DNA of 32,000 nt from a bacterium (GTDB lineage: Bacteria > UBP7 > UBA6624 > JBBIMK01), in contig JBBIMK010000003.1 in NCBI GenBank assembly GCA_037444445.1, forward strand, positions 28,472 to 60,471, in the 5' to 3' direction. The notes below the pieces were generated by a model. That model searched no databases, was not told the origin of the DNA, and saw nothing but the letters and a program-made list of their open reading frames with translations. How positions within the stretch are numbered: the stretch's first letter is position 1; each line of letters begins with the position of its first letter. Position numbers and translations under genes: made by a program. Shown here one piece after another: positions 1 through 32,000 of this stretch.

Positions 1-1407
1 CGATACATCGGTGAAGATGCGGTTTGGGATGCAGATTTTTTCTCGTTTGTGTTCAGCGAAGTAGTAGAGATTATCCAGGAAGAAGAGGGGGTTTCCCTTT
101 GCGGCGGGGAGGAGACGGCTCAAGAAAGCCTGAGCAGAGGCAGGCTCTAAACGGGAAAGCCACGGCGCTCCTATCTGGAGAAGTTCCTCGTCCGTCATCG
201 GCCCCAGCGGATATTTCTGAATAGAGAATCCCCGCAAGAAGAACAGGTCTTCCTGCTCCATCATAGCCAGGATTAAAAGAACCTGGTGATGGTAAGGACC
301 TTCCCGGAAGATGGAGAGAAGTTTTTTAGAATCTGCATCCATATACTGAACATCATCAAATATCACGACGAGAGGCTTATTTTGTCGGAGGGCATCCAGG
401 AAATGGGAGAAAGCCACCAGGAGGGAGGAGCCTTCTTTCTTCATTTCTGACAGGTCCTCCGGCGGCAGGTCCTGGGTAATAAAAAGTTTTTCCAGAATCA
501 TCAAATCCTGAGGCGGGAGGAAGTCTGACAGGCTGTTCCAGAGGGCGTTTAATCCTTCCTCAGGGTCGTCGGATTCCACTCCACAGTAGCGTTCCAGGAG
601 GTCTCGGAAGGCAAAAAAAGATGTCATTTTATGCCGGGGAAGGCAACGGGCAAAGAGGTAGTGCATATTCCTCTGCTGAAGTTTGCGGATGATTTGATAA
701 AGCACTTCAGTTTTGCCAATTCCCGGGTCTCCGGTGAGCAGGAGGGCTCCGCCCACGCCCTCCTGAAGACGCAGGATGTGACCATACAGGGCGGTGAGAA
801 TGTTCTGTCTTCCAACGAAATTTTCCGCCGGCCTGACCTGAAGAGACTTTTTCTTTCCGCTGAGGAGTTGAAATAAGTTCAGGGGTTCTTGCGGAAGAGC
901 CTCCACTTTATGCGGGGGGGAGAATTCGTAGAGTTCATTGAGTTCCCGGGCGAGGGAATCGGACACAGCGATGTGATTCAGGGCTTGATGAGCGAGTTCA
1001 CGAGCCGCATCCAGGGGCTCCCCAGTAAAAATTTGTTGAACCCCATTCCCCAGATTCACTTTCAGGGAGGACACAAAGCCTTCGTGCATTCCGATGTTGG
1101 CAACGAGGTCCTGATGCATCTCCGCATTGTGCCGAAGGATAGCCTGGCGGATGAGGTGGGCAGCCCGCAGAGCCCGTTCCCGAGTATCTTCCAGTGCCTG
1201 AGGAATGCCGAAGAGGGCGTAAAATTGCGAGGTGGTGACCGCATTCACTGTGCCACCGAGGTTGAGCACAATCCGGCTCAACCGTTCAAATAATTTTTGC
1301 TGAGGTTCTGCATACAACTCCGGTGAACGGTGCAATGGCAGGCGGTAGCGAGGACGAATATCCACATATAATACTACCACCAGCTTCTTTTCTGCTGTCT
1401 CTACCAT
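1..1407 (-). CDS. Partial gene (N-terminal 469 codons; continues past left edge): degenerate class III nucleotidyl-cyclase-like domain followed by an AAA_16/STAND-type P-loop ATPase
   Basis: Absent from the supplied ORF track because there is no stop inside the window. Hand translation of the minus strand from ATG 1407-1405 stays open to position 1. It reads MVETAEKKLVVVLYVDIRPRY...QFYALFGIPQALEDTRERALRAAHLIRQ...NIGMHEGFV (cyclase-like), then LLLTGDPGIGKTEVL (Walker A, about 709-732) and KPLVVIFDDVQYMD (Walker B-like). This order matches the common bacterial cyclase-AAA_16-(TPR/LuxR) giant regulators. Confidence 0.75.
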   Translation of the reverse strand, partial: MVETAEKKLVVVLYVDIRPRYRLPLHRSPELYAEPQQKLFERLSRIVLNLGGTVNAVTTSQFYALFGIPQALEDTRERALRAAHLIRQAILRHNAEMHQDLVANIGMHEGFVSSLKVNLGNGVQQIFTGEPLDAARELAHQALNHIAVSDSLARELNELYEFSPPHKVEALPQEPLNLFQLLSGKKKSLQVRPAENFVGRQNILTALYGHILRLQEGVGGALLLTGDPGIGKTEVLYQIIRKLQQRNMHYLFARCLPRHKMTSFFAFRDLLERYCGVESDDPEEGLNALWNSLSDFLPPQDLMILEKLFITQDLPPEDLSEMKKEGSSLLVAFSHFLDALRQNKPLVVIFDDVQYMDADSKKLLSIFREGPYHHQVLLILAMMEQEDLFFLRGFSIQKYPLGPMTDEELLQIGAPWLSRLEPASAQAFLSRLLPAAKGNPLFFLDNLYYFAEHKREKICIPNRIFTDVS

Positions 1408-1425
1408 GTTGAACCCTACTATAAT

Positions 1426-1454
1426 ATAGTAACCCGACCCGCCCGACCTGTCAA
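1426..1454 (-). promoter_or_regulatory. Candidate sigma70-type promoter for the cyclase-like/ATPase gene
   Basis: Read on the minus strand: TTGACA (1454-1449), 17-nt spacer, TACTAT (1431-1426). ATG 1407 lies 18 nt downstream. Pattern match only. Confidence 0.4.
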
Positions 1455-1538
1455 GTGGACAGGGATTTTCCCTTCACAAGCCCCGCATAAAGCGTTGGCT
1501 GAAAAAAAATCCTCATCGGCGGAGCATTCTTCGTAGGA

Positions 1539-1564
1539 AGGCCTGTCGGATGGTGAACAGGCCT
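1539..1564 (-). terminator. Perfect 8-bp hairpin just downstream of the purH stop; possible terminator or processing structure
   Basis: AGGCCTGT (1539-1546) pairs with ACAGGCCT (1557-1564) around a 10-nt loop, starting 18 nt after the purH stop. On the minus strand a T8 run follows only about 30 nt later (plus-strand A8 near 1503-1510), so it is not a canonical intrinsic terminator. Confidence 0.25.
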
Positions 1565-1581
1565 GAAGAAAGCGGAGAGTC

Positions 1582-3105
1582 CTAATGGCGAAAGTGACGA
1601 ATGCCGGTGAAGAGCATAGTGATGCCATGCTCCCGGGCTGCGGCAATGACTTCCTCGTCCCGGATGGAGCCCCCCGGTTGAACGATGGCTGTCACTCCTG
1701 ATTGAGCGGCTGTATCTACATTATCCCGGAACGGGAAGAATGCATCCGAAGCCAGCACAGCGCCCATCGCATTTTCACCCGCCGTCTTCAGGGCAGATTG
1801 CAGGGAAGCAATTCGGCTGGTTTGCCCGCATCCTACTCCGGACAGAGCCTGATTCTTCACCACTACGATGGCGTTAGATTTCACATGCTTGCAAATTTTC
1901 CACGCAAAAACTATGTCCTCCCATTGTTCCGGTGTGGGTCGCTCGCCGGCGACCCATTTCCAATCCGCCGGGTCCTCTTCTATCGTATCCTCCGTCTGTA
2001 GCAGAATCCCCCCCAGAACGCTCCGAATCTCCAGGGATGGATGCGAAAGTGCGGAAGGCTCAAACTGCAGGATTCGTAGATTTTTCTTCTTCCGTAAAGC
2101 CAGCAGGGCGGATTCAGAAAATTCAGGAGCCAGAACGATTTCAAAAAAGGATTTCGCAATTTCTAAGGCAGTGGGCTCATCCACCGGGCAGTTGAATCCG
2201 ATAATGCCACCGAAGGCAGACGAGGGGTCAGCCTGAAAAGCGCTCTGGAACGCTTCCTGAGGCGTAGGGCGTAACGCGGCCCCGGTCGGATTCGTGTGCT
2301 TGATAATCACACAGAATGCCGGGGGATTGACGGAAAAACTCTGGATAAAACGGAGGCTGGAATCCGCGTCCAGCAAATTGTTGTAAGAAAGTTCTTTCCC
2401 GCCCAGGATGGTGATTCCCGCCAGTGCTCGGGCATTTTCTGCATAAAACGCCCCCCTCTGGTGAGGGTTTTCCCCGTAGCGTAACTCCCATTTTTTTCGG
2501 GCACGAAGAAAAAAAATTTCTGGCATTTTTTCTTCCACCAACCGGGAGAAGTAGGACTGAATAGAAATGTCATAATCGGCAGTTCGGCGGAAGGCTTTCA
2601 GAGCAAGGCAGAGGCGGTCATACAGGTCCAGCCCCCCTGCATGAAGTTTTTCAATAATCACAGGGTAATCTTCCGGGTCCACCACCACGATGACATGGCG
2701 AAAATTCTTTGCCGCCGCACGAATCATAGAGGGTCCACCAATGTCTATATTCTCTATAATTTCAGGGTCCGGAGCGCCCTCCGCCACCTTTTTCTCAAAG
2801 GCATACAGGTTCACTGCCACCAGGTCAAAAAGAGGGATTTGATGCTCTTCCACATCCCGAAGATGGGAAGGGTTATCCCGGTCCGTTAGAATCCCCCCAT
2901 AAATCTTCGTGTGAATGGTTTTGATACGCCCATTTAGAATTCGGGTGAACCCCACAATCGTTTCTGTTGGCACTACGGGAATGCCGTTCTGACCCAGAAG
3001 TGTGGCGGTTCCGCCGGAGGCATAAATCTCCCATCCCATCCCCATCAGTGCTTGAGCAAACTCTACCACGCCTGTTTTATCTGTTACCGAAATCAATGCC
3101 CGCAT
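1582..3105 (-). CDS. purH: Bifunctional AICAR formyltransferase / IMP cyclohydrolase
   Basis: MRALISVTDKTGVVEFAQ...YASGGTATLL...GRIKTIHTKIYGGIL...VAVNLYAFE is typical PurH over the full length. I start it at internal ATG 3105, preceded by AAGGAGGAA, rather than the track's 3231. The 42-aa extension has no PurH counterpart and would overlap the upstream gene. Confidence 0.95.
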   Translation of the reverse strand: MRALISVTDKTGVVEFAQALMGMGWEIYASGGTATLLGQNGIPVVPTETIVGFTRILNGRIKTIHTKIYGGILTDRDNPSHLRDVEEHQIPLFDLVAVNLYAFEKKVAEGAPDPEIIENIDIGGPSMIRAAAKNFRHVIVVVDPEDYPVIIEKLHAGGLDLYDRLCLALKAFRRTADYDISIQSYFSRLVEEKMPEIFFLRARKKWELRYGENPHQRGAFYAENARALAGITILGGKELSYNNLLDADSSLRFIQSFSVNPPAFCVIIKHTNPTGAALRPTPQEAFQSAFQADPSSAFGGIIGFNCPVDEPTALEIAKSFFEIVLAPEFSESALLALRKKKNLRILQFEPSALSHPSLEIRSVLGGILLQTEDTIEEDPADWKWVAGERPTPEQWEDIVFAWKICKHVKSNAIVVVKNQALSGVGCGQTSRIASLQSALKTAGENAMGAVLASDAFFPFRDNVDTAAQSGVTAIVQPGGSIRDEEVIAAAREHGITMLFTGIRHFRH

Positions 3106-3107
3106 AC

Positions 3108-3365
3108 TTATTCCTCCTTTCGGATGTTCATCCGTTTCAACAGAGTCGTCTGGAGTGCTTCTATTATGGTTTGCCTTTGAGCCGGAGTGGAGAAATGCAG
3201 AAAAGAGTCCCTGTGGTTGCACAGAGGACATGTCATCTGGCTGTCTTCACCTTTCCAGAGGATTTTGAAATCCAGATGGCAGCGAGGGCATCGCCGGTTT
3301 ACATAGCCATCCTCATCCACTTTCAGGGGAACCCGCACCTGAACCTTATTCCCATTCATATTCAT
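3108..3365 (-). CDS. Small zinc-ribbon protein (85 aa), family not recognised
   Basis: CPRC-x19-CPLC four-Cys ribbon motif. Its ATG overlaps the stop of the upstream ORF (ATGA at 3362-3365). Its last codons (AAG GAG GAA TAA) form the purH Shine-Dalgarno, and 2 nt separate its stop from the purH ATG. No SD of its own, which is consistent with translational coupling. Confidence 0.6.
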   Translation of the reverse strand: MNMNGNKVQVRVPLKVDEDGYVNRRCPRCHLDFKILWKGEDSQMTCPLCNHRDSFLHFSTPAQRQTIIEALQTTLLKRMNIRKEE

Positions 3366-4222
3366 ACGGCAGAGGATAGTCCGAGTTGCATAGCCTGTTT
3401 AATTTTCCGGGCTAAATCCTGGGGGTCTTTATATTGCAGGATTCCGAAGGGAGCCCAGGCTTTTTCCGCCTGTTTCCCTTCTGCGGCGAAGAGAAAGGTA
3501 TATTTCCCCAGACCATAGGAAATACCTAAAAGGACCAGGAGATAAGGGTCCGGTGTGGAGAGGTCAAAAATCGCCCATCGGGACTCCAGTAGAGAATCTG
3601 TGGCAAGGCAAAAATCGTCCAGTTTTCCCCGGACGGGTTGAAGATGGAGTTGCTCCCGTAGCACCGGCTGATAGATATTAGAATACAGCAGGGCGAAATC
3701 CTCTTCCATGGAACCTGCCACAAACACCTGTTTGGGATAGTAGGTGGGAACATTCGGGCATCCCCGAACTCGCTGAATCGGGCAAAAAATGCTGGTAGAG
3801 GAGTTCACTTCTATGGAAGTTTCACGGATTTGCCTGACCGCTTCGTTGAGCAATTCTCTATCCACCTCAAGGGTGATTTCCCTGCTTTCCATTTCCAGGC
3901 AGGTTTCGTTGCCGGGTTGATAAAGGGGGCATCCAACACAACTATCTAAGGTAATCCGGCGTCGCTTTGCCAGGCACGAAAAATTCAGCACCACTTTCTC
4001 TCCGCTCTTGTAGGCTTTAATCTGAGTGCCGATAGAGAGATGCCTGCAGTCATTTGCTTTCAGAACGGAAGGAACGGAGCAGTTAAAGCACACCATATCA
4101 TCCACTTCGTTCACATAAGGGTCTGTGGAAAGTTCGCAGTAAGCAGACCCCCGGGAAATTTTACGATACGGACAAAACTCTAACGGAAATGTCTCATCCA
4201 GCCGTTCCAGTTTCTCTCTCAT
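3362..4222 (-). CDS. Cys-rich protein (286 aa) with C-terminal nucleoside 2-deoxyribosyltransferase/TIR-like Rossmannoid domain; function unknown
   Basis: The N-terminal ~155 aa carry 11 Cys, including CFNC and CVGC pairs. The C-terminal part reads KQVFVAGSMEEDF...LLESRWAIFDLSTPDPYLLVLLGISYGLGKYTFLF. This follows the strand-AG ... D-loop ... xLGxAxGxGK pattern of NDT/TIR-like domains, by eye only. A good SD (GGGGGTGA) lies 5 nt before ATG 4222. Confidence 0.7.
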   Translation of the reverse strand: MREKLERLDETFPLEFCPYRKISRGSAYCELSTDPYVNEVDDMVCFNCSVPSVLKANDCRHLSIGTQIKAYKSGEKVVLNFSCLAKRRRITLDSCVGCPLYQPGNETCLEMESREITLEVDRELLNEAVRQIRETSIEVNSSTSIFCPIQRVRGCPNVPTYYPKQVFVAGSMEEDFALLYSNIYQPVLREQLHLQPVRGKLDDFCLATDSLLESRWAIFDLSTPDPYLLVLLGISYGLGKYTFLFAAEGKQAEKAWAPFGILQYKDPQDLARKIKQAMQLGLSSAV

Positions 4223-4790
4223 AGTTCACCCCCAGATGAGATAAAATTTCTTCCACCAGCGCATCCCGATTTTTGGGAGTTATCAACCACACTCTTGCAT
4301 CGTTTAGAGATTCTGCCTGCTGGCGAATATGGGCTAACCCTTCCGAGAAAGTTGCCACGAGGGGCTTTGGGCTGTGAAACAGAGAAGGGAGTAAGGCGCG
4401 GAAGCGGGGAGATTGCAGTTCCATTTTTCCAATCTCATCCAGCAAAATTACATCCGCATTCCGAAGGGCATTCGCAAGGCATTCCACACCGATTTTCTCA
4501 AACTCTTCCACACGAACCCGATATTTCCCTACCCGGGGCCCTCCCGGCAGGAGGTCAGCCAGGATTCCCCTTTTTCCATCAAAAGTCTGAATGCGAAACC
4601 CCGTGCGGATTCCGTGTTCCCGGATTTCCGCCGTAAAGAATCCGCCTTTTTGATGAGAGATTTTCTCCGATAAGCGAATCAAGAGGGTCGTTTTTCCGAC
4701 GCCGGGCTTCCCGGTAACAAAACACTTGACGGGTTTCACTTTCCCCTGGTTCTCCATCACCATTGTAACAGGTAAGGCGGGGGAAATCAT
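4194..4790 (-). CDS. THEP1-type nucleoside-triphosphatase (NTPase_1 family P-loop)
   Basis: CFVTGKPGVGKTTLL (Walker A) and ADVILLDEIGKMEL (Walker B), with the small size and layout typical of Aquifex/Methanocaldococcus THEP1-like NTPases. The 3' end overlaps the next ORF by 29 nt. GAGGAGGTG lies upstream of ATG 4790; internal starts at 4763 or 4757 are possible. Confidence 0.8.
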   Translation of the reverse strand: MISPALPVTMVMENQGKVKPVKCFVTGKPGVGKTTLLIRLSEKISHQKGGFFTAEIREHGIRTGFRIQTFDGKRGILADLLPGGPRVGKYRVRVEEFEKIGVECLANALRNADVILLDEIGKMELQSPRFRALLPSLFHSPKPLVATFSEGLAHIRQQAESLNDARVWLITPKNRDALVEEILSHLGVNYERETGTAG

Positions 4791-4821
4791 GAATGTTTTG
4801 GGTCCACCTCCTCGGAGATTC

Positions 4822-5994
4822 TTAGACGAGTTTCAGGAAGCGGCGCTTGCCAACCTTGAGGATGGCAGGTTCGCCGGGCTTTACTACCTGCTCCAGGTTA
4901 TCAATGCGGTGGGCGTTCAGAGAAACGCCGCCGGCGCGTATCAGCCGCTTTGCCTCTCCACGGCTCTTCGTCAATCCCGCTTCCACCATCACTTCAATCA
5001 AAAGCCGGGGCTCGGACAGGGTGTATTCCATCATCTCTTCGGGCGCCTCTTTCTCCACGAACAGGCGGAGAAAGTGCTCTCGCGCCGCTCGGGCTTTCTC
5101 CTTCCCGTGTACCTGCTGGGTTATCAGCCCGGCTAATTGATGCTTCACATCCCGGGGGTTGATTGTTTCTTCTTCGCAGGCCCGTCGCATGTCTGCAATC
5201 TCTTTCTCGGGCACATCCGTCAGGAGGAAGAAGTATTTCCACATAACCTCATCCGGCAGGGACATAATTTTTCCGAACATATCTTCGGGAGAATCCTGGA
5301 GAGCAATCACATTTCCCTCCGATTTACTCATTTTCTTCACTCCATCCGTGCCCTCTAAAAGAGGCAGAGTGAAAACTATCTGAGGCTCCTGTCCGTAGGC
5401 TCTCTGTAAATCCCTGCCCACGAGGAGATTGAACAACTGGTCCGCACCGCCGATTTCCACATCTGCGTGAATGGCAACGGAATCGTAAGCCTGGAAGAGG
5501 GGGTAGAGAATCTCGTGGATGCTGAGTGGATTGCCCTGACGGAAGCGTTGATGGAAGTCATCCCGCTGAAGCATCTGGGCAACGGTGAACCGGGAAGCGA
5601 TCCGGAGAAGGTCTTCAAAGGTCAGGCTCGCCAGCCACTGACTGTTTCGGGCGAACCGGGTTTGCTCCGGGATGAGGTAGGGAAGGGCTTGCTCCTGGTA
5701 GGTGCGGGCGTTTTCCTCTATCTCTTTTTCTGAAAGGGGAGGACGGGTGGATGAACGACCGCTGGGGTCCCCTATTCGCCCCGTATAATCCCCAATAATA
5801 AAAATTACCTCCCCACCCAACTCCTGGAATGCTCGCATCTTCCGAAATAGCACCAGATGCCCCAGGTGTAACTCAGGAGAAGTGGGGTCAACTCCTAATT
5901 TGATTCTCAATGCCCTTTTTGAGGTGAGCCGTTCTTTGAGTTCTTCAGGTGTTATTACCTGAAAAACTCCTCGTAGCAATTGCTCCATCATCAT
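4822..5994 (-). CDS. tyrS: Tyrosine--tRNA ligase
   Basis: HIGH motif (ELHLGHLV), KMSKS motif and C-terminal S4-like domain (SRGEAKRLIRAGGVSLN). There are three consecutive ATGs; the SD (AGAGGA) abuts the first, so the true start may be 5988 or 5991. Confidence 0.95.
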   Translation of the reverse strand: MMMEQLLRGVFQVITPEELKERLTSKRALRIKLGVDPTSPELHLGHLVLFRKMRAFQELGGEVIFIIGDYTGRIGDPSGRSSTRPPLSEKEIEENARTYQEQALPYLIPEQTRFARNSQWLASLTFEDLLRIASRFTVAQMLQRDDFHQRFRQGNPLSIHEILYPLFQAYDSVAIHADVEIGGADQLFNLLVGRDLQRAYGQEPQIVFTLPLLEGTDGVKKMSKSEGNVIALQDSPEDMFGKIMSLPDEVMWKYFFLLTDVPEKEIADMRRACEEETINPRDVKHQLAGLITQQVHGKEKARAAREHFLRLFVEKEAPEEMMEYTLSEPRLLIEVMVEAGLTKSRGEAKRLIRAGGVSLNAHRIDNLEQVVKPGEPAILKVGKRRFLKLV

Positions 5995-6480
5995 TCCTCT
6001 TCTAATCTTACCATAACAACGAACTTCAAAAAGGCGAGGATGTGACAGGTTGGGCTGGCAGGCATTGCCATTGTGCTTACGACGGTTTTTTCCCTGTTTC
6101 TGTATTCTGAGCGGCAGATGAGTTAGGCCCCCCTGTAGTCAAACCAAAAGTCCACTGTTTGGCTCAAAAAGCGCGGAGGATTTACACCACAGGCAATCTA
6201 TAGTAAAATGGTAATCAGAGGTGAAAAGAGGGGTATATCTATTTGCGAGCGTGAAAAAGAAGGGTTATTCCGATGGAGCAAAGAAATGGGAAAAAGGAAA
6301 GGAATCTTCGGCAGGAAGGATGGAAAAAAGTAACATTTTTTGTGGCTTTCTCCTGCTTCCCTGGACATTTTATACGGCAGGAGGCATTTCCATAATAGCC
6401 TCCGCTGAAACCGGGTAATATCTCTTTTTTTTCACGACGGGTGAACCTTCTTTTTGCCCGATGAATGAGGAGGGATAGAG

Positions 6481-6924
6481 ATGTTAAACCGTGTTTTTTT
6501 AATCGGGCGAGTGGGGCGGGACCCAGAACTGCGTTATGCCGCATCCAGTGGTCGCCCGGTCGTGACTTTTTCACTGGCAACCGACCGGTTTACTCGCTCT
6601 GAGTCCGGTGAGAAGAATCGCCATACCGATTGGCATCGCATCGTGGTCTGGGGCGATAGAGCCCAGTGGTGCACTGAAAATTTATCCAGGGGGAAACTTA
6701 TCCTCGTGGAAGGGAGGCTCCAAACCCGTAAGTGGCAAGATAGAAACGGGATGACGAAAACCACGGTGGAAGTGGTGGCAGACCGGATTCAATTCGTGGG
6801 CCCGAAGGAAGTGACCCCTCTGGAAACTTCCTTAGAAACCCCTCAGGAAATGAACCTCCAGGATATTTCCTCTATCCCCACCGTGCCGGAGGAGGATGAA
6901 AACCTTGAAGAGGAGGGAACATAA
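6481..6924 (+). CDS. ssb: Single-stranded DNA-binding protein
   Basis: MLNRVFLIGRVGRDPELRY...TDWHRIVVWG...LILVEGRLQTRKWQD is a canonical OB-fold SSB. GAGGAGGG precedes the ATG. The acidic C-terminus ends ...EEDENLEEEGT. Confidence 0.9.
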   Translation: MLNRVFLIGRVGRDPELRYAASSGRPVVTFSLATDRFTRSESGEKNRHTDWHRIVVWGDRAQWCTENLSRGKLILVEGRLQTRKWQDRNGMTKTTVEVVADRIQFVGPKEVTPLETSLETPQEMNLQDISSIPTVPEEDENLEEEGT

Positions 6925-8191
6925 TCGCTTTACCGTTATAACTCTGGGCTGTGAGAAAAACCTGGTGGATTCTGAGATACTCATCGGGAATCTTACTGCC
7001 CGAGGCTGGCATTTCGTGCGAAGTCCTCAATACGCCGACAGGGTGTTCGTTCAGACCTGTGCCTTTATTCAGGAAGCGCGACAGGATTCCATAGAAACGG
7101 TATCCCGGGTGCTGGAATTAAAGCGAGAAAACCCGGAATTAAAGGTGTATGTGACCGGGTGCCTGGTCAAGCATCCTTCTCAATCCTGGCGTTACTCTTT
7201 CAACGGCGAGGTGGATGGCTTTTATACCACACCGGCAGAAATTCTTAAGGATTTCACTTCTTCCTCTTCTGTTCTCCTGTGCAGAAAATCCCTGGTGCCA
7301 TCCTGGTATGCCTACCTAAAACTTTCGGAGGGGTGTAGTCGCCCCTGCTCTTTTTGCGTGATTCCCCAATTGCGTGGAACTCATCGGAGTAAACCCTTTG
7401 AGGTTTTACGGGAAGAGGCTGAACAGTTACTACGGCGAGGAGTGCAGGAGGTGATTTTGATTGCACAGGATACGACCTTATATGGAAAAGATTTGCCGGA
7501 TGCCTCAGTGCGTTTATCGGATGTTCTCCGTTTGATGTCTGGTTTAGGCTTTCGGTGGATTCGCCCGTTTTATTTGCACCCTGCAGGCGTAGCGGAAGAG
7601 TTGCTGGAGGCTTTTCACTTGCCGGGTGTGTTGCCTTATTTTGACCTGCCGTTTCAACACGCCAGCCCCCGTATTCTTTCCGCTATGCGTCGGGAAGGCT
7701 CCATACAAAACTACGAGGCACTGGTGGAGCGCATCCGAAATGATTTTCCCCGCTCCTACATACGAACTTCCCTGATTGTAGGTTTTCCCGGGGAAACAGA
7801 GGAGGATTTTGAGGAGGTTTTGTCTTTTGTGAAACGATGGAAGTTTGATGGGCTCTCGGCTTTCGCCTACTCGGCGGAAGAAGGGACGAAGGCGTCCTCG
7901 CTTCCTCACCCGGTTCCTTCTGAAGAAATAGAAAATCGTTTAGCGGAACTCACCCGGGTTCAGAATGAGATAGGGAGAGAAAGGCTGTGCGGGTGGATAG
8001 GGCAGAGTGCGGAGGCTGTGGTGGAAAAAATACGGAGTGTTGCGGTGGGACGAACCTGGTTTCAGGCGCCCGATGTGGATGGCGCCACCATCCTGAATAC
8101 CCGGTCAAAGCCCGGTGACTTCATCTCTGTGAATATCACTGATGCGGTGGAATATGACCTCTATGCGGAGGAGGTGAATCCACCATCGTGA
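6896..8191 (+). CDS. rimO: Ribosomal protein S12 methylthiotransferase (radical SAM MTTase)
   Basis: N-terminal TLGCEKNLVDSE, radical-SAM CSRPCSFC, IAQDTTLYGKD and a C-terminal TRAM-like segment, with RimO-like length. The start overlaps the ssb 3' end by 29 nt. Confidence 0.88.
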   Translation: MKTLKRREHNRFTVITLGCEKNLVDSEILIGNLTARGWHFVRSPQYADRVFVQTCAFIQEARQDSIETVSRVLELKRENPELKVYVTGCLVKHPSQSWRYSFNGEVDGFYTTPAEILKDFTSSSSVLLCRKSLVPSWYAYLKLSEGCSRPCSFCVIPQLRGTHRSKPFEVLREEAEQLLRRGVQEVILIAQDTTLYGKDLPDASVRLSDVLRLMSGLGFRWIRPFYLHPAGVAEELLEAFHLPGVLPYFDLPFQHASPRILSAMRREGSIQNYEALVERIRNDFPRSYIRTSLIVGFPGETEEDFEEVLSFVKRWKFDGLSAFAYSAEEGTKASSLPHPVPSEEIENRLAELTRVQNEIGRERLCGWIGQSAEAVVEKIRSVAVGRTWFQAPDVDGATILNTRSKPGDFISVNITDAVEYDLYAEEVNPPS

Positions 8192-8682
8192 ACCGCCTGG
8201 AAGCCCTCTCCGTTACCGTAGGAAAACGATTGCTCCAGCGTAAGGAATCCGTTTCTATTGCCGAGTCCTGCACCGGTGGCCTTCTGGGAGATGTCCTGAC
8301 GAGAATCCCCGGGTCTTCCGCTTATTTCAAGGGTGGAATTATTGCTTATCATTCGGAAATTAAGGAAAGACTGTTAGGGGTGAAATCGCTGCTGTTATCC
8401 GGGAAAGGAACGGTGAATGAACAGGTGGCAGAGGAGATGGCAAAGGGTGTGCGGATTTTATTTTCCACCACCTGGGGGATTTCTACCACGGGCGTGGCAG
8501 GCCCGGAGCCCGGCTCCCATCGTGAAAAAGTGGGTACGGTGTTCGTGGGTGTGTCCTCGGCGAAACAGAATCAGGTGCTTCCGCTGAACCTCCACGGGAG
8601 CCGACAGTTCATAAAACGCCTTGCCGTGTATCACGCCTTGCACTTCTTCTCTCAACTCCTGGAGGATGAAACATCCCGATGA
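8188..8682 (+). CDS. pncC: CinA C-terminal domain protein / nicotinamide-nucleotide amidohydrolase
   Basis: The SIAESCTGGLLG motif and ~165-aa size are typical of stand-alone CinA_C/PncC. Its GTG start overlaps the rimO stop (GTGA). Confidence 0.85.
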   Translation: MNRLEALSVTVGKRLLQRKESVSIAESCTGGLLGDVLTRIPGSSAYFKGGIIAYHSEIKERLLGVKSLLLSGKGTVNEQVAEEMAKGVRILFSTTWGISTTGVAGPEPGSHREKVGTVFVGVSSAKQNQVLPLNLHGSRQFIKRLAVYHALHFFSQLLEDETSR

Positions 8683-9263
8683 GATGTTTTAGCGCCATAC
8701 CCATTTCAGAGACTACCCGGGATGAAATCGCCAGGGTTATACAGGCCCTTCGGGAAGCCGTATCCGGTAAAGTTTCCTGGGTGGTTCCAGCCAATCTTCA
8801 CATCACGCTTCATTTTTTTGGTGAGATTTCTGAAGCAATGGTCACCCGACTTCAGGATATTTTCCAGGACACCCTTACCGGTTTCTCGCCATTTTTTATA
8901 CAATATTCCGGTTTGGGCGCCTTTCCCGATTTGAAACATCCCCGTGTGCTCTGGATTGGGGTGAGTTCCGGGGCATCTGAAATCGTGGAAATCAAAAAAT
9001 CCCTGGACCGCTCCCTGCGAAAATCGGGCATAACTTTTGATGAAAAAGAATATCATCCTCACATCACCATTGCTCGTTTTCACCGGGCCCATATCCTGTT
9101 GAAAAACCCCATAAGCCCTATTTCTACGAAGGATACCGTGGAAGAGGTGAACCTGATGGAAAGCCGACTGAAGCCAACGGGTGCCGAATACAGCGTTGTG
9201 AAAGCCTTTCCACTGGGTATTTCTGAATCCATAGAACGAAAGTTACCTCAAGGAGGTGGATAA
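8679..9263 (+). CDS. thpR: RNA 2',3'-cyclic phosphodiesterase (2H family, LigT/ThpR)
   Basis: Two HxT motifs (HITLHF and HITIARF) with the spacing expected of 2H phosphoesterases. ATGA overlap with pncC. Confidence 0.85.
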
Positions 9264-9268
9264 AGAAT

Positions 9269-10285
9269 ATGAGTCAAGAGTTGAAACGAGAATCCCTGGA
9301 GCGGGCGATGAGCCAGATTGAGAAGGACCACGGCAAGGGCGCCATTATGCGTCTGGGAGAAACCCGGGCGGCGCTGGAAATTTCTGCCATTCCCACAGGC
9401 TCAGTGGCGCTGGATGCGGCACTGGGCGTGGGCGGAGTGCCCCGAGGTCGTATCGTGGAAATCTTCGGCCCAGAGGCTTCCGGCAAAACGACCCTCGCCT
9501 TAAATATCATCGCCGAAGTCCAGCGTCAGGGCGGCATCGCCGCATTTATTGATGCTGAAAATGCTCTGGACCCTAATTACGCCGAAAGCCTGGGGATTAA
9601 CCTCACAGACCTGCTGATTTCCCAGCCGGATAATGGGGAACAGGCCCTGGAGATTGCGGATACCTTAATCCGAAGTAGTGCGGTGGATGTGATTGCCGTG
9701 GACTCCGTAGCGGCCCTCGTCCCCAAAGCTGAACTGGAGGGGGAGATGGGAGAGTCCTTCATGGGGCTTCAGGCTCGCCTGATGTCCCAGGCCCTTCGTA
9801 AACTCGCTGGAAATATCCACCGCTCCAACACGGTGGCTATTTTCATCAACCAGATGCGCCAGAAAATTGGTGTGATGTTCGGCAATCCAGAAACTACCAC
9901 CGGCGGTATGGCGTTGAAATTTTACGCCTCGGTACGCATTGACATCCGCAAACTGGATACCCTCAAAAAGGGGGAGGAGATTATCGGAACCCATGTCCGG
10001 GCCCGGGTGGTGAAGAATAAAGTGGCTCCCCCCTTCCGCTCCGCTGAGTTTGACATCCTGTTTGGAAGAGGAATCTGGAAAGCGGGGGATGTGCTGGATG
10101 TGGCTTCCGCCCAGGGGCTGGTGGAAAAGACCGGTGTCTGGTTTGCCTATGGCGGCAAGAAACTCGGACAGGGGCGCCAGGCCGCCGCTGAATACCTGGA
10201 CGCACACCCCGATGTTCTTTATGAAATGGAAAAAGCACTTCGCGAGAAACTGGGCTTTATCGCGGGGCCCGGGAAGAAGTCGTAA
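9269..10285 (+). CDS. recA: Recombinase A
   Basis: GPEASGKTT Walker [23 protein letters not shown] and [22 protein letters not shown] show full-length RecA conservation. Confidence 0.97.
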
Positions 10286-10754
10286 TCCCACACCCCGCCA
10301 GAAAGCCCTGCGCCTCCTCTCCCGCAAACCCTATACGGAAAAACAATTGCGGGATAAATTGAGGCAAACCTTCTCGTCGGAGGAGATTGAACCCGTGATA
10401 TCGGATTTGCGAACCTTCCATCTCATCGGTGATGAGGCCTATGCCCGAGAGTTTGCTTCCCTTTCCCTGTTGAGTCGGAAAAAGGGTCTCCGGTGGATCC
10501 TCTGGAAGTTGCAGGAAAAGGGAGTTTCCAAAGAGATTCAGAATCAGGTCCTAACCCACTGGGCGGAAGAGGAAAAAGAAATCGCTCGTCAGGTGGCTCA
10601 AAAATGGATTGAAAAAGGAATGCCTCTCCACCAGATCGCACGAGGGTTACAAAACCGCGGGTTCACATCTCCGACGATTCGCCATATTCTCAAACTTGAT
10701 TCAGGAGGAAATACCGATGTATACCCATCTGATCATTCTATGGATAGCGATTAG
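10221..10754 (+). CDS. recX: RecA regulator RecX (start uncertain)
   Basis: [22 protein letters not shown]...[10 protein letters not shown]... is a three-repeat helical RecX pattern directly after recA. The track's start at 10050 lies deep inside recA. The only plausible in-frame ATGs before the conserved N-terminal helix are 10212 and 10221, giving a 65-74 nt overlap with recA. No SD seen. Confidence 0.72.
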
Positions 10755-12306
10755 CCTTATCGCATTTTTCACCGGCCTTGCCGTGGGTGCTTCTATTCTC
10801 ACTCGTTCTCTCAAGGTGAAGATACAGCGGCTGGAAAACACCCTGACAGAGATGAAGAAATCTGCGGAGGAGCGTGTCAAGCAGGCGAGCACCCAGGCCC
10901 GGCAGCAGGTAATGGAGGAATACCAAACCACTCTGGCGAAAGAAAAGCAGAGACTGGAAGAGGAGATTTCTCGTCGGAAAAAGGAAGTGGAAAGGGAGGA
11001 GAGCCGTTATCGGGAGCAGGCGAAGAAATCTGCGGAACGGGAGAAGCGGCTGGATGAGCGAGAGAGAGCACTCTGGCAGAGAGAGAAAAATATGGAGCGG
11101 GAGAGAGAAGCTCAGGCACGGGAGAAAAGCCGGATAGAAGCCCTGCGAAAGGAGGCGGATAAGAAACTGGAATTCATTGCCCAGTTGAGTCGCGAAGAAG
11201 CCCGAGCCATTCTGTTGAAGCAGGCAGAGGAAGAAGCCCGGATGGAATCCCTCGCCATTCTCAAAAGAGTGGAAGAAGAAACCCGCCAGGAGAGTCAACA
11301 GATTGCACAGAAGATAATTACGATGGCTCTTCAGCAATGTGACTTACCGCAGGTGGTGGAAGACACCAGCGTTACCACGGTGGCGCTTCCGTCGGACGAG
11401 ATGAAGGGTCGGATTATCGGGCGGGAGGGGAGGAACATCCGCTCTTTTGAAATGGCCACCGGCGTGGATTTGATTGTGGATGATACGCCGGAAGTCGTGA
11501 TGCTGTCGTGTTTTGACCCGGTTCGCAGGCAGGTGGCTGCGATGGCGCTCAAGCGTTTGATTCAAGACGGACGCATTCATCCGGCTCGGATAGAACAGAC
11601 GATTTCCTGGGCGCAGTCGGAAGTAGATAAAACCATGCAGATGGAAGCGGAAAAGGCCGCTCTGGAAGCGGGAGTTCACAATCTTCACCCGGAAATTCTC
11701 AAACTTCTGGGTCGGTTATACTTCCGCACCAGTTATGGTCAGAATGTTCTGTGGCATTCCGTGGAAGTGGCGAAGATTGCCGTGCGAGTCGCCTCGGAGT
11801 TGCAGCTGGATGTGGAAGTAGCCCGGCGAGGCGCCCTTCTGCATGACATAGGGAAAGCCCTGGACAGCAGTGATTCCGATGCCCCTCATGCCGTGGCAGG
11901 GGGAAAATTCGCTGAAAAATATGGTGAATCCGCCCGGGTAGCGAATGCCATAGCCGCCCACCATGAGGAGGTTCCTTTTGAATCTTCGGAGGCAGTGGTG
12001 GTGTTGATTGCGGACTCTGTTTCCGCCCTCCGCCCAGGTGCACGGAAAGAATCCATAGAAAAATACCTCCAGCGTCTGAAGAAATTGGAAGAAATCGTCC
12101 GCTCTTTTCAGGGGGTGCGGGAGTGCTATGCCGTCTCCGCAGGCCGGGAAATTCGCATTATCGTAGAGCCAGACCAAATCGGCGACGCTGAAATGGTTCA
12201 ACTATCCAGAGATGTCGCACGACGCATTGAGCGAGAGGTCACTTTCCCCGGCCAGATTAAAGTAACCGTCATCCGTGAAAAACGCGCTGTGGAAATCGCT
12301 AAGTAG
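10717..12306 (+). CDS. rny: Ribonuclease Y
   Basis: N-terminal TM helix ([19 protein letters not shown]), long charged coiled coil, KH domain (GRIIGREGRNIRSFE) and HD domain (LLHDIGKA). I start it at ATG 10717, preceded by AGGAGG (10703-10708), not the track's 10609. Confidence 0.93.
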   Translation: MYTHLIILWIAISLIAFFTGLAVGASILTRSLKVKIQRLENTLTEMKKSAEERVKQASTQARQQVMEEYQTTLAKEKQRLEEEISRRKKEVEREESRYREQAKKSAEREKRLDERERALWQREKNMEREREAQAREKSRIEALRKEADKKLEFIAQLSREEARAILLKQAEEEARMESLAILKRVEEETRQESQQIAQKIITMALQQCDLPQVVEDTSVTTVALPSDEMKGRIIGREGRNIRSFEMATGVDLIVDDTPEVVMLSCFDPVRRQVAAMALKRLIQDGRIHPARIEQTISWAQSEVDKTMQMEAEKAALEAGVHNLHPEILKLLGRLYFRTSYGQNVLWHSVEVAKIAVRVASELQLDVEVARRGALLHDIGKALDSSDSDAPHAVAGGKFAEKYGESARVANAIAAHHEEVPFESSEAVVVLIADSVSALRPGARKESIEKYLQRLKKLEEIVRSFQGVRECYAVSAGREIRIIVEPDQIGDAEMVQLSRDVARRIEREVTFPGQIKVTVIREKRAVEIAK

Positions 12307-12321
12307 GTGAAAAAACAAAAG

Positions 12322-13128
12322 ATGAGAACCCTCTTGATCGGTGATGTAGTCGGGAAACCCGGACGAAGCATTCTTCAAAAATATCTTCCATCTCTCCGGT
12401 CTTCCCATCGGGTGGATTTCGTCATAGCCAACGGCGAAAATGCTTCGGATGGGAAGGGGCTTTCCAGAGAGAATTTTTATGAACTCTTGAATTATGGCAT
12501 AGATGTGATAACGATGGGCGACCATATCTGGGATAAAAAGGACTTGCAAGAAGTGATGGACAAAACGGATTTTCTGTTGCGTCCTGCCAATTATCCCCCA
12601 ACGGCGCCAGGGAAGGGGTTTTCTCTCGTGAATATCGGCGGTGTTTTGACTGGCGTGGTGAATCTTCAAGCCCGTACCTTTATGAATCCACCCATTGATT
12701 GCCCCTTCGTTACCGCCCAGAAAATACTGGACCAACTCCGCCCCTCAACACAAATCATTTTTGTGGATTTTCATGGTGAAACCACCTCAGAAAAGATGGC
12801 TATGGGCTGGTTTCTGGATGGAAAAGTGTCGGTGGTGGTAGGCACCCATACCCATGTGCCCACGGATGACCTCCGAATTCTCCCCGCCGGAACCGCTTAT
12901 GTTACAGACCTCGGTATGACCGGTCCCGTAGATTCCGTCATTGGTATGGCTTCAGATGACATCTTAAAGCGATTTCTCACCGGCGTCTATGTCCCTTTCA
13001 ATGTGGCAAAGAAAGGAAAAGTGCAAATCAACGGCGTCCTCGTGGATGTAGACAACACCACGGGCAGGGCTCTTTATGTACAAAGAATTCGTGTGGAAGC
13101 CCAGATGGATGACCTGTTCTCCTCCTGA
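12322..13128 (+). CDS. ymdB: YmdB-family metallophosphoesterase (2',3'-cyclic-nucleotide phosphodiesterase)
   Basis: MRTLLIGDVVGKPGR...VIANGENASDGKG...VDFHGETTSEK...GTHTHVPTDD is typical YmdB. It lies directly after rny, as in Bacillus. An alternative GTG at 12307 abuts the rny stop. Confidence 0.9.
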   Translation: MRTLLIGDVVGKPGRSILQKYLPSLRSSHRVDFVIANGENASDGKGLSRENFYELLNYGIDVITMGDHIWDKKDLQEVMDKTDFLLRPANYPPTAPGKGFSLVNIGGVLTGVVNLQARTFMNPPIDCPFVTAQKILDQLRPSTQIIFVDFHGETTSEKMAMGWFLDGKVSVVVGTHTHVPTDDLRILPAGTAYVTDLGMTGPVDSVIGMASDDILKRFLTGVYVPFNVAKKGKVQINGVLVDVDNTTGRALYVQRIRVEAQMDDLFSS

Positions 13129-13181
13129 GCCGTTTTTACCCGTGAAACATTTGTGGAGGAAGAACTGTAGACTCTCCTCCT

Positions 13182-14000
13182 GTGGTGTTAATGCAGTCGC
13201 AAGGAGTAATTCTGTATAGACAGATGACCCGAAAACGGAGTGTTAAGCCATTCCAAAAGCCGGCTGAAAATTTTTATATCGGTGGTGTTCACCCGGTGGA
13301 GCTGGCACTCTCTGCGGGACGGGTTCGCCATCTCTGGGTGAAGGATGCTCATCCCCTGTCTTCCACACTACACTCTCTTCTGATGAAAGGTGAGAAGGGG
13401 AAGGTCGCCACAGAATTTGTTTCACATTCCGTGCTGGACCGACTTTATCCCGGGAATCATCAAGGGATTGTGGCGGAGATTTCCCCCAGGCCGTTGATGG
13501 AACTGGGGGCGATACTCACCCTCTCTTCGCGCCGGTTTTTACTGGCTCTGGACCATTTGACGGACCCTCAAAATATGGGGGCGATATTACGAAGCGCCGC
13601 CGCCTTTCAGGTGGATGCGGTTCTCTTTCCCGCCCACCGCCAGTCCCCCCTCACCCCCGCCGTTTATAAAGCCTCCGCCGGCTATGTGGAATTCCTGAAC
13701 CTGGTTCAGGTTGCCAACCTCCGTTACTCTCTTGCTTTCCTTCGCAAGCGCGGTTATTCCCTCGTGGGTCTGGATAATTCCGCTCCTGCTCCTCTGGACG
13801 CTGCTTCTACCCAATTTCCTCTCTGCCTCGTTGTGGGTGGGGAGGAAAAAGGCATCACGCCCGTAGTGAGGAAAGAACTGGATGAAACCTACCGAATTCC
13901 TATGGCGGAAGGCGTGGAATCCTTAAATGTCTCCACTGCCACGGCCATCGCCCTCTACTCCCTCTCCAGAAAACTCCTCCCCATAGAGCATGGGTCATAA
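13182..14000 (+). CDS. rlmB: SpoU/TrmH-family RNA 2'-O-methyltransferase, RlmB-like
   Basis: N-terminal substrate-binding-like segment (GGVHPVELAL), HQGIVAE, DPQNMGAILRSA, LVVGGEEKGI and ESLNVSTATAI are SPOUT motifs. The start is ambiguous (GTG 13182, ATG 13191 or 13224). Confidence 0.78.
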   Translation: MVLMQSQGVILYRQMTRKRSVKPFQKPAENFYIGGVHPVELALSAGRVRHLWVKDAHPLSSTLHSLLMKGEKGKVATEFVSHSVLDRLYPGNHQGIVAEISPRPLMELGAILTLSSRRFLLALDHLTDPQNMGAILRSAAAFQVDAVLFPAHRQSPLTPAVYKASAGYVEFLNLVQVANLRYSLAFLRKRGYSLVGLDNSAPAPLDAASTQFPLCLVVGGEEKGITPVVRKELDETYRIPMAEGVESLNVSTATAIALYSLSRKLLPIEHGS

Positions 14001-14025
14001 CAACCGGGGTTAATCACTCTGCAGG

Positions 14026-14970
14026 ATGAGGTATCGGGTATTTGGAAAGTTGGGATGGAAGGTTTCGGAGATTGGATTTGGTGCCTGGGCTATTGGAGGT
14101 AATCGGTTTGGTAACTCCTACGGCCCCACGGATGACAATGTTTCCAGAGAGGCAATTCAAAGGGCTCTGGAGTTGGGATGTAATTTCTTTGATACGGCGG
14201 ATATTTATGGGCACGGGCACTCGGAGAAACTGTTGGGAGAAGTGATAGGAAATCGCCCGGATGTCTACATCGCCACCAAAGTGGGGGGAGATTTTTATCA
14301 CACCCCGGTGAAGATGAACTTTGATTCGGACTACATTCGCTTCGCCTGCGACCAATCCTTGAAACGCCTCCAAAGAGAGGTAATTGACCTCTATCAACTG
14401 CATAATCCACCCATTGATTATCTTCAAGAAGGAAAAGTTTTTGATGTTCTGGATTCTCTGCAGATGAAGGGGAAGATAAGAGCCTATGGTGTTTCCATTC
14501 ACTTCGCCGAAGAAGGACTGACAGCAATTTCCTATCCTACCCTTGCTTCTATCCAGGTAGTGTATAACATTTTCCGGCAAAAGGATGCCGTGGCACTTTT
14601 TCAACCCGCGAAGGAAAAGGGAATCGCCATCATTGCTCGGGAGCCATTGTCTAATGGGCTTCTCACGGGTAAATACTCTACTCCAGACACCTGGAAATTT
14701 TTTAAGGGGGACATCCGGGGAGATATGCCCGCAAATTACTTGCGAACCCACACCCGGGCTGCGGAAAAACTCCGCTTTCTGGAGGTGCCAGGTAAGCGCA
14801 CCCTGGCGCAAGCCGCTTTACAATTCACTCTCTCCTCGGAAGCCATCTCGGTTTCAATTCCGGGGTGCAAAACTCCAGCCCAGGTGGAAGAAAATCTTTC
14901 TGCCTCGGATTGCCCGCCGTTAACTGAAGATGAGTTGGGAAAAATCCTGACATCGCTATCCACCAGTTAG
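14026..14970 (+). CDS. Aldo/keto reductase family oxidoreductase
   Basis: GFGAWAIGG, FFDTADIYGHGHSEKLLG, IDLYQLHNP and IRAYGVS are standard AKR signatures. Confidence 0.85.
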   Translation: MRYRVFGKLGWKVSEIGFGAWAIGGNRFGNSYGPTDDNVSREAIQRALELGCNFFDTADIYGHGHSEKLLGEVIGNRPDVYIATKVGGDFYHTPVKMNFDSDYIRFACDQSLKRLQREVIDLYQLHNPPIDYLQEGKVFDVLDSLQMKGKIRAYGVSIHFAEEGLTAISYPTLASIQVVYNIFRQKDAVALFQPAKEKGIAIIAREPLSNGLLTGKYSTPDTWKFFKGDIRGDMPANYLRTHTRAAEKLRFLEVPGKRTLAQAALQFTLSSEAISVSIPGCKTPAQVEENLSASDCPPLTEDELGKILTSLSTS

Positions 14971-15026
14971 TGGAGACGGGGCAAAGCCCACCGCCCTGCC
15001 TCAACTGCATCCATAGCACTCTGTAA

Positions 15027-15032
15027 TATAAT
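15027..15032 (+). promoter_or_regulatory. TATAAT -10 box 9 nt upstream of the udp ATG (possible leaderless or very short-leader transcript)
   Basis: A perfect TATAAT at 15027-15032 is followed by ccagtgtag and then ATG 15042. No SD and no convincing -35. Confidence 0.3.
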
Positions 15033-15041
15033 CCAGTGTAG

Positions 15042-15827
15042 ATGCGAGAGAAATGGGCGTATCATCTGGCGCTATCCAAAAAGGAGATAGAAGGCGCCAC
15101 CCTGGCATTATTACCCGGTGACCCGGCCCGGGTTCCTAAACTGGCTCAAAGTCTGGATAAAAAGGCGAAAGAAATTGCCTGGAACCGAGAATTTAGAACC
15201 TGTCTGGGAAGGGTGAAGGGCGAAGCCTTAGTCATCACTTCCACCGGCATTGGCGGCCCTTCTACCGCCATCGCTGTAGAGGAACTGGCTATGCTGGGAG
15301 TGAGAACCTTCATCCGCGTGGGTACCTGTGGAGGTATTCAGCCTTATATGAAAATCGGGGATGTGGTTATCACCACCGGCGCAGTCCGCCTGGAGGGTTC
15401 CTCCACTCACTACGCACCGTTGGAATATCCGGCGGTTGCCGATTTTGAAGTAACCAGCGCATTGATAGAAGGAGCGAAAAAAGCAAAAGTTCGCTACCAT
15501 ATCGGAATCACTTGCTCCTCGGACACTTTCTATCCCGGCCAGGAAAGAAATGATTCTTTCTCCGGCTATGTTCCGAAAAGGTTTCAAGGCATTACGGATG
15601 AGTGGAAACGGCTCGGCGTTTTGAATTATGAGATGGAAGCCGCTACATTGCTGACGGTTTGCTCTGCACTCAGGCTACGCGCCGGGTGCATCACGGGAGT
15701 TGTGGATGTCCGCAATATATCACAACATATTACCCTGAAAGCGCTGGAGAAAGCGGAAAAAAATGTGGTTTCTGTGGCTATAATAGGTGCGAAAGTTTTC
15801 CTGAATAAAATCCTGAGGAAATTTTGA
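15042..15827 (+). CDS. udp: Uridine phosphorylase
   Basis: Colinear with E. coli Udp from memory: ATLALLPGDPARV, STGIGGPSTAIAVEEL, RVGTCGGI, EYPAVADFE, SSDTFYPGQER and LNYEMEAATLL. Confidence 0.9.
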   Translation: MREKWAYHLALSKKEIEGATLALLPGDPARVPKLAQSLDKKAKEIAWNREFRTCLGRVKGEALVITSTGIGGPSTAIAVEELAMLGVRTFIRVGTCGGIQPYMKIGDVVITTGAVRLEGSSTHYAPLEYPAVADFEVTSALIEGAKKAKVRYHIGITCSSDTFYPGQERNDSFSGYVPKRFQGITDEWKRLGVLNYEMEAATLLTVCSALRLRAGCITGVVDVRNISQHITLKALEKAEKNVVSVAIIGAKVFLNKILRKF

Positions 15828-15863
15828 ACTTCCTGCAAAGACTTCTTCCCGGTTCCGATGTGG

Positions 15864-16502
15864 CTAAAACCTTGCCTGAAACAGGAAGGGATTGTATTGC
15901 TTCTCCAATTCAATAGTGGTTTCTTCGCCATGACCAGAATACACTCGCGTTTCATCCGGTAACACCAATAGTTTTTTGTGAATGGATTCCAGGAGTTGAC
16001 GATAATTTCCACCGGGTAAATCGGTTCGCCCGATGCTTCCTTGAAATAAAGTGTCGCCTGAGAATAAGATTTTTTCTTTCTCAAAGTAAAAGCATACTCC
16101 ACCCGGAGTATGGCCCGGAGTATGGATGACTTTTGCCTGAAGGTTTCCGATTTGGATGACTTCTCCATCCTCCAGATTCCCATCTATCTTCGGCGGAATT
16201 ACCCGTTTCACCCCCATCATACCGCTGAGAATGGTTGCATTTTTTACATAGAGTTCATCGCCTTTATGAATGTAAAAGGGAAGATTTAATTTTGATTGAA
16301 TTTTTGCCACTCCACCGATGTGGTCAATATGACCATGAGTATTGATAATCTTTTCCACCGTCCATTTTTCCTCTTCTACGATTCTCAAAAAATCGCCCGC
16401 TTCATCCCCCGGGTCTATGATGACAGCAACGCCTGTTTCTTCATCCCCCACAATATAGCCATTTTCCATATATATTCCACTGGTCAGTTTCATCACTTTC
16501 AT
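15864..16502 (-). CDS. MBL-fold metallo-hydrolase (glyoxalase II-like)
   Basis: THGHIDHIGG metal-binding motif, HTPGHTPGG and ~210-aa size. Confidence 0.85.
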   Translation of the reverse strand: MKVMKLTSGIYMENGYIVGDEETGVAVIIDPGDEAGDFLRIVEEEKWTVEKIINTHGHIDHIGGVAKIQSKLNLPFYIHKGDELYVKNATILSGMMGVKRVIPPKIDGNLEDGEVIQIGNLQAKVIHTPGHTPGGVCFYFEKEKILFSGDTLFQGSIGRTDLPGGNYRQLLESIHKKLLVLPDETRVYSGHGEETTIELEKQYNPFLFQARF

Positions 16503-16621
16503 TCATCTCTCACCATTACGATTATACTGATTCTAAATCATCCTTTATCCAGATTGGATGTCAAAATAACTGGAATATGAGAGATGAAAACTCCATTCAC
16601 TGTGAACCTATCTTGTTTGTG

Positions 16622-16975
16622 TCAAAATAGCGTGAGAGTGGCAAGCGCCGGGAAGGGATTGCCCCTCCTGTGGTGCTTTCCAGAGTAAGTGAGCCTTTTC
16701 ACATCATCTATATAAAAGCCCGGGTATCGGGCGGTCACCGTGTCGCTTCCATCCCGCTCCTGTTGGAGCATAGCCCCAATCCCGATGGATTTGTATCGGG
16801 ACATCCCATCATACACATTCTCAATTATATCACCATTATTCAGTATAATCCTTTTCACCCGTTGCTCATAGTCCATTTCGTGAGATATTTTCCAGATATT
16901 CCCCGCTGAATCCCCCCATAGTTGCACGAGAGGAGGGGGAGTGGGGGAGGCGGGAAATTTCTGGAGGACTTCCAT
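16622..16975 (-). CDS. Hypothetical protein (117 aa)
   Basis: Open frame with ordinary composition in an otherwise unassigned gap. No motif recognised and no clear SD. Confidence 0.4.
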   Translation of the reverse strand: MEVLQKFPASPTPPPLVQLWGDSAGNIWKISHEMDYEQRVKRIILNNGDIIENVYDGMSRYKSIGIGAMLQQERDGSDTVTARYPGFYIDDVKRLTYSGKHHRRGNPFPALATLTLF

Positions 16976-17109
16976 CTGGAATTATATCCTGCCACGCCCC
17001 GCAAAAATTCGCAACGGCGTCTGCAAAACCCTGAGAGGTGACGGGGGGATGAAGTCTGCCCTATGAATGACTGAACCATAGAGTCACCGGGTTATCGTAT
17101 AATAAAAGC

Positions 17110-17337
17110 GTGATAGAACAGAGGAAGTTCGTGAGGGTTCGGAAGGGGAAAATAATTCTGGGATTGTGTGGAGGGCTGGCGAAATACTGGGGTCAAGACC
17201 CCGCATTGGTTCGCTTCTTCTGGCTTGCTTTTACCCTTCTTCTCACGGGTTATAGCCCGGGTATGGGGTTCTTGTGGGTTCTTTTCTATTTTCTTTCCCC
17301 TCTTTTTATTCCATCAGCAGATGAAAGTGCTTCATAA
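17110..17337 (+). CDS. PspC-domain membrane protein
   Basis: GKIILGLCGGLAKYWGQDPALVRFFWL followed by a TM segment is the PspC domain signature. TATAAT at 17098-17103 and GAGGAAG before an in-frame GTG at 17131 suggest the real start may be 17131. Confidence 0.7.
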   Translation: MIEQRKFVRVRKGKIILGLCGGLAKYWGQDPALVRFFWLAFTLLLTGYSPGMGFLWVLFYFLSPLFIPSADESAS

Positions 17338-18409
17338 GATTTTGCAAACGGTGTGGTCGTTCTGGGCTATATTCAGACGGCAAAGCCATCGGATTGAGTG
17401 TTTCACAAAAAAAATTGGACACTTCTGGATTCGGAGATATACCCTTATCTGGACTGCCTGGATATTTTTCCTGTGGCACTCCTCTGCGTGGGGATATAAT
17501 TTTTACTTTCCCCCTTATACATATTTATCCACAAAGAACGCTGGCACAGGCGGAGTTTTCTCACCCCTGACAGGGAATCCGGAAGTGATTTTTGAGAATC
17601 CTGCTTCCATTGCCTGCGTCAGGCGACGGTTCTCCTATTCTCACAGTATGAGGCATTTTCCCGGGAAGATAAGGAATTTAGACCAGTTGGATGCAGATTC
17701 CGTGGCTCTTGTGTCTCATTTTACATTTCTCTCTTTGGGGCTGGGATTTACGGTAGCAGGTGAGTTAGGCTATGACTATCTCGTCCGGAATGATGTGGTT
17801 TTTCCTGAGGAGAAGATAGAAGGAAGAGAAGAGGTGCGAGCCCTCTCTATGGGTGGTTGCTGGCTGGCTTCTGGAAGGAGCGAACGCCATTTTCATTATC
17901 GCATCCGCAAGCCCAATTATTCCATAAAAGAAACGGATGGAATTACATCCACTGTGGGGAAAGTTTTTCACCCCCTGCCCTGGCTTTCATTTTCCCGAAG
18001 TGCGGAAAGAGGAATCGGAAACCCCCTGAAATTTTTTTCTGTGAAGGCTTCAACACGCCCGGATGGAGGAGTGAGCACACCTGGCTTGCAAACAAGACAA
18101 CGCCAGAACTGGTCCATTAAACTTTTTCCCTGGTGGCTCTGGAGCAGTGCCAGAGAGAGGAGAGACTATGTTCTATCTGGATTCCCCATCCAATCAATGG
18201 AAGAGGTATTCCTCGGTTCAGAAATAAAAATTTTCGGTATCACTCTGAGAGTGGGCAAATGGAATGGTCATCCCACGACTGGCTTTTCTCTCCCCTGGGG
18301 GTGGGGGTCCCTGGATTACGCCGAGGTGAAAGATGTGCTATCGGACATCACGGACACTCCTTTGCCCTATTTCCGGGATGTCCACATGGGGGGTTTTACT
18401 CTAAGATAA
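17321..18409 (+). CDS. Hypothetical envelope protein, possibly an outer-membrane beta-barrel
   Basis: I start it at ATG 17321, overlapping the pspC-domain gene by 17 nt; the track's 17168 start runs through that gene. It has a hydrophobic N-terminal segment ending SSAWG. NAGTGGVFSPLTGNPEVIFENPASIA resembles the N-terminal motif of PorV/FadL-like barrels (weak, by eye). Confidence 0.5.
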   Translation: MKVLHKILQTVWSFWAIFRRQSHRIECFTKKIGHFWIRRYTLIWTAWIFFLWHSSAWGYNFYFPPYTYLSTKNAGTGGVFSPLTGNPEVIFENPASIACVRRRFSYSHSMRHFPGKIRNLDQLDADSVALVSHFTFLSLGLGFTVAGELGYDYLVRNDVVFPEEKIEGREEVRALSMGGCWLASGRSERHFHYRIRKPNYSIKETDGITSTVGKVFHPLPWLSFSRSAERGIGNPLKFFSVKASTRPDGGVSTPGLQTRQRQNWSIKLFPWWLWSSARERRDYVLSGFPIQSMEEVFLGSEIKIFGITLRVGKWNGHPTTGFSLPWGWGSLDYAEVKDVLSDITDTPLPYFRDVHMGGFTLR

Positions 18410-18445
18410 ACAATTTTGACCCCGAGGTGCGAAGGAGGAAAGAGT

Positions 18446-20083
18446 ATGCTCCAGTATGAAACCTGGGAAAAAGAGGTGTTAGAACCTTTTATAAGACGCT
18501 TTCCAGAGCGAAAGAAAGAATTTCTCACTCCATCAAAGGTCCCGGTTAAAACGGTTTATTGTTCCAGAGATTTGAGCCCATTTGAGGAAGAACGGGACCT
18601 GTCCTTTCCAGGCTCTTATCCTTTCACTCGGGGAATTTATCCCACTTTATATCGGGGTCGGCTCTGGACTATGCGCCAGTATGCGGGATTTGGAACGGCG
18701 GATGAAACCAACCAGCGCTATCGGAAATTACTCAAAAAGGGGCAAACCGGGCTCTCTGTGGCTTTTGATTTACCCACTCAGATGGGGCTGGATTCCAATG
18801 ACCCGATGGCTCGTGGTGAAGTCGGCAGAACGGGTGTGGCTATCTCTTCTGTGGAAGATATGGAGCGCCTGTTCCGGGATATTCCCCTGAATAAAGTGAG
18901 CGTTTCTATGACCATCAACGCTACTGCATCCATTCTCTGGTGTATGTACCTGTATTTAGCAGAGCAGCGAGGGATTTCCTGGAAATCCTTACAGGGCACT
19001 ATCCAGAACGATATTCTGAAGGAATATATTGCTCGTGGGACTTACATTTATCCCCCGGAGCCTTCTCTTTCGCTGGTGGTGGATGCCATAGAGTTCGGGC
19101 TTCGTTATGTTCCTGCGTGGCATCCCATATCCATTAGTGGATATCATATACGGGAAGCAGGTGCCACGGCGGTTCAGGAAATGGCATTCACGCTGGGGAA
19201 TGCGATTGCCTATGTGGAAGGGGCGAGAAAGCGAGGGCTGGCGATAGATGCCTTCGCTCCACGAATATCCTTCTTTTTCGCTTCCCATAACTATGTTTTG
19301 GAGGAGGTTGCGAAATTCCGCGCTCTCCGACGGATGTGGGCAGGATTGATGAAAGAGCGATTCGGTGCCGGCGACCCAGAATCTATGAAACTGAGGTTCC
19401 ATGTTCAAACCGCCGGCTCCACACTCACACTTCAACAACCTTTGAACAATATCGTTCGGGTTACACTCCAGGCGCTTGCCGCTGTTCTCGGTGGTGCCCA
19501 GTCCCTTCACACGAATGCTTATGATGAAGCCATCGCCCTTCCCACAGAAGCCTCCGCTACCATTGCCCTCCGGACCCAGCAAATCCTTGCCTGCGAAGCG
19601 GGAATCGGGGACACGGTGGACCCCCTCGGCGGGTCGTATTTCCTGGAATCCCTCACCCGCACACTGGAAGAAAAAGCCCAACAATACCTCCTCAAAATTC
19701 AACAAAAGGGGGGAATGCTGGAAGCCATCAAATCTGGCTTCATACAGCAAGAAATCGCTAACAGCGCCTACGAGCGACAACGAAAAATAGAACAGGGCAG
19801 TGAAATTCTTGTAGGTGTGAACGCATTTCAGGAGAAGAGGAAGGTCAAAATCCCTCACTTGAAAATACGCCCGGAGGTGGAGGAAAAACAGACTCGCCGC
19901 TTGAAAGCCTTCATCCGAAATCGTGAATCCCGGGCGTTAATCGGTGCTCTGCGCAGTTTGAAAAAAAGTGCGCGGGAGAGAGTGAATTTACTGCCTGCCA
20001 TCTATTCTGCGGTGAAGGCCCACGCCACCGTGGGGGAAATTTCCTCCGTCTTACGAGAGGTCTATGGCTCTTATCGTCCATAA
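18446..20083 (+). CDS. Methylmalonyl-CoA/acyl-CoA mutase large (catalytic TIM-barrel) subunit, no B12-binding domain
   Basis: FPGSYPFTRGIYPTLYRGRLWTMRQYAGFGTADETNQRY, GLSVAFDLPTQMGLDSD and NDILKEYIARGTYIYPP are canonical MCM N-terminal domain sequences. ATG 18446 is preceded by GAAGGAGGAA, so I prefer it to the track's TTG at 18416. Confidence 0.92.
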   Translation: MLQYETWEKEVLEPFIRRFPERKKEFLTPSKVPVKTVYCSRDLSPFEEERDLSFPGSYPFTRGIYPTLYRGRLWTMRQYAGFGTADETNQRYRKLLKKGQTGLSVAFDLPTQMGLDSNDPMARGEVGRTGVAISSVEDMERLFRDIPLNKVSVSMTINATASILWCMYLYLAEQRGISWKSLQGTIQNDILKEYIARGTYIYPPEPSLSLVVDAIEFGLRYVPAWHPISISGYHIREAGATAVQEMAFTLGNAIAYVEGARKRGLAIDAFAPRISFFFASHNYVLEEVAKFRALRRMWAGLMKERFGAGDPESMKLRFHVQTAGSTLTLQQPLNNIVRVTLQALAAVLGGAQSLHTNAYDEAIALPTEASATIALRTQQILACEAGIGDTVDPLGGSYFLESLTRTLEEKAQQYLLKIQQKGGMLEAIKSGFIQQEIANSAYERQRKIEQGSEILVGVNAFQEKRKVKIPHLKIRPEVEEKQTRRLKAFIRNRESRALIGALRSLKKSARERVNLLPAIYSAVKAHATVGEISSVLREVYGSYRP

Positions 20084-20131
20084 CTTCTCTCCACGGGTTT
20101 GCGAACCGAGGAATCCCCGCGGTGTTTTAAT

Positions 20132-21004
20132 CTATTGGACTGAGTAGAATCCCTGAGATTCCAGAGCGCTCAGAACAAGGAAGGTGGTGAGTTCAGGATT
20201 TCGTTTTCCCCAGGAGCCGTCCGGGTTCTGGCTCTGAATGAGCGATGGAATGGCTTTTTCTACTTGCTTTCGCGCAGAGGGCAGGGGGCTTTGAGCCACT
20301 GCGTGGAGTGTGTGGTAAAAGTAGGGCGTGCCGAGCCATCGCCCATTGCGACCCTGCTTTTTTCCCAGATACTCCAGTGCCAGAGCGGTTTGACCGGAAG
20401 TTTTCATTACCGGATGCGCTGTGTAGGCTTTCAATATATTGGTAGAGCAGGGGATGGAACACCACACTCCCTGCCGAACCTTGAGAACCTGATTCAGAGA
20501 TTGAAATGCCATTTCCACTCTTGGCTCGTTTTCCTGGTGCAAAAGGGAGGCGAAAAAAATGGCTATACCCGTCTTAAAAAAGCCAGAGCATCCTGGATTA
20601 AAAGGTATATCCGAAGCGGAATTCATTTCCTCCCGCTCCTGCCGGCTCATTTTGAAGAAAAGATGATGGTAAGGTGCTCCATCGCTGGCAATGCGACGCA
20701 TCGGTGCATAGTTCTTCTCCAGAAGCCACGCCAGTGCTTCCCGCTGTTCCTCCAGAACCTTATCCATTAAGAGCCAGAGGTGAAAAAGGTTCCGGCAGGT
20801 CTGGGTGACGGAGTGATTCCAGGAGCCGTCCAGATTCTGACGATATAAAATATAGTCCGCCCATTTTTCGCCAGTTCTTCTTAATTTCAGAGCATCTTCT
20901 TTTCTCCATCTCTGGCGAGCGAACACCCCAATGGGAGATAAACTCTGCTGGTAAATCCGGGTGGGGTCTCTGGGAAATAAATCCTGCCAGGGATTTATTC
21001 TCAT
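20132..21004 (-). CDS. Prenyltransferase/squalene-oxidase repeat (alpha/alpha-toroid) protein
   Basis: Three QW-like repeats: ADYILYRQNLDGSW, LEYLGKKQGRNGRW and IPSLIQSQNPDGSWG. No signal peptide. It starts 5 nt after the upstream gene's stop. Confidence 0.65.
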   Translation of the reverse strand: MRINPWQDLFPRDPTRIYQQSLSPIGVFARQRWRKEDALKLRRTGEKWADYILYRQNLDGSWNHSVTQTCRNLFHLWLLMDKVLEEQREALAWLLEKNYAPMRRIASDGAPYHHLFFKMSRQEREEMNSASDIPFNPGCSGFFKTGIAIFFASLLHQENEPRVEMAFQSLNQVLKVRQGVWCSIPCSTNILKAYTAHPVMKTSGQTALALEYLGKKQGRNGRWLGTPYFYHTLHAVAQSPLPSARKQVEKAIPSLIQSQNPDGSWGKRNPELTTFLVLSALESQGFYSVQ

Positions 21005-21009
21005 TATTA

Positions 21010-22182
21010 CTACAGGTATTTTTTCAGCACAGTCTCCAGGGTTTCCTTGTCCAGAAAGCCGATATGCTTCAGGACGATGGTTCCGTTTTTATCTATCAGG
21101 AAGGAGCGGGGGAGGGAACGTTCACCTTCGCCCAGCACATCGTTCACATATTCCTTCTCGTCCAGCATCAGGGGATAATCTATATCCATTTCTTGAGCGA
21201 AGCGGCGAATTGCGTCTTCATCTGTTTGTTCCGCTACGCCCACGATTTCAAAGCCATCCTTCCGGTATTGATGGTATAACTCTACGAAATCGGGCATCTC
21301 GGTTCGGCAGGGAACGCACCAGGGTGCCCAGAAATTCACCAGCAGCACTTTACCCTTATAGTCATACAATCGTTTCTGCGTGCCATCCAGAAATTGAAAT
21401 GTTACATCCGGTGCCAGTTTTCCTTCCGTCGTTCCCACATTAACCTTGAGATTTTTCGTGAGAGAAAGTTCTAATTCTGAGGGGGGGAGTTTAGAGGAAA
21501 TCACATATAGTTTGCCGGTCATCATCAACCCCCCTACAGCCATCAATAGTAGCCCTGCCAGCACTTCTACAATTCTCAGTCCCCGCTTGTATCGTGCAAA
21601 GAAGGTGAGGAAGGCGTTCAGAAAAACGCCCGTGAGAAGAAAAGGAATCCCCAGTCCGAGGGAATACGCAATCAGGAGGAACACGCCTTTGGCCACCGTG
21701 CTTTGAGAGGCGGCGAGGGTCAAAATCCCCGCCAGTATGGGACCAACGCACGGACTCCATCCAAAAGCGAACAGACTGCCGGTAAGGAAAATTCCCGCCG
21801 GGTGTAGACCTCCGCTGGTTTGCCAGCGTGCCCGCTTTTCCATCATCAAGAATGGAATCCGAAACACCCCGACGGTGTGAAGCCCCAGGAGAATCAATAT
21901 TCCCCCCGCCAGCATGCTGAACTCCTTCTGATGGCTTTTCAACACCGTTCCCACCGCAGAAGCAGAAGCCCCCAGAAGGGAGAACACCACGGTAAATCCG
22001 AGAACAAATAATACCCCGTGAAACAGAGTGCTTTTCAAAAGACCTTTCTTCTCTTTCAGTTCCTGCAGTGTGCCTCCTGAAATCAGGGCGAGATAACCCG
22101 GCACCAGCGGTAGGACGCAGGGGGAAAGGAAGGAGAGAATCCCTCCAGCACCTGCCAGAAAAAATGCCCATTTACCCTCCAT
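21010..22182 (-). CDS. ccdA: CcdA/DsbD-type thiol:disulfide transporter fused to a TlpA/ResA-like thioredoxin domain
   Basis: The N-terminal polytopic region has LSFLSPCVLPLVPGY and FGWSPCVGPIL (DsbD_2 Cys motifs). The C-terminal domain has LVNFWAPWCVPCRTEMP (WCxxC thioredoxin fold). Confidence 0.88.
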   Translation of the reverse strand: MEGKWAFFLAGAGGILSFLSPCVLPLVPGYLALISGGTLQELKEKKGLLKSTLFHGVLFVLGFTVVFSLLGASASAVGTVLKSHQKEFSMLAGGILILLGLHTVGVFRIPFLMMEKRARWQTSGGLHPAGIFLTGSLFAFGWSPCVGPILAGILTLAASQSTVAKGVFLLIAYSLGLGIPFLLTGVFLNAFLTFFARYKRGLRIVEVLAGLLLMAVGGLMMTGKLYVISSKLPPSELELSLTKNLKVNVGTTEGKLAPDVTFQFLDGTQKRLYDYKGKVLLVNFWAPWCVPCRTEMPDFVELYHQYRKDGFEIVGVAEQTDEDAIRRFAQEMDIDYPLMLDEKEYVNDVLGEGERSLPRSFLIDKNGTIVLKHIGFLDKETLETVLKKYL

Positions 22183-22240
22183 TTCCTCTCACCTCTAATT
22201 TTATCATACCATAGAGTTCAAAGGCTCTCCGTAAGATTCC

Positions 22241-22441
22241 TTACATTTTCTGCATTCTGTTTTCCACCTCAATGAAGGGTATTCTTTCTTTGCCGCCATT
22301 GGATATGGAGTGAAGTAACATATCCAGGGCTTTGCAAGCAGGGCGAGGCGTCTCCATCACGATTTTCCCCCGCTCGGTGAATGAGGCCGAGATTTCAGGG
22401 CGCAGGATTCCCGTTACAAAATCCCCAAAAAACATTGGCAA
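22241..22441 (-). CDS. Hypothetical small protein (64-66 aa), weak call
   Basis: TTG start (ATG two codons later) and no SD. It fills the gap between two co-directional genes. No motif recognised. Confidence 0.3.
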   Translation of the reverse strand: MPMFFGDFVTGILRPEISASFTERGKIVMETPRPACKALDMLLHSISNGGKERIPFIEVENRMQKM

Positions 22442-22459
22442 GCCGTAACAGCAGGCGGC

Positions 22460-22825
22460 TTATTGCCCGGTAGAACCCGGGCGATGGAACACCCGGGCGT
22501 GAGTAACATCTTCCTTTTTCGTTCGTGCTTCGTCAGCGATTTTTCGGGCAGTGGATATGAGGCTGGAATTCCGTAAGCGATGAGCTCGGCGGCGGATGCG
22601 CTGGTATAGACGCTCTGCACGGCGAAAGCGCCCAACGCTGATGTAACACCGGGCGGCTTTTAATAACTCCTCCGCCCACGAATCCCAGTTCTGCAGTTTG
22701 GCGCAATACCGAGCGGAGCGAAGATAACACTGCCCTGCTTCCTCGGGATGAACCTGCTGTTTTCGCTCCGCCACTGCATCCCAGTATCTCGCCCTCTTCA
22801 GCCTGAACTCTTCTTTATTTATCAT
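22460..22825 (-). CDS. Hypothetical helical protein (121 aa)
   Basis: The heptad-like, Arg/Ala-rich sequence looks like helical repeats (AGQCYLRSARYCAKLQNWDSWAEELLKAARCYISVGRFRRAERLY). No family recognised. Confidence 0.5.
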   Translation of the reverse strand: MINKEEFRLKRARYWDAVAERKQQVHPEEAGQCYLRSARYCAKLQNWDSWAEELLKAARCYISVGRFRRAERLYQRIRRRAHRLRNSSLISTARKIADEARTKKEDVTHARVFHRPGSTGQ

Positions 22826-22927
22826 TTCACTTTCGTTCTAAAATCTAATTTTATACCGACTTTAAGAAAGGATTTCTCTATCCTTCTTTCCTGTTGGCTA
22901 TTGCCTTTTCTTTCGTGCTTCTTCCTT

Positions 22928-23377
22928 TTACAATTTGCTGACCTTCAGGTCGATGAGAGCGGAGACGCCGACGCCTTTCACCCGTGCCGCATCGCTGAAT
23001 TTCCTGGCGCTGATGGGCACAAGGAGTTTGATGCGAGCATCCCCCACGGTGCTTTCTACCTGTGCCACCACCTTCACTTTTTCCACCAGTTCTTTGGGAC
23101 CTGTCACCTGGGCAGCGCCAGAATAAAATCCCTTCCCGCCGGAAATGATGGGCACCACTTTCGTTGCCTCTTTCACTTCAATCTTTTTATTCTGCAATAG
23201 GGTATTGATGGCTTTGTTAATCTCGTCGCCATAGTTTTTGACTATCACCGCAATGCCACCGCCCTTCAAGATGTCGCCCAGGTTAACGCCATGACTCACC
23301 GTGGGAACAAGAAGGGCGAGGAAAAGTGGAAAGAGCAGAGCGAAAACACTCAGAAGCCTTTTCCTCTTTCGGTTCAT
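22928..23377 (-). CDS. Secreted small protein, paralog A (149 aa), unknown family
   Basis: Signal peptide MNRKRKRLLSVFALLFPLFLALLVPTVSHG. GAGGAGGAG SD. The C-terminal ~75 aa are clearly similar to the upstream neighbour (shared VP..S.G.G...G..QV.GPKE.VEKVK.VA..E, LVPI, DLKVS). Confidence 0.7.
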   Translation of the reverse strand: MNRKRKRLLSVFALLFPLFLALLVPTVSHGVNLGDILKGGGIAVIVKNYGDEINKAINTLLQNKKIEVKEATKVVPIISGGKGFYSGAAQVTGPKELVEKVKVVAQVESTVGDARIKLLVPISARKFSDAARVKGVGVSALIDLKVSKL

Positions 23378-23390
23378 TTTTTCTCCTCCT

Positions 23391-23759
23391 CTAAGAGACT
23401 TTCAAATCCACCACGCCGGAAACAGCTACGAAGGGAACTCGCGTGATGTTCTCTACAATCTTCTCCGTTTCAATGGGGACGAGGGCTCGGTAGCGGACTA
23501 AATCCCTGTAATCTCCTTCTATGGCCGCTACCGCTTTCACCTTCTCCACATATTCTTTCGGCCCGCTCACCTGAACCAGTCCGATGCGAATTCCATCGCC
23601 CACGCTGAGGACGGGAACGATTTTATTGGCCACCTCCACCGGTTTCTTTTCCGGCTGAGTAGAATTGATGCTGTTGCCACCGGAAGTGGATATATTCGCC
23701 AGAGTCAATACGCATAAAATCAGAAACAAAAATTGTGGAATGGGTTTCACTCTCCTCAC
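23391..23759 (-). CDS. Secreted small protein, paralog B (~119-122 aa), unknown family
   Basis: Hydrophobic N-terminus (KPIPQFLFLILCVLTLANIS). The track start is GTG 23759. That GTG sits inside GGAGGTGAGGAG, so the second GTG at 23750 is the likelier start. Confidence 0.7.
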   Translation of the reverse strand: MRRVKPIPQFLFLILCVLTLANISTSGGNSINSTQPEKKPVEVANKIVPVLSVGDGIRIGLVQVSGPKEYVEKVKAVAAIEGDYRDLVRYRALVPIETEKIVENITRVPFVAVSGVVDLKVS

Positions 23760-23769
23760 CTCCAGTTTT

Positions 23770-23798
23770 ATTTTATCATCTATGGCGTATTCTGTTCA
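23770..23798 (-). promoter_or_regulatory. Candidate extended -10 promoter for the paralog pair
   Basis: Minus strand: TGAACA (23798-23793), 17-nt spacer ending TGa, TAAAAT (23775-23770). It sits between the aconitase stop and paralog B. Pattern match only. Confidence 0.3.
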
Positions 23799-23872
23799 TT
23801 CGCATAGCAATGCGTGAGTAAAAATTCCATCGGAGAAAGGTGGAAAGGGGGGTAGAAAAAACTCCCGAGAAT

Positions 23873-25795
23873 TTAAGTGAGGTGGAGTTTGGCATAAGGG
23901 AGGCTGCCGCCGGCTTTGACAATTTCCCAATCTCTTGCATTGAGAACAGGAATCACGGGGATGTCTACTTTCTTCGTGAGATTTTTCAGAATGAGGGCAG
24001 AGTTCAGGGTTTTGGGAAGATGGCACTGGAGAAAATCTCCTACATCGATTTTGACATAATCAGCCGGATTGGCAAACTTCAGGGGGAGGATACCGAAGTT
24101 CACGAGGTTAGCCAGATGGATGCGTGCGAAGGATTTGACAATGACCGCTTTGACACCGAGAAATTTTGGAGCCAGGGCGGCGTGCTCTCGGCTGGACCCC
24201 TGCCCGTAGTTCTCTCCCCCGATGATGAATCCCCCCCCTTTCTCCTTCGCTCTCCTTACGAATCCCGGGTCCAGACCGGCGAAAACATAATCCGATATGG
24301 CAGGGAGATTAGAGCGGAGAGGGAGGATTTTTGCCCCTGCCGGCAGAATATGGTCGGTGGAGATATTGTCGCCCACTTTCATGAGAACCTCTCCGTCCAG
24401 AACTTCCGGAAGGGGGAACATCTGGGGCAGAGATTTAATGTTGGGTCCTTTTCGGACCTCCACCTCCTCCGGGTGAGAGGAAGGGGGGAGAATCATGCTA
24501 TCGTCCACGAGATATTTTTCAGGCAGTGGAGGGCGGGAGTATGGGACGCCCAGGTCTCTCGGGTCTGTAATTTCACCGGCGATGGCACAGGCGGCGCAGA
24601 CCTCGGGGCTGGCTAAATATACTCGTGCATCTTTCGTTCCCGCTCGCCCCTCAAAATTCCGATTATAAGACCGGATGGCGACTCCACCGGAGGAAGGAGC
24701 AAAGCCCATGCCAATGCAAGGACCGCAGGCAGACTCCAGAATCCGGAAGCCGCTGGCGATAAAGTCCGCCAGCGCACCGTTGGCAGCAATCATATTCAAT
24801 ACCTGGCGAGAGCCCGGAGTGAGAGCGGCGCTCACCCGGGGATGAACGCTCCGCCCCTTCATCATTCCCGCCACTATCATCAGGTCGGTAAATGAAGAGT
24901 TCGTGCAAGAGCCGATGGCCACCTGGTCCACCGGCAACCCCTTCACTTCCCTGACCTTTACCACATTGTCCGGTGAATGGGGGCGGGCTATCAACGGCTC
25001 CAGACTGCTCAGGTCCATTTCTATCCGCTCCTGGTATTCCGCATCTCCATCCGGATACAGGGGAATCCACTCGCTTTCCCGCCCCTGACGCTTGAGATAA
25101 TCCTTTGTTATTTCATCGGAAGGGAAAATAGAAGTGGTGGCGCCGAGTTCTGCTCCCATGTTGGTAATCGTGGAGCGTTCAGGAACGGTGAGAGAGCGGA
25201 TACCCTCGCCGTAATATTCAAAAATTTTCCCGGTGCCGCCCTTCACTGTCAGCCTGCGAAGAAGTTCTAAGATGATGTCTTTGGCAGAAACAAAGGGCTG
25301 GAGTTTTCCAGTGAGTTTTACGCCCACGATTTTCGGCATCGTCAGGTAGAACGGCTGACCCGCCATGGCGAGAGCCACATCCAGCCCACCAGCGCCGATG
25401 GCAAGCATTCCCATACCTCCTGCGGTAGGCGAGTGAGAATCCGCCCCGAGGAGAACTTTCCCGGGCACCGCAAACCTTTCCAGATACACCTGATGGCATA
25501 TCCCGTTACCGGGTCGGGAGTAAGTCATCCCATATTTCGCCGCAAAGGTTTGCAAAAATATGTGGTCATCCGGGTTCTCAAAGCCTACCTGAAGCATATT
25601 ATGGTCCACGAAAACCACACAAGGAGCCGTCTTTACCCTCGGCAAGCCCAGGGCTTCAAATTCCAGGCATGCCATTGTGCCCGTAGCATCCTGCAACAGC
25701 GTGCTGTCCACTTGTATGCCCACCGTCTCGCCGGGTTCCAGATACCCTTCCACAAGATGTGTCTCGAAAATTTTATGTGTTATTGTTTTTCCCAT
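23873..25795 (-). CDS. Aconitate hydratase family protein (~640-aa short form with fused swivel domain)
   Basis: VDSTLLQDATG, GADSHSPTAGG, IGSCTNSS and CGPCIGMG (Fe-S ligands), plus C-terminal GENYGQGSSREHAA. Substrate (aconitate versus homoaconitate or isopropylmalate) cannot be fixed from sequence by eye. Confidence 0.92.
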   Translation of the reverse strand: MGKTITHKIFETHLVEGYLEPGETVGIQVDSTLLQDATGTMACLEFEALGLPRVKTAPCVVFVDHNMLQVGFENPDDHIFLQTFAAKYGMTYSRPGNGICHQVYLERFAVPGKVLLGADSHSPTAGGMGMLAIGAGGLDVALAMAGQPFYLTMPKIVGVKLTGKLQPFVSAKDIILELLRRLTVKGGTGKIFEYYGEGIRSLTVPERSTITNMGAELGATTSIFPSDEITKDYLKRQGRESEWIPLYPDGDAEYQERIEMDLSSLEPLIARPHSPDNVVKVREVKGLPVDQVAIGSCTNSSFTDLMIVAGMMKGRSVHPRVSAALTPGSRQVLNMIAANGALADFIASGFRILESACGPCIGMGFAPSSGGVAIRSYNRNFEGRAGTKDARVYLASPEVCAACAIAGEITDPRDLGVPYSRPPLPEKYLVDDSMILPPSSHPEEVEVRKGPNIKSLPQMFPLPEVLDGEVLMKVGDNISTDHILPAGAKILPLRSNLPAISDYVFAGLDPGFVRRAKEKGGGFIIGGENYGQGSSREHAALAPKFLGVKAVIVKSFARIHLANLVNFGILPLKFANPADYVKIDVGDFLQCHLPKTLNSALILKNLTKKVDIPVIPVLNARDWEIVKAGGSLPYAKLHLT

Positions 25796-26020
25796 ACGGA
25801 TTCACCATGATAATTTTAGCAGATGAAAAAGCCGGTGAACATAGGTTTCGCAGAGGGCTCAAAAGAACGATGAGGAGTGGATGCCTCCCGCTGGTGCAAC
25901 AGGCAAGGTGCAATACACAACTCACCTTCCTTTTATCCAGGGGGAAAGGGCGGTTTTATACCCATTGAAATTCAGCAAGTTTGAGGCGATAAAAAAGGGA
26001 TACAAAAGCCCAATCCCGTT

Positions 26021-26611
26021 TCAATCTGGTTTCGTTCTGTCGGTCATAGACATCCAGAGAAGGACTGCGGAGATAAGAATGAGGACAAAGGAAACGCAAG
26101 TGAGAATAATTGGCAAGGAGAGGTAGGTTATCAGGAGAGGAACCGAGAGAGTGCCGAGAATACTGCCGGCGGTGGAGATGGCGATGAGGAGCCCGGATGT
26201 TCGCCCCACTCCATTCAAATCCCGGGTTTCCAGTTTGATGGCAAAGGGGCTGACGGTGGCCAACAGGAGGCAGGGAAGAAAGAACAGGAGAAAGGATGCG
26301 AAAAGTGGGGGAAGAAATTTCCCCCACCGAAGGGCTTCCAGAAGGTGGGTTACCGGGCGCGCCAGCAGAGAGGATGACAGAATAGCCAGCGCTGAAATCG
26401 CCACGAGAATAGCGAGGACAGAGCGTCGTGGAAACCGGTCCGCCACCCACCCACCCACATAGTATCCCATGCTCATGGCGCCAAGGAATACACTAATTAC
26501 ATCCGTCCAGATAATCATGGAACTCCCGAAAGATGGGGTGAGTAGCCGAACTCCAATAATCTCCAGAATGAGGATAGACGCTCCTGTTAGAAATGTGACT
26601 ATTTTAATCAT
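26021..26611 (-). CDS. Polytopic membrane protein resembling the N-terminal membrane module of fused MFS/spermidine-synthase-like proteins
   Basis: FLTGASILILEIIGVRLLTPSFGSS...VFLGAMSMGYYVGGWVADRF matches, by eye, the conserved start of those fusion proteins. There are about 6 hydrophobic helices. No synthase domain follows. Confidence 0.65.
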   Translation of the reverse strand: MIKIVTFLTGASILILEIIGVRLLTPSFGSSMIIWTDVISVFLGAMSMGYYVGGWVADRFPRRSVLAILVAISALAILSSSLLARPVTHLLEALRWGKFLPPLFASFLLFFLPCLLLATVSPFAIKLETRDLNGVGRTSGLLIAISTAGSILGTLSVPLLITYLSLPIILTCVSFVLILISAVLLWMSMTDRTKPD

Positions 26612-26782
26612 TTTTCTTCCCTTTCTTCCCGTTGATTTTTCTCCTCATCCCTCTCTTGCTGTTCATCTTCATTTTATCTGAACCTCGTAACTTTATGAAG
26701 TAAAAGGCAGAATGGACGATGCGCCCGGGGCTATTTCCCATTCCTTTCCCTTTTTCTGCGGTAGAATAGAAACGGAACGAAA

Positions 26783-27577
26783 ATGCGGGAAAAATCTCGC
26801 AGTAAAGAAGGAAAGAGAGCCCTGGTTTTAGGAGTGGGAGGTGCGAAAGGGCTTGCCCATGTAGGAGTTTTGATGGCTCTGGAGGAGGCAGGCGTTCAGC
26901 CGGACCTGATTGTGGGAGCCAGTATGGGAGCTTTGATAGGTTTTCTTTACTCTGCCGGTTTGTCTCTCCCCGCCATCCAGCAGGAGTGCTTGAACTTTCA
27001 CCGTCAAAAGTATTTTGCCCTCGCGGACCCTTCCTTTTCCTTCACCGGTTTCATCTCCGGCAAGCGGTTGCTGGCGTACCTGAAGAAGGTAACCGGGAAT
27101 CCGGATTTTGAGGAATTAAAAATTCCCCTGGCAGTGGTGGTGACTGATTCTACCACGGGAGAAAAGGTGGTGGTGAGAGAGGGAAATGTAGCGGAAGCGG
27201 TCCGGGGAAGCATTTCTATACCGGGTGTTTTCACTCCGCACCTATGGCAGGGGAAGTGGCTTTTAGATGGCGGATTAACGGAGCCCTTGCCAGTTCCAAC
27301 TGCCCTCTCTATGGGGGCTATGGAGATTTATGCAGTGGATGTTCTCGGGAGGTTGCCGCCACGGATGGCTCGCCGCCCAACCTTACTGGATTTTTACATC
27401 AAAAGTGTCGCAATCCTTCAGCGCTCTTTAACCCGGGCTGCCCTGGAGCGCGCAGATGTGGTCATCCAGCCAGATATGAGTGAGGTGCTGTGGTCGGATT
27501 TTCACAAGGCACGCTTCGCCATCCAGCAAGGCTATCAGGCCACCAAAACAGCGTTAACAGAAAAGTCTTTGCGTTAA
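26783..27577 (+). CDS. Patatin-like phospholipase
   Basis: GVGGAKGLAHVGVL (oxyanion Gly-rich loop), GASMGA (GxSxG nucleophile) and LLDGGL (catalytic Asp-Gly). Confidence 0.88.
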   Translation: MREKSRSKEGKRALVLGVGGAKGLAHVGVLMALEEAGVQPDLIVGASMGALIGFLYSAGLSLPAIQQECLNFHRQKYFALADPSFSFTGFISGKRLLAYLKKVTGNPDFEELKIPLAVVVTDSTTGEKVVVREGNVAEAVRGSISIPGVFTPHLWQGKWLLDGGLTEPLPVPTALSMGAMEIYAVDVLGRLPPRMARRPTLLDFYIKSVAILQRSLTRAALERADVVIQPDMSEVLWSDFHKARFAIQQGYQATKTALTEKSLR

Positions 27578-27776
27578 ATATCACCCACTCTATTTTATCC
27601 AGCATGAGGCCGGAAACCTGTGCTCCTTACCTCACTCCCTGTTCAGGAAAAGTGAGACGCACCCAAAGCCTTATACCAAACCCGCCATTCTGGCTTCTAA
27701 GGGCTCATGACAAGCCTTAGAAAAACCATGCCGATTTCATGTGTATCTTTCAGGTTAGAATAAAGATTGTAATGAC

Positions 27777-27803
27777 TTGCCATTAGAAATTTTATGATAG
27801 AAT
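27777..27803 (+). promoter_or_regulatory. Candidate promoter in an AT-rich tract upstream of the small ORF and SNF2 gene
   Basis: TTGCCA (27777-27782), 15-nt spacer ending TGa, TAGAAT (27798-27803). The surrounding ~130 bp are visibly AT-rich relative to the window. Confidence 0.35.
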
Positions 27804-27854
27804 TTAACCGAATAAAGCAAGAAGATATTGAACTTTTAAGGAAGTTTTTACGAG

Positions 27855-28088
27855 ATGGGTTTTGGAAGCACCGGGTCGGTGAAGTGCTTGATGGCGGAAG
27901 CACTGATAAAGGCGATGGAAGACCCCTCTAAGCGAGGATGCACTTATAAGGAGTTGTATCAGGTGTGTAACCGGAAATGGAGATTTACCAACGGGGAAAC
28001 AGGGCAAGAAAGAGAATATGACCATACTTTAGATTATAAGAACATCGGGCAAGGGGTTAATTCGCCTGCGGGGACTCAGGGACGGTAA
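27855..28088 (+). CDS. Hypothetical small protein (77 aa)
   Basis: ATG preceded by AAGGAAG at about 10 nt. It ends 47 nt before the SNF2 gene on the same strand. No motif recognised; coding status uncertain. Confidence 0.4.
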   Translation: MGFGSTGSVKCLMAEALIKAMEDPSKRGCTYKELYQVCNRKWRFTNGETGQEREYDHTLDYKNIGQGVNSPAGTQGR

Positions 28089-28135
28089 GAGTGACACTGG
28101 TAAAGAAATGAAGTCGTGAAGGAAATAGAAGAAGG

Positions 28136-30478
28136 ATGAATTCAGTTCGGCTGGATATTCAAGAAGGTGCAATAAAACTTCAGATTGAGGGATTATTGCC
28201 GGCTGACCTGGAGGGTGTGCTCAAGAAAGCCTTGACCCGGGGAGAAATTCCAGAGGACCAGTTTTTCACTCTTTACCGCCTGTTTAAAAACCGTGAAATC
28301 CGAATGGTTCTTACGCCTGCATTCCAGGAGCATCTGGAAGCATTAAAAAAGCGATATGGTGTTCATATCTGCTTGAAAAAGGAAGCAGGGAAAAAGAAAC
28401 TTGGGGTAGAGATGGCTCCAGACCTCTCGCCCAACATTCAGAAAATTCTCCACCGGGAGATCACCCCCTGGGGAACCTTGAAGAAGATTTCTCGCATCGG
28501 GAATTTACTAAAGAAGTTAGAGGAACGAGGGGCGTATCTTACGCTCACGCCAGAAGCCAGGAATTATATGGACTATTATCGGCGAAGGAATACGGTTTGT
28601 TTCGTTTTCCAGGATGGGGGAATCGGTGTGAAGGAACCAGCGGTTCTTTTCCCCAAACTTTACTCTCTCCTCCAACCCTTTCTAAAAGATGGGTATCTGG
28701 AGGACCCTTTAATGTTTCCTCGTCTCGTGAAACGGTTGAAGGAAAGAGGAAAAGAAGGATGGGTGGAAGTGGACCCTATGGCTGGGCGGGTGTATACTGT
28801 TTTTGCTCGCAACCATTGCTCTATTTTACCCTCGCCGGATTTCTACCAGCACATTGAGGTTGTTTTTGATGAAAAATATCTGCAGGATTCTTTCAAGAAA
28901 ATTCTCGCTCCCTTTGTGGATGTCTATCACCTGCTGAAGGATTATCGGGAAGTGGAGCCGCTGGTAGAGAAGTTGAGGTCGGCAGGATGCTCGGTGAAAC
29001 TTTATCCAGAAACCTATGAGGTGGTGAGGCTCCAGGCGAGGATTGCTGGCGCTGATATGCCAGATTTCTTAAAATATCCGCTCTACGAGTATGAGAAAAA
29101 GGGGAGTGTTTTCCTGGCGGTGCAGGGAAATGCTCTGCTGGCAGATGAGATGGGATTAGGAAAGACGGCGCAAGCCATTGCAGCTTTCCTCCTCCTGAAA
29201 TCTGAGGGCAAGGTTAAAAATGCTCTTGTGATTGTTCCGGCTTCCTTAAAACTTCAGTGGGCACGAGAAATTGAGAAATTTACTGATGAACCCTATGTGG
29301 TCATCTTCGGTGCGAAAGAGCAAAGAATCCAACAATATAACCGAGCGCCAGTTTCTTTTTATATTCTCAATTACGAGCTTCTTCTCCGGGATTTTGAAGA
29401 AATCCGGAGGTTGAATGCGGACCTGATCATCCTGGATGAGGCACAGCGGATTAAAAATTATCAAACCAAAACCCATCAACTCATCCGCCTCCTTCAGCGA
29501 AAATACGCCTTTGCGCTCACGGGCACACCCCTGGAAAATCATCTGATGGAACTCTACACGGTGATGCGTTTCTTAAACCCCTCTGTCCTGGGTGGGAATG
29601 TGCAAACCTTTATGAGGCGGTATTGCATTAAAAACCACTTCGGCGCCATCATCGGTTACCGGCGTATGGAGGAGGTCCGAAAGAAGGTGAGTGCCATTAT
29701 TCTTCGGCGAACCAAGCAGGAAGTCCTTTCGGAATTGCCTGAACGAGTTGAAAACATTTACAGTGTGCCACTCACGCCAGTTCAAGAAAAAATGTACCGG
29801 CAATATCGCCAACCCTTGCTGGAACTTTTGAAGAAGAAAGAAGAGTGGAGAGAGAGAGACCTTCACGAGGCGTTCGGGCAAATGACCTATCTACTGGAAA
29901 TCTGCGATTCCGCTGAACTGGTGGATGAGCAGGAAAAGGCTTCCTCTAAACTGGAGGAGTTGAAGCCCATTCTGGAAGAAATTTTATCCAGTGAGCATAA
30001 AATTTTGCTTTTCTCCCAGTGGGAGCGAATGACCGCCATTCTCCAGCGAGAGATAGAAAAAATGGATGTGAAAACTGTTCGCTTCTATGGCGACTTGAGT
30101 CCGAAAGAACGGCAGGAAACGATAGATGCGTTCACGAATCAGCAGGACATCCGCGTTTTTATTTCCACGGATGCCGGTGCCCTCGGCGTCAATCTACAGG
30201 CGGCGGATTTTGTGATAAATTTTGACCTGCCCTGGAATCCAGCCAAACTGGAACAGCGTATTGCACGAGCCCATCGTATCGGACAGAAAAGAACTGTCAA
30301 TGTGGTCAACCTCATCACTATCCGAACCCTTGAATCCGGTATTTTGAAAGTGCTGTACAAAAAGCGCCGCCTTTTCAAAGAAATTTTTGATTACCTGGAA
30401 ACGGAAAGGATGCTTTCCTCTGCCCCTGCTGCCCGTCAGATGATTGCCCAGATTCTAAAAGGAGAATCCGGGGATTAA
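28136..30478 (+). CDS. SNF2-family helicase/translocase with an unassigned ~330-aa repeat-containing N-terminal region
   Basis: LADEMGLGKT (motif I, about 29141-29167), LIILDEAQRIKN (motif II, about 29435), LTGTPLEN, a Helicase_C region and RAHRIGQKR (motif VI, about 30272). GAAGAAGG SD. Confidence 0.92.
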   Translation: MNSVRLDIQEGAIKLQIEGLLPADLEGVLKKALTRGEIPEDQFFTLYRLFKNREIRMVLTPAFQEHLEALKKRYGVHICLKKEAGKKKLGVEMAPDLSPNIQKILHREITPWGTLKKISRIGNLLKKLEERGAYLTLTPEARNYMDYYRRRNTVCFVFQDGGIGVKEPAVLFPKLYSLLQPFLKDGYLEDPLMFPRLVKRLKERGKEGWVEVDPMAGRVYTVFARNHCSILPSPDFYQHIEVVFDEKYLQDSFKKILAPFVDVYHLLKDYREVEPLVEKLRSAGCSVKLYPETYEVVRLQARIAGADMPDFLKYPLYEYEKKGSVFLAVQGNALLADEMGLGKTAQAIAAFLLLKSEGKVKNALVIVPASLKLQWAREIEKFTDEPYVVIFGAKEQRIQQYNRAPVSFYILNYELLLRDFEEIRRLNADLIILDEAQRIKNYQTKTHQLIRLLQRKYAFALTGTPLENHLMELYTVMRFLNPSVLGGNVQTFMRRYCIKNHFGAIIGYRRMEEVRKKVSAIILRRTKQEVLSELPERVENIYSVPLTPVQEKMYRQYRQPLLELLKKKEEWRERDLHEAFGQMTYLLEICDSAELVDEQEKASSKLEELKPILEEILSSEHKILLFSQWERMTAILQREIEKMDVKTVRFYGDLSPKERQETIDAFTNQQDIRVFISTDAGALGVNLQAADFVINFDLPWNPAKLEQRIARAHRIGQKRTVNVVNLITIRTLESGILKVLYKKRRLFKEIFDYLETERMLSSAPAARQMIAQILKGESGD

Positions 30479-30559
30479 CCCGCCTTAGAGTTTCCCTGTC
30501 CAGTGGGAAGCCGATTAAGTCCGTAGCAATAAGTTTCGCGGTATAAATGAAGGCTGACT

Positions 30560-31420
30560 TTATTCCGGTTCTATATGAACGATGACTTCGGCAACGCCGG
30601 GGAAAGAGTTTTTCAACCGGTCCTCTATTTCCTGGCTCACGCGATGGGCTTCTTCAATATTCATCGTTCGGGCCACAGAGGCATGCAGGTCAATGAAAAT
30701 TTCATCCTGTCTTCCACGACTTCGGATGTTGTAACAACGCTTCACACCGGCTACTTGAAGGGCAATCTGTTCTATTCCTTCCGGGTGAATGATGCGCGTA
30801 TCTACGAGAACACGGGAAGCACGAAGCAAGACATCCACGCCTGCGCGTGCAATCGTTACTGCCACCAGGAGTGCGGTGAATAAATCTGCCTCTGGATATC
30901 CTATCCGGATTGCCGCCAGGGTGGCCAGAACGAGGACCGAAACGAAAATATCACTTCGGGTATGATAAGAATCTGCCAGCAGGAAGTCGCTATTCCATTT
31001 CTTCGCCTGATGGGATTCATACAGGTAAATGATGGTATTGATGAGCATCGTCAGGAGGAGAATCACAAATCCAGCCCCTGTGATGTTTGGGGAAACAGGA
31101 TGGAAAATTCTCTGGAAGGCAGAGCGGATGATTTCAAAGGATAACAGAATCAACAGGGCGGCGATAAACAGGCTCACCAGCGTTTCAATCTTGGCGTGAC
31201 CATAGGGATGCTCTTTATCTCGGGGCTTGGCAGCCGCACCTATGGCCACCAGCCCCACAATGTTGGAAGAGCCGTCCGAGAAGGAATGAAGCCCATCCGC
31301 TAACACGCTGGCAGATAACGACACCCACCCATAAATTACCTTGGCAATGGCTACCCCCCAGTTAAAACCCAGAACTACCCAGAGGGTGGCCTGAATGGCT
31401 TGATAGCGTTCCTTTCGCAT
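30560..31420 (-). CDS. Cation diffusion facilitator (CDF) family metal efflux transporter
   Basis: LADGLHSFSDGSSN (TM2 HxxxD-like site), YHTRSDIFVS (TM5 site), six TM segments and a C-terminal cytoplasmic domain ending VHIEP. Confidence 0.9.
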   Translation of the reverse strand: MRKERYQAIQATLWVVLGFNWGVAIAKVIYGWVSLSASVLADGLHSFSDGSSNIVGLVAIGAAAKPRDKEHPYGHAKIETLVSLFIAALLILLSFEIIRSAFQRIFHPVSPNITGAGFVILLLTMLINTIIYLYESHQAKKWNSDFLLADSYHTRSDIFVSVLVLATLAAIRIGYPEADLFTALLVAVTIARAGVDVLLRASRVLVDTRIIHPEGIEQIALQVAGVKRCYNIRSRGRQDEIFIDLHASVARTMNIEEAHRVSQEIEDRLKNSFPGVAEVIVHIEPE

Positions 31421-31429
31421 ATCACAGGT

Positions 31430-31438
31430 ATTTTACCA
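31430..31438 (-). promoter_or_regulatory. Extended -10 element (TGgTAAAAT) 9 nt upstream of the CDF ATG; possible leaderless mRNA
   Basis: Minus strand reads TGGTAAAAT, then acctgtgat, then ATG (31420). No SD between them. Confidence 0.3.
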
Positions 31439-31478
31439 CTTCTGCAAGGTTCCAATTCTGCCTCCGGTTCCCGAAAAC

Positions 31479-31544
31479 TTGACAAACAACTAAAAGTTTC
31501 ATATCCTTGTAGAATCAGGATGAAAGGGAAACGAAGTTTCATCC
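31479..31544 (+). promoter_or_regulatory. Candidate promoter plus 5'-UTR hairpin upstream of the membrane-protein gene
   Basis: TTGACA (31479-31484), 17 nt, TATCCT (31502-31507). A perfect 8-bp hairpin follows: GGATGAAA (31518-31525) with TTTCATCC (31537-31544) and an 11-nt loop. A 9-nt direct repeat AAGTTTCAT occurs at 31494-31502 and 31534-31542. Confidence 0.3.
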
Positions 31545-31565
31545 CAATTTCGGAGGTGATTTTTG

Positions 31566-31979
31566 ATGAAATGGGGTAAGTGGTTGACGGCGTGGATTCT
31601 GGTGGGCATCATCTTCAGTATTTATGATTATCTCATTCACGGCACCCTGATGGCGAAGACCTATGAGACCGTGGTAATCTTCACCACCACGAATATCATC
31701 TTCCCCATTCTGGTGGATTTCTTGCAGGCTCTACTTTTTACGCTCTTATACGCTGTCACCTGGAAGTCTTTCCGGTCAGGGTTAGAGGGTGGGGTGCAGT
31801 TTGGACTTCTCACTTCTCTCCTCGTATTCGTTCCATCTAACCTGTTTATCATACTCTATACCAAACACCCCGAATTTCCTGTTGCCATCCCCCGCTGGTG
31901 GATTCTTTTCGGCATCATTCAGTATGTGATAGGAGGAGCTATCGCCGCCCTCGTATTCCGAGAAAAAGAGTCGTCCTGA
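31566..31979 (+). CDS. Hypothetical integral membrane protein (about 4 TM)
   Basis: Hydrophobic helices throughout (WLTAWILVGIIFSIYDYLIHG..., LVDFLQALLFTLLYAV, WWILFGIIQYVIGGAIAALVF). GGAGGTG SD 7 nt before ATG 31566; the track's TTG at 31563 is one codon upstream. Confidence 0.6.
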   Translation: MKWGKWLTAWILVGIIFSIYDYLIHGTLMAKTYETVVIFTTTNIIFPILVDFLQALLFTLLYAVTWKSFRSGLEGGVQFGLLTSLLVFVPSNLFIILYTKHPEFPVAIPRWWILFGIIQYVIGGAIAALVFREKESS

Positions 31980-32000
31980 GGCCTTAATCCTGCACTCTTT

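Follow-up and report, generated by a model that had tools for sequence, protein, structure and literature searches.

X is a cysteine-rich protein encoded in the window (the whole 32,000-nucleotide stretch of DNA that was analysed) and belongs to a very rare family of three clades without a Pfam or NCBIfam model; it represents a well-delimited uncharacterised family, not a demonstrated new system. On the evidence of gene order, the conserved core of the locus is a two-gene cassette of X and the zinc-ribbon protein ZnR, and not the trio with a THEP1-type NTPase that the original prediction had taken as one unit. X and ZnR are proposed to form a non-enzymatic metal complex produced by coupled translation, with a regulatory or accessory tie to PurH and with the NTPase as a passenger; taken jointly, this reading is tentative and is given a probability of roughly 0.45.

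Table 1. Features of the cluster running from tyrS to purH, in window coordinates.
Feature	Position	Strand	Description
tyrS (tyrosyl-tRNA synthetase)	4822..5994	-	First gene of the co-directional cluster; from the ORF list
THEP1/NTPase_1-type P-loop NTPase	4194..4790	-	198 aa
X	3362..4222	-	286 aa; rare family without annotation
X, N-terminal 8-Cys domain	3920..4183	-	Residues ~14-101
X, C-terminal NDT/TIR-like Rossmannoid (flavodoxin-like) domain	3371..3790	-	Residues ~145-284
ZnR, zinc-ribbon protein	3108..3365	-	85 aa
purH Shine-Dalgarno sequence AAGGAGG	3113..3119	-	Within the final ZnR codons; read from the sequence
purH (bifunctional AICAR transformylase / IMP cyclohydrolase)	1582..3105	-	507 aa; last gene of the cluster

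All five genes are co-directional on the minus strand in the order tyrS, NTPase, X, ZnR, purH. The tyrS stop and the NTPase ATG lie 31 nt apart, with a GAGGAGG in between; the NTPase then overlaps X by 29 nt (4194-4222), X overlaps ZnR by ATGA (3362-3365), and the ZnR stop TAA (3110-3108) is separated by 2 nt from the purH ATG (3105-3103). The ORF coordinates, both overlaps, the 2-nt gap and the Shine-Dalgarno sequence inside ZnR are exactly as the original prediction had read them. A gap of 157 nt after the purH stop sets off the next gene, which is separate from the cluster and has a promoter-like site. Within the cluster, neither a promoter nor a terminator of a convincing kind was found, and the terminator-like matches inside coding sequence are weak; region-wide, 17 were found against 10.3 expected from shuffled sequence (sd 3.7). 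The region shows no GC anomaly. Genes in bacterial operons commonly lie this close together and share 4-nt overlaps; the close packing of this cluster is genuine yet in itself not unusual.

The NTPase, X and ZnR reading frames are real genes as judged by comparative sequence evidence, because the NTPase scores above Pfam and NCBIfam cut-offs, X and ZnR have orthologues, and comparison with L002, a 97%-identical locus, gives dN/dS values of 0.08 for X, 0.25 for the NTPase and 0.42 for ZnR (the last from few sites). Orthologues of X and ZnR in many metagenomic loci also share start positions. The tyrS gene is 98.7% identical to its L002 orthologue, which carries the Pfam domains tRNA-synt_1b, SYY_C-terminal and S4; purH orthologues carry MGS and AICARFT_IMPCHas, and purH of the window is 58% identical to that of L001 and ~40% identical to the clade II purH genes, each of which lies directly downstream of X-ZnR.

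Profile searches, which had been proposed as a check on the 286 aa and 85 aa proteins, place X in no Pfam or NCBIfam family (0 families at E<=1) and leave ZnR of the window below cut-off; X has no PADLOC or PHROGs match either, and a Pfam scan of other X family members returned nothing apart from one irrelevant match at E 0.09. An exhaustive HMMER search of 1.84e9 representative proteins gave 51 homologues at E<=1e-3 and 7 at E<=1e-10; by an alignment-based word-index search the family has 27 members. X consists of a ~95 aa eight-cysteine domain, a linker helix and a Rossmannoid domain; 11-12 cysteines are invariant across a pairwise identity of ~22%, and the residues conserved across the clades are Cys, Gly and one Tyr, with no other pocket residues among them.

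The N-terminal domain of X contains the invariant cysteines C17, C29, C45, C48, C59, C83, C95 and C98, and is also found as stand-alone proteins of 105-136 aa. It has no match in Pfam and is a previously undescribed domain outside all Pfam models. From the pattern of its cysteines the domain is predicted to form, probably, two Cys4 metal sites; in an AF2 model built from 26 sequences its pLDDT is <50, which leaves fold and metal geometry unreadable. The sole echo of the domain in a PDB profile search, eL42 (E 0.04), is marginal and was treated as a chance match.

The C-terminal domain is the only part of X resolved by AF2, with a pLDDT of ~85 over residues 160-285 in the 26-sequence model; a three-sequence model (pLDDT 44.6) was unusable. 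The best Foldseek TM-scores of the domain are to DNPH1/Rcl (0.72) and BcmB (0.70), NDTs also being found, and its named matches in a viral library are CMP hydrolase and NDT-like proteins. By hhalign, X aligns with a set of relatives matching PF10137 (20/38) and PF05014 (17/38) at a probability of 99.6% and E 3e-24. The profile of these active relatives matches BcmB, TbNDT, Rcl, Cap12 and PycTIR in the PDB, where the X family profile has NDT and CMP-hydrolase chains as its sole matches. By profile comparison and predicted structure, the domain is a remote homologue of the nucleoside 2-deoxyribosyltransferase (NDT)/TIR-like superfamily, and the earlier description of X as a Cys-rich protein with an NDT/TIR-like Rossmannoid domain is borne out. 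The domain has cysteines of its own (Cys147, Cys155 and Cys205), with a fourth in other clades.

With the NDT superfamily PF05014 (NDT, DNPH1/Rcl and the CMP N-glycosidases BcmB, MilB and BlsM) the C-terminal domain shares the flavodoxin-like Rossmannoid fold and the motif region 'D-h-S...h-h-x-h-G-h-A-x-G-h-G-K'; however, X has no direct Pfam match, lacks the Glu nucleophile and does not conserve the phosphate loop, and whereas the known enzymes stand alone at a length of ~150 aa, X adds a Cys3-4 site and the 8-Cys N-terminal domain. The Glu of the x-E-h-G motif after β4 is the nucleophile in NDT and DNPH1 and the catalytic Glu in TIR NADases. Leu231 of the window protein aligns with this residue (YELG in Rcl, FEVG in NDT, IEIG, and FEFG in Cap12), and the column holds L, A or F in 26 of the 26 family sequences checked. 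With Leu, Ala or Phe standing in for the catalytic Glu in all members checked, X probably serves as a binder or scaffold rather than as an enzyme. An Asp at the end of β4 contacts the sugar in this superfamily; the corresponding position in X is D220 in clades I and III and N, S or L in clade II, and the loop after β1, which binds phosphate in DNPH1, differs clade by clade. Neither the pocket residues nor the β1 loop are conserved across the X clades, which makes a shared nucleotide ligand less plausible.

ZnR is a zinc ribbon, in agreement with the earlier assignment of the 85 aa protein, and by its sequence probably a generic one of the MJ0042 type. Its layout is C26xxC29 and C46xxC49 followed by a C-terminal helix, with the CxxC knuckles 15-17 residues apart, and the cysteines are invariant in five orthologues. 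The two knuckles are common to the MJ0042-type ribbons PF13717 and PF13719; the window protein itself gives generic zinc-ribbon matches below every Pfam cut-off (best E 0.0067), and the L024 orthologue alone passes PF13717 (37.1 bits against a cut-off of 30.3).

ZnR orthologues directly follow X in L001-L004 and L017-L035, and in clades II and III a ZnR gene comes right after X wherever the locus has room for one; at all loci but L004, the X stop and the ZnR start either overlap, by 4 nt at most, or lie no more than 3 nt apart. Where the original prediction had looked for synteny of all three genes rather than scattered homologues, the NTPase is scattered, X and ZnR are not, and purH is divided. 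It lies downstream of X-ZnR in five lineages (window/L002; L001; L003/L004/L017-L020/L023; L021; L022/L024/L032), between which X is only 25-30% identical. The flanks of X-ZnR-purH vary among these loci, both upstream (tyrS-NTPase; bPH_2; FlhB-like; ACT-malic enzyme) and downstream (STAND; EF-hand; SLH; fmt; gcvT; hemB). In subclade IId, ZnR is kept and the place of purH is taken by nuoA/B or by a secreted protein of unknown kind; in clade I, the largest clade, neither ZnR nor purH is nearby, and the neighbours of X are varied housekeeping genes (mutL, YdjM, pgsA/aminotransferase, secDF, DUF72). The absence of both genes from clade I indicates that X has a function needing neither. No pur genes other than purH adjoin X-ZnR.

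Another possible reading is that the gene order is a historical accident. X would then be a lineage-specific housekeeping protein that binds metal or acts in redox (Zn or Fe-S) with no relation to purines, ZnR would be its small partner in some branches, and purH would lie downstream by ancestral arrangement; the X-ZnR-purH order could indeed be such an arrangement that merely persists. The solitary, housekeeping context of X in clade I and the loss of purH adjacency in subclade IId favour such an account, as do the near restriction of universally conserved X residues to Cys and Gly, the loose ZnR-purH spacing outside the window (40-144 nt), and the lack of any ZTP, purine or T-box riboswitch, or of any Rfam family at gathering score, in the window and 15 related loci. 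However, X-ZnR-purH persists despite turnover on either side in five lineages whose X proteins have diverged to the identity given above; chance retention of the order is possible, yet less likely than selection for co-expression, and the accidental origin is judged rather unlikely. Of the purine-nucleotide sensing or processing role first suggested for the locus, processing is itself unlikely given the replaced catalytic Glu, while the link to purH stands in those five lineages and fails in subclade IId and throughout clade I.

Under the proposed role, X and ZnR would be made in fixed proportion through translational coupling, as suggested by gene spacing only, and would act together as a non-enzymatic complex that contains metal at up to four Cys4 sites. 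The disabled NDT-fold pocket may serve as a binding or scaffold module for a nucleotide-like ligand or a partner protein. Because X-ZnR-purH is kept in five lineages with differing flanks, the role is most likely regulatory or accessory and linked to the final stage of de novo purine synthesis; the complex might, for example, sense ZMP/IMP or the redox or metal state and act on PurH or its expression, and the purine tie would have been lost in other branches. A more specific form of this proposal, in which X-ZnR is an undescribed accessory complex whose dead NDT pocket senses ZMP, FAICAR or IMP and whose Cys4 sites sense redox state or metal, is considered quite unlikely. Such a complex would modulate PurH activity, stability or expression, and its 8-Cys module would represent a new sensor domain, one able to work stand-alone too.

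The NTPase is, on sequence criteria, a bona fide full-length member of the PF03266/THEP1 family, as the original prediction had named it. It matches Pfam PF03266 over profile positions 2-168 of 168 (E 1.7e-44, 152 bits against a cut-off of 23.9) and the NCBIfam equivalog PRK13695 at 169.5 bits (cut-off 156); Walker A (GKPGVGKT) and Walker B (ILLDEIG) are present in the translation, and PDB matches are 1YE8 (Aquifex THEP1, E 7e-28) and 2I3B (human HCR-NTPase, E 3e-18). Two papers on the THEP1/HCR-NTPase family describe ATPase/GTPase activity in vitro and state the in vivo function to be unknown (PMC1079890, PMC2700126). The protein resembles this family over its full length, including both Walker motifs, and no feature distinguishes it; only in the window lineage does it lie between tyrS and X. 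The NTPase adjoins X only in the window and L002; it is not beside X in L001, where X is 57% identical, nor in any of the other loci, which number at least 30. From this distribution we infer that the NTPase is a lineage-specific passenger and not a conserved component of the module.

That the NTPase, X and ZnR together form a three-component system for purine-nucleotide sensing or processing is very unlikely, and appears largely refuted by synteny. The 29-nt overlap of the NTPase with X would fit such a system, as would the frequent fusion of distant active relatives of the X C-terminal domain to P-loop STAND/AAA_35 NTPases; against it stand the loci in which X has no NTPase beside it and the missing catalytic Glu. 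An NTPase_1 match in one fused relative, P0029, was considered as a link between NTPase and NDT domains and rejected, as it is a weak echo (E 0.0087) of a generic P-loop inside the AAA_35 domain.

The nearest active relatives of X form a 'CFKxGxxxCP...NPNVxFELG..GLGK' family that has C-x7-C...CxxC cysteines in common with X, and 20/38 of them match PF10137 (CAP12-PCTIR_TIR), the family of the CBASS/Pycsar TIR-like effectors (7UN8 Cap12, 8JSJ PycTIR). Active relatives of the C-terminal domain occur in STAND, PAS, REC, HEAT and Mrr_cat architectures and in fusions matching the PF10137 CAP12/Pycsar TIR. X differs from these effectors in lacking the Glu, a cyclic-nucleotide sensor, a STAND partner, a defence context and a PADLOC match. 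All ZnR proteins tested (5/5) match the N-terminal region of the PADLOC candidate PDC-M14A (positions 3-81, E 1.8e-6 to 1e-3); PDC-M14A differs from ZnR in having 152 positions and in being part of a multi-gene candidate of which no other part was found at this locus. PDC systems are candidates without experimental test (bioRxiv 10.1101/2024.01.29.577857), and no paper on PDC-M14 turned up in the literature searched.

There is no defence, phage or plasmid signal for the locus: tblastn of X gave no match in 72,556 plasmids and 50,697 phages, PADLOC returned only P-loop echoes for the NTPase, and the locus holds no mobile-element genes, its neighbours being housekeeping genes. The lack of mobile-element hallmarks stated in the original prediction is upheld by these results, X having no homologue in PHROGs. 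The least probable reading, that the locus is an active or decayed anti-phage or conflict system of TIR/NDT-effector type domesticated on the chromosome, draws on the conflict and signalling architectures of the closest active relatives, PF10137 fusions included, and on the PDC-M14A matches of ZnR, but is highly unlikely given the family-wide loss of the catalytic Glu, the stable housekeeping contexts, the purifying selection on X, the even GC content, the lack of mobile-element genes and of any PADLOC, PHROGs, plasmid or phage match for X, and the candidate status of PDC systems, whose match to ZnR may reflect a generic zinc ribbon.

If the proposed X-ZnR complex with a tie to PurH is correct, an NDT/TIR-fold domain without catalysis would have been recruited to a stable chromosomal role of housekeeping type, unlike its active relatives, whose architectures are of the conflict or signalling kind, and a new 8-cysteine domain without Pfam coverage would be defined. 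Because no known riboswitch was detected at the X-ZnR-purH loci, the question is raised of whether a protein sensor serves the last steps of purine synthesis in these uncultured lineages (labelled Planctomycetia or unclassified MAGs); the two-protein cassette beside purH provides a concrete and cheap experimental target.

The cluster comprises five co-directional genes on the minus strand (1582-5994 of the window), namely tyrS, a 198 aa THEP1-type NTPase, the 286 aa Cys-rich protein X, the 85 aa zinc-ribbon protein ZnR and purH. Read from the sequence, its junctions are all as originally described: the NTPase ORF overlaps X by 29 nt, X overlaps ZnR by ATGA, and 2 nt lie between the ZnR stop and the purH ATG; the 31-nt gap from tyrS to the NTPase ORF contains GAGGAGG. 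Consensus scans gave no convincing internal promoter or terminator, and GC content is flat across the cluster (0.49-0.55). Past the 3' end of purH, 157 nt that include a promoter-like site (TTGACA-17-TACTAT) precede a separate gene, the N-terminus of a 1138 aa AAA_16+TPR (STAND/MalT-like) protein with 92% identity to its orthologue at the related locus L002. Orthologues with matching starts exist for the NTPase, X and ZnR ORFs, and dN/dS against L002, a 97%-identical locus, is 0.25, 0.08 and 0.42, respectively; all three are real genes. The tight packing is genuine, yet it is ordinary operon architecture. The ssb and radical-SAM MiaB/RimO-like genes also overlap by 29 nt, the length of the NTPase/X overlap, and long overlaps are thus common in this genome.

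Features of the gene cluster and other loci in the window (window coordinates)
Feature	Position	Strand	Remark
AAA_16+TPR gene	1-1425	-	N-terminal 475 aa
Promoter-like site of AAA_16+TPR gene	1454-1426
purH	ATG at 3105, stop at 1582	-
ZnR stop TAA	3110-3108	-
purH SD AAGGAGG	3119-3113	-	within final ZnR codons
ZnR, 85 aa	3108-3365	-
X, 286 aa	3362-4222	-
X 8-Cys N-domain	3920-4183	-	invariant Cys pattern
NTPase, 198 aa	4194-4790	-
tyrS	4822-5994	-
ssb	6481-6924	+
Radical-SAM MiaB/RimO-like gene	6896-8191	+
PNP_UDP_1 phosphorylase	15042-15827	+	purine-nucleoside/MTA phosphorylase-like
413 aa ORF	17168-18409	+	no Pfam match
Methylmalonyl-CoA mutase	18416-20083		6 nt downstream of 413 aa ORF
SNF2-family helicase, 780 aa	28136-30478	+

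X has no matches in Pfam, NCBIfam, PADLOC or PHROGs. An exhaustive HMMER search of 1.84 billion representative proteins returned 51 hits with E<=1e-3, of which 7 reach E<=1e-10, and 5.8 billion clusters searched with an alignment as seed yielded 27 members. The matches fall into two classes: stand-alone proteins of 105-136 aa that match only residues ~11-103, and others that match residues ~147-280.

Although NDT/TIR-like, the C-terminal domain of X is CATALYTICALLY degenerate. Among distant relatives of residues 147-280, 20/38 match PF10137 (CAP12/Pycsar TIR) and 17/38 match PF05014 (nucleoside 2-deoxyribosyltransferase), with N-terminal modules that include STAND/AAA_35, PAS, GAF, REC and HEAT. 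The NDT/TIR-like call of the original prediction is borne out as homology: profile-profile comparison relates the X family to these proteins with 99.6% probability (E 3e-24, 145 columns), and the relatives' profile matches BcmB, T. brucei NDT, Rcl/DNPH1, Cap12 and PycTIR in the PDB, while that of the X family weakly matches NDT and CMP-hydrolase chains only (E 0.03-2). AF2 modeling from 26 sequences predicts a beta-alpha-beta sandwich for residues 160-285 (pLDDT ~85), for which the best target-normalised Foldseek TM scores are 0.72 to DNPH1 and 0.70 to BcmB, followed by NDTs and a plant TIR, with E-values of only ~2e-3; REC and flavodoxin folds are generic neighbours, and the named viral-library matches, too, are CMP hydrolase and NDT-like proteins. 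The PDB alignments place the FELG Glu of these relatives opposite the Glu of YELG in Rcl, FEVG in NDT, IEIG in BcmB and FEFG in Cap12; this Glu is the catalytic nucleophile in NDT and DNPH1. X shares the fold and ancestry of the NDT/DNPH1/BcmB superfamily but lacks this residue, the column being Leu231 in the window and Leu, Ala or Phe in 26/26 family sequences. The family therefore does not count functionally among these enzymes, at least where the known mechanism is concerned. The loop after beta-1, phosphate-binding in DNPH1, varies from clade to clade, and the non-Cys invariants are only Gly233, Gly239, Tyr264 and a few hydrophobic residues.

The N-terminal domain looks like an undescribed mobile domain; it has no Pfam model, and the 26 sequences yielded no confident AF2 model of it. 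Eight Cys (C17, C29, C45, C48, C59, C83, C95 and C98) are invariant in every version, as are one Arg and two Gly, whether the domain is fused or stands alone. Its carriers outside X include P0010, P0013, P0017, P0033 and P0018, and once it lies at the N-terminus of a 256 aa protein. Profile sequence searches found no credible PDB relative; the sole match (E 0.04) is the eukaryotic/archaeal ribosomal protein eL42, whose segment CxxC...C[KR]H[FL][ED]LG is echoed at positions 25-61 of the N-domain profile (X residues ~34-70; E 0.036-0.3), and the likeness is probably chance. The C-terminal domain contributes C147, C155 and C205 and, in clades I and II of the family, a fourth Cys (CxxC), all of them common to active relatives (CFKxGxxxCP...CKIC); the window clade has lost the fourth, where Thr208 stands. 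These CxxC pairs and distant single Cys suggest up to three putative Cys4 sites in X, most simply for zinc; neither ferredoxin nor radical-SAM Cys spacing is present.

In ZnR a conserved helix comes after two CxxC pairs that never vary, and its Pfam matches are generic zinc ribbons, one orthologue passing the cut-off of PF13717 (MJ0042-type), in keeping with its original assignment. An alignment search found only 9 proteins; all those with examined context belong to clade II or III.

The NTPase was likewise correctly named, as a full-length THEP1/NTPase_1 member (PF03266, E 1.7e-44) above the cut-off of the NCBIfam equivalog PRK13695, with Walker A and Walker B motifs and PDB matches to Aquifex THEP1 (1YE8, E 7e-28) and human HCR-NTPase (2I3B, E 3e-18). 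PMC1079890 and PMC2700126 describe this family as ATPases/GTPases in vitro, with in vivo function unknown.

The 36 gathered loci, scored by tblastn, a ZnR HMM and an identity matrix, resolve into three clades. Clade III (the window, L002 and the 57%-identical L001) has the order X-ZnR-purH; only the window and L002 have the NTPase and tyrS upstream, and L001 has bPH_2 there and no NTPase. In clade II (25-30% identical to the window) X and ZnR are always adjacent, with a 4-nt overlap to a 3-nt gap at all loci but one. Here purH follows the pair in IIa (L003, L004, L017-L020, L023; FlhB-like genes upstream), IIb (L021; hemB after purH) and IIc (L022, L024, L032; ACT-malic enzyme upstream, gcvT convergent). 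It does not in IId (L025-L035), which has nuoN-like and Wzy_C (O-antigen-ligase-like) genes upstream and, downstream, either nuoA/B or a secreted protein of 615-630 aa that no Pfam family matches; this setting was seen at L030 (1318-9211; nuoA/nuoB/nuoCD downstream) and L028 (1062-7834). Clade I (P0008, P0053-P0074; 21-27% identical) is the one with the most members; ZnR and purH are both absent and the neighbours are mutL, YdjM, pgsA/aminotransferase, secDF or DUF72. Many clade I proteins (P0008, P0057, P0061, P0064 and P0070), unlike the window clade, carry low-complexity C-terminal tails of 30-60 aa with Lys/Arg-rich ends, which might point to nucleic-acid binding there. Because of this synteny X-ZnR is the conserved unit; the X-ZnR-purH block is kept in five lineages with differing flanks on both sides, so that adjacency to purH held in part and that of the NTPase did not.

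The best reading, at a probability of roughly 0.45, takes X-ZnR to be a non-enzymatic module of two translationally coupled proteins, rich in putative metal sites and built on a disabled NDT/TIR fold; the ancestor of clades II and III would have co-expressed it with purH, in a plausibly regulatory or accessory role. The domains, the lost Glu, the conserved pair, the partial purH linkage and the lack of NTPase conservation are shown directly, and from them we infer an X-ZnR complex, the identity of its metal, ligand binding and an action on PurH. A metal or redox protein unrelated to purines is rather unlikely; it would suit the Cys-rich sequence and the loci away from purH, and would make the five-lineage purH synteny incidental. 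A bolder form of the purH link, in which X-ZnR, with a new sensor domain, would serve the final steps of purine synthesis as protein sensor or accessory complex, is doubtful. Known riboswitches are absent from the window and from 15 related loci. The three-component nucleotide system originally proposed is very unlikely: the NTPase is a genuine neighbour, and a lineage-specific one.

A conflict system, domesticated or active, is likewise very unlikely, with Cap12-type relatives and a PADLOC match on one side and an ordinary chromosomal setting on the other. All 5/5 ZnR orthologues tested (window 3108-3365; L001 1476-1703; L002 10858-11115; L003 8906-9157; L004 5960-6211) match the N-terminal ~80 positions of the PADLOC candidate profile PDC-M14A (E 1.8e-6 to 1e-3), including pairs that BLASTP cannot relate; the match may reflect generic ribbon similarity or real kinship, and the PDC systems themselves are candidates put forward by "guilt-by-embedding" and untested (bioRxiv 10.1101/2024.01.29.577857). 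X homologues are absent from 72,556 plasmids and from 50,697 phages, and the rest of the window includes, besides ssb and the MiaB/RimO-like gene, cinA, ligT, recA, recX, RNase Y, methylmalonyl-CoA mutase and aconitase. The PNP_UDP_1 phosphorylase, 10 kb from the cluster, and the SNF2-family helicase have no link to X-ZnR.

The superfamily of the C-terminal domain is already known; neither Pfam, NCBIfam and PADLOC nor the searchable papers describe its combination of a lost Glu with a new 8-Cys domain, a zinc-ribbon partner of its own and linkage to purH. A specialist would see X-ZnR as a neat uncharacterised family and would not be surprised by it.
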